A DNA stretch of 64,000 bases, taken from Cyanobacteriota bacterium. GTDB taxonomy: Bacteria > Cyanobacteriota > Cyanobacteriia > Cyanobacteriales > Nostocaceae. The stretch spans positions 32,001 through 96,000 of the forward strand of contig JBJOKS010000013.1 of the NCBI GenBank assembly GCA_046045965.1, in the 5' to 3' direction. Within the stretch, counting starts at the first letter, position 1; the number at the start of each line of letters is the position of its first letter. The notes beneath the pieces are model-generated. The model was given only the letters and a program-made list of their open reading frames with translations. It ran no database searches and had not been told where the DNA came from. The position numbers were made by a program, and so were the translations under genes. Positions 1 to 64,000 of the stretch are shown one piece after another.

Positions 1-1114
1 CCTCCGCAGTGATGTACCAGTAGGAGCTGCACTTTCAGGAGGAATTGATTCATCTAGCATTGTTATGGCAATGCGGTACTTAGAACCTGACCTAGATCTA
101 CATACTTTTACTTACATAGCAGACGATTCTAGACTGAATGAGGAAAAGTGGGCAGATATAGTGGGAAAAGCAGCCAACTGTATCATGCATAAAATCCAAC
201 CTAACGCCACTGATTTGGTAACAGATTTAAATCACCTCATTCACGTTCAAGATCAACCTTTTGGTAGCACCAGTATTTACGCGCAGCATCGAGTATTTCA
301 ACTAGCGCAATCAGCCGGAATTAAAGTAATGTTAGATGGGCAAGGTGCGGACGAATTACTAGGTGGTTATCGTCCTTATCTAGCCGCACGACTAGCCAGT
401 ATGATTCGTCAGGGAAAGTTTGTCAAAGCATCTGAATTTCTGCAAAAAGCATCCAGTTTTCCTGATATGAATAAGCTAAGATTATTGATAGCTGGAGGAG
501 GATTTTTGCTGCCAGATTATCTTAAAGCCCCTGCTAGACTTTTAGTAGGAAAAGAATTTACTCCACCTTGGTTAAATATTGCTTGGTTTGCAGAACGGGA
601 CGTAAAATTTTATTCTCCCATACAACATCATCAAAGTGATATTTTGCGCCAGCAACTTCATCAGAGCCTGGAGAATAGTTTACTTCCACTATTACGTTAT
701 GAAGACCGCAACTCAATGGCTTATTCAATTGAAAGTCGCGTTCCTTTCCTCACTCCTGCTTTAGCTAACTTTATTTTCTCTTTACCAGAAGAATTTATTA
801 TTGCTAGAGATGGTACATCAAAGGCAATATTCCGCCAAGCAATGCGCGGTATTGTTCCAGATTTTATCTTAGACCGCAAAGACAAAATCGGCTTTGCTAC
901 ACCCGAACAAAATTGGCTCACAACTTTACGACCTTGGGTAGAAAATGTCCTTAACAGTGAAACAGCAACCCAGATTCCTGCCTTAAATTTGCCACAAGTA
1001 AAAGCTGAATGGCAAGCAGTAATTGATGGTAAATCTACCTTCGATTTTCGCATCTGGCGTTGGGTAAATTTAATTCGCTGGGTGGAACGTTGTCATGTTA
1101 CTTTTGAGGATTAA
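1..1114 (+). CDS. asnB: Asparagine synthase (glutamine-hydrolysing)-like amidotransferase, 5'-truncated by window edge
   Basis: Frame is open from base 2 (LRSDVPVGAALSGGIDSS); motifs LDGQGADELLGGY and EDRNSMAYSIESRVPFL; sits in a polysaccharide-locus context. Confidence 0.9.
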   Translation, partial: LRSDVPVGAALSGGIDSSSIVMAMRYLEPDLDLHTFTYIADDSRLNEEKWADIVGKAANCIMHKIQPNATDLVTDLNHLIHVQDQPFGSTSIYAQHRVFQLAQSAGIKVMLDGQGADELLGGYRPYLAARLASMIRQGKFVKASEFLQKASSFPDMNKLRLLIAGGGFLLPDYLKAPARLLVGKEFTPPWLNIAWFAERDVKFYSPIQHHQSDILRQQLHQSLENSLLPLLRYEDRNSMAYSIESRVPFLTPALANFIFSLPEEFIIARDGTSKAIFRQAMRGIVPDFILDRKDKIGFATPEQNWLTTLRPWVENVLNSETATQIPALNLPQVKAEWQAVIDGKSTFDFRIWRWVNLIRWVERCHVTFED

Positions 1115-1119
1115 AAATC

Positions 1120-1272
1120 ATGAAAATTATCACAATTGTCGGCGCTCGTCCTCAGTTTATCAAAGCAGCAGCTGTTTCTCGCAAATTGCAGTCTCATTCA
1201 CAAATACAAGCAGTGTTAGTTCATACAGACCAGCACTATGATGAAAATATGTCTGATGTGTTTTTTGAATAG
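1120..1272 (+). pseudogene. wecB: N-terminal 50-aa remnant of non-hydrolysing UDP-GlcNAc 2-epimerase
   Basis: Manual translation MKIITIVGARPQFIKAAAVSRKLQSHSQIQAVLVHTDQHYDENMSDVFFE*; GARPQFIK and HTxQHYD motifs; the rest of the gene is absent. Confidence 0.85.
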
Positions 1273-1334
1273 TTACTCCAAATATTCTTAAAATTATAAC
1301 TGAATCCTGACTTCTGAATTATTACCCTTATTTA

Positions 1335-2429
1335 ATGAACACAATAAATAATCCATCATCTCATCAGTTAATCCTAAATCTATCCATTATTTTCTCCCAA
1401 CCAACCGGGATCAGCAACTATGCTTTAAATGTTTTTCCCTATTTAAAATCTCTCCAACCTACCCTATTAACAGCAAATAAATATCCTGAATTCAACTGCT
1501 ACCCCATCCCCAATAATCTTACACCTGCTGAGGGAATTAAAGGACATTTACGCCGTCTGTTGTGGACACAATTTCAAATACCAAAAATATATCAAAACCT
1601 TAAATCTCATCTTTTATTCTCCCCCATCCCAGAAGCACCCCTCTATACCAACTGTCGCTTTATCGTTATGTCTCACGACATGATACCATTACGCTTTCCC
1701 CAAGCTTTTTCACCACTAACACCATACCATCGTTACTACACTCCCCAAGTCCTTAACCAAGCACAACACATTATTTGTAATTCTCAAGCAACAGCTAAAG
1801 ATATCACCGAATTTTACCAAATTCCTGCTCATAAAATCACACCCATTCCCCTAGCTTATGATGCGTCACATTTCCAATTCCTCAACCTCCCCACTCGCAA
1901 CTACTTCCTCTACATCGGCCGTCAACATCCTTACAAAAACCTCCAACGTCTTATCACTGCATTTTCCGCAATACCTAATAGAAATGACTATGAACTATGG
2001 TTAGTTGGACCCACGGATAAACGTTACACTCCATTATTAGAAATGCAAGTTGAAACATTAGGAATAAATCATTTAGTAAAATTCCTCAACTATGTATCTG
2101 ACAGTGAATTACCAACAATTATAAATCAAGCACTTGCTTTAGTTTATCCCAGTTTGTGGGAAGGGTTTGGTTTACCAGTTTTAGAAGCAATGGCCTGTGG
2201 TACTCCAGTTATCACTTCTAATCTTTCTTCACTTCCAGAAGTTACAGGAGATGCTGCTATTTTAATTAATCCCTATAATACAGAGGAAATGACATCAGCA
2301 ATGGAAACTATTATTAATGATTCGGAAATGAGAAAAAAACTTTCACAACAAGGTATAAATAGAGCAAATCAATTTGGTTGGGAAAAAACCGGACTTGCTA
2401 CAGTTGAAATCTTAAAGAACTATATTTAA
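1335..2429 (+). CDS. Glycosyltransferase family 4 (GT-B)
   Basis: [22 protein letters not shown] motif. Confidence 0.9.
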
Positions 2430-2582
2430 CAACATAAAATTATACAATATATCAAATATAAATTTACAACAAAAAACCACCTACATCTATGAGAATTGAC
2501 ATCACTAAAAGCAGGTGGCTTGAGATTTTCAAATAGCCATTAAAAATCATCAGATACCCTGATATAAGAATCAACTGTCTAG

Positions 2583-3407
2583 TTAATCTTTTGCTTCTGT
2601 AATATCTATTGAGTGATTATTCTCGGATATCTTAGACTTGATCAATTCTATATCAAAATTCAATTCAGATGCGATCGCCTCCACACTTAAACCCAAACGT
2701 AATAGCAAGGGTATCATCTCTAACTTACCCTCTGCTTTACCCTCTGCTTTACCCTGTTCCTTCACATCTTGAAAATACCGTGTTTGCTTCAATTCATCTA
2801 GTCCAAACATCGCTTCTAACTCCTGACTACTTAAATAAGGAAACTTGTACACTAGTATCTTATCTACCAATTCTAAAACTTTTTCTTGAACTGTTGGTTC
2901 TGTCAAAGATACCCGTACTTGTTCTTTAAGTCGAACTACTTTCTCCCTAGTTTTTTCTTGTTGTGCTACTATCAATTCTAGCATTCCCAAACCGACAGAC
3001 TCTCCTGTTTTTTCCCCTAATTCATCTAAGTATATTCGCGAAATTCTCCCCGGATGGAATAGTTCTTGATACTGAATTGGTTCTGCGGTATCAGTGCTAC
3101 GGTTCGGAAATATCGTGACTGCGTACCAATTTTGTTGAGGACGATATAACTTTAAGTACAGAAATATCTCTCCAAACAAGTCCCAGTAAAAATTGTCACG
3201 TTGCTGAAATTGTACCTCTACAAAATAAATCAGTTTATCTTCATCAGCAGATGGGAGAAATATCCCATCAAAACGGAATGCTAACTCCTTAATTTCCACT
3301 GAATCAAACTTGTATCCATTTGCCTTTGCTGGAGATTCTCCCAATAATTCAAATAGAACAGTTGGTAAAGTTTGAAATATTTGATAAAAAATTGAGTCTG
3401 TTTTCAT
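2583..3407 (-). CDS. Rpn family recombination-promoting nuclease / putative transposase (DUF2887-type)
   Basis: MKTDSIFYQIF start, PD-(D/E)XK-like RFDGIFLP...FVEVQFQ, C-terminal GKAEGKAEG repeats. Confidence 0.85.
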   Translation of the reverse strand: MKTDSIFYQIFQTLPTVLFELLGESPAKANGYKFDSVEIKELAFRFDGIFLPSADEDKLIYFVEVQFQQRDNFYWDLFGEIFLYLKLYRPQQNWYAVTIFPNRSTDTAEPIQYQELFHPGRISRIYLDELGEKTGESVGLGMLELIVAQQEKTREKVVRLKEQVRVSLTEPTVQEKVLELVDKILVYKFPYLSSQELEAMFGLDELKQTRYFQDVKEQGKAEGKAEGKLEMIPLLLRLGLSVEAIASELNFDIELIKSKISENNHSIDITEAKD

Positions 3408-3704
3408 TAATTGTGAATAATTTCTGCATAAAAATCAACATCATAAATCTTATCATCTATCATGGAGATTTTTTTAGATTAAAATTTACTAATTGCTTAT
3501 GAAGTGAATCTGACGATGAAAATGGAATTTTCAACTTAGTTAAACTGAGTTTCTGCTAACTGTCAAATTCCCTATCGTCAGATTTATGAACAGGTTACAT
3601 TTGAAAAACAACCAGTTTAGAAAGTGATGTAGGCATTAAAAATTAAAAACCAACAATTATTATTTGTTTTAATCTTTAATTTTTAATTTTTAATTTTTAA
3701 TTTT

Positions 3705-5474
3705 TCATGGAGTTCCCACCGCACCAGAATAAACCAAACCCCGCTGCATATCCAAAGTCAAAATTGCCCCATCTTTAATTACCTGTGTCGCTTCCTTCAC
3801 ACCCACAATTACAGGTACACCAAGACGTAAACCAATCACCGCTGCGTGACTGGTAAGACTTTCATCTTCAGTAATAATACCGCCAGCTTTGCGAATCGCT
3901 TCAACAAAATCAACTCCTGTACTGGATGCCACCAAAATATCACCATGATTAAAATTACTCGCATCCATACCAGTACGCGCTACCCGTGCGCGACCACTAA
4001 CAGAACCTTGTCCTAAACCAATTCCTTGACCTAGTACCGCAGTCACCACTTCCACTTTAATCAAATCTGTTGACCCAGAAACACCTTGAAGTGTACCAGC
4101 AGTCATCACCACCAAATCACCCTCAGTCAAGAGGTTTTTTTCCTGAGCTACATTGATAGCGGCTTGGAATGTCTGACCCGTAGAAGGTAATTCTAGCACC
4201 AACAGCGGTTTTACTCCCCAGACCATCTGCAACTGTCGCGCCACATTTACATGAGGTGTGATCGCTAAAATTGGCGTTTTGGGACGAAATTTAGAAACAT
4301 TGCGAGCAGTTGCGCCAGTTTGTGTCAAAGTCATAATTGCTGCTGCGCCCAAATTCTCAGCAATTTGACCAACCGCTTGACTAATAGCATTAGGAATAGA
4401 ACGTCTGTTGTCTCGCGTCTGACGGTAAGAATGTTCTGCTTCTTCCTGTTCAATACGTTCAGCAATTCTCGCCATTGTTGCTACTGCTTCCACCGGGTAG
4501 CTACCAACTGCGGTTTCATTGGAAAGCATCACCGCATCCGTACCATCTAAAATAGCGTTGGCAACATCGGATACTTCCGCACGGGTAGGACGGGGGTTGC
4601 TCACCATGCTATCTAACATTTGGGTAGCGGTGATGATGGGAATACCCATACGGTTAGCTGTAGCAATTAACCGCTTTTGCAGTACAGGTACATCTTCTGC
4701 TGGCAATTCTACTCCTAAATCACCTCTAGCCACCATTACCCCGTCACACAAAGATAGAACCGCTTCCATTTGTTCAATGGCTTCATGCTTTTCTATTTTG
4801 GCAACTACAGGAACGTTTTTACCCGTGCTGGAAATTAGCTCTTTAATTTCAATAATATCCTGGGGGTTGCGGACAAAGGAAAGTGCTACCCAGTCTACAC
4901 CTTGGTCAAGACCAAACATCAGATCCTCACGGTCTTTGTCAGTCATGGCTTTGATTGATAAGTAAACTCCCGGAAAATTGACCCCTTTGTTGTTAGAAAG
5001 TTTACCTGCCACTGTCACCCGACAATGTAAATCTCCTTTATCGCGGTTAATCTCCTCAACAACCATTTCTACACGTCCATCATCGAGGAGGATTTTGGAA
5101 GCGACGGGGACTTCTTGGGCTAAATAATCGTAGGTAACACAGCTAATTTCCTCAGTTCCTACCACTGGGCGGTTTGTTAAAGTGAAGCGATCGCCTTTAG
5201 ACAACATGATAAAACCATTTTCAAATTGTCCCAGGCGAATTTTTGGACCTTGCAAATCTTGGAGAATTGCTACTGGTCTATTAAGCTCAAAAGCGGTTTG
5301 TCGTATTAACCGGATACTGCGCTGATGGTCAGCATGAGTTCCGTGGGAAAAATTTAAGCGCAGGGTCGTTGCACCCGCTTCAATAATTGCTTTCAGCATT
5401 TCTGGACTGCTGGTAGCAGGTCCAATAGTAGCAACAATTTTTGTTCGGCGCAGAGAATCTCTTAATTGCGTCAT
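3705..5474 (-). CDS. pyk: Pyruvate kinase with C-terminal PEP-utiliser mobile domain
   Basis: TKIVATIGPA, MVARGDLGVE and TSHAAVIG motifs. Confidence 0.97.
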   Translation of the reverse strand: MTQLRDSLRRTKIVATIGPATSSPEMLKAIIEAGATTLRLNFSHGTHADHQRSIRLIRQTAFELNRPVAILQDLQGPKIRLGQFENGFIMLSKGDRFTLTNRPVVGTEEISCVTYDYLAQEVPVASKILLDDGRVEMVVEEINRDKGDLHCRVTVAGKLSNNKGVNFPGVYLSIKAMTDKDREDLMFGLDQGVDWVALSFVRNPQDIIEIKELISSTGKNVPVVAKIEKHEAIEQMEAVLSLCDGVMVARGDLGVELPAEDVPVLQKRLIATANRMGIPIITATQMLDSMVSNPRPTRAEVSDVANAILDGTDAVMLSNETAVGSYPVEAVATMARIAERIEQEEAEHSYRQTRDNRRSIPNAISQAVGQIAENLGAAAIMTLTQTGATARNVSKFRPKTPILAITPHVNVARQLQMVWGVKPLLVLELPSTGQTFQAAINVAQEKNLLTEGDLVVMTAGTLQGVSGSTDLIKVEVVTAVLGQGIGLGQGSVSGRARVARTGMDASNFNHGDILVASSTGVDFVEAIRKAGGIITEDESLTSHAAVIGLRLGVPVIVGVKEATQVIKDGAILTLDMQRGLVYSGAVGTP

Positions 5475-5871
5475 GGGCGGATTTCAGGATTTTTTGGATC
5501 TATCTGGGAAATAATGGTAAATTAAGCAGCCTCTAATTTTCAGTCACTGCTATATCAATGTCACTAGCAGTTTAAAGAGATGGCTGCGGTATAGATTTGA
5601 TATCGTACAGTTCGTAACTTTATAGACACATATCCTCTAGCTACTTTTCTCGGTGTTAACCGGAATGGTAAACTGTAGTACCTCCTTCTGGGAGAGCTTT
5701 TTTATCAAAGCACTCGTCTAGTTTGAAATCATAACCGTTAATCAACCTATTCATCCCCTCATCAGCAACACTGCGGTTAAATCTTGCTATACAAAAATTT
5801 ACATAACTTTACTTTTTACTAAGATTTATCTTATATTCGTAATGTTTCACAAATAAGGAGTTAATTAAATA

Positions 5872-6762
5872 ATGCTCACGTCGGAGGCAAAAAAGCCACT
5901 GACAATCCCACCCAAAGAACTTTTAGCACCTCCTGGTGATTTTAATCCCACAATGTTGCTGTTTTTTGCAGTAGTGACAATGTTGGTATTATCTAACTTT
6001 GGTTATTGGGTTTGGGAATGGCCGCATTGGCTATGTTTTAGCATTAACACTTTGTCCTTGCACTGTTCTGGGACAATTATTCATGATGCTTGTCATCAGT
6101 CCGCCCATCGTAACCGGGTGATTAATGCTATGTTAGGGCATGGTAGCGCCTTAATTTTAGCTTTTGCTTTTCCAGTATTTACACGAGTACATCTTCAGCA
6201 TCATGGTAATGTCAATGACCCTAAAGACGACCCAGATCATTACGTCTCTACAGGTGGTCCATTGTGGTTGATAGCGGTGAGGTTTTTGTACCATGAAGTA
6301 TTTTTCTTTCAACGGCAATTGTGGCGCAAATATGAGCTACTGGAATGGTTTATTAGCCGTTTAATTGTAGTTTCTATTTTTTACATTTCCATCCAATATC
6401 ACTTTTTGGGCTATATTCTCAATTTTTGGTTTATTCCAGCGTTCTTAGTGGGAATTGCACTAGGGTTATTTTTTGATTATTTACCCCATCGTCCTTTTGT
6501 AGAGCGCGATCGCTGGAAAAATGCCCGCGTATATCCTGGTAAAATTCTCAACATCCTGATTTTAGGGCAGAATTACCACCTAATTCATCATTTGTGGCCT
6601 TCAATTCCTTGGTATAATTACCAACCTGCTTACTATTTGATGAAGCCGTTATTGGATGAAAAGGGTAGTCCTCAAACTTCCGGGTTATTGCAGAAAAAGG
6701 ACTTCTTTGAGTTTGTCTATGATATTTTCATAGGTATTCGATTTCATCAGCACAAAGAATAG
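5872..6762 (+). CDS. crtR: Beta-carotene hydroxylase
   Basis: Histidine boxes HDACH, HLQHH and HLIHH; recognisable cyanobacterial CrtR sequence. Confidence 0.9.
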   Translation: MLTSEAKKPLTIPPKELLAPPGDFNPTMLLFFAVVTMLVLSNFGYWVWEWPHWLCFSINTLSLHCSGTIIHDACHQSAHRNRVINAMLGHGSALILAFAFPVFTRVHLQHHGNVNDPKDDPDHYVSTGGPLWLIAVRFLYHEVFFFQRQLWRKYELLEWFISRLIVVSIFYISIQYHFLGYILNFWFIPAFLVGIALGLFFDYLPHRPFVERDRWKNARVYPGKILNILILGQNYHLIHHLWPSIPWYNYQPAYYLMKPLLDEKGSPQTSGLLQKKDFFEFVYDIFIGIRFHQHKE

Positions 6763-6849
6763 GTACATTTCTAGGGTGGGTTAACGACTGTGTAACCCGC
6801 TCATACCAATTATTTCTATTAATTTAAAAATATAATTTAAAAATATAAT

Positions 6850-7293
6850 TTAAAAATAATTTTCATCTAAAATTTGCTCTAAACTATAAGGACAAAATTC
6901 GGGAAAGTCTATTTTAAATCTAGTCTTTTGTTTCACATATTTTAAAGCACTTCTATATATCTTCTCTAACTCACTGTTGAGATAATTTTGCAAGTTATTG
7001 GTTAATAATCTTTCCAGTTGGTTACGAAAACCAATAATTTCTGTTTGCCAATGATTCCCATTCATATCATATTCTTCAATCCAATATTGTAATAATAATA
7101 GATGTCTAATAATTTGTTCTAATAAACTAGCAACAGCGTTTTTATCTCTTTTACCCAATGCTTCTAATTCCTCAATTAAATTATTTAAATCCAAGTCTTG
7201 AAAACGCTTTTCTTTGAGCAAAATAATTGTTTCTTCCAACCATAAACTTTCATCTATTTCATATAAAGATTGTAAATCTGTGTTTACGGTCAT
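6850..7293 (-). CDS. DUF29 family protein
   Basis: LYEID..LWLEET, DLNNLIEELEALG and FPEFCPYSLEQILD motifs. Confidence 0.85.
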   Translation of the reverse strand: MTVNTDLQSLYEIDESLWLEETIILLKEKRFQDLDLNNLIEELEALGKRDKNAVASLLEQIIRHLLLLQYWIEEYDMNGNHWQTEIIGFRNQLERLLTNNLQNYLNSELEKIYRSALKYVKQKTRFKIDFPEFCPYSLEQILDENYF

Positions 7294-7379
7294 AATTTTA
7301 GCTCTCCTTTGGGAAATCTTTCATGTTATTTGTGGAAAATAATCGCTATCTGCACTTAATAAGTCCCGTTATTTACATT

Positions 7380-8060
7380 TTATGCCGTTTGTTCAGATTC
7401 CGTCTCTACCTTCTGTCCAATTTTTGGTTCCGTCCCCGCAAGCAACCTTTCAATATTACTGCGATGACGAATAATTACATATAAACCACCAGCAATAGTA
7501 AACAGAATATAGACTAAAGGTTGCTGGAAAACCACCATGAAAATAGAAACAGCAACAGCACCAGAAATTGAACTTAAAGAAACAATTCTCGATATAGCGA
7601 AAACCACAGCAAAAACACCAAAAGTAGCCAAACCAACCTGCCAACACATGGCCAATAAAATACCCAAACTGGTAGCCACAGACTTACCACCAGTAAAACC
7701 TAAAAAGATTGATTTACTATGTCCTAAAATTGCCCCTAAACCAACCAAAGTTACTAACCAAGGTTGCCATATTTGTACATCTAAATTTGCAGGTATGACA
7801 TTATAACCAGGAGCAAAATTGAATAAAACATAAACTAGATTGATTGCGAAAACTCCCTTCAAACAATCAACCAATAACACAAAAGCCCCTGGTCCCTTAC
7901 CTAAAGTTCTCAGGACATTTGTTGCACCAGTTGAACCAGAACCAACTTCTCGAATATCAATTCCTTTTAATAACTTACCGACAATATACCCAGTGGGAAA
8001 AGAACCCAATAGGTAAGCTAATAAAACCACTACCCCACACAAAGTCAACCACATAGCCAT
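7380..8060 (-). CDS. plsY: Glycerol-3-phosphate acyltransferase
   Basis: GSGSTGATNVLR, GGKSVAT and HRSNIERL motifs. Confidence 0.95.
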   Translation of the reverse strand: MAMWLTLCGVVVLLAYLLGSFPTGYIVGKLLKGIDIREVGSGSTGATNVLRTLGKGPGAFVLLVDCLKGVFAINLVYVLFNFAPGYNVIPANLDVQIWQPWLVTLVGLGAILGHSKSIFLGFTGGKSVATSLGILLAMCWQVGLATFGVFAVVFAISRIVSLSSISGAVAVSIFMVVFQQPLVYILFTIAGGLYVIIRHRSNIERLLAGTEPKIGQKVETESEQTA

Positions 8061-8069
8061 AATTTTATT

Positions 8070-8196
<127 letters not shown>

Positions 8197-9501
8197 CTAA
8201 AAATCATCATCAAAATCTCTATCGCGCATCATTTTTGGATCTGGTGCAAAAGCTAACCACAAAGGAAATTGTAATAAGCCTAAACTAATTTGCTCCTCAG
8301 AATCATCAATGATAATTAAAGGCATTTGATTAGATTTAACCAATCTGTCAGCTTTTTGGGCTAAAGCGTTAGGTGCTTCAAATAATACCACACCTCTATC
8401 GGGTCCAAAATCAGGACGACCGATACCTAAACAATCTTGTAAACCCCGTCGCCATTCGCCCAAACGTTCGGGACTATTAGCTAAAATCAGAGTACGTAGG
8501 CGATTGCCTCCGGCACTACGCTCCGCGTAATCGCCATATAATTTATGTAAAATCGAAATCGCCGCCGAAGCAATCAAAATATTTTGCAAACGACTACCCA
8601 TCGTCCGCAACGCACCCCGTCCCCCCAAGGTAAAAAACCAATTAGAGACTCTTTCAGCGTGAACAGGTTCAAAAGTGCGTCGCAACTGCCATGCAGGACC
8701 ATAATAATCAGGTTGGTTGCGATATTGATCAATTAAACGGCGAATTTGTTTTGTTGTATCTTGAAACTGTTGTTGGGCAAGTTGCAAAGTCTGAGACTGT
8801 TCTTCAACAGGTTTGGCTTCTTTTTTCGCTTCTTTTACGGCTGGTTTTTCTCTTTCTCGTTCCCTCACAGCCGGCACAAGTTGCAATTGTTCCGCTGCGG
8901 CTGCCAAATCCTGTAAACTACCTGTGAGATAATCTTTAAAACCCTGTACTCGAATTGCCAAATCTTGAGACGTACCTGCAAAAGTCGTTCGCATTTCATT
9001 TCTAATGCGTTCTTGTCTTCGCTCCAGTTGTTCTACAGAAATTTGCAATGCCTGTTTACGTTGTTCTAACAATGAAAGGGACTCTTGCACCATTTTCGAG
9101 AGTGCGGTTTGAGTTTCGGTCACTTGTCCCTGAAGGGTTTTGTAAGTAATTTGCAGTTGAGATATTTCTGCTTTCAGTGCGGCTTCAGTTTCCTGTAACT
9201 CGGCTACTCGTTGAGCTGCTACTGTATATAGTGAATTAATTTCTGATTCTGACTCTACCTCCTCAGTTTCCGCTTTTTGCTCTGTTGCTTCTATTTGAGG
9301 TTCTTCGACTTCTGTATTCATTACAGGAGACTCAAAATCAACATCATCTGTTGGTGGTTCATCCGATGGATTAAGCTTTTCTGTCTCTAATACTGAATCA
9401 TTAGATAGATTTGCCGATGTTTCACCTTTAGGACTTTGTTCGGGTGTTTCTTCCCACCATTCATCAATCGGTTTTGGAGTTTGAGATTCCTCTGGGTTCA
9501 T
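8197..9501 (-). CDS. DUF3086 family protein
   Basis: Acidic N-terminus, coiled coil, conserved C-terminal PDYYGPAWQLRR...LLQFPLWLAFA. Confidence 0.8.
   Translation of the reverse strand: MNPEESQTPKPIDEWWEETPEQSPKGETSANLSNDSVLETEKLNPSDEPPTDDVDFESPVMNTEVEEPQIEATEQKAETEEVESESEINSLYTVAAQRVAELQETEAALKAEISQLQITYKTLQGQVTETQTALSKMVQESLSLLEQRKQALQISVEQLERRQERIRNEMRTTFAGTSQDLAIRVQGFKDYLTGSLQDLAAAAEQLQLVPAVREREREKPAVKEAKKEAKPVEEQSQTLQLAQQQFQDTTKQIRRLIDQYRNQPDYYGPAWQLRRTFEPVHAERVSNWFFTLGGRGALRTMGSRLQNILIASAAISILHKLYGDYAERSAGGNRLRTLILANSPERLGEWRRGLQDCLGIGRPDFGPDRGVVLFEAPNALAQKADRLVKSNQMPLIIIDDSEEQISLGLLQFPLWLAFAPDPKMMRDRDFDDDF
8500..8534 (-). mobile_element. 27-nt short dispersed repeat inserted in frame into a HIP1 site
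   Basis: Plus strand reads GCG|ATTGCCTCCGGCACTACGCTCCGCGTA|ATCGC; removing the 27 nt restores GCGATCGC and the peptide G-D-R-L. Confidence 0.75.
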
Positions 9502-9650
9502 AAAAAATAGTTTAATTCTATAACGCGACTAAATCAAAAGCACTTTCAGGAAGCAGGAGGCAGGAGGCAGAATGTCTGATGAATCAATACACTATCAAAT
9601 AGTGAGTTTAGTCGTAAACTTAAAAAAGCTGACAGATGACAGATGTATAG

Positions 9651-10037
9651 CTAAATTCTGGGACACCGCTGTTCTAAGCAAGATTTTAAGGTCTTGGGGT
9701 CAAATAAGATCGGTAAAAAGTGAATGCTGTTGATTTCTTTAAAGTAAAGCAAGATGGGAACTCTGTTCCAGAAAATCCGCCAGTTTTGCCATTCTTGGTA
9801 AGGAAAACGGCGAATTAACTTTTCTCCTCGGTAAAGATCAAAGTCGGTGGCGGTAAATTGAAACCGCAAGGTTACAGCTTGCAACATCAAAAATAATCCC
9901 AGCAGTGTCAACACTCCTCCTATCCAAAATTTCATCAGCAGTAGGGGAATGGAAGCAAGCACCAACACAATAGGGATATTGTAACTTGGCTTGAGTTCAA
10001 CTGTAGATATGGTATTAGGCGCGGATGAAGTAGTCAT
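9651..10037 (-). CDS. DUF3119 family membrane protein
   Basis: ILLYFKEINSIHFLPILFD motif; real start MTTSS at 10037 because the upstream part of the ORF is translated STRR. Confidence 0.8.
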   Translation of the reverse strand: MTTSSAPNTISTVELKPSYNIPIVLVLASIPLLLMKFWIGGVLTLLGLFLMLQAVTLRFQFTATDFDLYRGEKLIRRFPYQEWQNWRIFWNRVPILLYFKEINSIHFLPILFDPKTLKSCLEQRCPRI

Positions 10038-10043
10038 AATTTT

Positions 10044-10217
<174 letters not shown>

Positions 10218-10227
10218 ACCTCCACCA

Positions 10228-11025
10228 TCACAGTCCTGGAGATAATCCACCACCTGTTCCCTGAAACATTAACCATGATAGAAAGAAATTGCTAATAAAG
10301 ATAATTAGCAAGGCGGTAACAACAGCAGTTGTGGTTGATTGTCCCACACCTTTGGCTCCTCCTGTGGTGGTTAAACCCCAGCTGCAACCAATGATGGCGA
10401 TTAAAACGCCAAAGCAACTGGCTTTAATCATGGCGCTAAATATATCCCAGATTTCCAGAAAGTTCCGCGCTGAGTCTAAAAATACTGAGTCTGAGAGATT
10501 GTAGATGTTGGTAGCAATTATCAATCCTCCAAACATTCCAGTAACTAAGGATAGCAGTGTTAAGATGGGCAACATTAATAAACAAGCCAGGATGCGGGGA
10601 ATAACTAAATAATCAATGGGGTCTGTTTTTAACATCAACAGAGCATCAATCTGTTCTGTGACTCGCATTGTGCCGATTTCAGCCGCAAATGCAGAACCAA
10701 CCCTTCCCGCTAAAATTACTGCTGTCAGCACAGGTGTTAGTTCTCTGGTTAAGGCTACTGCTAACACTCCCCCAACTAAGTTTCCTGCACCAAAGTTGAT
10801 AAACTCCCTCGCTACCTGAATTGTAAATACTGCACCCACAAAAACAGCCGTCAATAAGGCGATAAACAGGGAGTCTGGACCGACTGCGGCTAATTGTTCT
10901 AATGTGTTGCGGCGATGGATTTTGCCTTTCATGAGGTGAACTATTACTTGTCCACCTAAAAAAAATGCCGCCAGCAATCGCTGACTCCAAGCGCCTAAAC
11001 TGGATTTGGATATAGTCTTGCTCAA
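10228..11025 (-). CDS. mlaE: MlaE/TGD1 (Ycf63-like) lipid ABC transporter permease
   Basis: RELTPVLTA, GSAFAAEIGTM and GGAKGVGQSTTTAVV motifs. Confidence 0.9.
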   Translation of the reverse strand: MSKTISKSSLGAWSQRLLAAFFLGGQVIVHLMKGKIHRRNTLEQLAAVGPDSLFIALLTAVFVGAVFTIQVAREFINFGAGNLVGGVLAVALTRELTPVLTAVILAGRVGSAFAAEIGTMRVTEQIDALLMLKTDPIDYLVIPRILACLLMLPILTLLSLVTGMFGGLIIATNIYNLSDSVFLDSARNFLEIWDIFSAMIKASCFGVLIAIIGCSWGLTTTGGAKGVGQSTTTAVVTALLIIFISNFFLSWLMFQGTGGGLSPGL

Positions 11026-11453
11026 TGTTTTCCAGTTAACTCGGTAACTACTTTCAGAATAGCGAAAGTCATTGCTTTTTTATCAATTATTCAATGGGAA
11101 AAGGCAAAAGGCAAAAGTTGATTAATTTTTCTCTGCTCCCTGCTACCTGCTGTACTTTTCTGTCCAAACGTTAACTTAAGTTAAAGACTCTCTCAGAAAA
11201 TTAAGCTAATGATTAAACTTGACACAACACATTTAACCCTATTTTTAATAGATGAAATATGGATATCTCAAGGGTTTTGCGGCTTGATAGCCTGAAAATA
11301 GCCCCATAATTTGATGGTTCTATTAACTTTATCTTTTAATGAAAACTTAAGATTTTTGACAAATTGACCTTTCAGGAGCGATCGCACGTATTGTAGAAAT
11401 TGACGTGCTGCTTTTTAGTGAACGTTCACCTTAGTCTTGGAGATTGCCCGATC

Positions 11454-11750
11454 ATGAGCATTTTTACCAACTTTCTCCGCTCCCTGGTACTCACTACCGT
11501 TTTCAGTTTTATTGCTCCTATGTTCTTAGTCGGCGGTATGCTGGTCTGTTTATGCCTTTCTGGCTTCGTTCCTGGTTTACAAGGGCTAACTGAGAACATC
11601 CCCTCTCAGATTCTGCATTTTCTCGCTACTTTTGGTACTGGTAGTCCCATCAATGGGTTATTGGTTATCAGTCTGACTTGTGGTTTTGTCGGTGGGCTGT
11701 TTGATATCTATGCTTATTACAGGTATCAAATTCTTCGCATTGATTCCTAA
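11454..11750 (+). CDS. Small hypothetical membrane protein
   Basis: Hydrophobic 98-aa ORF with ATG at 11454. Confidence 0.6.
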   Translation: MSIFTNFLRSLVLTTVFSFIAPMFLVGGMLVCLCLSGFVPGLQGLTENIPSQILHFLATFGTGSPINGLLVISLTCGFVGGLFDIYAYYRYQILRIDS

Positions 11751-12228
11751 ACAAGTCATAAATCTTTATAACGCCTTCATCTCAAATAATGACAAGTTAC
11801 AGCTAAATTAATCGTCTCCAAGGTAAACTTGCTGCTATCCCTAACTCAATTTGCAGTTGGTATGGCTAAAGATTGGTGTGAATTTTTGTGGATATAAATT
11901 TTTTAGTCATTAGTCACAATCTACTAAAGACTATGTTTTGTGTTTTAAATTGTCGTTTCTTGAACTAGCCAAATCCAAATTCCATTTCGGAAATTATGGT
12001 TTTTTACAATCACTACACAATCATTAACGACCCTGGTTTAGAGTTAGACATTTAAATACATACTGCTTCATGAAGAAATATAGCAAATAAATCTACACAC
12101 TAAATCTAAAAATTTCCTTAAGATTATAAACAGCATCATACTTGCTTATTTTTCTTAACAGAGTCGAGAAGGTCGTCTAACCTCTGGACAATCTATATTA
12201 AATTTATTAATAACTGATTAGATTACTC

Positions 12229-13050
12229 ATGGTTTGGCCGTTTAGACCCAAGTTTCGTAAACAAATTGCTCGGATTGAAATAACTGGTGCGATCGCCAGT
12301 GCTACCCGCAAACGGGTATTAGAAGCCCTGAAAACTGTAGAAGAGAAGAAGTTTCCAGCTTTACTGCTACGCATCGATAGCCCCGGCGGTACAGTGGGAG
12401 ATTCCCAAGAAATCTACAGCGCCCTGAAGCGGTTGCGTAAAAAAACCAAAATCGTCGCTAGTTTTGGCAATATATCCGCTTCTGGTGGCGTTTATATTGG
12501 CATGGGAGCCGAAAAAATTATGGCTAACCCTGGCACAATCACAGGTAGTATCGGCGTGATTTTGCGGGGAAATAACTTGGAACGACTACTAGAAAAAGTT
12601 GGCGTTTCCTTTAAAGTGATTAAGTCTGGTCCCTACAAAGATATTTTGTCTTTTGATAGGGAACTGACAGAACCAGAAGAAAACATCCTCCAAGAGTTGA
12701 TAGATGTCAGCTATCAGCAGTTTGTACAAACAGTAGCTGAGGGTCGTTCCTTGGAGGTAGACAAGGTGAAAAGCTTCGCTGATGGGCGCATTTTCACCGG
12801 AGAACAAGCCGTAGAATTGGGAGTTGTAGACCGTTTGGGAACAGAAGAAGATGCACGACGCTGGACTGCGGAATTAGTCGGACTTGATCCAGAAAAAACT
12901 CCTTGCTATACGCTAGAAGAACGTAAACCATTATTGAATCGGGTTCTACCAGGAAGTCGTCAGACCAAATCAGGAATTAGGTCTGGAATTGATTGGCTGG
13001 AATTTGAAATGTCTACAAGTGGTTTACCCCTGTGGTTATATAGACCTTAG
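12229..13050 (+). CDS. sppA: Signal peptide peptidase (S49, short form)
   Basis: RIDSPGG, SASGGVY and TGSIGV motifs. Confidence 0.92.
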   Translation: MVWPFRPKFRKQIARIEITGAIASATRKRVLEALKTVEEKKFPALLLRIDSPGGTVGDSQEIYSALKRLRKKTKIVASFGNISASGGVYIGMGAEKIMANPGTITGSIGVILRGNNLERLLEKVGVSFKVIKSGPYKDILSFDRELTEPEENILQELIDVSYQQFVQTVAEGRSLEVDKVKSFADGRIFTGEQAVELGVVDRLGTEEDARRWTAELVGLDPEKTPCYTLEERKPLLNRVLPGSRQTKSGIRSGIDWLEFEMSTSGLPLWLYRP

Positions 13051-13138
13051 ATTAATTGTCAATAGTCACTAGTTAGCAGTCTTTGTACTGATGACTAATG
13101 ACTAAAGACTAATGACTAATGAGTAATTAAGGAGGACT

Positions 13139-13558
13139 TTGGGAGTGGAATGGCAAATGCGGGCGATTCGTGGTGCAACAACCGTTGCAGAAAATAGTGT
13201 GGAAGCAATTCGAGAAGCAGTGACAGAATTAATTGATGAACTAGAAGAACGAAATCAGCTGCAACCAACAGAAATTTTGAGTGTTACTTTTTCTGTTACA
13301 CGCGACTTAGATGCTATTTTCCCAGCAGCGATCGCTCGCAGTCGTCCTTTATGGGATAGTGTGGCTATGTTGGATGTTCAACAGATGTACGTTGAGGGCA
13401 GTTTACAGCGTTGCATCCGCTTTTTGATTCATGCCTATTTGCCAACTTCCGCCCCCGTTCACCACATTTATTTGCGTCAAGCGGCTAAATTGCGGCCTGA
13501 CTGGGGTTTACCGCAAACGTTACAAACCTCACAGCAGGTTGTAGAAACAAAAGTCTAA
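13139..13558 (+). CDS. aroH: Chorismate mutase, AroH class
   Basis: RAIRGATT, FPAAIAR and LRPD motifs; exact start uncertain. Confidence 0.9.
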   Translation: MGVEWQMRAIRGATTVAENSVEAIREAVTELIDELEERNQLQPTEILSVTFSVTRDLDAIFPAAIARSRPLWDSVAMLDVQQMYVEGSLQRCIRFLIHAYLPTSAPVHHIYLRQAAKLRPDWGLPQTLQTSQQVVETKV

Positions 13559-13596
13559 AATCAGCAGGTCAATAACATAAGTAAAAATAGCGCCCA

Positions 13597-13884
13597 ATGA
13601 CTTATTACAGTGGTGACGCGACTGCTCAACCTGCTGCTATTGCTGGAAAAATTTTCACTCATCGGGGAACAGGTGTTTGTGTAAAATTAGATGATTTTTT
13701 GGCGATTCTTTCCAAGAGTGAAGAACCGCTGGTCATCGTCACCAGTGAAGGTTTTTTTACGAAAATATATAAATATGTAACGGCTTATAAGGGTTTTGTG
13801 TTTTTCACAGAATCCTTAGATAAATTGGAATTTGCCAGCAATATTGAGATAATTTACGCACAAAGCATAGGAACTGATATTTGA
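13597..13884 (+). CDS. Hypothetical protein
   Basis: 95-aa ATG ORF filling the intergenic gap with protein-like composition. Confidence 0.6.
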   Translation: MTYYSGDATAQPAAIAGKIFTHRGTGVCVKLDDFLAILSKSEEPLVIVTSEGFFTKIYKYVTAYKGFVFFTESLDKLEFASNIEIIYAQSIGTDI

Positions 13885-13886
13885 AC

Positions 13887-14058
13887 CTAATACCATTTCT
13901 TTATGAGGCTGCGCCGAATTTCCTAACCTTGTCTTTCCTTCTCTGTGTCGCGCCAGTTGCTACAAGTCGGGGAACCCGCCCATCGCACTGGCTTCTCTGC
14001 GTCTCTGCGGTTAGTTTATTTTTAAATTGAGCGCATCTTTATACAGAATTGGTATCAG
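13887..14058. mobile_element. MITE-like element with imperfect terminal inverted repeats and a nested hairpin repeat
   Basis: Left TAATACCATTTCTTTATGAGGCTGCGC vs reverse complement of right end TGATACCAATTCTGTATAAAGATGCGC (21/27 matches); no coding capacity. Confidence 0.6.
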
Positions 14059-14248
14059 AATTCAGGAGTCAGAATGCTTTGCCAAAATTTCCATAACTTT
14101 AGATATCAGGGTAATCACAATTAAAAGAATAAAGAATTTAGAATGTAGAATTACGTTTTGCAACGGGGATTTTACCCCGACGCAAAACCCGCTGCTTGTA
14201 GAAGCATAGGACTTTCACCCCCAAAGGTAAGTTAAAAATTGGCAAGGT

Positions 14249-14755
14249 ATGATAATTAAGATTGAAAAGTTATTAGATACTGATTTTGAGGAACTGAGAA
14301 AAGTTAGTCAAGAAATTTGGTATGCTCACTATTCCCAAATTATCAGTATTGAACAAATAGAATATATGTTGGATAAAATGTATGGAATAGGAGTAATTGA
14401 AAAGGAAATTTATCAGTTAGGAATATTTTACGATAAAGTCGTTAAAGATAATCAAATGGTTGGTTATTTATCTTATGGAGCAGAAATAAAAGATAATATT
14501 AATTGTTTGAAATTACATAAATGTTATTTATTACCTGCACTGCATGGTTTTGGTTATGGACAAATAATGTTATCTCATGTTTGTCAAAAAGCTAAAGAGA
14601 TGAATTTGCAGAAAATCATTCTCAATGTCAATAAAAGAAATGAAAAAGGAATTAAAGCTTATACTCGGTTTGGGTTTGAGATTATTGAGAGTAAGGTAAT
14701 AGATTTTGGTGGTGGTTTTGTGATGGATGATTATATTATGGGTTATGAAATTTAA
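14249..14755 (+). CDS. GNAT family N-acetyltransferase
   Basis: HGFGYG acetyl-CoA motif and LNVNKRN..AYTRFGF. Confidence 0.85.
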   Translation: MIIKIEKLLDTDFEELRKVSQEIWYAHYSQIISIEQIEYMLDKMYGIGVIEKEIYQLGIFYDKVVKDNQMVGYLSYGAEIKDNINCLKLHKCYLLPALHGFGYGQIMLSHVCQKAKEMNLQKIILNVNKRNEKGIKAYTRFGFEIIESKVIDFGGGFVMDDYIMGYEI

Positions 14756-14777
14756 AAGATAGGAAATAACCCAGAAT

Positions 14778-15188
14778 TTAGGTAGATATCAAATTAAGAA
14801 AATCTGCTGCTGTAACAATAGCAATACCTTGATAATTACCTAAAGGTAACAAATGTTTTTTATCACCTGTAACAATATGAGTTGCATTTACCAACACTGC
14901 ACATTCTAAAACCATATTATCGTCAGGATCATTAGTGATGACATTTAAAGTATTGCTGATTGTTACTAATCTTAGAAAGCTGAGTAAATCAGCTATTGTA
15001 TCAATTACTTGATTATCTGTAAATTTCAACTTTTGTTGTAATTTTTCCGTGAGTTCTTCCAGTATCTCTGGACATATTACGCCTTCTATTATGCCACTAC
15101 GTGCCAATTCAAGACAGCGAAAAGGTTTGCTTCTCCAACCAATTCCAGATAACAAAACATTTGTATCAAATACAACTATTGGGCGCAT
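14778..15188 (-). CDS. PIN-domain putative toxin
   Basis: VVFDTNVLLS, DPDDNMVLECA and IVTGDK motifs. Confidence 0.88.
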   Translation of the reverse strand: MRPIVVFDTNVLLSGIGWRSKPFRCLELARSGIIEGVICPEILEELTEKLQQKLKFTDNQVIDTIADLLSFLRLVTISNTLNVITNDPDDNMVLECAVLVNATHIVTGDKKHLLPLGNYQGIAIVTAADFLNLIST

Positions 15189-15430
15189 TGTCTATCCTCA
15201 TGCACCAGATCATCTATAAATGATTCACGTTCATCTTCTGACATAGTATCCCAATTTAAACCTCGTTCAGTACACAAGTTGCGAAGTTGGTTTTCAGCAT
15301 ACTCCATCCGAGACTCACGCTCATTTTTACTTTCCTTAGCGAGTTCTAACAATACTACCCGTTTACTTTCTGGGGGTAGCTGTTTAACTAATTCAATTAC
15401 CTGTTGATCGCTTAATGTCAGATTTGGCAT
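15176..15430 (-). CDS. Putative antitoxin
   Basis: Small acidic ORF overlapping the start of the PIN gene. Confidence 0.65.
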   Translation of the reverse strand: MPNLTLSDQQVIELVKQLPPESKRVVLLELAKESKNERESRMEYAENQLRNLCTERGLNWDTMSEDERESFIDDLVHEDRQCAQ

Positions 15431-15586
15431 AATCATTACCTCCTCTTATATTGTATAACAATAAAAACTTTAGTAGGGTGTGTTAGGGATAGCGTAACGC
15501 ACCGAAAATAAATGATGCGTAATTATGGAGATGGTTTTTCAATAACCACAGTACCAGATAAGATATCATGTAAAGAGCGATGCTTT

Positions 15587-15655
15587 TTATGCAAGAGGAC
15601 AAAAATTAAATCTAGTAAACCACAGCAGAGTATGAGTATCAAGTAATTGCTGCAT
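15587..15655 (-). pseudogene. VapC/PIN toxin N-terminal remnant
   Basis: MQQLLDTHTLLWFTRFNFCPLA*; the ATG overlaps the antitoxin stop (TAATG). Confidence 0.75.
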
Positions 15656-15879
15656 TACATATAATCCTTCAATTCTTCTAAAGGTTCATCAAAATCATCA
15701 GACATTTTGATCATTCCTTTTGCACTACCAAATTTAGGACGAATTTTCACAGGTAATACAGGAATTAACTTAACAACAGGTTGATTATCTTTCATGATGA
15801 TAATTTCATCACCACCAAGTGCGGCTTCAATTAAATCAGATAAGTGTTGAGATGCTTCATTAACAGTAATTTGTTGCAT
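15655..15879 (-). CDS. Phd/YefM-family antitoxin with DUF2281-like tail
   Basis: EASQHLSDLIEAALGGDEIII..PVVKL and FGSAKG..MSDDFDEPL motifs. Confidence 0.85.
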   Translation of the reverse strand: MQQITVNEASQHLSDLIEAALGGDEIIIMKDNQPVVKLIPVLPVKIRPKFGSAKGMIKMSDDFDEPLEELKDYM

Positions 15880-16010
15880 AATTACCACCTTTAGCTTTGT
15901 GTGTGCTATTCCACCAACAATTCTATTCTCCATCAAAAACTAAAAAAAGAGAGAGATAGAAAATTCTACCTCCCCCAAAAAGAAATAAATTATTCAAACC
16001 AAATCAGATA

Positions 16011-16340
16011 TTAGTATCTGCTGGGTTTGTGAACGATAAAGCTGAGGACTTGGCATTGTTTGATGTTGTCAAAACCTACAACACGAACATAGCAGTTACC
16101 GTACTGAGAACGGCAAGATTGAACTTCACCTAATACTTCTTGAGTGGTTTTAGCATTAAACAAAGGTAGCTTCCACATTGTCCAGAACAATTCAGTAGGC
16201 TCAGAAGTTTCGTTAAACTCAACCGCTGGGATGTAACCTTGGTTCAAAATGTACTGAACTTGCTTGGCAATTTGCGCGTCAGACAGAGGGGGAAGATAAG
16301 AGAGGGTTTCGTAACGACGCTCTTTTGGTAAAGTTTGCAT
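16011..16340 (-). CDS. rbcS: RuBisCO small subunit
   Basis: [10 protein letters not shown] and WTMWKLPLF motifs. Confidence 0.98.
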
Positions 16341-16396
16341 GGCTGTTTAGTAAGTGGCTATTTTTTACTACTTGGTTTTTGGCGCTTGCGCCTATC

Positions 16397-16804
16397 CTAA
16401 CCGGATAAATTATCTAAATCAGGCTCTGAGATAGTCTGCTGTTCAGTTTTTGGGGTGGGACTTGATAAATTTAGTTGCGTGATGCGTTCGAGATGCTGGC
16501 GACGTTGTTCCATGTTGGCTTGCTGAATGCCAGAGCGAACCATTTCTGGCAAGAAGTCTGTCACTTCCGCCGCGATGTGTTCCCTGACAGTCATAATTCG
16601 CAAAGCCAAATCTGACTTTGCTAGAAACAGTTCCTCAATATATGCTTCTCCGTCTTGGATTTTCCCAGCGGAAAAGTTTTGCAACCAATGTGCTAAAGGA
16701 GGATTTGTTTCGCCTAGCTGTGCCAAAACAGTCATAAGTGCCTGATAAGTCAGATAACTTTGGAGAGTTTTGGCTGTGTCTTTCGCAATTTGCTTTAGAT
16801 TCAT
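16397..16804 (-). CDS. rbcX: RuBisCO assembly chaperone
   Basis: MNLKQIAKDTAKTLQSYLTYQA; lies between rbcL and rbcS. Confidence 0.97.
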   Translation of the reverse strand: MNLKQIAKDTAKTLQSYLTYQALMTVLAQLGETNPPLAHWLQNFSAGKIQDGEAYIEELFLAKSDLALRIMTVREHIAAEVTDFLPEMVRSGIQQANMEQRRQHLERITQLNLSSPTPKTEQQTISEPDLDNLSG

Positions 16805-16888
16805 GCTTGACCCCAGCCCCATAGATTTTGGATTTTAGATTTTGGATTGAAAATTCATCCAAAGTCCAAAATCCCAAATCCTAAATCA

Positions 16889-18319
16889 TCAGACGGTATC
16901 CATTGCTTCAAACTCGAACTTGATTTCTTTCCACAGTTCGCAAGCAACAGCCAATTCAGGAGACCACTTAGCCGCTTCACGGATAATGTCGTTACCTTCA
17001 CGAGCCAAGTTGCGGCCTTCGTTACGAGCTTGGATACAAGCTTCTAGAGCTACGCGGTTAGCGGTTGCACCAGGAGCGTTACCCCAGGGGTGACCAAGTG
17101 TACCACCACCAAACTGTAGTACGGAGTCATCACCGAAGATTTCAACGAGTGCGGGCATATGCCATACGTGGATACCACCGGAAGCAACAGCCATTACACC
17201 AGGCATAGAAGCCCAATCTTGGGTAAAGTAGATACCGCGAGACTTGTCTTGCTCAACGTAGTTTTCACGGAGGAGGTCAACGAAGCCCATTGTGATACCG
17301 CGTTCGCCTTCCAATTTACCCACAACTGTACCGGTGTGAATGTGGTCACCACCAGACATCCGTAAGGTTTTAGCCAATACACGGAAGTGGATACCGTGGT
17401 TCTTTTGACGGTCAATTACAGCGTGCATAGCGCGGTGGATGTGCAACAACAGACCGTTATCACGACACCAACGAGCCAAGGTTGTGTTAGCGGTGAAACC
17501 TGCGGTCAAGTAGTCGTGCATGATGATGGGCATTTCGAGTTCTTTAGCGAACTCAGCACGCTTGAGCATTTCTTCGCAGGTAGGCGCGGTTACGTTTAAG
17601 TAGTGACCTTTGATTTCGCCGGTTTCTGCTTGTGCTTTTTTGATAGCTTCTGCTACGAACAAGAAGCGATCGCGCCATCTTTGGAATGGTGCAGAGTTGA
17701 TGTTTTCGTCGTCTTTTGTAAAGTCCAAACCACCGCGCAAACATTCGTATACAGCGCGTCCGTAGTTCTTAGCGGACAAACCTAATTTGGGCTTAATGGT
17801 ACAACCCAACAAAGGACGACCATATTTGTTCAATTTGTCGCGTTCAACTTGAATACCGTGAGGAGGACCTTGGAAGGTCTTCAGGTAAGCAACAGGAATC
17901 CGCAAGTCTTCCAAACGCAGTGCGCGTAATGCTTTGAAACCGAATACGTTACCTACGATAGAGGTCAACATATTGGTTACGGAACCTTCCTCAAACAAGT
18001 CCAGAGGATAAGCAACGTAAGCAATGTATTGGTTATCTTCACCAGCAACTGGTTCGATGTCGTAGCAACGACCTTTGTAACGGTCTAGGTCGGTGAGCAA
18101 GTCTGTCCATACAGTTGTCCAAGTACCTGTAGAAGACTCAGCCGCTACCGCAGCACCAGCTTCTTCGGGTGGAACTCCAGGCTGAGGAGTCATCCGGAAT
18201 GCTGCAAGAATATCTGTATCTTTAGGTGTGTAATCAGGAGTGTAATAAGTTAGTCTGTAATCTTTAACCCCAGCTTGATACCCAGATTTAGCCTGAGTCT
18301 TCGTTTGCGCGTAAGACAT
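16889..18319 (-). CDS. rbcL: RuBisCO large subunit, form IB
   Basis: [10 protein letters not shown] catalytic motif; 476 aa from MSYAQTK. Confidence 0.99.
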
Positions 18320-18827
18320 ATTTTCCTTCCAAGAAGTCAATCTTTTTACTATCAAATCACGTTATGTGCAACTTTTTATCACCCTTTATTTTTCTCATTT
18401 TCTCATTACATATATAAGAAAAACTTATAATTTAGGGTCGGCTGTAGTTTAGGGTAGCGTTGTTTGTGCGTCAAACATCCGGTAGCAGTAGCAATTTACC
18501 GCACCTTTTTATCTCTATATAGTAGAGGCGCACATCCAGGCGTTTTGGTTTTTTCCCCCGTTCCACGAACACAAAGTCTTTTCTATCTTTTTTGCTTACC
18601 TTACTAAACCTGCTTAATTTCAGAGAAACTTCGGCGCTTTACAGGCATTATGGAATTGATGCCTTAAAACTAGGAGAAATTAGGGTTTTAAACTGTCTAG
18701 CTTATGCTCCCGGTTTTTTCTCCTGATATCTTGCCCTGATTGGGTAAAAAGATATAGAGGAAACTTCACTAACTGCGGTTTAGCTCCAGAGTGAGCCAAA
18801 GATAAAAAACTGCACAGGACGGAATTT

Positions 18828-18850
18828 GTAACTTGTCTCACAATATATCA
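18828..18850 (-). promoter_or_regulatory. rbcL promoter: extended -10 (TGaTATATT) followed by an NtcA-type site (GTGAGACAAGTTAC)
   Basis: Minus strand TGATATATT GTGAGACAAGTTACA, about 510 nt upstream of rbcL; fits GTN10AC in a repressor position. Confidence 0.7.
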
Positions 18851-19019
18851 ATAATTGAATAAGTTATCCTTTGAAAGTTTTTAACTTTTATATTTGAATT
18901 TCTTATCAATGAAAGTTTTTAACTTTTTGTTAAGAGTGCTTTACAAATGGTGATAGTTAGTTGTAAATGCTACATTCCCTACTTCTAACCATCACATTTG
19001 CAAATATGACTCCAAAAAT

Positions 19020-20084
19020 TCAAGTAGATGAATTATTTTCTCTGTCAAGTTGTTCTTCTTGAACCGATGAGGTTTTTGGAATTTCCGGGTTTGATGAGTC
19101 GGACTGGGTTGGAGTTTCCGTTGAAGACTGACTTTCAGGGTTAGAGTCAGGTTGAATTTCCGGTTCAGAACTGGTTGTGGGAGTTGGACTCGGTTTAATT
19201 TCCGGTTCAGGACTGGTTGTAGAAGTTGGACTCGGTTTAATTATCGTCGGTTGACTCGTTGGTTCAGGTGTCGGGTTTTTTGGGTGCTGACTTACTATTG
19301 CTAGTATTATTAGACCAAGGCCAATTATCAAAAAAACCAGAATTATTAGAATTTTCAGGTCTTTTTTTTTCCGTTTGCTACTGCTTCCAGACTGCACACG
19401 ATCTGATATACCCCACCACTTAACATCTTGAAGAATATTCTCACTTACATTTTCTGCAACAACTACCAATGCTCCGTTACCTTTTGGTAATTGTTTTGTT
19501 TTCAATTCTTCAGCAAGTTTTTTTATCCACTTTTGCTTAGTTTCTTGAAATATTTTCTGTTTTTGGGGGGATTTTGAATCGACATTTAGTACATCTTGAT
19601 TTAATTTTTTGGTTTTGTCTGATTCTTCTAGTGTTTGAGAACGTGCTTCATTTTTAACCAAATCTATGTACTTAGAAAAATGTTGTTTTTCTACTTGAAA
19701 ACCATGCTCATTATCACCCCATTGAACAAAACCATCAAGTCTTTGAGAAAATAATTTCCAGTCTTGTAAAGCTTCACTAGCTAACATTTGCAAAAGTAAA
19801 TCATCCTCGTGTTTTTGACTGACTAATACTATAGAATTGTAGACAGGACGACCATACTGTGCCGAACGTTCTTTTGTTTTTATCCAGTAAAGCAGCAGGA
19901 TTAATTCTTGATTATTTCTGAACAGAATAACAGCAGGAGTATCTGCTTCATAAAACTGAGAAAGTTTTAATATAGGTGGTTCTTGTCGTTCCAGATTATT
20001 CAACCATGTACTATTTACATAAACTTTTACCCAGCGATAATCCTGTGTCTCTTCTTTTCCGCAACTCTGAATATAAATATCCAT
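19020..20084 (-). CDS. Single-pass membrane protein: globular N-terminal domain, TM helix, Pro/Thr/Ser/Glu-rich tail
   Basis: Start MDIYIQSCG preceded by GAGG; basic KRKKK followed by ILIILVFLIIGLGLIILAIV; PT/PS repeats. Confidence 0.75.
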   Translation of the reverse strand: MDIYIQSCGKEETQDYRWVKVYVNSTWLNNLERQEPPILKLSQFYEADTPAVILFRNNQELILLLYWIKTKERSAQYGRPVYNSIVLVSQKHEDDLLLQMLASEALQDWKLFSQRLDGFVQWGDNEHGFQVEKQHFSKYIDLVKNEARSQTLEESDKTKKLNQDVLNVDSKSPQKQKIFQETKQKWIKKLAEELKTKQLPKGNGALVVVAENVSENILQDVKWWGISDRVQSGSSSKRKKKDLKILIILVFLIIGLGLIILAIVSQHPKNPTPEPTSQPTIIKPSPTSTTSPEPEIKPSPTPTTSSEPEIQPDSNPESQSSTETPTQSDSSNPEIPKTSSVQEEQLDRENNSST

Positions 20085-20100
20085 TGTTAATTCCTCATTG

Positions 20101-21069
20101 TTAGTCCATGTAAAATAAATTTTTTCCTTGTATGATTTCAAAACCACTGTTAGTTTTGCAGTCTTTAGCTAATTGACGAACAGCTTCATATAAAAACTCA
20201 TCTTTACCAAACAAATCAGCTATCACACCAAACCTACGTTTTTGCAGATAATTCTTTAATAAGAAACGCAAGAGATACTTGAGAGGTTGTTCGTTATCTT
20301 TGGGTGAATAACCGGCATCAATCTCAGGCTTTTTGAAAACAAATTTTGATTGACCATTATCGACCTGAATTGAGGAAAAAAATACATTACCAACAGTCTG
20401 CACAGAAGTAACAACCACAGCAACTTTTTGTCTCAGACTTTCTGAATTAAATAACTGAAGTAAACCCTTGTATTCATCTTTAATACGAGCTAAAAGTTTC
20501 CTTTTAGATTGTTCATCTTTCATGTAACTTTCGCATTTAATTGGGGCAATAATTAACAAGCGATTTGAATTAAGACTGCCATAAATTTGCTCAAACCAAG
20601 CTTTTACTTCTATAGGACGATTTCTCTGAAAATGCCATTTACCGTTAGCTTCCATTAGTGCTGGTGCATCTACAGCAATGAGAACAGCTATAGATTTACT
20701 CAAATGTTCTTTAATAAATTCTTGCCCTTTTTTTTCTCCTTTATCAACGAGATAGCCTCCAGGACAGTCCCACAATGTTAGCTTTAGTTTAGGTGGTTTT
20801 CCTTTACGACCAATATTAAATACAAAAGCCCTTGGTTGTGCAGTAGCTGGAATACCACCTTCTCTTAATTCTTCCTCTAGTTTAAACTCATCATTTAAGG
20901 CTTTGAGTTCACCTAATCTTTCTCCTAAAGTGCTTGCGGTATCAAAGTCAGGGGTGAGTTGGATGCTAGTTTGATTAATTTCCCGATCATATTCATAGTA
21001 CATTGATGTTAATAAACTTGTCTTACCCACATATCTGGGACCAAACATCAAAACTTCAAATTCGAGCAT
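20101..21069 (-). CDS. TRAFAC-type P-loop GTPase
   Basis: G1 GPRYVGKT, G2 PAT, G3 WDCPG, G4-like IKCE; AGGAG SD upstream. Confidence 0.75.
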   Translation of the reverse strand: MLEFEVLMFGPRYVGKTSLLTSMYYEYDREINQTSIQLTPDFDTASTLGERLGELKALNDEFKLEEELREGGIPATAQPRAFVFNIGRKGKPPKLKLTLWDCPGGYLVDKGEKKGQEFIKEHLSKSIAVLIAVDAPALMEANGKWHFQRNRPIEVKAWFEQIYGSLNSNRLLIIAPIKCESYMKDEQSKRKLLARIKDEYKGLLQLFNSESLRQKVAVVVTSVQTVGNVFFSSIQVDNGQSKFVFKKPEIDAGYSPKDNEQPLKYLLRFLLKNYLQKRRFGVIADLFGKDEFLYEAVRQLAKDCKTNSGFEIIQGKNLFYMD

Positions 21070-21081
21070 ATCTAAAATCTC

Positions 21082-23283
21082 CTATTTGTTATAATTTAAA
21101 ATTTGCAATTTTTCTGATTCATTGGCATTTTCTACCAATTTAACTAAATCAAGCCATTCTTTTTTTCTAGTTTCCTCAATCAGCTTTCCTTGAAATTCAG
21201 ATTCCCAAATTTTTTCACGAGATTGTAACAGAAATATTTCCCATTCTGTTTTTACATCTTCTGCACGAAGAATTCTATCTAAAAATTCCTCTACTATGGC
21301 AAAAGCAGCTTGATTTGGTTCTTTGAAAAAGTCCATGAGGGATTCTTCACATTTATATACAGCCTCTTGATGAGCGGTTTTAAGGTTATTTAAAACTTGT
21401 TGAGCAGTAGGAGTTTTACTCAGTTGTAATACTTCACTTTCATTTGGTGTCAAAATATCTAAATGTTGCCGGATGCGGTGTTGAACAAAGCCACGATAGG
21501 AAAGCTCAAAATCAGCTAAAACCTGAAAACCAAATTTTAGTTTACAGGGTTTACCACCGATAATTTCATCTGGCAATATTTCCGCCATTGTTCTGAGAAA
21601 TTCTGTTCCTTGTTTTTCTGTTAATGCTCCTAATTTTCCTTGTTGAATTAGTACATTTGCAACTTGATTTTTTAATTCTTCTACCGATTTTTTCAACCCA
21701 TCATCTATAGATAAAAATTTCTGTGATAGATGAGCGCGAACTTCATTCATATACTGTTCATAGGTAGTTCCATAACCTTTGACTTCTTTATTTCTGTCTT
21801 CAATTTGCGTAATTGATGGAATTCCCGTATCCTGTTGACAGGATTGAATTACTGTTTCTACTTGTGCTTTAAAAAATTGATCTTCATTTTCACGATTCTT
21901 TCTGAGATTTTCTAGCAAGTCTTCTAAACTATTGGTGATACTGTTTATCAGTTTTTTGACTTGTGGTAAAAATGTTTCAGCCCCAGTTTCAATTCTAATG
22001 GTTTTACCAAAGACTTTTCTCGCTTTTTCTAATTCCGTCTCTATGGAAGTTTGAATTTCTGTTAATACCTTTTGACAGGATTCTGCATATTGCCTATCTA
22101 AGTTATTAATATTCTTAGCTAGATAATCAATAACTGTTGCTAAAAGCTGATTAGCTTGTTCAGGATTCTTACAATTAGCAATTACACAACCACCTACACG
22201 AATAGGCTGGTTAGCAAGGGTATTTTTTAAATCTTGACACCGATTCCAGTTAGTCTCATCGTGGTTTAATACCATAAAAGACCACAAATTTAGCGGTAAC
22301 TTTTCTTTCAAAGCTTTATAAGCATCATCATATAAATCTATATCATCTTTTTTCCAAAAGTCTCCACTAGGTACTGGTTTCCGCACAAATAAAATAAAAT
22401 CAACATCTTCTCCCAAAGCTTCAATCATCCGTTCTGCATCACCTAATCTAGTATCACCCAAACCAGGCATATCAACTAAACCAATTTTTTCTACACCTGG
22501 CGCTCCAAAGTGACAAAATATTTCTACTTTCTTAACAACTAAATGATTAAATATTAGCGGGTTTCCTTGCGTATCATATTTTTGAGAAACAAATTCTTGA
22601 ATGTGTTCTTTTTTGATTATCTCTTGTCTTTGTTCTGGTTTGAGGAGAAAAGCATATTGATCTAAACATTGATAATAATCATCTCGCAGATGTTTATAAA
22701 TAGATTCTGCTTTAGCTGGGTTTTCATGATTCTTTGGGGGTTCAGGAAACTTTTGATGACGAAAATCATCAAGGGTTTGAGGGATGGGACTAAAATTTAA
22801 TTGTTTGTAATATGGCGCAATAACTTCTTTGAGAAAAGAACTTTCTGAGTGAAAATAAACTTTAGCGTAGGTATTGCCTTCCGTTTGATGATAGATGTTA
22901 CTTTGCACACTGGTACAAGGCATTCTGTCACTACTAGGTATTTCTGTATCCGTGAGTCCACTGAGAATTTGCAAGAGGGTACTTTTACCTTGACGTGCTA
23001 AACCAACAACTCCAATATTGAGAGTTTTACGAGCAAAGCGAAGTCCGAGCTTATCTAATACCTTTAATTCCTCGTCAATTCTCTTTAAAATCTCGGAAAA
23101 ATCAATATTTTGTAGTTTTTTCAAGGTTTCCGGTTCGTTAACACATTCTGCTAGTTGTTTTTGACGATTGACTTCTAAGGTTCTAATTGTTTGATATAGC
23201 TTTTGTAGATTAGGTGTAATTTCTTGTTCAAGTTTATTAGCTAAGGGAATACGCTGAATAATAATATCTTCGATTTGAGGCAT
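21082..23283 (-). CDS. Dynamin-like GTPase
   Basis: G1 GLARQGKS, G2 PCTS, G3 DMPG, G4-like NHD; helical N- and C-terminal regions; about 733 aa. Confidence 0.8.
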   Translation of the reverse strand: MPQIEDIIIQRIPLANKLEQEITPNLQKLYQTIRTLEVNRQKQLAECVNEPETLKKLQNIDFSEILKRIDEELKVLDKLGLRFARKTLNIGVVGLARQGKSTLLQILSGLTDTEIPSSDRMPCTSVQSNIYHQTEGNTYAKVYFHSESSFLKEVIAPYYKQLNFSPIPQTLDDFRHQKFPEPPKNHENPAKAESIYKHLRDDYYQCLDQYAFLLKPEQRQEIIKKEHIQEFVSQKYDTQGNPLIFNHLVVKKVEIFCHFGAPGVEKIGLVDMPGLGDTRLGDAERMIEALGEDVDFILFVRKPVPSGDFWKKDDIDLYDDAYKALKEKLPLNLWSFMVLNHDETNWNRCQDLKNTLANQPIRVGGCVIANCKNPEQANQLLATVIDYLAKNINNLDRQYAESCQKVLTEIQTSIETELEKARKVFGKTIRIETGAETFLPQVKKLINSITNSLEDLLENLRKNRENEDQFFKAQVETVIQSCQQDTGIPSITQIEDRNKEVKGYGTTYEQYMNEVRAHLSQKFLSIDDGLKKSVEELKNQVANVLIQQGKLGALTEKQGTEFLRTMAEILPDEIIGGKPCKLKFGFQVLADFELSYRGFVQHRIRQHLDILTPNESEVLQLSKTPTAQQVLNNLKTAHQEAVYKCEESLMDFFKEPNQAAFAIVEEFLDRILRAEDVKTEWEIFLLQSREKIWESEFQGKLIEETRKKEWLDLVKLVENANESEKLQILNYNK

Positions 23284-23527
23284 GGTATAATCTGCCAAAA
23301 CAATTTTCAATTGTATAATTTATCAGCAAAGTGCTAGATTTAGGGAAAAATTACTGTTAATTAATTTAACGCATTTGTAACAGTTGGCAATGATGTAATC
23401 ACACAGATAAGATGCACAGAAACTGAACAGTAGAAAATGCGATGACGCAGGTTTAAAATCCTTGCTTTTTCATCGGTTTTGCATAATTTGGCGCAGATAG
23501 AGTTTGATGATGTAGTAGCGAATTCTA

Positions 23528-24652
23528 TTGGCTTCCAAACATTCTCTTAAATACTCAAAAGGATATACAGCCGTGGTATTATTTAACATAAATACTCGAT
23601 TATTGATGATTTCGATGCTATTGGGGTTAATGGCTATACCCAGCATGGAAATTACCGCAACAGGACAAAGCAACCTTGACCCAAAACCAAACAGTTCTAC
23701 TACATACCCAGTCGCACCACCTCCAAAACGAGTAGACCCTTTACCCGATGACCGAGATGTGCTGGAGAGAGAAGTAGAAACTGATTACCGTATTAGTAAT
23801 TTACTAGGAGATTTGGCTGGTAATCTGTGGGTAGGTTCTTGGCGGGGTTTATCACGAATTGACCCCAATACAGGTAATATTATTGCTCGTGTCAGTTTGC
23901 CGAATGTTACCATTACTGCCTTAGCACAAGATAAAGTCGGTCGTTTGTGGGTGGGAAATTATGAGGGTTTAACCAGAGTAGACCCCCGTACTAATGAAAT
24001 TACGGCACAGAATTTATTACTACCTTCTAAACGGGTCTTATCCCTGTTAGTTGATAAACGGGGTTATTTGTGGACGGGTACTGATAGCGGTTTAGCTTTA
24101 ATTAGTCCCGACCAAGGTTTAATTATGACAACCTTGAAAAATCTACCTGGTGTTAGTGCTAATGCTATGACCTTAGATGCAGATGGTCAGCTGTGGGTAG
24201 GGACTTTAGATGGACTGGTAAGGGTGAATACTGCCAGTGCTTTGATAATGAAGAGGATAAATAGTTTACCAGGGGCGACTGTACAAGCTTTGGCTATCAG
24301 TCCTGAAGGGTTAATTTGGGCAGGAATGCCAAATCAATTGTTAGTAGTTAACCCAAAAAATGGGATTGTGTTAAGGTCTGTGACTCCTCTGCGGGGCAGA
24401 AATGTCACTTCAGTACGTTTTGCTCAAGATGGTAGTGTTTGGGTGGGAACTAACAACGGGTTGTTAAGATTAAATCCAGATACAGGAGCTTTGTTGGATC
24501 AAGTAGCCGGCTTACCTTCTAGTCGGGTACTAACTCTTGCACCTGATCTTGGTAATAAGTTATGGGTGGGAACCAGCGAGGGGTTAGCTTGGTTAATGCC
24601 TACAATGGATAAAGCACAGCCTCATTTCGGTTTTGGCCGGGCTGTGAAGTAG
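23528..24652 (+). CDS. Secreted beta-propeller protein (two-component regulator propeller-type repeats)
   Basis: About seven D..G.LWVGT..GL repeats after a hydrophobic leader; true start is probably slightly downstream. Confidence 0.8.
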   Translation: MASKHSLKYSKGYTAVVLFNINTRLLMISMLLGLMAIPSMEITATGQSNLDPKPNSSTTYPVAPPPKRVDPLPDDRDVLEREVETDYRISNLLGDLAGNLWVGSWRGLSRIDPNTGNIIARVSLPNVTITALAQDKVGRLWVGNYEGLTRVDPRTNEITAQNLLLPSKRVLSLLVDKRGYLWTGTDSGLALISPDQGLIMTTLKNLPGVSANAMTLDADGQLWVGTLDGLVRVNTASALIMKRINSLPGATVQALAISPEGLIWAGMPNQLLVVNPKNGIVLRSVTPLRGRNVTSVRFAQDGSVWVGTNNGLLRLNPDTGALLDQVAGLPSSRVLTLAPDLGNKLWVGTSEGLAWLMPTMDKAQPHFGFGRAVK

Positions 24653-24730
24653 GGACTGGGACTGGGGACTGGGGACTGGGGACTGGGGACTGGGAAAAAA
24701 GCAGGGGAGCAGGGGGCAGGGAGCAGGGGG
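24652..24730. repeat. STRR (GGGACTG)n and GCAGGG repeats
   Basis: Visible tandem repeats. Confidence 0.9.
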
Positions 24731-24766
24731 AAATTTTCCTTTTTCTTCTTTCTTCTGAACTCCTGA

Positions 24767-24850
24767 TAGCGTTCGCGTAGCGTGCCGAAGGCATAGCGTG
24801 GCGTTAGCCATACTCCTGAACTCCTGATAGCGCAGCTTGGCGTTAGCCAT
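24767..24850 (+). mobile_element. Two 23-nt short dispersed repeats inside a CTCCTGAA array; the first carries a nested 22-nt element
   Basis: CTGA|TAGCG[TTCGCGTAGCGTGCCGAAGGCA]TAGCGTGGCGTTAGCCAT|A and CTGA|TAGCGCAGCTTGGCGTTAGCCAT|A. Confidence 0.75.
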
Positions 24851-24926
24851 ACTCCTTCTTTCTGTCACCTGTCACCTGTCACCTGTCACCTCTTCCTCCT
24901 TAACTCCTGAACTCCTTCTATTCTTT

Positions 24927-25706
24927 ATGCCAATTACTACCCAGCAATTAATACAATGGAAACAGCAGGGACGGGCAATTGTCGCTTTGACTGCTTGGGA
25001 TTATGCGATCGCTCAACTGTTAGATACAGCTGGTGTAGACTTAATTCTGGTAGGTGATTCTCTGGCAGTTGTGCTGGGATATGAAACCACACTGCCAATT
25101 ACTTTAGAGGAAATGATCCACCATGCTAAAGCTGTGCGTCGTGGTGTGAAACGCGCTCTAGTTGTTGTTGATTTACCATTTTTAACCTATCAAGAAAGTA
25201 TTTCTCAAGCTATGCACTCAGCCGGCAGAGTGCTGAAAGAAACTGGCGCACAAGCGGTAAAATTAGAGGGTGGACATCCGGCAATGATCGAGACCGTGGC
25301 CAGGTTGGTACAAGCGGGTATTCCGGTAATGGGTCATGTAGGTTTAACACCACAATCAATACATCAAATTGGTTTGCGACAACAGGGAAAAACTCAGTCC
25401 GCAGGAGAGAGAATTTTAAATGAAGCGATCGCTCTCGAACAAGCTGGTGTATTCTCCATAGTATTAGAACATATCCCCGCAAATTTAGCATTAGAAATTA
25501 CCCAAAAATTACGTATCCCCACTATTGGTATTGGTGCTGGTTCAGAATGTGACGGACAGATTTTAGTTACTTCTGATGTCTTGGGACTTTCAGAAAAACA
25601 ACCCCCCTTTGCGAAAGTTTATACAAATTTGCGGGAAGAGATAACCAAGGCTGTACAGAATTATGCTTTGGAAGTACGTGATGGGCAGTCCTTTAGAAAC
25701 ATATAA
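24927..25706 (+). CDS. panB: 3-methyl-2-oxobutanoate hydroxymethyltransferase
   Basis: LTAWDY, ILVGDS, VKLEGG and GHVGLTPQ motifs. Confidence 0.96.
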
Positions 25707-25771
25707 TTTTTGCTGAATTGTTGCAGATAAGGACTAAACTTAAAAGTCTTGTACAGCAAATTCGTAAGAAT

Positions 25772-25794
25772 ATGGCCTACGCCACGCTACGCTA
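25772..25794 (-). mobile_element. 23-nt short dispersed repeat
   Basis: Minus strand CTGA|TAGCGTAGCGTGGCGTAGGCCAT|A. Confidence 0.7.
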
Positions 25795-25963
25795 TCAGGA
25801 GTCAGGAAGGTTGAACGGCCGTTCACCCGTACAGGAGTCAGAATGTTTTATCAAACAGTAGATTATCAAATATATGATTTTGGATTTAACTGTTAAAAAC
25901 CTGACTGCTGAGAGCTAATAGCTGAATGCTTGCGGAAAACCTAGAATTATAAATGAAGTAATC

Positions 25964-27544
25964 ATGTCCAAGGTTCTTGTCTCCGATCCCATTGACCAAG
26001 CTGGTATTGACATTCTTTCCCAAGTTGCAACCGTTGATGTCAAAACAGGTCTAAAACCAGCAGAATTGATAGAAATTATTGGTGAGTATGACGCGCTGAT
26101 GATCCGTTCGGGAACTCGCGTGACTCAAGAAATTATTGAAGCCGGTACACAATTAAAAATTATTGGTCGTGCTGGTGTGGGTGTGGATAATGTAGATGTT
26201 CCCGCTGCTACTCGCAAAGGTATTGTAGTCGTTAATTCCCCAGAAGGAAATACCATTGCAGCAGCAGAACACGCCCTAGCAATGATGTTATCTTTATCCC
26301 GTCATATCCCCGATGCTAATGCTTCCGTAAAAAGAGGAGAGTGGGATCGGAAAACTTTTGTGGGTGCAGAAGTATATAAGAAAACCCTGGGCGTTGTGGG
26401 CTTGGGGAAAATTGGCTCTCATGTTGCGACTGTAGCAAAAGCTATGGGGATGAAATTATTAGCTTATGATCCCTTTATTTCTACAGAAAGAGCAGAACAA
26501 CTCGGTTGTCAGTTGGTAGATTTAGATTTGTTATTCCAACAGGCAGACTATATCACTTTACACATCCCCAAAACCCCAGAAACTGCCAATTTAATCAACG
26601 CTAAAACTTTGGCGAAGATGAAACCCACTACCAGAATTATCAACTGTGCTAGGGGTGGAATTATTGATGAAGCGGCTTTGGCAGCGGCGATTAAAGATGG
26701 TAAAATTGGTGGAGCAGCCTTGGATGTGTTCGAGTCAGAACCCTTGGGAGAATCTGATTTGCGATCGCTGGGTAAAGATGTAATTCTCACACCCCACTTA
26801 GGTGCATCTACCACCGAAGCCCAAGTAAACGTAGCCATAGACGTAGCTGAACAGATCCGTGATGTGATTTTAGGACTACCTGCCCGTTCTGCTGTTAACA
26901 TCCCCGGACTTGGACCAGATATCTTGGAAGAACTCAAACCTTATATGCAGTTGGCGGAAACCTTGGGTAACTTGGTTGGACAACTAGCAGGTGGAAGAGT
27001 GGAAACACTGACTGTTAAGTTACAAGGAGAACTGGCAACAAATAAAAGTCAGCCTTTAGTAATAGCGGCATTAAAAGGGCTACTTTACCAAGCCTTGCGG
27101 GAACGGGTAAATTATGTCAATGCCAGCATAGAAGCCAAAGAAAGGGGTATTCGGGTGATTGAAACACGAGATGCCTCAGCGCGAGACTATGCAGGATCTC
27201 TGCATCTGGAAGCGACGGGTACTTTAGGTACTCATTCAGTGACAGGTGCTTTGTTAGGGGACAAGGAAATTCACTTAACAGATGTTGATGGTTTCCCCAT
27301 TAATGTTCCACCTAGCAAATATATGCTGTTCACTCTGCACCGAGATATGCCGGGAATTATCGGTAAACTCGGTTCCCTACTTGGCAGTTTTAATGTCAAT
27401 ATTGCCAGTATGCAGGTAGGAAGAAAAATCGTCCGTGGTGATGCGGTAATGGCTCTAAGCATTGATGATCCTTTACCAGATGGCATCTTGGATGAAATTA
27501 AACAAGTGTCCGGTATTCGGGATGCGTATACAGTAACACTTTAA
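25964..27544 (+). CDS. serA: D-3-phosphoglycerate dehydrogenase
   Basis: GRAGVGVDN, GLGKIG and TPHLGAST motifs plus C-terminal ACT domain. Confidence 0.97.
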   Translation: MSKVLVSDPIDQAGIDILSQVATVDVKTGLKPAELIEIIGEYDALMIRSGTRVTQEIIEAGTQLKIIGRAGVGVDNVDVPAATRKGIVVVNSPEGNTIAAAEHALAMMLSLSRHIPDANASVKRGEWDRKTFVGAEVYKKTLGVVGLGKIGSHVATVAKAMGMKLLAYDPFISTERAEQLGCQLVDLDLLFQQADYITLHIPKTPETANLINAKTLAKMKPTTRIINCARGGIIDEAALAAAIKDGKIGGAALDVFESEPLGESDLRSLGKDVILTPHLGASTTEAQVNVAIDVAEQIRDVILGLPARSAVNIPGLGPDILEELKPYMQLAETLGNLVGQLAGGRVETLTVKLQGELATNKSQPLVIAALKGLLYQALRERVNYVNASIEAKERGIRVIETRDASARDYAGSLHLEATGTLGTHSVTGALLGDKEIHLTDVDGFPINVPPSKYMLFTLHRDMPGIIGKLGSLLGSFNVNIASMQVGRKIVRGDAVMALSIDDPLPDGILDEIKQVSGIRDAYTVTL

Positions 27545-27778
27545 GTCAGGAGTCAGGAGTCAGGAGTTAGGAGTCAGGAGGCAGGAGGCAGGAGGCAGAA
27601 GGCAGAAGGCAGGAGGCAGAAGGCAGAAGGCAGGAGGCAGGAGGCAGGAGGCAGGAGGAACCTATTTTCCTCTTTCTTACTCCCTGCTTCCCCTGCTTCC
27701 CCTGCTTCCCCTGCTTCCCCTGCTTCCCCTGCTTCCCCTGCTCCCCCTGCTCTCTTCACTGTTCCCTGTTCCCTGTTC
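27545..27778. repeat. STRR arrays (AGGAGTC, AGGAGGC/AGAAGGC, CTTCCCCTG, GTTCCCT)
   Basis: Visible tandem repeats. Confidence 0.92.
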
Positions 27779-27795
27779 TAGTAATTTAAAATTTT

Positions 27796-28716
27796 ATGGC
27801 AAATACTTGGTGGGAACTGAAAATTTTATGTGAACCAGACCTGGAAGATTCTATCTTTTGGCGACTGGAAACTTTTGGCTGTCGTGGTACAGCCAGTGAA
27901 AGTAAAGGCAATTCATCGCTATTAAAGGCTTATTTACCTAGCTTTCAAGCACAATTACTAGATTTGTCGGCGCTTTCATTATGGTTGCGTCAAGATGCTT
28001 TGTGTATCGGTTTGCCTTCTCCGCTGTTACACTGGAATTTGATTGATGAGGAAGACTGGGCTAGTAGCTGGAAACAGTATTGGCAACCTCAAGAAATAGG
28101 CGATCGCTTTTTGATCAACCCTGCATGGCTACCATTACCTGCATCAGCAGAACGTTTAGTGATTCGCCTTGATCCAGGTGTAGCATTTGGTACAGGAAAT
28201 CATGCCACAACGCAACTGTGTCTAGAATCTCTGGAAATGCGTCTTAGTGAACTTCCTGATTCTTTCATAGGTACAGAACATAAAAAAGAATCCCTAGTAA
28301 TTGCTGATATAGGCTGCGGTTCTGGTATCCTTTCTATAGGTGCAATACTCTTGGGAGCTAAGAAAGTTTATGCAGTAGATAATGATCCTTTAGCGGTAAA
28401 ATCAAGTTTAAGCAATCGCGCCTTGAATGATATTAATTCAGAAAGATTAATTCCAGCCTTGGGTAGTGTAGACATTTTGACAAAATTAATTGATCAACCA
28501 GTAGATGGTATTGTCTGTAATATTTTGGCTGATGTAATTATTGAGTTAATTCCAGAAATAGGAGCTATTACTAAACCCAGTACCTGGGGTATATTTAGCG
28601 GTATTTTATTAGAACAATCCAAAGCTGTTGCTGATGTTTTAGAACAAAATGGTTGGGTTGTGGCTACTTTGTGGAAAAGAAAAGAATGGTGTTGTTTAAA
28701 TGCAAGACGTTCTTAA
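27796..28716 (+). CDS. prmA: Ribosomal protein L11 methyltransferase
   Basis: [14 protein letters not shown] and [11 protein letters not shown] motifs. Confidence 0.95.
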
Positions 28717-28719
28717 ATG

Positions 28720-28806
28720 AGGGAATAGGGAATAGGGAATAGGGAATAGGTAAAAAATTTTCTTCCCAGTCCCCAGTCCCCAGTCCCCAGTCCCCAGTCC
28801 CCAGTC
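28720..28806. repeat. STRR pair (GGGAATA)n / (CCCCAGT)n between convergent genes
   Basis: Visible tandem repeats. Confidence 0.9.
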
Positions 28807-28809
28807 TCT

Positions 28810-29127
28810 TTAAACCAGTTGTTGCAAATGTTGAACTAACTGTGGTGCTTGAAGTACACCTTCAATCCTATCTACTGGTTGACCATTCTTAAATAATACC
28901 AAAGTTGGTAAAGCTGCAATTCCATACTGACTTGCTAATTGAGTGTATTTTTCGGTGTCAATTTTAACGATTCGTAACCGGTCTTTCAATTGCAGATTGA
29001 CTTGTTCTAAAATTGGAACCATCATCTGACAAGGACCACACCAGTCAGCATAAAAATCTACTAATACTGGGACATCAGAACCTGATAGCATTTCTTCAAA
29101 GCTGTTAAATTGCTTTTTAGTTGTCAT
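28810..29127 (-). CDS. trxA: Thioredoxin (probably y-type)
   Basis: DFYADWCGPCQ active site. Confidence 0.9.
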   Translation of the reverse strand: MTTKKQFNSFEEMLSGSDVPVLVDFYADWCGPCQMMVPILEQVNLQLKDRLRIVKIDTEKYTQLASQYGIAALPTLVLFKNGQPVDRIEGVLQAPQLVQHLQQLV

Positions 29128-29496
29128 GATGGCACACACCTATTTTTATTGTTTGTTTTTTAATGGTAATTCTTAGAAAATAGAATGGGTGTAATTTTAT
29201 GTTTTCTTGAGAAATGGTGCTGTCGGTTAATATTAGTTGATTTTCTAGATAAAATTATTAAGTATTTTTGCTAAAGTTAGAAATTTTTCTTAATTTGTGG
29301 TATTGGATAAATTCAATAAAAAAAACCTAAGTAAGCATCAATTGAGAAATATAGAATACAGACACAAATACTGATAAACAAGATAAGTTAAGTTTTTATT
29401 AATAACAATGTAATGATCACCAACATATTGTGATTTAGCACACTGGTCTTTCACCTGTGTTACATCAAAATTTACTTGAAAGTAAAAATTTTGACT

Positions 29497-32400
29497 ATGA
29501 GCATCATTCAGGTTGGTTCATTAGTGCATTCTCAGATTAATAGGTACGGTATCGGTAAGGTAGAAGAAATATATGCTACCGAAGCGAAAATAGAATATTT
29601 CCATTCTGTGAGTCAGCGTATATCCGAAATTTTACCTTTAGATACCCTATCTCACATCACGCTACAAAATCAAACTCGCTGTTATGTTTACCAAGAAACC
29701 CAATCTAGATGGATCACAGGTAGAATCTTCAATTGGGATCAAGAAAAACAAAAATATGAAGTTCACTTACCTGATAAAAAAGTTATTTTTGTAAGCGAAG
29801 AGGAAGTATCTGTACGTTGCAATCTTCCCTCAGTAAATCCGGTGGAAACTTTGGCTATAAAATGCCAAGAGACTCCGTATTTTCATGAAAGAAGATTAAA
29901 TTTTATGGAATCTTTAATTTCCCAACGTGCTGCTTGTCGGGGAATGACAGGATTAATTTCTGCTAATATCACACTTTATCCGCATCAAGTTGAAGTTATT
30001 CGTCGAGTTTTGGAAGATCCCATACAACGCTATTTATTAGCAGATGAGGTTGGATTAGGAAAAACCATAGAAGCTGGGGTAATTTTACGTCAATATCTTT
30101 TAGATGAAAAAAAAGGTCATGCAGTAGTTATTGTACCATCTTATTTATTAGGACAATGGCAGCAGGAATTAGAGCAAAAATTTTATATAGCTGATTTTTC
30201 TAAGCGAGTTGCAGTAATTACTATTGATGATCTCAAAAAAATTAATCCCAAAGTTAAGCTTGGTTTAGTAATTATCGATGAAGCTCATCATATTGCAGGT
30301 TTGGCAAATTCGCGAGATCCTATCCAAATGCAAAAATTTGAGCTTTGTCAACAAATTTGTCATCAGAGCGATCGCTTACTTTTATTATCAGCAACTCCCG
30401 TATTACATCATGAGCATGATTTCTTATCTATGCTGCATTTACTCGATCCGATGAATTATAAACTCAGTGATTTAGATGATTTTCGGAGCAAGATAGAAAA
30501 TCGTCAACAAATCGGCAGAATTTTACTTTGTTTCCGGGAAGGTGCAAAATCTTTTGTAATTAAATCTAATTTAAAACAACTGCGTAATTTATTCACCGAA
30601 GATGAATATTTGCTGAGTTTAGTTGATAATTTAGAAACTTGTTTGCAAGAAAATTCCTCTAATACAGATGAGATTATTCGCGCTATTCGTACTCACATTA
30701 GCGAAACATATCGGTTACACAGACGAATGTTGAGAAATCGTCGTGATGTAGTGGAAGATGTAGTTTTTCAACGGGATATTGTACCTAAAGAAGAATATGA
30801 TTTAGATGAGCGATCGCTAGATATTCATGAACTAATTGAACAATGGCGCGAACTAGCACCACAAACGGTAGAATATCAACGGATATTTGTATTATTAGTT
30901 CTAGCTTCTGGGACTTGGTTAGGTATTTTAGAACAAGTAATTAATGCTAGATTAAATGGTGAAAAATCAAATACACTGATTCAGGAATTTGGAGCAAAAG
31001 ATACCAAAATCTTAACAGAAACTCCCAAGTTTACTGAGGAATTAGAAATATTGCCATCCTTAGTGAAGATAATTAAGCAAAGTTCAGAGGAAGGAGAACG
31101 GATCAACCATTTACAAACATTGATTTTAAATCACTTAGGAATTTATTGTAAATTACCTGCAAGTGTTTTGAAAAATAAGCGAGAATTATTAACAAGGATA
31201 CAGCAGAGAATCCATAGACCAGTTGATTGTTTATTTCCAAAAATTGTCATATTTACATCTTTTTATCAAAGCTGTAAAGAAATAGTTAAATATTTAACCA
31301 ACAGCTTGGGAGAAAATGCAGTAGTTAGTCATCAATTGGAACATTCTCAACAACAAATAGAGCAGAATTTAAGTAAATTCAAAAATGATCCTAACTGCTT
31401 TATTTTGGTGTGTGATCGCACAGGAGAAGAAGGACATAACCTACAATTTGCAGACTGGTTAATTCATTTTGATTTACCTTTTTCTCCCAACCAACTAGAA
31501 CAAAGAATTGGTAGATTTGATCGCATCGGTGGTAAAATCAAATATCAATCCTTTGTATTTTTGGGGATCTTTTCCCAAGATAGTCCTCATAATGCTTGGT
31601 TTCAACTTTTGAAAACTGGTTTTTGTATTTTCCAACAATCAATTGCCAGTTTACAATTTTATGTAGATGGTAAAATATCAGAACTAGAAAAACTCTTATT
31701 TCAAAATGGTGCTACAGGCATATTAGAAATAATTGCACCAATTCAGACAGAAATTCAAGAAGAATTAATCAAAATTAGTGAACAACAAGCACTCGATGAA
31801 ATAGACTCTGTAGATGATAATTCTACGACATATTTTGAAGAATTAGATAACTATGATGCTAACCACAAACAAATACAAGCAACAGCAGAAGATTGGATTT
31901 GTCAAACATTAAATTTTCGTCGTAGTCAAGACATAGACAAAGAAGGAGTATTTAACTATTATCCCGGTAAAAATACCATCATTTCTGTTGATGAACTGCA
32001 AACACATTTCCATAAATCTATTAATAATGTTGGTACTTATAACCGCAGAATTGCCAATCAAAACACCAACATTAAATTATATAGAATTGGTGAAAACTTC
32101 ATAGATTCATTTGCTTCTTATCTCCGTTGGGATGATCGAGGACAAAGTTTTGCTTTTTGGAGATATGTACCATCTTGGAGTCAGACAGAAGATCAAGAAT
32201 GGTTTGGTTTTCAGTTTAATTACATTATCGAAACCGATTTATCCCAATGTACTAAAAATCCCTCAAAATTACCAGCTATTCGCAGATTAACAGATGGCTT
32301 ATTTCCACCTATTTTAAAAACCATATTTATTGATGCTCGCTGTGAACCGATGTCTATAGTGGAAGATGGAGAATTATTAACTATTTTGCAAACTCCATTT

Positions 32401-32769
32401 AAAGACAGAAACAGTCCATACAAAGATTACAATATAGCCAAAGAACGTCTATTTGTTCTTGATGAATTTATTGATTCTCATCAATGGACTAATTTTTGTT
32501 ATCGTGCTAGTCAATCAGCATTAAACCTGCTACATCAAAATCCAGATTTTCAACAAGCATCTGAATTAAGTGCTAAACGTGCCGAACAAAAACTTGGTAA
32601 AAGATTAGAACAACTGCGGTTAAGAAACCAAAACAATAATCAAAATCCAGAAGAAATAATCACAGAAAAAGAATTAAATCAAGCCATAATTGCAGGAATT
32701 AAAAAACCGCATATTCGGCTTGATTCTGTTGGGTTTATTGTAATTTCTGGACGCAATCTCAAGTTGTAA
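29497..32769 (+). CDS. dpdE: SNF2/RapA-like helicase, DpdE-like
   Basis: LADEVGLGKT, IDEAH, LSATP and QRIGRFDR motifs; size and gene order match dpdE. Confidence 0.75.
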   Translation: MSIIQVGSLVHSQINRYGIGKVEEIYATEAKIEYFHSVSQRISEILPLDTLSHITLQNQTRCYVYQETQSRWITGRIFNWDQEKQKYEVHLPDKKVIFVSEEEVSVRCNLPSVNPVETLAIKCQETPYFHERRLNFMESLISQRAACRGMTGLISANITLYPHQVEVIRRVLEDPIQRYLLADEVGLGKTIEAGVILRQYLLDEKKGHAVVIVPSYLLGQWQQELEQKFYIADFSKRVAVITIDDLKKINPKVKLGLVIIDEAHHIAGLANSRDPIQMQKFELCQQICHQSDRLLLLSATPVLHHEHDFLSMLHLLDPMNYKLSDLDDFRSKIENRQQIGRILLCFREGAKSFVIKSNLKQLRNLFTEDEYLLSLVDNLETCLQENSSNTDEIIRAIRTHISETYRLHRRMLRNRRDVVEDVVFQRDIVPKEEYDLDERSLDIHELIEQWRELAPQTVEYQRIFVLLVLASGTWLGILEQVINARLNGEKSNTLIQEFGAKDTKILTETPKFTEELEILPSLVKIIKQSSEEGERINHLQTLILNHLGIYCKLPASVLKNKRELLTRIQQRIHRPVDCLFPKIVIFTSFYQSCKEIVKYLTNSLGENAVVSHQLEHSQQQIEQNLSKFKNDPNCFILVCDRTGEEGHNLQFADWLIHFDLPFSPNQLEQRIGRFDRIGGKIKYQSFVFLGIFSQDSPHNAWFQLLKTGFCIFQQSIASLQFYVDGKISELEKLLFQNGATGILEIIAPIQTEIQEELIKISEQQALDEIDSVDDNSTTYFEELDNYDANHKQIQATAEDWICQTLNFRRSQDIDKEGVFNYYPGKNTIISVDELQTHFHKSINNVGTYNRRIANQNTNIKLYRIGENFIDSFASYLRWDDRGQSFAFWRYVPSWSQTEDQEWFGFQFNYIIETDLSQCTKNPSKLPAIRRLTDGLFPPILKTIFIDARCEPMSIVEDGELLTILQTPFKDRNSPYKDYNIAKERLFVLDEFIDSHQWTNFCYRASQSALNLLHQNPDFQQASELSAKRAEQKLGKRLEQLRLRNQNNNQNPEEIITEKELNQAIIAGIKKPHIRLDSVGFIVISGRNLKL

Positions 32770-32796
32770 TTTCAGATTCAACTGTGGTACTGAACA

Positions 32797-35286
32797 ATGA
32801 CAGAATCATTTATTAAAATGCGAGAAATTCTGAAAAATGCTAATATTCCTCAAGATGTAGATATTAGTAATTTTCCAGAACTTTGTTATCAACGGTTATT
32901 TAATGCTCTAAAATCTACATCAGGAACAGGAGACATAGCGAGTTTAATCCGTCATATTTTGCGATTTGAAGATGAAAAACAAGGGGGAAATTCTCAAACA
33001 TTATTACAAATTCCTAAAAAACCTAACTTTCCCCAGCGAGAAATTTGGGAAGATTGCGGGATGAATATAGTACGGGAAAATGAAGATAATTATCTCATTA
33101 CTGCTAATTATTGGCAACCAAAATGGCTAGATAATACAGATAAATATCCCCCTGATAGACCATTATTTGCAGAATCACCACGTCGTAATTATCAACCTGT
33201 TAATGGTGATCCATTTTTAAAAAAATTACAGTTAAATCAATATCGCAGTATTGGACAAAGAGAAGCGATTAGAGCAATTTTAACAGCACCAGAAAAATCA
33301 ACTTTAATCATTAACTTACCTACAGGATCAGGTAAAAGTTTATGCGCTCACTTACCAGCTTTATTAACGGATCAAAATCATGGTGTAAGTATTGTAGTTG
33401 TTCCCACAGTTGCTTTAGCAATAGATCAAGAAAGAGCATTAAAACCGTTTATTGATCATCCTACAGCTTATTATAGTGATGATTCCGAACAAGGACAAAT
33501 CAGAAGACAAGAAATACGCAAACGGATTTTCCAAGGAACACAAAAAATAATTTTTACTTCACCTGAAAGTTTAATATATAGCCTTTCTAGTTCTATTTAT
33601 GCAGCCGCTAAACAAGGAAAATTAAAATATTTTGTCATAGATGAAGCGCACATCATTGAACAATGGGGTAATGAATTTCGTCCTGCGTTTCAACAACTAC
33701 CAGGTTTAATTAGAGATTTATTAAAACTTACATCATTTACCACATTATTACTAACTGCAACATTAACACGATCTTGTTTAGATACTTTAGAATCATTATT
33801 TGGCAATAATTTACAAAATAATCTACAAGTTATATCTGCTGTTCAACTACGTCCAGAACCAGCATTTTGGTTTAAATACTGTAAAAGTCAAGCGGAGAGA
33901 AAAGAAAGACTAATTGAAGCAGTATATCATTTACCAAAACCCCTAATTATTTATACTACAAAAATAGCTGATGTGAAATATTGGAAGCAAGAATTATATA
34001 ATGCTGGATTTAAACGTTTAGGAATAATGACTGGTGAATCTAGCAAAGAAAAACGTCATGAAATTTTAGAAAATTGGCAACAAAAAAACATAGATATAGT
34101 CATAGCAACTTCAGCATTTGGTTTAGGTGTAGATCAAAGTGATGTTCGTGCAGTTATTCATCTTTGTATTCCTGAAAATATCAACCGATTTTATCAAGAA
34201 GTTGGTAGAGGTGGAAGAGATGGAAATGCTTGTTTATCACTGACATTGTATACAGATGAAGATTTTGATATAGCAAAAAAATTAAATGATGATTCTCCTA
34301 TCACAATTGAAAGAGGTTATCAACGTTGGTACAATATGTTTACTCATAAAGAAATATTGAGTAACGGTAAATTTAGAGTTAATATCAATCTTCCTCCTTC
34401 TTGGGAAGAAAAAGATATTGACATGACTAGCGATGAAAATAGAGCTTGGAATTTGAGAACATTAACATTATTGCAACGATCGCAAATAATTGATATTGAG
34501 TCAGAATCTAACTTTAATCAAATCAATAATACCTGTTTAATTTCCATCAAAAATGAAGAACATTTAGATCAATATATTTGGGAAACTCAAATTGAACCAT
34601 TAAGAATACAGCGTCAAAAGTGGAGTTATCAAATCTACCAACTGATGGAAGAAGCTCTCAACCCTAAACGCTGTATTTCTGAAATATTCACCCAAGCTTA
34701 TAGCATTCCTGCGCGTCATGGTGCATACCCTAGAAAAGCGGTCAAAGTTGCTCCCGCTTGTGGGGGTTGTCCTGTATGTCGGCAAAATAATAGACAGCCT
34801 TTTCAGCAAATTATGCCTTCACCTAGTCCTGTTTGGAAAAAACCTAAATTTCAACTTGGTACTAAGTTACAAAATTTGTTGTTAGATGAAAAATTGTTAC
34901 TAATTTTTTATAAATCTTTAAGTCAAAATACGCACAAAAACCTAAATAGTGTATTAAAATGCTTTATAGAACAAGGTATTATAAATATCGTGATTTCACC
35001 AGAATTTACAGAAATATCACTGTACTGGCAGGAGATCACATCAATAGTATTTTTATGGGAAAAATATCAACCTTGGCAAATGCCACAAGTTCCTACATTA
35101 ATTTTTCATTCTCCAGGAGAAAAACCTGATATTTACTTAACTCAAAATAGCAAATTTACAGCACCAAGAATCATTTTACTACCTTTAGATACTCCAGATC
35201 CTAGTCGTATGGATAGAAATTTAATAGATATTTTCCCAGGAAGACAGTTGAAATTTGACGTTTTTTGTCAGGAGATTAATATATGA
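32797..35286 (+). CDS. dpdF: RecQ-like SF2 helicase, DpdF-like
   Basis: LPTGSGKS, DEAH, TAT, ATSAFGLGVD, YQEVGRGGRDG and Zn-like CGGCPVC motifs. Confidence 0.75.
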   Translation: MTESFIKMREILKNANIPQDVDISNFPELCYQRLFNALKSTSGTGDIASLIRHILRFEDEKQGGNSQTLLQIPKKPNFPQREIWEDCGMNIVRENEDNYLITANYWQPKWLDNTDKYPPDRPLFAESPRRNYQPVNGDPFLKKLQLNQYRSIGQREAIRAILTAPEKSTLIINLPTGSGKSLCAHLPALLTDQNHGVSIVVVPTVALAIDQERALKPFIDHPTAYYSDDSEQGQIRRQEIRKRIFQGTQKIIFTSPESLIYSLSSSIYAAAKQGKLKYFVIDEAHIIEQWGNEFRPAFQQLPGLIRDLLKLTSFTTLLLTATLTRSCLDTLESLFGNNLQNNLQVISAVQLRPEPAFWFKYCKSQAERKERLIEAVYHLPKPLIIYTTKIADVKYWKQELYNAGFKRLGIMTGESSKEKRHEILENWQQKNIDIVIATSAFGLGVDQSDVRAVIHLCIPENINRFYQEVGRGGRDGNACLSLTLYTDEDFDIAKKLNDDSPITIERGYQRWYNMFTHKEILSNGKFRVNINLPPSWEEKDIDMTSDENRAWNLRTLTLLQRSQIIDIESESNFNQINNTCLISIKNEEHLDQYIWETQIEPLRIQRQKWSYQIYQLMEEALNPKRCISEIFTQAYSIPARHGAYPRKAVKVAPACGGCPVCRQNNRQPFQQIMPSPSPVWKKPKFQLGTKLQNLLLDEKLLLIFYKSLSQNTHKNLNSVLKCFIEQGIINIVISPEFTEISLYWQEITSIVFLWEKYQPWQMPQVPTLIFHSPGEKPDIYLTQNSKFTAPRIILLPLDTPDPSRMDRNLIDIFPGRQLKFDVFCQEINI

Positions 35287-36173
35287 GTGTCTTAAAAACT
35301 GAAAAAGCTATACCTAGTCGTATTCAGGCAATATTTAAATATTTACTGCATCAAAAACAACAGAGGGAGAAAAGGGAGAATTTAGAAAAAATCCTTTCTC
35401 CTGATAAATTAGTCGAAGGAAAGTATAAACCTCGTCCCATGTTTACTGATTCCTTACAAGAAAGTATTAAATGTGGATTATTAATAAGAGATGAGGATGA
35501 AATTGCCATTAATCCTGAATTACCAGAAAATGCTAGAAGTCCTGTAAATGGTTATCAACTATTACCGGATACTTTAGCTCATTTATTATTGGAATCTAAT
35601 AATAAAGATGAAGAAGATTTTGGTATTGTTTGTGCTTGGTTTTTGGCACAAGATATATATGAATCCTCTGGAAAATGGAAAGAATTTCAATATATGGTGA
35701 CAGATCAGGGAGTTTCTGAATCATTAGACTTAAAAATGTCTAGTGGTACACTTGCTGGTCAAATGGATGACTGGATGTGTTATTTAGGTTTTGCTTGGGG
35801 TCATGCTTTAGGAGGAACAAGAATTATCGTACCCGATCCTACAGCATATCTTAAACGTAATCTCAAACACTTATTTAATCCAGAAGATAATTATAAAATT
35901 CCTATCCACAATTTTATAGATAGATTAGCGAAAAAATGTCCTTTGTTTGAAACCGGAAAATTTAGAGATATCATAGAAGACAATATTGGTTATCGGAAAC
36001 CCAATTATTTATCAACCAGTACCGCTTTTGCTTTATTTCGTCTGCAATATGAAGGTTATATTCAGCTTATTAGAGAATCAGATGCGGATTTAATTCTACT
36101 ACCAAAAGCAAATAATGAAATTGATGATAGTAGTAAAATTTCTCATATTGTTTGGAAAGGTGAAAAATCATGA
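35283..36173 (+). CDS. dpdG: DpdG-like protein
   Basis: 296 aa; ATGA overlaps with both neighbours; position between DpdF- and DpdH-like genes. Confidence 0.65.
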   Translation: MSVLKTEKAIPSRIQAIFKYLLHQKQQREKRENLEKILSPDKLVEGKYKPRPMFTDSLQESIKCGLLIRDEDEIAINPELPENARSPVNGYQLLPDTLAHLLLESNNKDEEDFGIVCAWFLAQDIYESSGKWKEFQYMVTDQGVSESLDLKMSSGTLAGQMDDWMCYLGFAWGHALGGTRIIVPDPTAYLKRNLKHLFNPEDNYKIPIHNFIDRLAKKCPLFETGKFRDIIEDNIGYRKPNYLSTSTAFALFRLQYEGYIQLIRESDADLILLPKANNEIDDSSKISHIVWKGEKS

Positions 36174-39100
36174 CTTTTACAAAATTCGTTTGTTGGAATT
36201 TAGCAAATGTCCGTCAAGTGATGGATGTGGAAGCAACACAACCACCAAATCACATCTTTTTAGCTACCCATTATCCTATTAAGATGTATCGCAAGGAATT
36301 AATTAAAGCAAATGTATCAGGAATACCTTATAATGAGGAACAATTTTTAAAAGACTTTCTTGCAGAAAAGGACTTTGCTTTTGTACCAGTTTTAGGAAAT
36401 TCTGGTACTGGAAAATCTCATTTAATTCGTTGGTTAGCTGCTAAAATTCCATCAACAAATAAAAGAAGAGTATTATTAATTCCTAAAATTGGTACTAATT
36501 TAAAAGATATCATTAATTTGATTCTCCAAGATATGCAGGGAGAAAAATTTGATGAATATCGTCAGCGTGTGAATAAAGCTACAAATACATTAACAGAAAC
36601 TCAAGCAAGAGTACAATTACTGAATCAACTCGCAGCAGCAGTAGGTGATCATGGTCAACGAGATAAAAGTCAGTTAACAGAAGAGGAAATTTATTTAATT
36701 GAAAATTTAGATTCTTTATTATATGATCCATTTTTTCGCGAGTATTGGTTAAAAGATGATAGTATTATTGACCGTTTGGTTATTCATATTTTAGGGAAAA
36801 ATAACCAAATAGAAATTATTGAAGAAAGAAGGAAGTTTTCTTTACAAGATTTACCGTTAAATGTTCTAAATTTACAAAAAGCTGGAGCTAAAGCACAGGA
36901 ATTTTATGGTTTTCTGATTAGTGATGATGATATACAAAAAGCAACTATAGATTGGTTAAATAAACATCTGGATACAGCTATTACACAAGTTTTAAATTTA
37001 GGTCGTGAAGACTTAAAAACGTTAATGCGAGACGTGCGAGAAACTTTAGCAGAACAAGGAATTGAATTAGTTTTATTGATAGAAGATTTTGCAAAATTAC
37101 AAGGTATTGACCGAGAAGTATTAGAAGCTGTTTTAGCTAAACCCCAACAACCAGGAAGTAAACCTTTATCTGCAATGAGAACAGCGTTAGCTTGTACAAC
37201 TGGTTATTTTAAAGATTTAGATACTGTGCAACAACGGTTTACTTTTAGTGTTGACTTAGATGTTAATTTAGACATTGAAAACAATGATGAACAATCTTTA
37301 ATTACTGATATTGATATTCAAAAATTTACAGCTAATTATCTCAATGCTGTACGTTTAGAAGATGGGGAGATTTTACATTCAATAAATTATCAAGAACCTC
37401 TCAAAAATGCTTGTGATGACTGTGAACATCGTACCCCCTGTCATGCTGGTTTTGGTGCTGTTAATAATGTGGGATTATATCCCTTTAATAGTATTGCTTT
37501 AAAACAGATGTTTACTAAAGTTAATCAGAAAGAATTTACTAAGGAAACTAATATTCGCTTTTTGTTTAATCCCCGCATTCTGATTAAAGATGTCCTCAAA
37601 TACACTTTAGAAAATGGATTAAATAATATTGAAAATGGTCGTTTTCCCTCCCCTGCGCTACAAACACATTTTGGAAGAATGCGATTAAGTGCCATCATAC
37701 AACAAGATATTGAAACTAAAGATCCGCAAAATTATAATCGTCGTTTAGTGCTTTTGGATTTGTGGGATAATGGTAATCAATTATGTGATTTACCTCCTGA
37801 ATTACACACAGCTTTTAATTTACCTCCTTTAGGATTAACAATTACACAAAATAAACAATCTGAGCAAAACAAATCTGTAGTTAAAGAATCAAAGCAAAAA
37901 TCAGAATATAAAACTAACTCTGAACCTCTTGTTACTGCTGTAGAAGTTCCAGAAATACCTAAACATTTATTAGAAAAACTGAAAGTTTTAGATAATTGGA
38001 ATAATCAAAATATTTTACCACAAGAAATAGGTGGTAATCTGCGTAAACCTATTTTTGATGCGATTATTAATCGTATACAGTGGGAAAATGAGATGTTACT
38101 AAGAACAACATTTGCTAGTAGTTCTAGCAAGTATTTTAAACAAGGAAATATAGAATTTGATAGTCCTAGAAAGACTAGAAGAAATATTTCTGGTGTCAAA
38201 TTAACACTTCCTCTTAACCCAGATGATCGTCAAGATTTCCGGGATACTGCTATAGCTTTTCAGGGAATTTTATTATTTGAACATTATCAAAGCTGGAATT
38301 TTAAAGATAGCGATCGCTATTTCCTTACCTACAGCAAACAACTAGAAAAATGGTGTCAATACATCTTAGAAGCAATTCGTCTTTATCCCCGTGAATCTGG
38401 AGAACTTTGGAATCCTGTACCCGCAGCAGTGGAATTATTAGCAATTACCGCTACTATGTCAGGAAATGATACTACTTCTATAGATAAATTGATCAATGCT
38501 TTGTTTCTGGAAATAGATGATAAGAATAACCTCTATCGTGCTGCTAGTTGGAAAAAATTATTTAATACACTGCAAAGATACCAAAGCGAATTATTAGCAA
38601 TTCTTACCAGTCGCATTGCTTGTACTAAAGGAAGTTCTAAAGACTTTCAAATTATTGATTCTACTCAAATTATTGAACCATTAACAAAAATCATCAAATC
38701 AGGAAAACCAGAAGCAGAAATTCCTAATGATTGCGAATATGATATTTTCGATCCAATATATAAAGCACGCAAGCAAGTAGATCAACTACTAGAAACAGCA
38801 ATTAATGAAGAAACTACAAGACAATTAGAGATTTACCAACTACTATTATCAGAACTGGGAGAAAATTTTAAGAAAAAAGATGTGATAGAAAAATTAAAAA
38901 CTGCCATAGCAAAAGCAAGAGAAGCGGCAGTATTTTGCGGTAAGAAAAAACCTGATGAAATTACAGAATTATTAGAACAGTTTCAGCGCAATCGGATTTC
39001 TAAATATATGGAATCTATGCAGCGTTTACAGTCTGAAAAAGAAAATCCAAATATCAATCAAGGAAAAATATTACAATATCTAGCTGAAGATTATCAAAAA

Positions 39101-39289
39101 GTGATGACAGATACACAGAATTTTATTGATCATAATAATAACTTTCTTGATGCGTCTTTAAATGAAGTACAACAAAATATCCAACAACTAGAAAATACTG
39201 ATGGTGTTACTGTAGAAAATACCTATGGAATCATCGAAAATGGTTTAACTAATCTCCGATCTTTAATTTTAGAACTAAAAGGATCATAA
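36170..39289 (+). CDS. dpdH: Large P-loop ATPase, DpdH-like
   Basis: Walker A GNSGTGKS, Walker B LLIED, Cys cluster CDDC...C; 1039 aa. Confidence 0.72.
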   Translation: MTFTKFVCWNLANVRQVMDVEATQPPNHIFLATHYPIKMYRKELIKANVSGIPYNEEQFLKDFLAEKDFAFVPVLGNSGTGKSHLIRWLAAKIPSTNKRRVLLIPKIGTNLKDIINLILQDMQGEKFDEYRQRVNKATNTLTETQARVQLLNQLAAAVGDHGQRDKSQLTEEEIYLIENLDSLLYDPFFREYWLKDDSIIDRLVIHILGKNNQIEIIEERRKFSLQDLPLNVLNLQKAGAKAQEFYGFLISDDDIQKATIDWLNKHLDTAITQVLNLGREDLKTLMRDVRETLAEQGIELVLLIEDFAKLQGIDREVLEAVLAKPQQPGSKPLSAMRTALACTTGYFKDLDTVQQRFTFSVDLDVNLDIENNDEQSLITDIDIQKFTANYLNAVRLEDGEILHSINYQEPLKNACDDCEHRTPCHAGFGAVNNVGLYPFNSIALKQMFTKVNQKEFTKETNIRFLFNPRILIKDVLKYTLENGLNNIENGRFPSPALQTHFGRMRLSAIIQQDIETKDPQNYNRRLVLLDLWDNGNQLCDLPPELHTAFNLPPLGLTITQNKQSEQNKSVVKESKQKSEYKTNSEPLVTAVEVPEIPKHLLEKLKVLDNWNNQNILPQEIGGNLRKPIFDAIINRIQWENEMLLRTTFASSSSKYFKQGNIEFDSPRKTRRNISGVKLTLPLNPDDRQDFRDTAIAFQGILLFEHYQSWNFKDSDRYFLTYSKQLEKWCQYILEAIRLYPRESGELWNPVPAAVELLAITATMSGNDTTSIDKLINALFLEIDDKNNLYRAASWKKLFNTLQRYQSELLAILTSRIACTKGSSKDFQIIDSTQIIEPLTKIIKSGKPEAEIPNDCEYDIFDPIYKARKQVDQLLETAINEETTRQLEIYQLLLSELGENFKKKDVIEKLKTAIAKAREAAVFCGKKKPDEITELLEQFQRNRISKYMESMQRLQSEKENPNINQGKILQYLAEDYQKVMTDTQNFIDHNNNFLDASLNEVQQNIQQLENTDGVTVENTYGIIENGLTNLRSLILELKGS

Positions 39290-39291
39290 AT

Positions 39292-40017
39292 ATGTTAGTC
39301 GAAAAAGCAGATGAATTAATTCAATTATCTCAACGTAAAATTAAACTCCAAGAATATGCAAAAAATCTAGAAGCTTTTCAAACAAGACAAGAGCAAATTA
39401 ATAAAATGAACAGCGAATTACAACCAATAGTTGACGCTGTAAATACTTTTCGAGAGCAGCAAATTAGTAATTTTACCTTAGATCCAACTTTACAACAAAA
39501 GTTAGATCAGCTTTTGAATGATATTATCCAAGCTGAGGATAACTTTAATGTAAATCATATTTGGATTATTGATAATGAGAATTTTAATGGCAAAAGTTTA
39601 ATCAGAAGAATAGATTTTTTAAAAGAACAATTAGAAAAACAACTAAAAGCAGCTTGGAAAAATTATTTAACCAAAAATATGCCTAGCACTGATGAAGAAA
39701 TGTTGAATTTATTATCAAAAGTACCAGCATTTAGCTATGATATTCAAACCATCAGACAGTTAGATAAACAAATTAAACAAGTAAATTATCCTCAAGATCA
39801 ATCTCAATTTGAATTTTTAGTGAATAAAATTGAAGATTTAAAAAAGCGTTGGAATAATCTTAGTGCTGATAATGTTCCAGAAAAAGTTGTACAGTTACTC
39901 CGAGCAGCAGCAAACCCAGGAGGAGCATCATTAAATATGTTGACTCCAGAAGTTTTAGAATGGGTAAATAGACATGGTATAGCTAGTTCATTAAGAATTA
40001 GATTAATCTCCCAATAA
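39292..40017 (+). CDS. dpdI: Coiled-coil protein, DpdI-like
   Basis: 241 aa helical protein starting 2 nt after the ATPase; call is positional. Confidence 0.55.
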   Translation: MLVEKADELIQLSQRKIKLQEYAKNLEAFQTRQEQINKMNSELQPIVDAVNTFREQQISNFTLDPTLQQKLDQLLNDIIQAEDNFNVNHIWIIDNENFNGKSLIRRIDFLKEQLEKQLKAAWKNYLTKNMPSTDEEMLNLLSKVPAFSYDIQTIRQLDKQIKQVNYPQDQSQFEFLVNKIEDLKKRWNNLSADNVPEKVVQLLRAAANPGGASLNMLTPEVLEWVNRHGIASSLRIRLISQ

Positions 40018-40156
40018 TACTAGTATCAATCTCCTAAAATCTTCTTTATAAAGGGGGACTAAATTACTTAAATTATCCATGTTTAAGTAAAGGATTTAGG
40101 GGTATCGAAAACTTTATGACACATCACCAACAAATCTTAAAATATCCTCTTAGATA

Positions 40157-40918
40157 TTAATCCAATAAATCTGGTTCTTTTCTTACAATCATCTCATACA
40201 AAGATTGAAAAGAAAACCAACCCAGTGCATGAGAACCAACCTGACCATAGGTAAAACGAGCCGTTTCTGAATCAATAATAACTGGTTTTCCTGCTGCTTC
40301 AGCCATCAATTGAGCTTGACAACAACGATCCATAGCAATAAACCACCATATAGTTTCATCTACTGTATGACCAACAGTTAATAAACCATGATTTCTTAAA
40401 ATAATTGCCTTTTTTTCTCCTAAAGTAGCCGCAATGCGATCGCCTTCCTTAGTCTCATACACCACCCCAGTATAGTCATCAAATAAAGCATGATCTTCAT
40501 AAAAAGCACAAGCATCTTGAGTTATCGGATCAAGCAACCGTCCCAAACTTGACCAACTTTTACCATAAAGTGAATGAGCATGAGCGGCCGCATTTACATC
40601 AGGTCTAGCTTGATGAATTCGGGAATGAATAGCAAAAGCTGCACCATTTACAGGTCTATTTCCTTGAACAACTTCACCTTGATCATTGACTAACAAAAGA
40701 TCAGATACGCGAATATGACCAAAATACATTCCTAATGGATTAACCCAAAAACAATCATCAAATTCAGGATCACGGACTGTAATATGTCCCGCTATTCCTT
40801 CATCAAAATTATAGCGAGCAAATAGGCGAAATGCAGCAGCTAACCGTTGTTTACGGTGTAGTCTTTCATCTTCTACACGCTCAAATTTAGGTGGGTTGGC
40901 AAAGTTCTCATTTGTCAT
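40157..40918 (-). CDS. Class II aldolase/adducin family protein
   Basis: GHITVRDP, IHSRIH, HAHS and LRNHGLLT motifs. Confidence 0.9.
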   Translation of the reverse strand: MTNENFANPPKFERVEDERLHRKQRLAAAFRLFARYNFDEGIAGHITVRDPEFDDCFWVNPLGMYFGHIRVSDLLLVNDQGEVVQGNRPVNGAAFAIHSRIHQARPDVNAAAHAHSLYGKSWSSLGRLLDPITQDACAFYEDHALFDDYTGVVYETKEGDRIAATLGEKKAIILRNHGLLTVGHTVDETIWWFIAMDRCCQAQLMAEAAGKPVIIDSETARFTYGQVGSHALGWFSFQSLYEMIVRKEPDLLD

Positions 40919-41142
40919 AGATTGAACTTTAGATTGATTTTTAACTACATCAATTGATTGTATAATAAAACATTAATTCCGTCATAGTAAATCAAACCAA
41001 ATTATTGACAGAGTTATCTATTGAGCAAGTTCAGGATTTACAAAAGGAAATTCAAGCATCTTAATTAATTTACCCCGATTTCTTCAAGAGGTTGGGGATC
41101 TGCTTATTCACGCTGCATATTCCAGTTTAAATACTTAAATGA

Positions 41143-41940
<798 letters not shown>

Positions 41941-42150
41941 GGAGGCAGGAGGCAGGAGGCAGGAGGCAGGAGGCAGGAGGCAGGAGGCAGGAGGCAGGAG
42001 GCAGGAGGCAGGAGGCAGGAGGCAGGAGAAATGAAAATTGTAACTTTTGCCTTTTCCTATTCCCTATTCCCTGTTTTTTGACTTTTGACTTTTGACTTTT
42101 GACTTTTGACTTTTGACTTTTGACTTGATTTTTCCCTGTTCCCTGTTCCC
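41941..42150. repeat. STRR arrays (GGAGGCA)n, (TTTTGAC)n and (TTCCCTG/A)n
   Basis: Visible tandem repeats between convergent genes. Confidence 0.95.
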
Positions 42151-42156
42151 TAACTC

Positions 42157-43236
42157 CTAATTATTCTTAATTCTTTGCAAAACCGTAAAACCCAAAAGCA
42201 AAATAATACTAGCAGCAGAAGCCAGTATCACAGGTAAAGTCATCCCTTGTATTGTCATTGCCAGCAAATTGAAAAACAAAGTAACTGACCACAGAGTAAA
42301 AGCCGCACGACGTTGGGAAAAACCCCAAGCCAGCAACCGGTGATGTAAGTGGTCTTTACCGGGGGTACTCAGAGGGTTTTTTCCCGCTAAAAGTCGCCTG
42401 ACAAACACCTGAGTGGTATCTAAAACTGGCAACATCAGAAATAAAACCGTTGGTATCAGGGCATAAACTGTACTTTGTTGCAATTTGCCTAAAATGCTAG
42501 TCGCAGCTAGTACATAGCCGAAAAAATAAGCTCCCGCATCACCCATAATGATCCGTGAAGGATAGAAATTATGGCGTAAAAAGCCCAGTGCTGCACCTCC
42601 CAAAGCAGCTAATACCAGAGTTGCTGCTGCCCGGTTATCAAACTGAGCAGAAACCCCCAACAAACTCATCGCCGTAATAAAACTGATCCCCCCTGCCAAA
42701 CCATCCATACCATCCATCAAATTGATAGCATTAGTAATACCAACTACCCACAACACAGTCAAAGCCATTGACAATAGAGAGTCAATAGGTGTACCAAAAG
42801 CAACATTAATACTAATGCCATTAGCCACCAGCAACAATGCCGTGATCATCTGCGCCCACAAACGCACAGAAGGAGGTAAACCAAATTGATCATCAATAAA
42901 GCCAACCAAGACCAGAATAGAACCCCCTAACAAAATCGTTAGTACCTGAGCTAATACGCCTTGGAGTTCAATTGGTCGTAAAAGACTAGCTAATACTAAA
43001 GCGGCAATAACACCGGCATAGATAGCCAAACCCCCCGCATTGGGTAAAGGTTCTCGGTTAAGTCGTCGGGCGTTCGGTTGGTCAGCCCAACCCACCCGCA
43101 GGGCAAATTGACGGATAGCGGGAATTAAACGCCAAGTGACAACCCAAGCCAAAATAAAAGTAAATACTACCGCCAACCAGCCGGTGCCGCTAGGGTTAGC
43201 AATACCAAGGGATCTAAGGGAGTTGTCTAAATTCAT
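42157..43236 (-). CDS. WecA/MraY-family polyprenyl-phosphate GlcNAc-1-phosphate transferase
   Basis: GFIDD, NLMDGMDGL, IMGDAG and HLHHRL motifs; many TM segments. Confidence 0.9.
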   Translation of the reverse strand: MNLDNSLRSLGIANPSGTGWLAVVFTFILAWVVTWRLIPAIRQFALRVGWADQPNARRLNREPLPNAGGLAIYAGVIAALVLASLLRPIELQGVLAQVLTILLGGSILVLVGFIDDQFGLPPSVRLWAQMITALLLVANGISINVAFGTPIDSLLSMALTVLWVVGITNAINLMDGMDGLAGGISFITAMSLLGVSAQFDNRAAATLVLAALGGAALGFLRHNFYPSRIIMGDAGAYFFGYVLAATSILGKLQQSTVYALIPTVLFLMLPVLDTTQVFVRRLLAGKNPLSTPGKDHLHHRLLAWGFSQRRAAFTLWSVTLFFNLLAMTIQGMTLPVILASAASIILLLGFTVLQRIKNN

Positions 43237-43335
43237 CTCCCGATTCAACCATTACTGCTAGTTTCCAAAATAAGTATCAACTGTAATATTAATCAATTTT
43301 TTATGACTATTTGTTAAATTGAATAACTGAAGCAG

Positions 43336-45074
<1,739 letters not shown>

Positions 45075-45111
45075 TTACCGCTTTCCCTAATCAATAATTT
45101 TTAATTTTTTT

Positions 45112-45148
45112 ACAGTTTGTCTTGACAAAATCAGGCAAACTGTTTTTT
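45112..45148 (+). terminator. Rho-independent terminator of groEL
   Basis: ACAGTTTGTCTTGA / TCAGGCAAACTGT stem followed by a T-run. Confidence 0.75.
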
Positions 45149-45150
45149 AT

Positions 45151-45207
45151 ACAGGAAACAGGGAACAGGGAACAGGGAACAGGAAACAGGAAACAGGAAA
45201 CAGGAAC
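45151..45207. repeat. STRR (ACAGGRA)n
   Basis: Visible tandem heptamers. Confidence 0.9.
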
Positions 45208-45343
45208 TGAGGTTAGTTCAGTTATAGTAGAAGGCAAGAGTGAAACCCCTGCTATGATTAGGTTTTAAGGATCAATAATATCCTAATCTGAATGGCTACA
45301 GCTAGATCAAAAGCTAACTGCTAACTGCTATAGGTAAAATTTG

Positions 45344-46489
45344 ATGATTAAAAAAAATCGCCGTCTACCCAAAGGCATAAATAAACCTACTTATCTACAG
45401 GAATATTATCATCAACCAGGAACTCCACCAGGAACCATAATTGTTGATGAAAATGCTGAACAACCAAATATTATTTTGATTGACTACAACCAAACTAATC
45501 TGATTCGTCAACAAATAACTAACCCTGAAGATTGCGCTAATTATTTGGATACAACATCTGTTTCTTGGGTGGATGTTCAAGGTTTAGGTAATAGAGACAT
45601 TTTAGAAAGATTGGGTAAAGTTTTTGATTTGCATCCTCTCGTTTTGGAAGATGTGATGAATATGGCAGAACGTCCAAAAATTGAGGATTATGAAGACCAG
45701 TTATTGATTATTGCTCGGATGGTAGTACCGAAAGGAAGAAGTTATGGTTTTCATAGTGAACAAGTGAGTTTTGTGTTGGGAAAACATTATTTACTTACAG
45801 TTCAAGAAGAACCAGAGTATGATTGCTTTGACGGAGTAAGAATGCGAATTGAAAAAAATAAAGGCACAATTCGCAAACAAGGAGCAGATTATTTAGCTTA
45901 TGCTCTATTAGATGCAATTATTGATGGTTTTTTTCCAGTGCTAGAACTCTATGGAGAACGCATTGAAGAATTAGAGGAAGAAGTAATAGTCAAACCTACT
46001 CCACAAACATTACAACAAATTTACCAAATTCGGCGAGAATTATTACAATTACGTCGTGCGATTTGGCCTCAAAGGGATGCTATTAATTCTTTGATTAGAG
46101 ACAGTAGTGAAATAATTAGTGATGAAGTAAGGATTTATTTAAGAGACTGTTATGATCATACCGTGCAAGTGATGGATATGGTCGAAACTTACCGAGAATT
46201 AGCATCTGGTCTGATGGATGTCTATCTTTCAGCAGTTAGCAATAAAATGAATGAAGTGATGAAATTACTCACCGTGGTTTCATCAATTTTTATTCCTCTA
46301 ACTTTTGTAGCTGGAATCTATGGGATGAATTTTAATACTGAAAAATCACCATATAATATGCCGGAATTAAATTGGTATTGGGGTTATCCATTGTGCTTAG
46401 GATTGATGGGGGTCATCGCTGGTGGGTTAATTTTCTTCTTTTGGCGACGGGGTTGGTTGACAAATTCATTGTATATTAAACAAAAATAA
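45344..46489 (+). CDS. corA: Magnesium/cobalt transporter
   Basis: YGMNF and MPEL motifs with two C-terminal TM helices. Confidence 0.95.
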   Translation: MIKKNRRLPKGINKPTYLQEYYHQPGTPPGTIIVDENAEQPNIILIDYNQTNLIRQQITNPEDCANYLDTTSVSWVDVQGLGNRDILERLGKVFDLHPLVLEDVMNMAERPKIEDYEDQLLIIARMVVPKGRSYGFHSEQVSFVLGKHYLLTVQEEPEYDCFDGVRMRIEKNKGTIRKQGADYLAYALLDAIIDGFFPVLELYGERIEELEEEVIVKPTPQTLQQIYQIRRELLQLRRAIWPQRDAINSLIRDSSEIISDEVRIYLRDCYDHTVQVMDMVETYRELASGLMDVYLSAVSNKMNEVMKLLTVVSSIFIPLTFVAGIYGMNFNTEKSPYNMPELNWYWGYPLCLGLMGVIAGGLIFFFWRRGWLTNSLYIKQK

Positions 46490-46525
46490 GGATTAAAAAC
46501 TTTACAGGGAGTTATTTGCAGTTTT

Positions 46526-47242
46526 ATGGCAGTACAAAGTGGTGATCAAAATCTGATTGTTTTGATGGTTTATATATTGGGGATATATTACACATTCAAT
46601 CGCATGATTGAATCTATTGATGATATGGTGACACTAGATTTCCAAAAAGGTGCTGTTGATGAACAATTGAAAGAACAAAACCTTCAGGATAAAATTGGTA
46701 TTTCTTTTGGTACAGGTACATATTCTTTAGAGAAACTGAAAGACAATTTAAAAGAATTGTCAATTAGCATCGAGAATAAGTCAGAAAGTTTAGCGGTATA
46801 TGTAGACTGGGACAATAGCTCTTGGGTAGTTGAACATAACAAAAAATCCCGCCGAGTGATTCGCAAATCTCCAGACCTCAGCCGTGACTTGGCAATACCA
46901 CAGGTTCCTACTATTATTGCTCCCAAGAAAACAATTTCTGAAAATGTCACGGCAGAAGATATTTTAAGAAGGGACAAAGAAACAGGTACATATCAACCAG
47001 GAGAACCCTTAATTGATATAGTTGCAATGAAGAATCAAAAGCCTTTCAAGGGTTTGTACAAAGACTTTATGGATCGTAAAAAGAAGGTGGAATTTTCTTT
47101 TCAACTGGTGCTAAGGATATCTGAGTTGCGTGTTGGTTTAGCTCCTGGTGTGAATGTTCCTCCCATATCAATTATTAATTGTCCTTTCACTATCGAGAAA
47201 CTACCCTGGACATATGCCTTACCTTGGAATAAGAAAAAGTAA
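46526..47242 (+). CDS. Hypothetical protein with N-terminal hydrophobic helix
   Basis: 238-aa ORF; no motif recognised. Confidence 0.7.
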   Translation: MAVQSGDQNLIVLMVYILGIYYTFNRMIESIDDMVTLDFQKGAVDEQLKEQNLQDKIGISFGTGTYSLEKLKDNLKELSISIENKSESLAVYVDWDNSSWVVEHNKKSRRVIRKSPDLSRDLAIPQVPTIIAPKKTISENVTAEDILRRDKETGTYQPGEPLIDIVAMKNQKPFKGLYKDFMDRKKKVEFSFQLVLRISELRVGLAPGVNVPPISIINCPFTIEKLPWTYALPWNKKK

Positions 47243-47291
47243 TAATTATCCACACAGAAGGGGCGATCAAAGCTTAAACTGGATGTAGGAG

Positions 47292-47720
47292 GAGAGTAGG
47301 CGTAGGCAGTTGCAGATCAGTTATTAAGACTGGTTTGAGGAAAGTCCGGACTCCCGAAAGACCAAACTTGCTGGATAACGTCCAGTGCGAGCGATCGTGA
47401 GGATAGTGCCACAGAAAGATACCGCCAATACTGGGGACTGGGTACTAGGGACTGGGTACTGGGGAAGAATTTTCCCAATCCCCGATCCCCAATCCCCGAT
47501 CCCCAATCTTGGTAAGGGTGCAAAGGTGCGGTAAGAGCGCACCAGCAGCATCGAGAGGTGCTGGCTCGGTAAACCCCGGTTGGGAGCAAGGCCAGAGGAA
47601 CTATGGTTGGTCTTTTACCAGTTCCGTCAAACAAGCGCCGCTAGAGGTGTCTGGTAACAGGCATCCCAGATAGATAACTGCCCTCGCAAGAGAACAGAAC
47701 CCGGCTTACTACCGACTCTC
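47292..47720 (+). ncRNA. rnpB: RNase P RNA (type A) with STRR insertion in P12
   Basis: GAGGAAAGTCCGG and AACAGAACCCGGCTTA conserved regions; the 5' and 3' ends pair as P1. Confidence 0.97.
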
Positions 47721-47725
47721 TTCTG

Positions 47726-47767
47726 AAACGAATTATGGATTTTTTATTTTCCATAGTTCGTTTTTTT
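47726..47767 (+). terminator. Terminator after rnpB
   Basis: AAACGAATTATGGA / TCCATAGTTCGTTT stem plus T-run. Confidence 0.75.
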
Positions 47768-47779
47768 GAATGGATGTCT

Positions 47780-48031
47780 CTAATTTATGGGTTGACCTAC
47801 ACCAGCGGCTTGCAACTGCTCTAGACTCGGTTTACCAGTTAAGACAAGTTTTCCGTTGATGACGATCGCTGGCACGGCATTTACTCCATACTGCTGGGCT
47901 TTCTCCTGCTCTTGTCGCATATTATAAACTGATACTTCACAGCTAGGACAAATCATATCTTGCACCATCTGCACTGTTTCATCACAAAGAGGACAGTCAG
48001 CTGTAAAAATCTCAATTTGACGTTTTGTCAT
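47780..48031 (-). CDS. Small thioredoxin/glutaredoxin-fold protein with two CxxC motifs
   Basis: CPLC, CPSC and VPAIVING motifs; start MTKRQIEIF. Confidence 0.8.
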   Translation of the reverse strand: MTKRQIEIFTADCPLCDETVQMVQDMICPSCEVSVYNMRQEQEKAQQYGVNAVPAIVINGKLVLTGKPSLEQLQAAGVGQPIN

Positions 48032-48061
48032 GATGTCCACCAAAATTCTTTTTACTCATTC

Positions 48062-48093
48062 ATTCTCAAGCCTATAGTTGACTATAGAGTCAA
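48062..48093 (-). promoter_or_regulatory. MerR-family (PbrR/CadR/ZntR-like) promoter-operator
   Basis: Minus strand TTGACT-CTATAG-TCAA-CTATAG-GCTT-GAGAAT: dyad within a 19-20 bp spacer. Confidence 0.75.
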
Positions 48094-48246
48094 CCCCATC
48101 TGAACATAATTTTCCAAATAACCTGAATTTAACAAGTTCGTTGAGTACGTCGTGCTGACGGATATTAGGCTCAATTTGCAATTGATGAACTATGCCCTTT
48201 TCTTAAAGGAGTGACAATTTCACATTCCACAAGGGGTATAGTTTAA

Positions 48247-48297
48247 GTGGACTCTTTGAACCAAGAATCTCCGCGCCTTTAGGTCGGAGAGTGTTAA
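48247..48297 (+). mobile_element. IS200/IS605-family right-end remnant (3' end of tnpB)
   Basis: Encodes VDSLNQESPRL*, typical of cyanobacterial TnpB C-termini, followed by the hairpin TCTCCG...CGGAGA and GTGTTAA (compare canonical TCAA end). Confidence 0.65.
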
Positions 48298-48346
48298 ATT
48301 GAATGCTAAGTTAAGAGTTATTAGCCCTTTTTTCCATACTTACCTA

Positions 48347-49072
48347 ATGTCTCGCGTTTATCCTCGCCGTCAACGGCAACTTGAAAGTTTAGTCCAAAAG
48401 TTAGGTTTGTCACTAGATAGTCCGATAAAGTGGCCGTTACTTGACTTGGCTCTAACTCATGCTACTGTTTCGGAGTCGGCAAATTATGAACAGCTGGAGT
48501 TTGTGGGTGATGCGGTGGTGCGGCTGGTTGCTGCTGTGGTGTTATGGGAACATTACCCCGACTGCTCGGTGGGTGATTTTGCGGCTATTCGTTCGGTTTT
48601 GGTGAGCGATCGCATTCTCTCCAAATTAGCACGAGAATATGGTTTAGAATTATACTTACTGGTAGCAGGTAGTGCTACTGCTGATCAAGTTGGTCAAGAG
48701 TCACGTCTAGCAGATTCTTTTGAAGCAGTTCTAGGTGCGCTTTATCTCAGCACTAACAATTTAGACCTGATTCGCCCTTGGTTAGATCCGCACTTCATGG
48801 AATTGACACAAGAAATTCGCCTTGATCCGGCTAGACTCAACTATAAAGCGGCTCTGCAAGAATGGACTCAGGCACAATTTAAAGTTTTACCAGAGTACCG
48901 AGTTATGGAAGTTAATCAACCCCATCGTACTCATGAGCGTTTCTTGGCTGAAGTTTGGTTACATGAGAAAATGTTAGGACAAGGTAAGGGACGCTCTATT
49001 AAAGCGGCTGAACAAGCTGCTGCAAAAATTGCTTACTTGGCGGTTACTGAAGAGGTGACAGGTGACAGGTGA
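48347..49072 (+). CDS. rnc: Ribonuclease III
   Basis: EQLEFVGDAV, ADSFEAVLGA and C-terminal dsRBD. Confidence 0.93.
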   Translation: MSRVYPRRQRQLESLVQKLGLSLDSPIKWPLLDLALTHATVSESANYEQLEFVGDAVVRLVAAVVLWEHYPDCSVGDFAAIRSVLVSDRILSKLAREYGLELYLLVAGSATADQVGQESRLADSFEAVLGALYLSTNNLDLIRPWLDPHFMELTQEIRLDPARLNYKAALQEWTQAQFKVLPEYRVMEVNQPHRTHERFLAEVWLHEKMLGQGKGRSIKAAEQAAAKIAYLAVTEEVTGDR

Positions 49073-49134
49073 CAGTAAAGAGGCAGGGGAGCAGGGAGCA
49101 GGGGGAAAAGATTTATACCAGTGACTAATAACTA

Positions 49135-50160
49135 ATGAGTAAAATTAAACTGGCAATTATTGGTGTTGGGCGTTGGGGAGTACATTTGTTGAGGAATTTT
49201 CTGGCACATCCTCAAGTAAGTGTAGTGGCTGTAGTAGATCCACATCAAGAAAAATTAGCAGCAGCCAAACAACAGTTTGATTTAGATGAAAATGTATTAT
49301 TAACAACCGAGAGGGAATCTATAAAGCAGATTTCGGGACTATCAGCAGTGGCGATCGCAACTCCCGCTACCACTCACTATAGCTTAATTAAAGATTCTCT
49401 TCAGCACGGATATCATGTTTTGGCAGAAAAACCCCTGACTCTTGACCCAGAAGAATGTCGGGAACTGTGCCAATTAGCAGAGTATCAGCAATTGATCCTC
49501 ATGGTTGACCATACTTATTTATTTCACCCAGCAGTGGAAAAAGGTCAAACGGTAGTTCAAGCTGGTCAGTTGGGTGATTTACGTTATGGTTATGCTACCC
49601 GTACTCATTTGGGACCTGTACGCCAAGATGTTGATGCACTATGGGATTTAGCAATTCATGATATTGCGATTTTCAACACTTGGTTAGGTAAATTACCTGT
49701 AAAAGTACAAGCAACGGGTACAGTTTGGTTACAGGAAAATAGGACAGAAAGCCAGGGTTTAGCGGATTTAGTTTGGGTAACGCTGACTTATCCAGATAAT
49801 TTTCAAGCATATATTCACCTATGCTGGTTGAATCCTGATAAACAGCGTCGGTTAGGAATTGTAGGTAGTAAAGGAAGTTTGATTTTTGATGAAATGTCAA
49901 CTTCATCTCCTTTAACCCTGATACATGGAGAGTTTAGCAAAGAGGGAGATTTATTTATACCTGTAAATCAACGTCAGGAAGTGCTGGAAATTGCCAAAGC
50001 TGAACCATTAGGAAAAGTGTGCGATCGCTTTGTTACCAATGTCCAAAAAAATACCCCCTCACTCATTTCATCCGGGTGGGTAGGTAGAGAGTTAGTAGAA
50101 ATTCTCAGTGCTTTAACTACATCCCTCAACCAAGGCGGTAAATCGATCAAAATCACCTAA
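49135..50160 (+). CDS. Gfo/Idh/MocA oxidoreductase
   Basis: IIGVGRWG, AEKP and DLAIHD motifs. Confidence 0.9.
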   Translation: MSKIKLAIIGVGRWGVHLLRNFLAHPQVSVVAVVDPHQEKLAAAKQQFDLDENVLLTTERESIKQISGLSAVAIATPATTHYSLIKDSLQHGYHVLAEKPLTLDPEECRELCQLAEYQQLILMVDHTYLFHPAVEKGQTVVQAGQLGDLRYGYATRTHLGPVRQDVDALWDLAIHDIAIFNTWLGKLPVKVQATGTVWLQENRTESQGLADLVWVTLTYPDNFQAYIHLCWLNPDKQRRLGIVGSKGSLIFDEMSTSSPLTLIHGEFSKEGDLFIPVNQRQEVLEIAKAEPLGKVCDRFVTNVQKNTPSLISSGWVGRELVEILSALTTSLNQGGKSIKIT

Positions 50161-50297
50161 AAATTAATTTTAATTCTAAATTAAGAATTTAACAGCGTAA
50201 ATATGTGGATTTTATCTGTAAAATTTAAATCCTATAGGGTTATTTTTTAACTCAAAACCGATATTTTTGTACCAATTTACAACTTAACAATAAACTT

Positions 50298-51071
50298 ATG
50301 ACATCCCCAGATTCAATCAACCCTGGAACTCTCAAATCTCTATCTGAGTTTGTGCAACTCAACCCACCTGCTATATTTATCACTGATGCTCACCCAGACC
50401 TGATCAAAGAAATACAGGAAATTCTGAAGATAGAAGTAGATGGTATCGTCGGTCCTTTAACCAAGCAAGCTTTCGCAGAATTTAAGGAATTTAACCAACT
50501 ACAATATCCCTTGGGACTAGGAGTAACTACAGCTAAGGAGTTACTAGAGTTCAAAGGTAAGGAAGAAACCGCAAGTACCACGGATGACAGCACTGGTTCA
50601 GAAGCAAAACTCAATCCTTCTGCTGGTTCACGTACAGGTGCAACCATGAAACTTCCTGGAGGTGAAATAGTCTATGCAAACCAATATATTGTTGAAGGTA
50701 TTCCTCTAACTTGGGGTGAAGCTACCAAAAATTGTACTCGTATTCCTACAAGTGCTGAATATGTAGCAAATGCCATCAAAGTGGCGAAAACTTGGGGACC
50801 AGTGAGAGAGAAGTTTGGTTCACCCATCAGAATTACTTCTGGTTATCGTCCACCCCAAGTCAACAAGTCAATAGGAGGCGCTCGGAATAGTCAGCATCTC
50901 TACTTCCGAGCTATAGATATGATACCTATGAACGGAGACTTTAGAAAGCTTTGGGATGTGTTAAAAGCTTCTCAATTTTCAGGTTTGGGAGATGCTGTTT
51001 TTATGGGACGAAATAAAGGATTTTTCCATGCTGACATTCGACCCGGTGGAAGAGTTATTTTCCCTTACTAA
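50298..51071 (+). CDS. Peptidase M15A (D-Ala-D-Ala carboxypeptidase-like) with peptidoglycan-binding-like N-terminal segment
   Basis: TSGYR, SQHL..RAID and FHAD Zn ligands; VDGIVGPLT. Confidence 0.8.
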   Translation: MTSPDSINPGTLKSLSEFVQLNPPAIFITDAHPDLIKEIQEILKIEVDGIVGPLTKQAFAEFKEFNQLQYPLGLGVTTAKELLEFKGKEETASTTDDSTGSEAKLNPSAGSRTGATMKLPGGEIVYANQYIVEGIPLTWGEATKNCTRIPTSAEYVANAIKVAKTWGPVREKFGSPIRITSGYRPPQVNKSIGGARNSQHLYFRAIDMIPMNGDFRKLWDVLKASQFSGLGDAVFMGRNKGFFHADIRPGGRVIFPY

Positions 51072-51102
51072 TAACTCAATCTGCTAATTATACAATCAAA
51101 TT

Positions 51103-51135
51103 AAAGCCCCCCTTTTTAAGGGGGGTTGGGGGGAT
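51103..51135. repeat. Cyanobacterial palindromic repeat CCCCCCTTTTTAAGGGGGGTTGGGGGGATC
   Basis: Hairpin between convergent genes; a degenerate relative lies at about 40029-40107. Confidence 0.6.
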
Positions 51136-53054
51136 CAAACACAAGGAAACAGCGTAATTGTTTTATCTCCACTTCCAGCAGCTAAAATCTTCCCATCTGG
51201 ACTGAAAGCAACTGCATAAACCGCATCATCAGCACATTTGACACTGGAAATTTCTGCACCACTATCTACAACCCATAATTTCACAGTTTTATCTTTACTA
51301 GCACTAGCTAAAATCTGACCATTGGGACTAAAAGCAACTGCATAAACCGCTTCAGAATGTCCATTTAAAACCTTAATTTCCTGACCAGTTTCTACATCCC
51401 ACAGCTTAATAGTTTTATCTTGATTACCACTAGCTAAAATCTTACCATCAGCACTAAAAGCTAAAGCATTAATAGCACCAACAAACCAATCAGAACTTAC
51501 CGTTAAAGCTGTTAAAGTTCTCACTTTGTTTTCAGCTAATTGAAAGATTTTGATAGTTTTATCATTATTACCTCCACAACTGGCTAAAAGTTTACCATCT
51601 GGACTAAAAGCTACACACAAAACATCATCTATATGACCTTTAAAAGAGTAAATTTCCTTTTCTGTTTCTAAAGACCAAAGTTTAACTGTTTTATCTTTAC
51701 TACCACTAGCTAAAACTTTGCCAAATGGACTAAATACTACAGAATTAACCTTCTCTTCATGTCCTGTGAAAGTGAGAATTTTATTACCTGTTTCTACATC
51801 CCATAATCTAATAGTTTTATCATTACCACCACTTGCTAATATTGTACCATCGGGACTAAAAGCAACTGAGTTAATACCTCCACTCCAAGCAGCATCTTGA
51901 TGTCCTTCTAAAGTACGATGTTGCTGAGTTGTTAAATCCCAAATTTTGATAGTTTTGTCATCACTTCCACTAATTAAACTTTTTCCATCAGGACTAAAAG
52001 CAACTGAAGAAATTTTATATTCATGACCTTTTAAAGTTCCCACAAATAATAAGTTTTCTAATAATTTATCTGTGTTTTCTTCAGATGCAGATATCGTAGG
52101 AATTGCTTGATTAAATTCGACTTTGATACTAGAATTTTGTAAAGGTTGAATATTTGATTGATTTGCTGTCTCCAGCGGTTTGATTAAAGAATTAAATGTG
52201 ATTAAAGCATCAAATGAAGTATCTAATGCTGTTAAGGATTCATGTACAGAATCAAAAATATCATTGAATCTAGAATTTTCACTGTTTTGATTTTGTTTAA
52301 CTTGCTCAAACTCCTCAATTTGTGTAGCAAAAGCTTGATTTAATTGCTGGATGGAATTATCAATATTTTCACAGCGATAATTAATATCAGCAAGTTGATG
52401 ACTAAGTTGCGAAAATTCTAAAGTTCGATTTTCTTGATTTTCTCTTAATTCTGCTAATTCTTTTTGACTTTTTTCACTCCAATTTTTTAGATATTTATCA
52501 ATTTCCTCAATCTTGCTTGTTTGAGAATTAACAACTTCAATTTTTTCAATCCTTTGATTTAAGTGGTAAAATTCAGATTGTATTTCCTCAACAATGTTTA
52601 ATTTTTCTTCTTGTTGCTGAATCTGCTGCTGTAAATTTTTTAGTGAATTACTTAATTCTGTCAAACTGTTGTTAATATCTTGAATTTGTTCAGGAAATTG
52701 GTTAATTTCTGTACTCAATTTTTGTAGTGAGATTTCAATTTTTTGATCAATAAGTTGGTTTAATTGTTGTTTCCAAACTTCAATTTGTTGTAACCTCTGA
52801 TTAGATGTATTCATAGTTTCCTGTACTTGGTAAAAGTTATCTGTGATATTTTGCAGACTTGTTTGTAATTGTTCAATTTTTTGTTGCGACTGAGAATAAT
52901 TAAACTGGGAACGAGTCGCTAAATTTGCTATACTTAAAATCACAGGTATAACTGCATAAACCACCTGTTGAGTCACTGTTGCTGCTATTGTTCCCAATAC
53001 TATTAAACCCAAGCATACATACTCGCTAATTTCTAGCCATTGACGTTTGCTCAT
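51135..53054 (-). CDS. WD40-repeat protein with N-terminal TM helices and coiled coil
   Basis: About seven GH...VAFSPDG..LASGS.DKTIKLW repeats. Confidence 0.9.
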   Translation of the reverse strand: MSKRQWLEISEYVCLGLIVLGTIAATVTQQVVYAVIPVILSIANLATRSQFNYSQSQQKIEQLQTSLQNITDNFYQVQETMNTSNQRLQQIEVWKQQLNQLIDQKIEISLQKLSTEINQFPEQIQDINNSLTELSNSLKNLQQQIQQQEEKLNIVEEIQSEFYHLNQRIEKIEVVNSQTSKIEEIDKYLKNWSEKSQKELAELRENQENRTLEFSQLSHQLADINYRCENIDNSIQQLNQAFATQIEEFEQVKQNQNSENSRFNDIFDSVHESLTALDTSFDALITFNSLIKPLETANQSNIQPLQNSSIKVEFNQAIPTISASEENTDKLLENLLFVGTLKGHEYKISSVAFSPDGKSLISGSDDKTIKIWDLTTQQHRTLEGHQDAAWSGGINSVAFSPDGTILASGGNDKTIRLWDVETGNKILTFTGHEEKVNSVVFSPFGKVLASGSKDKTVKLWSLETEKEIYSFKGHIDDVLCVAFSPDGKLLASCGGNNDKTIKIFQLAENKVRTLTALTVSSDWFVGAINALAFSADGKILASGNQDKTIKLWDVETGQEIKVLNGHSEAVYAVAFSPNGQILASASKDKTVKLWVVDSGAEISSVKCADDAVYAVAFSPDGKILAAGSGDKTITLFPCV

Positions 53055-53281
53055 TCTGCTTAATTTATGATCCGGTTTATACAGTATATTTATGCAAAAG
53101 TTTTATTGTCAATAATCATTTTTTACTCTCTTCCCAGTCCCCAGTCACCAGTCACCAATCCCAAAATTGCTATAATCAATAAAATATGATATGATGAGTA
53201 GTTCTCTAAAACAGTGCTGGGTGAAGAACGTAGATAGAAAACTCAGCACATCTACACACTCAGCACAAAGAACTCTAGTTT

Positions 53282-54643
53282 ATGGCACTGCCAATTGTAG
53301 CAATTATCGGTCGCCCCAATGTGGGCAAATCCACCTTAGTAAATCGTTTAGCCGGAGATCAAACGGCGATAGTTCATGATGAACCAGGTGTAACACGCGA
53401 TCGCACTTATCGACCAGCATTTTGGAGCGATCGCGAATTTGTGGTAGTCGATACCGGCGGGTTAGTATTTAACGATGATACCGAATTTCTCCCTTTGATT
53501 CGTCAACAGGCAATGACGGCGCTATCAGAAGCCTGTGCAGCCATATTTGTAGTCGATGGCCAAGCAGGTCCCAACCAAGCAGATGAAGAAATCGCCCAAT
53601 GGTTGCGTCAACAACCTGTTCCCGTCTTACTAGCTGTAAACAAATGTGAATCACCAGATCAAGGTATTATTCAAGCCAGTGAATTTTGGGAATTAGGATT
53701 AGGTGAACCTTACCCCATTTCTGCCATTCATGGTAGTGGTACTGGGGAGATCCTCGACGAGTTAATAAAACACATTCCCGATGTAAAAGACCTAGAGGAA
53801 AATACAGAAATCAAAGTTGCCATTATTGGCCGTCCCAACGTTGGTAAATCAAGTTTATTAAATGCTTTCGTTGGTGAAGAACGGGCAATAGTTAGCCCCA
53901 TTTCAGGAACTACCCGCGACACAATTGATACTTTAGTTGAACGGGATGGACAGACTTACCGCTTAATTGATACTGCGGGAATTAGAAAAAAGAAACATAT
54001 AGAATACGGTACGGAATTTTTCAGCATTAACCGCGCTTTTAAAGCCATTCGTCGTGCCGATGTGGTTTTATTGGTATTGGATGCTTTAGATGGAGTCACC
54101 GAACAAGATCAAAAATTAGCCGGTCGCATTATCGAAGAAGGTCGCGCTTGCATTATTGTGGTTAATAAATGGGATGCCGTAGAAAAAGACTCTTACACTA
54201 TCTACGATTACGAAAAGAGTCTAGAAGCACGCTTGCATTTTACCGAATGGGCAGATACCATCTTTGTGAGCGCAGTTACAGGACAACGGGTAACAAAGAT
54301 TTTAGAATTGGTGAATAAAGCTGCGGAAGCGCACAAACGCCGTGTTAGCACATCAGTAGTGAATGAAGTCCTTACAGACGCAGTGAGTTGGCATTCTCCA
54401 CCAGCTTCACGCAGCGGAAAACAAGGTAAGATATATTATGGTACGCAAGTTAGTACCCAACCGCCAACATTTGCCTTATTTGTCAACGATGCTCAACGGT
54501 TTAATGACAATTATCGCCGTTATATTGAAAGACAATTCCGCAAACAATTAGGTTTTGAAGGTACACCAATTCGTTTATTTTGGCGGAGTAAAAAAGTCCG
54601 GGAAATGGAAGTTGGTAGTGTCAATCGAGCAACTCGCGTGTAA
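53282..54643 (+). CDS. der: Ribosome biogenesis GTPase Der
   Basis: Two GRPNVGKS domains plus KH-like C-terminus. Confidence 0.97.
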
Positions 54644-54714
54644 TAGTAGTCATTATTCAGAGGTCATTCTCACCAGTGACTAATGACTAATGACCAATGA
54701 CTAATGACTAAAAT

Positions 54715-55644
54715 ATGGATTTACTGCGATCGCTTCCACTGGGATTATACTTAGAACAACCACAAACTTGGCTACACAAATTAGATCCACGAGTCAAGTT
54801 AATTTGGTTGTTAAGTTTTCTCACTAGCTATGTTGTCGCTAACAACTATTGGCGCGTATTACTGGTATTACTGTTAATTATTTTTACAGTATTTGCCAAA
54901 ATTCCCCTGAGAGTATGGCGGCAACAAATGGGCTGGCTATTAGTGCTATCATTTATGGTATTGGCGATCGGTGCGATCAGTCCAGATGGACTAAGTATAA
55001 ATTATCAATCACGCCTACCAGCAAATGAACAGGTTTTAACTCAACCACCAACGGCTAAAGATACCAAAAAGACTCCAGAAATAGTAGATAGTAATAAAGA
55101 ATATAGATATGTACTATTTCATCAAGGACCAATCAAAATAAATCGTCGTTCCTTAGATTTAGCAATTAGTTTGAGTACAATAGTTTTTACTTTAATTTAC
55201 AGCACTAATTTATATTTGCTGACAACTGCACCAGAAGAAATTACATCTGGGATGGAAAGCTTAATGCAACCGTTAAGAAGATTCAAAATTCCAGTTACAG
55301 AAATTACCCTTACTTTAACTTTATCTTTGCGGTTTATTCCTTTAGTTTTAGAAGAAATTCAAAACCTAATACGTTCTGTAATGACTAGAGCAATTAATTG
55401 GAAAAAGCTAGGATTAAAAGGAGGTGCTAAAGTTTGGTTAATTGTCATTGAAAGACTATTGGAAAATTTGCTATTAAGAGCAGAACAAATGGCAAATGCA
55501 ATGATGGTAAGAGGTTTTACCAGTCCTAACGAACATCGAGTTAAATGGCAAGAGTTAAAATTAAGAACAGGTGATTGGTTAGCTATTGCAATTTTAATTG
55601 TATTTTGGGGGTTAAGAATAGCCTTTGGTACGGAAGTTTCTTAA
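54715..55644 (+). CDS. ECF transporter T component (CbiQ/EcfT family)
   Basis: LHKLDPRVK, LRFIP and AMMVRGF motifs. Confidence 0.88.
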   Translation: MDLLRSLPLGLYLEQPQTWLHKLDPRVKLIWLLSFLTSYVVANNYWRVLLVLLLIIFTVFAKIPLRVWRQQMGWLLVLSFMVLAIGAISPDGLSINYQSRLPANEQVLTQPPTAKDTKKTPEIVDSNKEYRYVLFHQGPIKINRRSLDLAISLSTIVFTLIYSTNLYLLTTAPEEITSGMESLMQPLRRFKIPVTEITLTLTLSLRFIPLVLEEIQNLIRSVMTRAINWKKLGLKGGAKVWLIVIERLLENLLLRAEQMANAMMVRGFTSPNEHRVKWQELKLRTGDWLAIAILIVFWGLRIAFGTEVS

Positions 55645-55759
55645 TATTTAATTGCGCTAATTTTTCAACTACAAGCTTGGTGTTAGACAAACTCAACTTT
55701 GAAATCATTCAACAATGAGACTGGAAGCATAACTTTGCCGTACCATTTTCTGTAACCTT

Positions 55760-55953
55760 ATCGCACTTTGGCTGTTTTTGTCCAGGTGCGTTTACTTTTT
55801 TTAATCACTGTCTGAATCAGGATGTCCAGGATTTTAGGATTTACAGGATGTTGATTTTCATAATTATGGCGATCGCACTTTGGCTTTTTTGACAATGTGC
55901 GTTTATTTTTTTAATAATTGTCTGATAGCGAAGCGTGGCGCAATCCATATCAG
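55760..55953. repeat. Imperfect ~60-bp direct duplication; the second copy carries a 23-nt element at 55926-55948
   Basis: ATCGCACTTTGGCT...TGTCTGA|ATCAG occurs at 55760-55820 and 55872-55953. Confidence 0.8.
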
Positions 55954-56100
55954 AATTTACAAGACTTTAATTTATGAAACAAGTGTAGTTATTATTTGTT
56001 ACATTACGACCCTTGGCTAATGCTAAAAAGCGATTAAACTATATATCTAGCCAGGAAATAAATTCCCTGGCTTTCAGATTTTCTCACAAACAAATAAAAA

Positions 56101-56174
56101 TGGACGTAACTGGATTCGAACCAGTGACCCCATCGATGTCAACGATGTACTCTAACCAACTGAGCTATACGTCC
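56101..56174 (-). tRNA. trnV: tRNA-Val(GAC)
   Basis: GGACGTATAGCTCAGTTGGTTAGAGTACATCGTT-GAC-ATCGATGGGGTCACTGGTTCGAATCCAGTTACGTCCA folds as a cloverleaf; CCA not encoded. Confidence 0.96.
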
Positions 56175-56192
56175 TTAGCCAAAGCAATTTCT

Positions 56193-56220
56193 ATCATAGC
56201 ATATATATTTTCCAGGTCAA
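56193..56220 (-). promoter_or_regulatory. Sigma70-type promoter of tRNA-Val
   Basis: TTGACC-N16-TATGAT with extended TG. Confidence 0.65.
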
Positions 56221-56250
56221 GAGCAAAATGCAACTAATGGCAAAAAGTAT

Positions 56251-56889
56251 TTAGCTCCTCGAACCTTCCACCACTTCCAACAAACTCCGCAACATCCAAT
56301 AAGCAGAAGTTCCCCCTGGATCTTGATGTCCGATACTGCGATCGCCCAAATAACTGGCTCTACCCTTCTTTGCTAACATTGGTATAGTAGCCTTTAACCC
56401 ACATTCCGCAGCAGTTACAGCTAACCGCAAAGCTTCCACAGTTCCCATACCTTCATTTACAGCTTGCTCAAAAGCCGTTACAGATGGAGACAGCACATCA
56501 ACCATTGTCTTATCTCCTAACTGCGCCTTACCACGCTCAACTACCCCATCTAAACCAGATTGAAGTAAACTTAACATATCTTTTGCAGTTAATTCCTGCT
56601 TATCAGCAGTGGCGGAACTAGCTCTTAAAAACCAAGTTCCATACAAAGGACCACTTGCACCACCAACGCTGGATATCAAAGTCATGCTGACGGTTTTAAA
56701 AATGCTGCTGATATCCTTACCTGCAACACTCGGTAAAATACTCTTGACCTTCTTAAAACCTCTATCCATATTGATACCATGATCAGCATCACCTATGGCT
56801 GCATCTAATTCCGTCAAATCTTCTTTATGATGCTCAATCACAGAAGCAAACACCATTAACCATTCAACAATTTGCACCTGAGTAACCAT
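56251..56889 (-). CDS. dhaL: Dihydroxyacetone kinase subunit L
   Basis: LDAAIGDADHG, GGASGPLYG, GRASY and DPG motifs. Confidence 0.93.
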   Translation of the reverse strand: MVTQVQIVEWLMVFASVIEHHKEDLTELDAAIGDADHGINMDRGFKKVKSILPSVAGKDISSIFKTVSMTLISSVGGASGPLYGTWFLRASSATADKQELTAKDMLSLLQSGLDGVVERGKAQLGDKTMVDVLSPSVTAFEQAVNEGMGTVEALRLAVTAAECGLKATIPMLAKKGRASYLGDRSIGHQDPGGTSAYWMLRSLLEVVEGSRS

Positions 56890-56890
56890 T

Positions 56891-57964
56891 TCATACTCCC
56901 CAGCGTAAACTTGCGGTTTTAACTGGTGCATCCCATAACCGTAACATCTCTTCGTCTAACTTCAGCAGAGTGATGGAGCAACCTTGCATTTCTAATGATG
57001 TCATGTAGGGTCCAATTAGATTACGCACTATTTGCAGTCCTTCCATCTCACAAATTTCTGCTAGTTTGCGGTAGACCAGATAAAGTTCAGAAACGGGAGT
57101 ACCACCCATACTGTTAACATAAGCTAAGAGGCGATCGCCTTTTTGCAAGGGTTTATTTAACAGTTCCACATCTACCCATCCTTCCTTGCTTTCGTCCCAT
57201 TCCCGCACTGTGCGACTATAGGCATTATCATCAATGAGTGATTGCACTAAAATCTCTGTAATTTCATCCCCAGAATTCATAGAAACCCTTTCTCGTCCTG
57301 GTTCTCCATGAATCCCTATTCCCAATTCTATTTGATCATCTTCCAAAGCAAAAGTCGGTGTACCCTTAGCAGGAACAGTACAAGAACTCAACGCTACCCC
57401 TACACTGCGGCCATGCAAATTCACCTTTCTACACAAATCTGCAACCTGCTGCAAATCATAACCTTTTTCCGCTGCGGCTCCACAAATTTTTTCTGCCAGT
57501 ACCGTTGTTCCTACACCCCTTCTTCCTTGGGTATATAAACTATCTTTCACTGCCACATCATCATCAATGATAATATTCAAAGTGCGGATACCTTCACTTC
57601 TGGCTAATTCCGTTGCCATTTCAAAATTCATCACATCGCCACTATAATTTTTGACAATATAAAGAATACCCGCACCTCCATCTACCCGTTCCGCTGCTGC
57701 TAACATTTGATCAGGAGTTGGTGAGGTGAAAACCTCTCCAGGACAAGCAGCATCAAGCATTCCCTGACCTACAAAACCCGCGTGCATCGGTTCGTGACCA
57801 CTTCCACCACCAGAAATAATTGCTACTTTTCCCTGTATAGGTGCATCGGCTCGATAGATAAAAGTAGGCTCATAATTTACCTGAATTAAATCGCTATGAG
57901 CCGCCGCCATTCCTGCTAGACTTTCCTTTACAAAGTCTTCTGGTTGATTAATCAGCTTTTTCAT
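56891..57964 (-). CDS. dhaK: Dihydroxyacetone kinase subunit K
   Basis: [15 protein letters not shown] and GIHGEPG motifs. Confidence 0.95.
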
Positions 57965-58098
57965 GATTTCTATTGGCAAAGGTGCTAAAAATCAGGATAA
58001 ACTTTTACAGCACCAAATTTCAGCATTTTTGCTTATAGAAGGGAACTCTTAACAGGGAATAGTGTTGAAACTTCTTTGGAATCTGAATTTGATTTCTG

Positions 58099-58635
58099 TC
58101 ACCTGTCACCTGCTACAACATTATTTAGTTTCAAGAAACTATCAAAAGCATACCAAGCTAAAACATACCAAGGAATTACTTCTAATTGCAGACCTTTAAT
58201 CATTAACTGTCTCACAGCTAAGATACTCAATCCAAAGGGAAACAGAAAACGTAAATCAACAGTACCATCTGTAGCACGTTCAACTCGTTGGTTTAAGTCA
58301 ATAACTGCATTAGATATACCCGTTGCTGCTTCTGTTTTACCTTGGGTAATATCTGCAAAAATTATGCCTATATCTTTTAGTGTTGCCAAAATTTCTGATA
58401 AAGCACCAGTTTGGGCATCATGATTAATAAGAATACTACCATGATGGATATTAGTTCGCACTTGAGTAATGTGAGGTTGTGCTGTTAAAAAATTGGCGAT
58501 ATGTTGTATTTTATCAGCTTGGCGGTTTTCCGGTGCAATTCTCAACCGTAGTCTTCCTGGAGTATCACTGACAATTTTTGTAGCTATGGGATTAAATGGT
58601 GTATTTAAACTTGCTTTCTCTGTAATTTCGAGCAT
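58099..58635 (-). CDS. HMA2-like (heavy-metal-associated 2) domain protein
   Basis: TPGRLRLR..V..N...GSILI pattern; hydrophobic C-terminus PWYVLAWYA. Confidence 0.65.
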   Translation of the reverse strand: MLEITEKASLNTPFNPIATKIVSDTPGRLRLRIAPENRQADKIQHIANFLTAQPHITQVRTNIHHGSILINHDAQTGALSEILATLKDIGIIFADITQGKTEAATGISNAVIDLNQRVERATDGTVDLRFLFPFGLSILAVRQLMIKGLQLEVIPWYVLAWYAFDSFLKLNNVVAGDR

Positions 58636-58776
58636 ATTTTAAACCTTTACCATGCAAAATTCATAATGGAAGCATTCAGCTAATAGCTACGTCACGCTAC
58701 TTTCTCGATGTTGAGTTTGGATATAAATTGTCTTGGCTGATAGCTGATAGCTGACGGCTGAATGCTTACTTACTAA

Positions 58777-59064
58777 TTACGAATTAGGTTGATTTTCAGC
58801 AGCTTCAAATGTAGGTGTATGTTGTTCTTCTGCTATTTCGGCTCTAGCTTCAGCGACAATATCTTCCCACGTTTCACCCAATTCTGCAAAAGCTCCCTTG
58901 CTTTTTTCATAAGCAACAAGTCCGCCTTTGATGATTGATTTAGCTATTGGTTTACCAATTCCTGCGACAACAGGGACTACCACAGGAGCAAGTAATACTG
59001 CACCAATTCCGGCTATAATTCCAGGAGCGCCAGCATCTTCTACAAAATCAGTAATTTTTGCCAT
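58777..59064 (-). CDS. DUF5132-like protein
   Basis: GIGAVLLAPVV..KPIAKSIIKGG..E..EDIVAEARAE. Confidence 0.7.
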   Translation of the reverse strand: MAKITDFVEDAGAPGIIAGIGAVLLAPVVVPVVAGIGKPIAKSIIKGGLVAYEKSKGAFAELGETWEDIVAEARAEIAEEQHTPTFEAAENQPNS

Positions 59065-59287
59065 ATTAAATCAACCTCCAATAAGTTAGAGAATCTTAAA
59101 TAAGCTTTTTAATTTACTCTAATTTCTTTCATAAAATCCTCTTACTACTGGTAGAGGTTTTCAGAAGTCAGGAGATAAGATGTTTTTACACAACTTTAGT
59201 TATACGTAAGTAATATTATATTTACACGGTTAATCCAAGGTGATATTATACCAGAATAATCAAAATGATTCCTGCTTTTGCCTCACC

Positions 59288-59820
59288 ATGTCAGCATCTA
59301 CAGATGAATCTCAAAGTAATATTACTATCAGCGATCAACCTGCTGGAAAAGATAGTCTAGGTTTGACACCCTATGTCATCGCTATGACTGAATTTTTAAC
59401 CCATCCTGACACCAAACCACCGCTAACTATTTCTATTGAAGGTGAATGGGGAAGCGGTAAATCTTCCTTTATGGAGCAATTGGAAGAACAGATAAAAGTG
59501 AAGTCTAAAGAGGTGAGAAAACAAGAGTTACAAAAAGTCAGGAAGAATCTCAAAATTGATAGCGATTTATCAGAGATATGGAAATTTTTACAATTACGCT
59601 TTGGACAAGAAACTCAAACAGTTTGGTTTAATGCTTGGAGACATGAAAAAGCTGCTGATTTATTACAAGCTTTAAATATGATGATTTCTAATGATCCGCA
59701 GATAATTTTTATCTTGGGTATGGATCGGGAAAAGGTAGCAGCGGGGATAACATATAAACAGAAGAATGTACTTCCGTATTTAGCTTCTATTAGAGGAAAA
59801 AACCAAGATTCAACAGAATC
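59288..59820 (+). pseudogene. KAP-family P-loop NTPase, internally deleted and 3'-truncated
   Basis: Walker A GEWGSGKS and FNAW are joined directly to KAADLLQALN; no TM insert or Walker B DDLDR; runs out of frame into an Rpn fragment. Confidence 0.75.
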
Positions 59821-59831
59821 AGGAGTTGATT

Positions 59832-60119
59832 ATGAAATTATCAGAAATGTATCAACAATTATTGGAAGAACTGAAAGAAGAACAAAGACAAGAAGGAAGA
59901 GAAGAAGGTCGTCAAGAAGGTCGTCAAGAAGGTCGGCAAGAAGGAGAAATAAGAGAACGTCGTGCAATGGTGGAAAGTATTTTACAAGTAAGGTTTGGAG
60001 AAGTTGATCCTGAATTAGCAAACATTATTGATCAGGTAATTACCATGTCTAGAGATAAATTTACTCCACTACTTTTAAATTTATCTCGTGCAGATTTATT
60101 AAATAGGTTTACAAACTAG
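59832..60119 (+). CDS. Orphan C-terminal module of an Rpn/YadD-like protein
   Basis: AGGAG at 59821-59825; MKLSEMYQQ...QEGREEGRQEG...LQVRFGEVD. Confidence 0.65.
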   Translation: MKLSEMYQQLLEELKEEQRQEGREEGRQEGRQEGRQEGEIRERRAMVESILQVRFGEVDPELANIIDQVITMSRDKFTPLLLNLSRADLLNRFTN

Positions 60120-60187
60120 CTACAAACTAGCTATTCAAAAAATCAATGGTGAGATGATTATCATTTTTAATCTATCTCACCTGTCAC

Positions 60188-60715
60188 CTACTTAACTATC
60201 CTGGCTTGATATTCAGCCTCAGTCATCAATTCCTCAGTAGATTCTACTCTATCTAAAAATACCTTGCCTTCCAAATGATCATACTCGTGTTGAAAAATTC
60301 GAGCGATGAAATCAGTTAATTCTTGCTTTTGTATCTTTCCATGACGGTTAGTATATTCAATTTCAATCTTCTGATATCTAGGAACTAAACCCCTAATTCC
60401 CGGAACACTTAAACAACCTTCCCAGCCTTTGACAACTTCCGTTGAATGACCAATAATTTGCGGATTAATCATTGCTGTTGGTTCCATTTCCGGTGCATCG
60501 GGATATCTGGAATTAGGACGAGAAGCAACAATAAATAAACGATAGGATGCTGCTACTTGAGGTGCAGCAATTCCCACACCATTAGCTTGGGAAACCGTAG
60601 CTATTAAATCATCAATGAGTTTTTGAATATGCTGATCATCAATGTTTGCCACCAAAGCAGCTTTTCGTCGTAATATCGGATTACCTAATTGGATGATTGG
60701 TACTTTTTCACTCAT
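60188..60715 (-). CDS. def: Peptide deformylase
   Basis: GIAAPQ, EGCLS and HEYDH motifs. Confidence 0.96.
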   Translation of the reverse strand: MSEKVPIIQLGNPILRRKAALVANIDDQHIQKLIDDLIATVSQANGVGIAAPQVAASYRLFIVASRPNSRYPDAPEMEPTAMINPQIIGHSTEVVKGWEGCLSVPGIRGLVPRYQKIEIEYTNRHGKIQKQELTDFIARIFQHEYDHLEGKVFLDRVESTEELMTEAEYQARIVK

Positions 60716-60794
60716 TTTTAAACCTCCTGTAATTTAAAACTCTTGTAAACATGGTAAGCATTCAGCCGTTAGCTAATGACTGAATGCTGACAAA

Positions 60795-62054
60795 TTAAGT
60801 ATCACGTCTAATTGGTAAAGGTGCCGGTCTGACTGTTAATTGAACAATTGTTCCATTCCGTTCTACTTGGACTTCGAGAGGAGTACCAATTTGACTTTTT
60901 TCTACTAGCTTTTGGACTTCATCAACTTTAGTTACAGGTTGATTATTAATGCTTTTAATTACATCCCCTGGTCTGAGTCCACCAATTGCGGCTGGTGATT
61001 GAGGAACAATTCTTACTAACAAAACGCCTTGATCTGCAATTAAATTTACTCTATCACCTAATCTACTAATGATTCTTTCCTTAACTTCTGGTGTGAGCGT
61101 CATCATTTGCACACCCAAATAAGGATGATCTACCCTACCTTTGCTAATTAATTCTTGAGAAATTTTCTGCACTGTATTAATAGGAATTGCAAACCCTAAA
61201 CCTTGAGCGCCTTGAATAATAGCGGTGTTCATTCCTATTACTTCACCACGAATATTAAGCAGTGGACCACCAGAATTGCCAGGATTAATTGCTGCATCTG
61301 TTTGTAAATAATCCACCCGCTTATCACTAGCACCAATGTCACTACTAGAACGGTCTGTAGCACTCAGAATTCCTGAAGTAACGGTATTATTTAAACCCAA
61401 AGGATTACCAATAGCAATTACCGCTTCTCCTGGTTGCAAGGTACTGGAATTACCTAAAGCTAGAGTTGGTAGATTATTAGCCTCAATTTGGATGACGGCT
61501 ACATCTGTAACTGGATCTTCTCCTAATACTTTGCCCTCAAAATTACGACCGTCTTTGAGTGTAACTGTAACTTGATCTGCGCCATCTACGACATGAGAAT
61601 TAGTCAAAATTTGCCCAGAAGAATTAATAATAAATCCAGAACCGCTACCCCTTTCTACTCTTTGTCTCTGCTGTGGGATTCTGTCACCAAAAAACCTGCG
61701 GAAAAATGGATCGGAAAATTCATCTGGTACTTGAGATGTAACAGTTCTAGCCGAATCAATACGAACAACAGCACCTCCAACTTTTTGTACTACTCCCACG
61801 ACAAAGTTAGGATTACCAGAAGATGCGATGATAGCAGGAGGCATAATTACTGAAGTTGGGTTAGTAGTCTTTTGGACTTGAGCCATGCCTTGTTCCGCTT
61901 CTAAGGTTCTACTATTTAAGTTAGAGCAGCCACTAAGAACCAATGCGGCTAAACCAGTGATTAACATCCATCCTTTTGCTTTTGCTCCCCTTTGGTGGAT
62001 CAAAAGCGTGGTATCAATATGTTTAGACGTTAGGTTATGATTATTCGTTTTCAT
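60795..62054 (-). CDS. HtrA/HhoA/HhoB serine protease with PDZ domain
   Basis: TNSHVV and GNSGGPL motifs, PDZ domain, lipobox-like LSGC. Confidence 0.92.
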
Positions 62055-62195
62055 GATGTACTTTTTTCTCCGTGTTAGTCACTAAGTGGTAGGATATTGG
62101 CTACCTGGTTTAAACCAGAATGATTACAGTTTAAAGTTAAATAATTGTTTGCTCATATCTTCTTCTATTGTGGCAATTAGCAGCAAAGTTTGTAG

Positions 62196-63575
62196 ATGAT
62201 GGAAATTCCCATAGACAATCTGTGGCATCAAGTGCTAGAGCGTTTACAGCTAGAGCTATCTCGTCCTACCTTTGAAACTTGGATTAAAACTGCTAATGCA
62301 GAACAGTTAGAAAATAATTGCTTAGTGATATCTACTCCTAACTTATTTGCGCGGAATTGGCTGCAAAAGTATTACATCAATACTATTGCTCGTGTGGTGC
62401 AAGATATTTTAGGTTATCCAGTAGAAATTTACATTACTGTTGCTCAAGGTGATGAAGTTTCTCCTTTAGATAAACAAGAGGTAGGTTGGGAATTACCAGC
62501 AGTCAATCCTATTACCCCAAATGTACCCAAAAACCCACAAAAAAGTACAGAATTAAATTCTAAGTACGTTTTTTCCAGATTTGTGGTTGGTGCTAATAAT
62601 CGTATGGCTCATGCGGCTTCTTTAGCAGTAGCAGAATATCCAGGTAGGGAATTTAATCCTTTATTTTTATGCGGTGGTGTGGGTTTAGGAAAAACTCATT
62701 TAATGCAGGCTATTGGTAATTATCGCTGGGAAATTTATCCTGATTCTAAAATATTTTATGTTTCTACTGAGCAGTTTACTAATGATTTAATTACTGCTAT
62801 TCGTAATGATAGTATGCAAAGTTTTCGGGAGCATTACCGAGCGGCTGATGTTTTGTTAGTTGATGATATTCAATTTCTGGAAGGTAAAGAATATACTCAA
62901 GAAGAATTTTTTCATACTTTTAATACTTTGCATGAGGCTGGTAAGCAAGTTGTGATTGCTTCTGACCGTCCTCCTAAACAAATTCCTAGTTTGCAAGAAC
63001 GGCTTTGTTCGCGGTTTTCGATGGGGTTAATTGCAGATATTCAAACGCCGGATTTAGAAACGCGGATGGCAATTTTGCAAAAAAAAGCTGAGTATGAAAA
63101 TATTCGTTTACCCAGAGATGTAATTGAATATATTGCTTATAATTATACTTCTAATATTAGAGAATTGGAAGGAGCTTTAATTCGGGCTTTGGCTTATATT
63201 TCTATTTGGGGTTTACCCATGACTGTGGAAAATATTACCCCGGTTTTAGGCACTCCTAGCGAGAAATTGGAAGCAACACCAGAGGTAATTTTAAATGTGA
63301 TAGCTGATTTTTTTAAGCTCTCAATTGAAGATTTAAAAAGTAATTCCCGCAGGAGAGAAATTAGCTGGGCTAGACAAATTGGTATGTATTTAATGCGTCA
63401 ATATACAGGATTAAGTTTACCAAGAATTGGTGAAGAGTTTGGAGGGAAAGACCATACAACGGTGATGTATAGTTGTGAGAAAATTACACAACTTCAGGAG
63501 ACAGATAAGAGTTTAATGCAAACTTTACGACAATTGAGCGATCGCATTAACATGAATAGTCGTTATCAAAAATAG
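62196..63575 (+). CDS. dnaA: Chromosomal replication initiator
   Basis: [18 protein letters not shown] and DHTTVMY motifs. Confidence 0.98.
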
Positions 63576-63586
63576 GAGTTGAGAAG

Positions 63587-64000
63587 ATGTCTAACGAAGA
63601 ATCGAACCAGAATAATATTATTATTAGCGATCAAAGTGCTACAAAAGATAGTCTTGGTTTTGAACCTTATGTAATAGCTATGGCTGATTTCTTAACTAAT
63701 CCTGACACACAACCGCCGCTAACTATTTCTATTGAAGGTGAATGGGGTAGCGGTAAATCTTTTTTTATGGAGAAACTTGAAACCCACATAAAAGTGAAGT
63801 CTGAAGAGTTGAAAAAAGAAAAGTTAAATAAAGTTAAACGTGCTTCATGGCAATTTTGGAAATTAAAGTGCAGCCAAAAAACTCAAACAGTTTGGTTTAA
63901 TGCTTGGAGACATGAAAAAGCTGAATCACTTTGGGCTACTTTTGCAATCTCTTTTTTAGAAGAAATATCTAGAAATCGTGATTGTCGAGATTTTATACAT
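63587..64000 (+). CDS. KAP-family P-loop NTPase, runs off the window end
   Basis: Manual translation MSNEESNQNNIIISDQSATKDSLGFEPY...GEWGSGKS...WFNAWRHEKAESLWATFAISF; AGGAG SD overlaps the dnaA stop. Confidence 0.85.
   Translation, partial: MSNEESNQNNIIISDQSATKDSLGFEPYVIAMADFLTNPDTQPPLTISIEGEWGSGKSFFMEKLETHIKVKSEELKKEKLNKVKRASWQFWKLKCSQKTQTVWFNAWRHEKAESLWATFAISFLEEISRNRDCRDFIH

Follow-up and report, generated by a model that had tools for sequence, protein, structure and literature searches.

A block of five intact genes, dpdE-F-G-H-I, lies in the 64,000-nucleotide stretch of cyanobacterial DNA analysed here (the window), in a genome in which we find no dpdA, dpdD, dpdJ or dpdK. The same five-gene form recurs in other cyanobacteria, and comparison of its coding sequences indicates that dpdE-I is maintained by purifying selection in lineages that lack dpdJ. 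By analogy with BREX, we put at about even the chance that dpdE-I is an autonomous, BREX-like, nuclease-free motor module directed against invaders, and that dpdJ-K-D is an optional cutting arm.

The locus and its five proteins

The features of the locus are as follows, with bit scores given against the NCBIfam cut-offs.

29408..29496, + strand: dpdE leader, common to the closest dpdJ-less relatives
29497..32769, + strand: dpdE, 1090 aa from ATG, RapA/BrxHII-like SNF2 ATPase (NF041062, 1085 bits, cut-off 500)
32797..35286, + strand: dpdF, 829 aa, RecQ-like helicase (NF041063, 905 bits, cut-off 550)
35283..36173, + strand: dpdG, 296 aa, predicted winged-helix DNA-binding protein (NF041064, 127 bits, cut-off 80)
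36170..39289, + strand: dpdH, 1039 aa, P-loop ATPase (NF041065, 890 bits, cut-off 450)
39292..40017, + strand: dpdI, 241 aa, last gene of the five (NF041066, 45.5 bits, cut-off 150)
28810-29139, - strand: trx (thioredoxin), divergent left neighbour of the block
40157-40918, - strand: class II aldolase, convergent right neighbour of the block
29217..40131, no strand: extent of the island relative to a genome of the same genus (G312), whose flank matches stop at 29216 and restart at 40132

An earlier, sequence-only reading of this DNA had described five intact and tightly coupled frames bounded by trx and aldolase genes, and we confirm both neighbours as well as the coupling, which consists of a 27-nt gap, two successive ATGA overlaps and a 2-nt gap. 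Its dpdE-I-like naming also holds: the first four proteins exceed their cut-offs, and their best PADLOC matches agree. The fifth falls below its cut-off, with a full-length match (E 9e-12), and is 40-60% identical to the gene in the same position in 25 relatives; on position and identity, gene 5 is a divergent dpdI. DNA runs from two other studies (X3 and X4) reach every one of the block's 30 bins; the differences listed number 0 and 2, respectively.

The leader and the first nucleotides of dpdE align with those of another locus (L027) over 114 nt at 70% identity, and the leader is likely the promoter or leader region of the operon. Scans for consensus promoters and for terminators gave chance-level counts (58 vs 55 and 5 vs 5).

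In G312 the trx-side and aldolase-side matches are only ~860 bp apart, and so aligned the site is empty of the block; in a further genome, G313, the left flank matches for ~100 nt more. None of the three other genomes of the genus has dpdH. At 32.0% GC the block is poorer than the genome (38.1%) and falls under 33.3%, the first percentile of 444 windows of the same size. Defence genes usually show this pattern: they are patchily distributed, occupy more than one site, are low in GC and are missing from the corresponding site of a congener. The earlier reading had also taken three HIP1 sites as a sign of long residence in cyanobacteria. The sites exist, at 30368, 38310 and 30810 (rather than 30809), where the genome-wide density predicts 5.4; they fit a cyanobacterial past, but long residence in this lineage finds no support in them.

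All motor motifs are present in the proteins of the block. DpdE has its Walker A lysine at K189 and a DEAH box at 261-264, and its best PDB sequence matches are RapA. The model of its residues 745-1090 matches RapA with a Foldseek E of 1.7e-9 and, in VIA, a Z of 9.3 (rmsd 9.3, 292 aligned), in a VIA list filled by the first helix of this tail and barely covering its other parts. As modelled, the C-terminal part of DpdE is RapA-like in fold; the REase-like domain of RapA is described as inactive. DpdF carries Walker A K180, a DEAH box and a cysteine cluster, CGGCPVC, at 655. Past residue 662 only 5 columns are invariant across 33 sequences, and the structural neighbours of residues 640-829 are DpdF-like proteins (TM 0.58-0.67) followed by P-loop-type clusters (TM 0.45-0.52). 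A degenerate P-loop-type fold is thus predicted for this poorly conserved domain, as a lead only.

The model of DpdG has a pLDDT of 58.7, and this weak model gave no Foldseek match at E 0.001. Its residues 6-97 align with winged-helix proteins (best Z 7.8, rmsd 2.5, 68 aligned), and DpdG probably consists of several tandem winged helices, with DNA binding predicted. The structural matches listed are of a generic winged helix, with neither BrxA nor SspB among them. A profile of 127 DpdG sequences, in which W119 and D267 alone are invariant, finds no PDB relative. DpdH has Walker A K82, Walker B LIEDF at 303 and a Pfam AAA_22 match; it matches no BrxC model, and its profile is likewise without a PDB relative. 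A recent survey groups DpdH with DpdI as 'DpdHI/BrxC' (10.1101/2025.09.15.676423). Pfam, NCBIfam and PADLOC name no nuclease domain in the five proteins, structure models having covered DpdG, the DpdE tail and DpdF 640-829, and no methylase model from the same three sources matches any of them.

The missing partners

The assembly has 107 contigs and a completeness of 92.2%. As the sequence-only reading had noted for the neighbourhood, dpdJ, dpdK and dpdD are absent, and nothing in the whole genome exceeds their cut-offs; dpdA is missing likewise. The best dpdA match reaches 22.6 bits against a cut-off of 200, and cyanobacterial DpdA proteins find nothing by tblastn. For dpdJ there are only generic helicase matches over 44-53 positions, at 25.5 bits or less against a cut-off of 800, and neither models nor tblastn give any match for dpdD or for the PLD nuclease dpdK. 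The relatives' own J, K, D and A proteins, together with an unlabelled gene downstream of dpdA, have no orthologue here by tblastn, nor does a relative's DUF6884-bearing DpdA fusion match. These models do detect their targets: the four exceed their cut-offs in 21 to 35 of 50 dpdH-positive genomes (dpdK in 32, dpdD in 30), and dpdJ does so in 33 of 42 relatives. The single queC match, on contig C37, has no dpd neighbour, and the one DndB-family match adjoins dndC. PglZ (PF08665) has no match in the genome, its control matching in 2 of 14 cases; PF09369 (DUF1998, a domain borne by most YprA-family helicases) has none either (control 8 of 14), and since DpdJ itself has lost DUF1998, the latter negative bears only on other clades of YprA helicase.

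An ordinary split Dpd system, which the earlier reading had entertained, would require the other genes to lie in unassembled parts of the genome. The incomplete, fragmented assembly leaves some room for this, as do two genomes (G359 and G275) in which dpdA is located away from a dpdJ-less or fragmentary block. But four separate genes must all have been missed, and the closest relatives, which are 99% complete and one of which (G079) is in 2 contigs, also lack dpdA, J, K and D. Moreover, the DNA 3' of dpdI is assembled and continues into the aldolase gene, and a contig from an independent run (X4 record 15) spans the dpdI stop. We therefore regard a split system as highly improbable.

Recurrence and selection in other cyanobacteria

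Among 50 dpdH-positive cyanobacterial genomes, 11, including G079, lack dpdA (over cut-off), dpdJ, dpdK and dpdD; the count is 10 of 44 under limits of 90% minimum completeness and 5% maximum contamination. A further 18 of the 50 keep dpdJ without dpdA, and so the deazaguanine mark appears often to be dispensable. The E-F-G-H-I order is the same as in full cyanobacterial operons. Presence of dpdH is patchy (42 of 389 genomes) and its sites differ, the dpdJ-less loci being surrounded by housekeeping genes and not by defence islands.

In a Microcoleus-like genus (g70), which groups with named Microcoleus records in the DpdH tree, dpdH occurs in 20 of 79 genomes and dpdJ in none. Eighteen of its 20 loci are fully visible, one being cut by a contig end and one not included; 15 of the 18 consist of five whole genes and 3 are broken. 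In most g70 loci the chromosomal site is the same, as is the sequence directly after the dpdI stop, which places the loss of J before their divergence. On the DpdH trees, which are quick trees, the window's protein groups with another dpdJ-less genus, g22 (SH-aLRT 100), on a long end branch (0.34), and the dpdJ-less label changes 7 times, at least 6 of them forced.

We compared rates of substitution in loci with and without dpdJ. dN/dS is 0.19-0.34 without dpdJ and 0.14-0.29 with it (13 pairs). The window compared with g22 gives 0.28, and pairs within g22 give 0.19-0.24, including 0.19 at a dS of 0.06 for two genomes with the same junction. Pairs among six g70 loci have dN/dS of 0.24-0.34 at dS 0.14-0.51, a reading that recombination may blur, since gene-by-gene identities in g70 are uneven. 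There dpdI looks relaxed on its own rates (0.37-1.18, against 0.19-0.43 in pairs with dpdJ). No close relative on the window's own branch carries the block, and for that lineage selection after the loss of J is therefore argued from parsimony.

These same data bear on the possibility of slow decay, in which the block would be what remained of a full dpdE-K,D operon once its toxic J-K-D arm had been deleted. Two loci show by their scars a derivation from full operons by deletion: L016, in which the 3' end of dpdK (its last 40 codons) is joined on 77 nt after dpdI, and L041, which retains a short dpdJ tail. Four others (L018, L073, L121 and L128) are broken, so that part of the dpdJ-less set does represent decay. 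Of the columns conserved where dpdJ is present, the window's DpdE retains 430 of 500 and its DpdF 317 of 365, whereas the leave-one-out values of the dpdJ-containing loci themselves never fall below 0.94; this loss, the somewhat raised dN/dS and the long DpdH branch also lean towards decay. However, neither the window nor 12 other dpdJ-less loci hold a remnant of J, K or D within 2.5 kb after dpdI, and in g70 five open frames over 10.5 kb persist to a dS of 0.5 after a common junction. The low ratio in the g22 pair with a shared junction speaks the same way, and dpdJ-containing loci are no less often broken: 10 of 12 dpdJ-less loci are whole, compared with 21 of 33 others (Fisher p 0.29). We consider decay of the window's block quite unlikely.

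Homologues also occur outside chromosomes. Eleven plasmid records match, and in 4 of the 5 inspected a dpdJ or a distant DpdJ-like helicase adjoins dpdI. A Methylobacterium plasmid (dpdA with F-G-H-I, no E) was considered as a dpdJ-less case and rejected, because its convergent gene contains a 27% DpdJ-like stretch. Phages yielded 1 weak match among 50,697 records. Of 14 metagenome loci, dpdJ follows dpdI in 8 and is absent from the available 1.5-8 kb in 4; 2 are too short. Contigs of a metatranscriptome (X5) fall on 20 of the 30 block bins, mostly over the 5' half of dpdE, and do not prove transcription, as contigs give neither level nor strand and the library may contain DNA. Runs X7-X10 gave small or no shares.

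Possible modes of action and their meaning

Since the five genes are found together and whole, under purifying selection, in many other cyanobacteria, dpdE-I likely works alone, and of the three options raised by the sequence-only reading (a split system, a restriction arm for another mark, a stand-alone motor module) the last is best supported. By analogy with BREX, DpdH and DpdI would form a BrxC-type scaffold ATPase, DpdG would contact DNA by its winged helices in a BrxA-like role, DpdE would translocate in the manner of RapA/BrxHII, and DpdF would be a RecQ-type helicase, perhaps sensing through its degenerate C-terminal domain. The putative complex would load on phage or plasmid DNA by its structure (ends, forks or transcription complexes), not by its lack of a deazaguanine mark, and would then stall or unwind it at the expense of ATP, leaving degradation to host nucleases. 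The restriction half of Dpd would accordingly comprise two separable modules, E-I and the optional J-K-D arm. Counting against autonomy are the absence of a recognised effector, the attribution of Salmonella restriction to the whole of dpdD-K, the slightly higher dN/dS without dpdJ and the fewer conserved columns of DpdE and DpdF; counting against a BREX-like module is the lack of a methylase and of PglZ, which BREX requires.

The unit shares five genes with the Dpd island, dpdA-K, of Salmonella enterica sv. Montevideo (PMC10164549, PMC5699537), and differs from it in having no modification genes (dpdA-C), YprA-family helicase DpdJ, PLD nuclease DpdK or DpdD. It resembles BREX type 3 and BREX-related systems (PMC12839542) by analogy, in a putative BrxC-type ATPase (DpdH-I, 10.1101/2025.09.15.676423) and a BrxHII/RapA-type helicase (DpdE), and may share roles with BrxA, through the DpdG winged helix, and with BrxB, through the possible degenerate P-loop of the DpdF C-terminus. 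Unlike BREX, the unit has no methyltransferase and its genome no PglZ, a RecQ-type helicase being present instead; no adenine methyltransferase or phosphorothioation gene is linked to it, its neighbours being trx and aldolase. BRIGADE, ARMADA and DISARM (10.1101/2025.09.15.676423) have the BrxHII/RapA-type helicase in common with it, and BRIGADE also DpdG and DpdH-I; these systems are defined, however, by a YprA-family helicase, and the unit has none, nor a linked methylase or nuclease.

Dnd systems with PbeABCD or DndFGH partners offer a different comparison, for their host mark is present in this genome and could serve as a self signal. An intact dndB-C-D-E set lies on contig C21, unlinked to dpdE-I. 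The block might then be a restriction arm that reads a host mark, most likely the dndBCDE phosphorothioate, and targets DNA that lacks it, perhaps helped by a host nuclease. All 12 dpdA-less dpdH-positive genomes of a phylum sample have dndE. Across the sample dndE occurs in 121 of 401 genomes; 15 of 16 genomes with dpdH carry it, and the remaining one (G429) has dpdA. The 18 genomes with dpdJ and no dpdA, and one genome (G002) in which dpdE-D adjoins dndBCD, are also consistent with such a pairing, and dnd is reported to be enriched in Nostocales, with dndFGH absent (PMC8569181). Yet dnd is almost fixed in these lineages (dndC in 377 of 389 relatives; dndE in 46 of 46 and 26 of 26 genomes of two families), so that its co-occurrence with dpdH is confounded by descent and uninformative as a test of pairing. 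Pbe-type partners are, moreover, already in the genome (a PbeC-like protein on C21 and TIGR04095 over cut-off on C34), matches of the five proteins to Dpd far outscore those to Pbe, and no dnd gene is among the annotated neighbours of the dpdJ-less loci examined. We regard a phosphorothioate-reading arm as possible but doubtful. Equally tentative is the fuller proposal that dpdE-I alone is an undescribed nuclease-free system using host phosphorothioate in place of 7-deazaguanine in Cyanobacteriales, the Dpd restriction half being two machines; if true, dpdE-I would supply a dnd restriction partner in a lineage reported without dndFGH.

Finally, the unit may be kept for genome maintenance, through fork rescue, removal of stalled RNA polymerase or repair after UV or desiccation. 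The likeness of DpdE to RapA along its C-terminal part and of DpdF to RecQ, the housekeeping surroundings of the dpdJ-less loci and the grouping of g70 with Microcoleus records agree with such a role. Its patchy presence at differing sites, down to the congeners, the plasmid homologues and the established place of all five families in the Dpd island make it improbable.

Returning to the autonomous module, we found no description of the five-gene form in the literature searched. The published surveys consulted took as their starting point dpdAB (10.1101/2025.02.24.639861) or the YprA helicase (10.1101/2025.09.15.676423), and so could not see it. Work on Salmonella credits restriction to dpdD-K as a group without separating the roles of single genes (PMC10164549), and the literature leaves undecided which dpd genes restrict and by what means (PMC10164549, PMC5699537). 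Natural genomes split the restriction half at one seam, between E-I and J-K-D, and the retention of E-I under selection without any deazaguanine gene offers a natural minimal unit for tests. The form thereby questions the view of dpdD-K as a single arm dependent on dpdA-C. As the only form found in the Microcoleus-like genus, where roughly one genome in four has it, dpdE-I may be a missed cyanobacterial defence system.

The five-gene block and its setting

Five coupled open reading frames lie between a divergent thioredoxin gene on one side and a convergent class II aldolase gene on the other, as the sequence-only reading had claimed:

28720-28806: short dispersed intergenic repeat
29497-40017, + strand: the block, dpdE-F-G-H-I
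40046-40156: short dispersed intergenic repeat, directly 3' of dpdI

Congeners and other relatives contain both repeats in many copies. By NCBIfam models the first four frames are DpdE, DpdF, DpdG and DpdH, each over its cut-off; the fifth aligns with DpdI along its full length at a score below the cut-off, and its position and 40-60% sequence identity to 25 relatives confirm the assignment. The proteins retain Walker A, Walker B, DEAH, motif VI and the DpdF cysteine cluster. All 30 bins of the block are covered by DNA sequencing runs X3 and X4, which come from two further studies (0 and 2 listed differences), and run X6 covers 24 of 30; no single piece in these three runs spans the whole block.

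The block's HIP1 sites had been taken to indicate long residence in cyanobacteria, a view that the counts do not bear out. Since only 3 sites are observed against 5.4 expected, since GC content is 32.0% against 38.1% for the genome, and since dpdH occurs in 0 of 3 congeners, one of which (G312) has matches to the two flanks about 860 bp apart, we infer that the block was more likely gained from another cyanobacterium.

In the five proteins we recognised no nuclease domain, the folds considered being the C-terminal part of DpdE, DpdG, and the C-terminal domain of DpdF. DpdE has RapA as its best sequence match, and its C-terminal 346 residues have a predicted RapA-like fold; according to PMC12839542, RapA and BrxHII have an inactive REase-like domain. 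Residues 6-97 of DpdG form a predicted winged helix (best Z 7.8, which may mean only a common arrangement), and proteins with several winged helices in tandem match it weakly. No more than two columns are invariant across 127 homologues, a pattern that speaks against an enzyme. The DpdF C-terminal domain shows low conservation and weak P-loop-type neighbours, and DpdH is, by its sequence, a P-loop ATPase. A preprint (10.1101/2025.09.15.676423) equates DpdE with BrxHII and DpdH-I with BrxC.

The missing Dpd genes

The block is built from Dpd families, yet it falls outside the Dpd system for want of dpdA, D, J and K, and outside BREX for want of PglZ and a methylase. In the window's own genome (92.2% complete, 107 contigs), model searches gave no DpdJ, DpdA, DpdK or DpdD over cut-off, and DUF1998 and PglZ had no match. 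Queried by tblastn with relatives' proteins or fragments (37 J, 12 K, 9 D, 3 A, and 8 of the unlabelled gene 3' of dpdA), this assembly returned only a 55-residue generic helicase stretch, that is, no orthologue. The absence reported from sequence alone extends to the genome as searched, where queC stands on its own, and a split Dpd system, with its other genes elsewhere in the genome, is very improbable.

The genome also has dndB-C-D-E on contig C21 (G000:C21, L049:8757-14438, L050:673-6662), adjoining an HNH gene, a 157-aa gene and a PbeC-like ATPase; a TIGR04095 helicase lies on another contig (G000:C34:11631-12977). Judged by gene content, these form a scattered phosphorothioate system. 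The main rival explanation, which we hold to be unlikely, is that the block makes use of this host mark. Within the phylum sample, dndE is present in each of the 12 genomes that have dpdH but not dpdA; the only genome there with dpdH but no dndE carries dpdA. However, dnd is nearly fixed in these lineages (dndC occurs in 377 of 389 family genomes), so the overlap is compatible with this rival and does not support it.

Recurrence and loss in relatives

Of 389 family genomes, 42 encode DpdH, as do 16 of 401 in the phylum sample, 50 different genomes in all. DpdA is over cut-off in 21 of these; DpdJ has matches in 35 (plus 2 distant), DpdK in 32 and DpdD in 30.

Architectures among the 50 dpdH-positive genomes
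A and J: 17
A and distant J-like: 2
J without A: 18
A without J: 2
A, J, K and D all missing: 11 (10 of 44 when only good assemblies are counted; one of the 11, G363, has a DpdA match below cut-off)

The third and fifth classes sum to 29 of 50 genomes without dpdA. In the dpdJ-less cases, unrelated genes directly follow E-F-G-H-I. The block is real, was described correctly, and is not confined to one genome.

On the DpdH tree, genus g70 clusters with two named Microcoleus records (not counted additionally); 20 of its 79 genomes have dpdH and 0 of 79 have dpdJ, by a model that gave matches in other relatives. Genome-wide searches for DpdA, K and D covered 4 of the 20; in 15 more, up to 20 kb around dpdH showed none of J, K, D and A. 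Among 19 g70 loci (G761 excluded), all five genes are whole in 15, 3 loci are broken, and a contig end truncates 1. Most share one site and a common sequence 3' of the dpdI stop; L075, L116, L117 and L119 sit elsewhere.

Earlier papers describe dpdEFJK as variably present among dpdA islands and the Dpd restriction enzyme as unknown (PMC5699537), and assign restriction to dpdD-K with single-gene roles unknown (PMC10164549); a survey that found 146 compositions required dpdAB (10.1101/2025.02.24.639861). Our full-text search, with subscription papers mostly outside it, found no description of a dpdA-less, dpdJ-less dpdE-I unit; related architectures may be listed in the two preprints' supplementary tables.

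A quick tree of 42 DpdH rows, fragmentary rows left out, requires 7 changes of the dpdJ-less label, at least 6 of them forced. J is absent throughout two clades, one of 6 rows made up of the g70 group and the other joining the window to genus g22 (3 rows; 4 in another quick tree). In L016 the first 77 nt that follow dpdI run straight into the end of dpdK, and L041 retains a tail of dpdJ, so the short form arises by deletion; the window and 12 other dpdJ-less loci have no J, K or D remnant within 2.5 kb after dpdI.

Pooled over genes by a counting method, dN/dS is 0.19-0.24 inside g22 and 0.28 when the window is compared with g22, 0.24-0.34 for 15 pairs of six g70-group loci, and 0.14-0.29 for 13 pairs with dpdJ. 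Where the loci compared share a junction, this selection postdates the loss of J. Decay of the block is quite unlikely. Several observations count against an autonomous unit: dN/dS is slightly higher without dpdJ, dpdI of the g70 group has values up to 0.37-1.18, and 14% of otherwise conserved columns are lost from DpdE of the window and 13% from its DpdF. In the first set of fully visible loci, with six contig-cut loci dropped, 10 of 12 dpdJ-less and 21 of 33 dpdJ-containing loci are whole (p 0.29); four of the 12 "broken" dpdJ-containing loci (L007, L011, L015, L021, all with dpdA) have one common dpdE shortened to 78-83% of length, either a variant or one inherited deletion.

Other dpd neighbourhoods vary further. 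A full dpdE-K,D operon directly adjoins dndB-C-D at L070 and L005 (G002:C333); in that genome dpdA is found on a different contig, beside a DpdJ-like paralogue. Several full operons have, on their 3' side, a divergent DpdK-like gene together with another DpdJ-like helicase, itself divergent and about 1660 aa long. At L076 and L077, the place of dpdJ-K-D after dpdA and dpdE-I is taken by genes for an HNH protein, a UvrD-type helicase and a distant DpdJ-like protein. Across L005-L044 the dpdJ-dpdK interval is a hot spot for extra genes. The plasmid island L096 (NZ_CP017427.1) carries dpdB-A-B, queEDC and a transporter gene ahead of F-G-H-I; dpdE is missing, and a convergent gene encodes a helicase-like protein of 2173 aa. 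Eight tandem 71-aa frames with the same N-terminal sequence (L064:12024-14479) are presumably gas-vesicle-protein-like; we likewise take some neighbours without a family call (for example kinase fragment, gas vesicle, que genes in L080) to be what their sequence motifs suggest.

Elements in relatives' dpd loci
L005:11102-12457; L018:11132-12490; L022:11169-12527; L032:11239-12630: PF01612-DpdI fusions
G003:C17:174030-179436; G260:C59:47909-53312; G354:C248:150506-155903: second DpdJ-like helicase, examples
dpdJ-dpdK interval: GmrSD-AAA-NsnC trio; reverse transcriptase; type IIG-like methylase; AIPR; HNH; DUF4365

How the unit may act

A 3'-5' exonuclease domain (PF01612) is fused in front of DpdI in four relatives' loci, one of them dpdJ-less, and a free-standing homologue of this domain (49% identity over 203 aa) lies in the window's genome at G000:C20:64843-65442. 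Together these hint that the five-gene unit can recruit a nuclease at the dpdI position. That the block is kept for repair rather than defence we consider improbable.

An arrangement of dpdE-J, mostly with K and D, occurs without dpdA over cut-off in 18 of the 50 genomes, and no dpdA is seen in the flanks shown of L093 and L095 (a Nostoc and an Agrobacterium plasmid). By gene content, the nuclease-bearing Dpd arm also persists without the deazaguanine mark.

Beyond gene content and selection, we infer every step of the mechanism that we favour. E-I would be the half of the Dpd restriction operon that, as in BREX, supplies scaffold, DNA binding and motor; it could act without its own DNA mark and without its own nuclease, and J-K-D would serve as an optional cutting arm; we give this reading an even chance.
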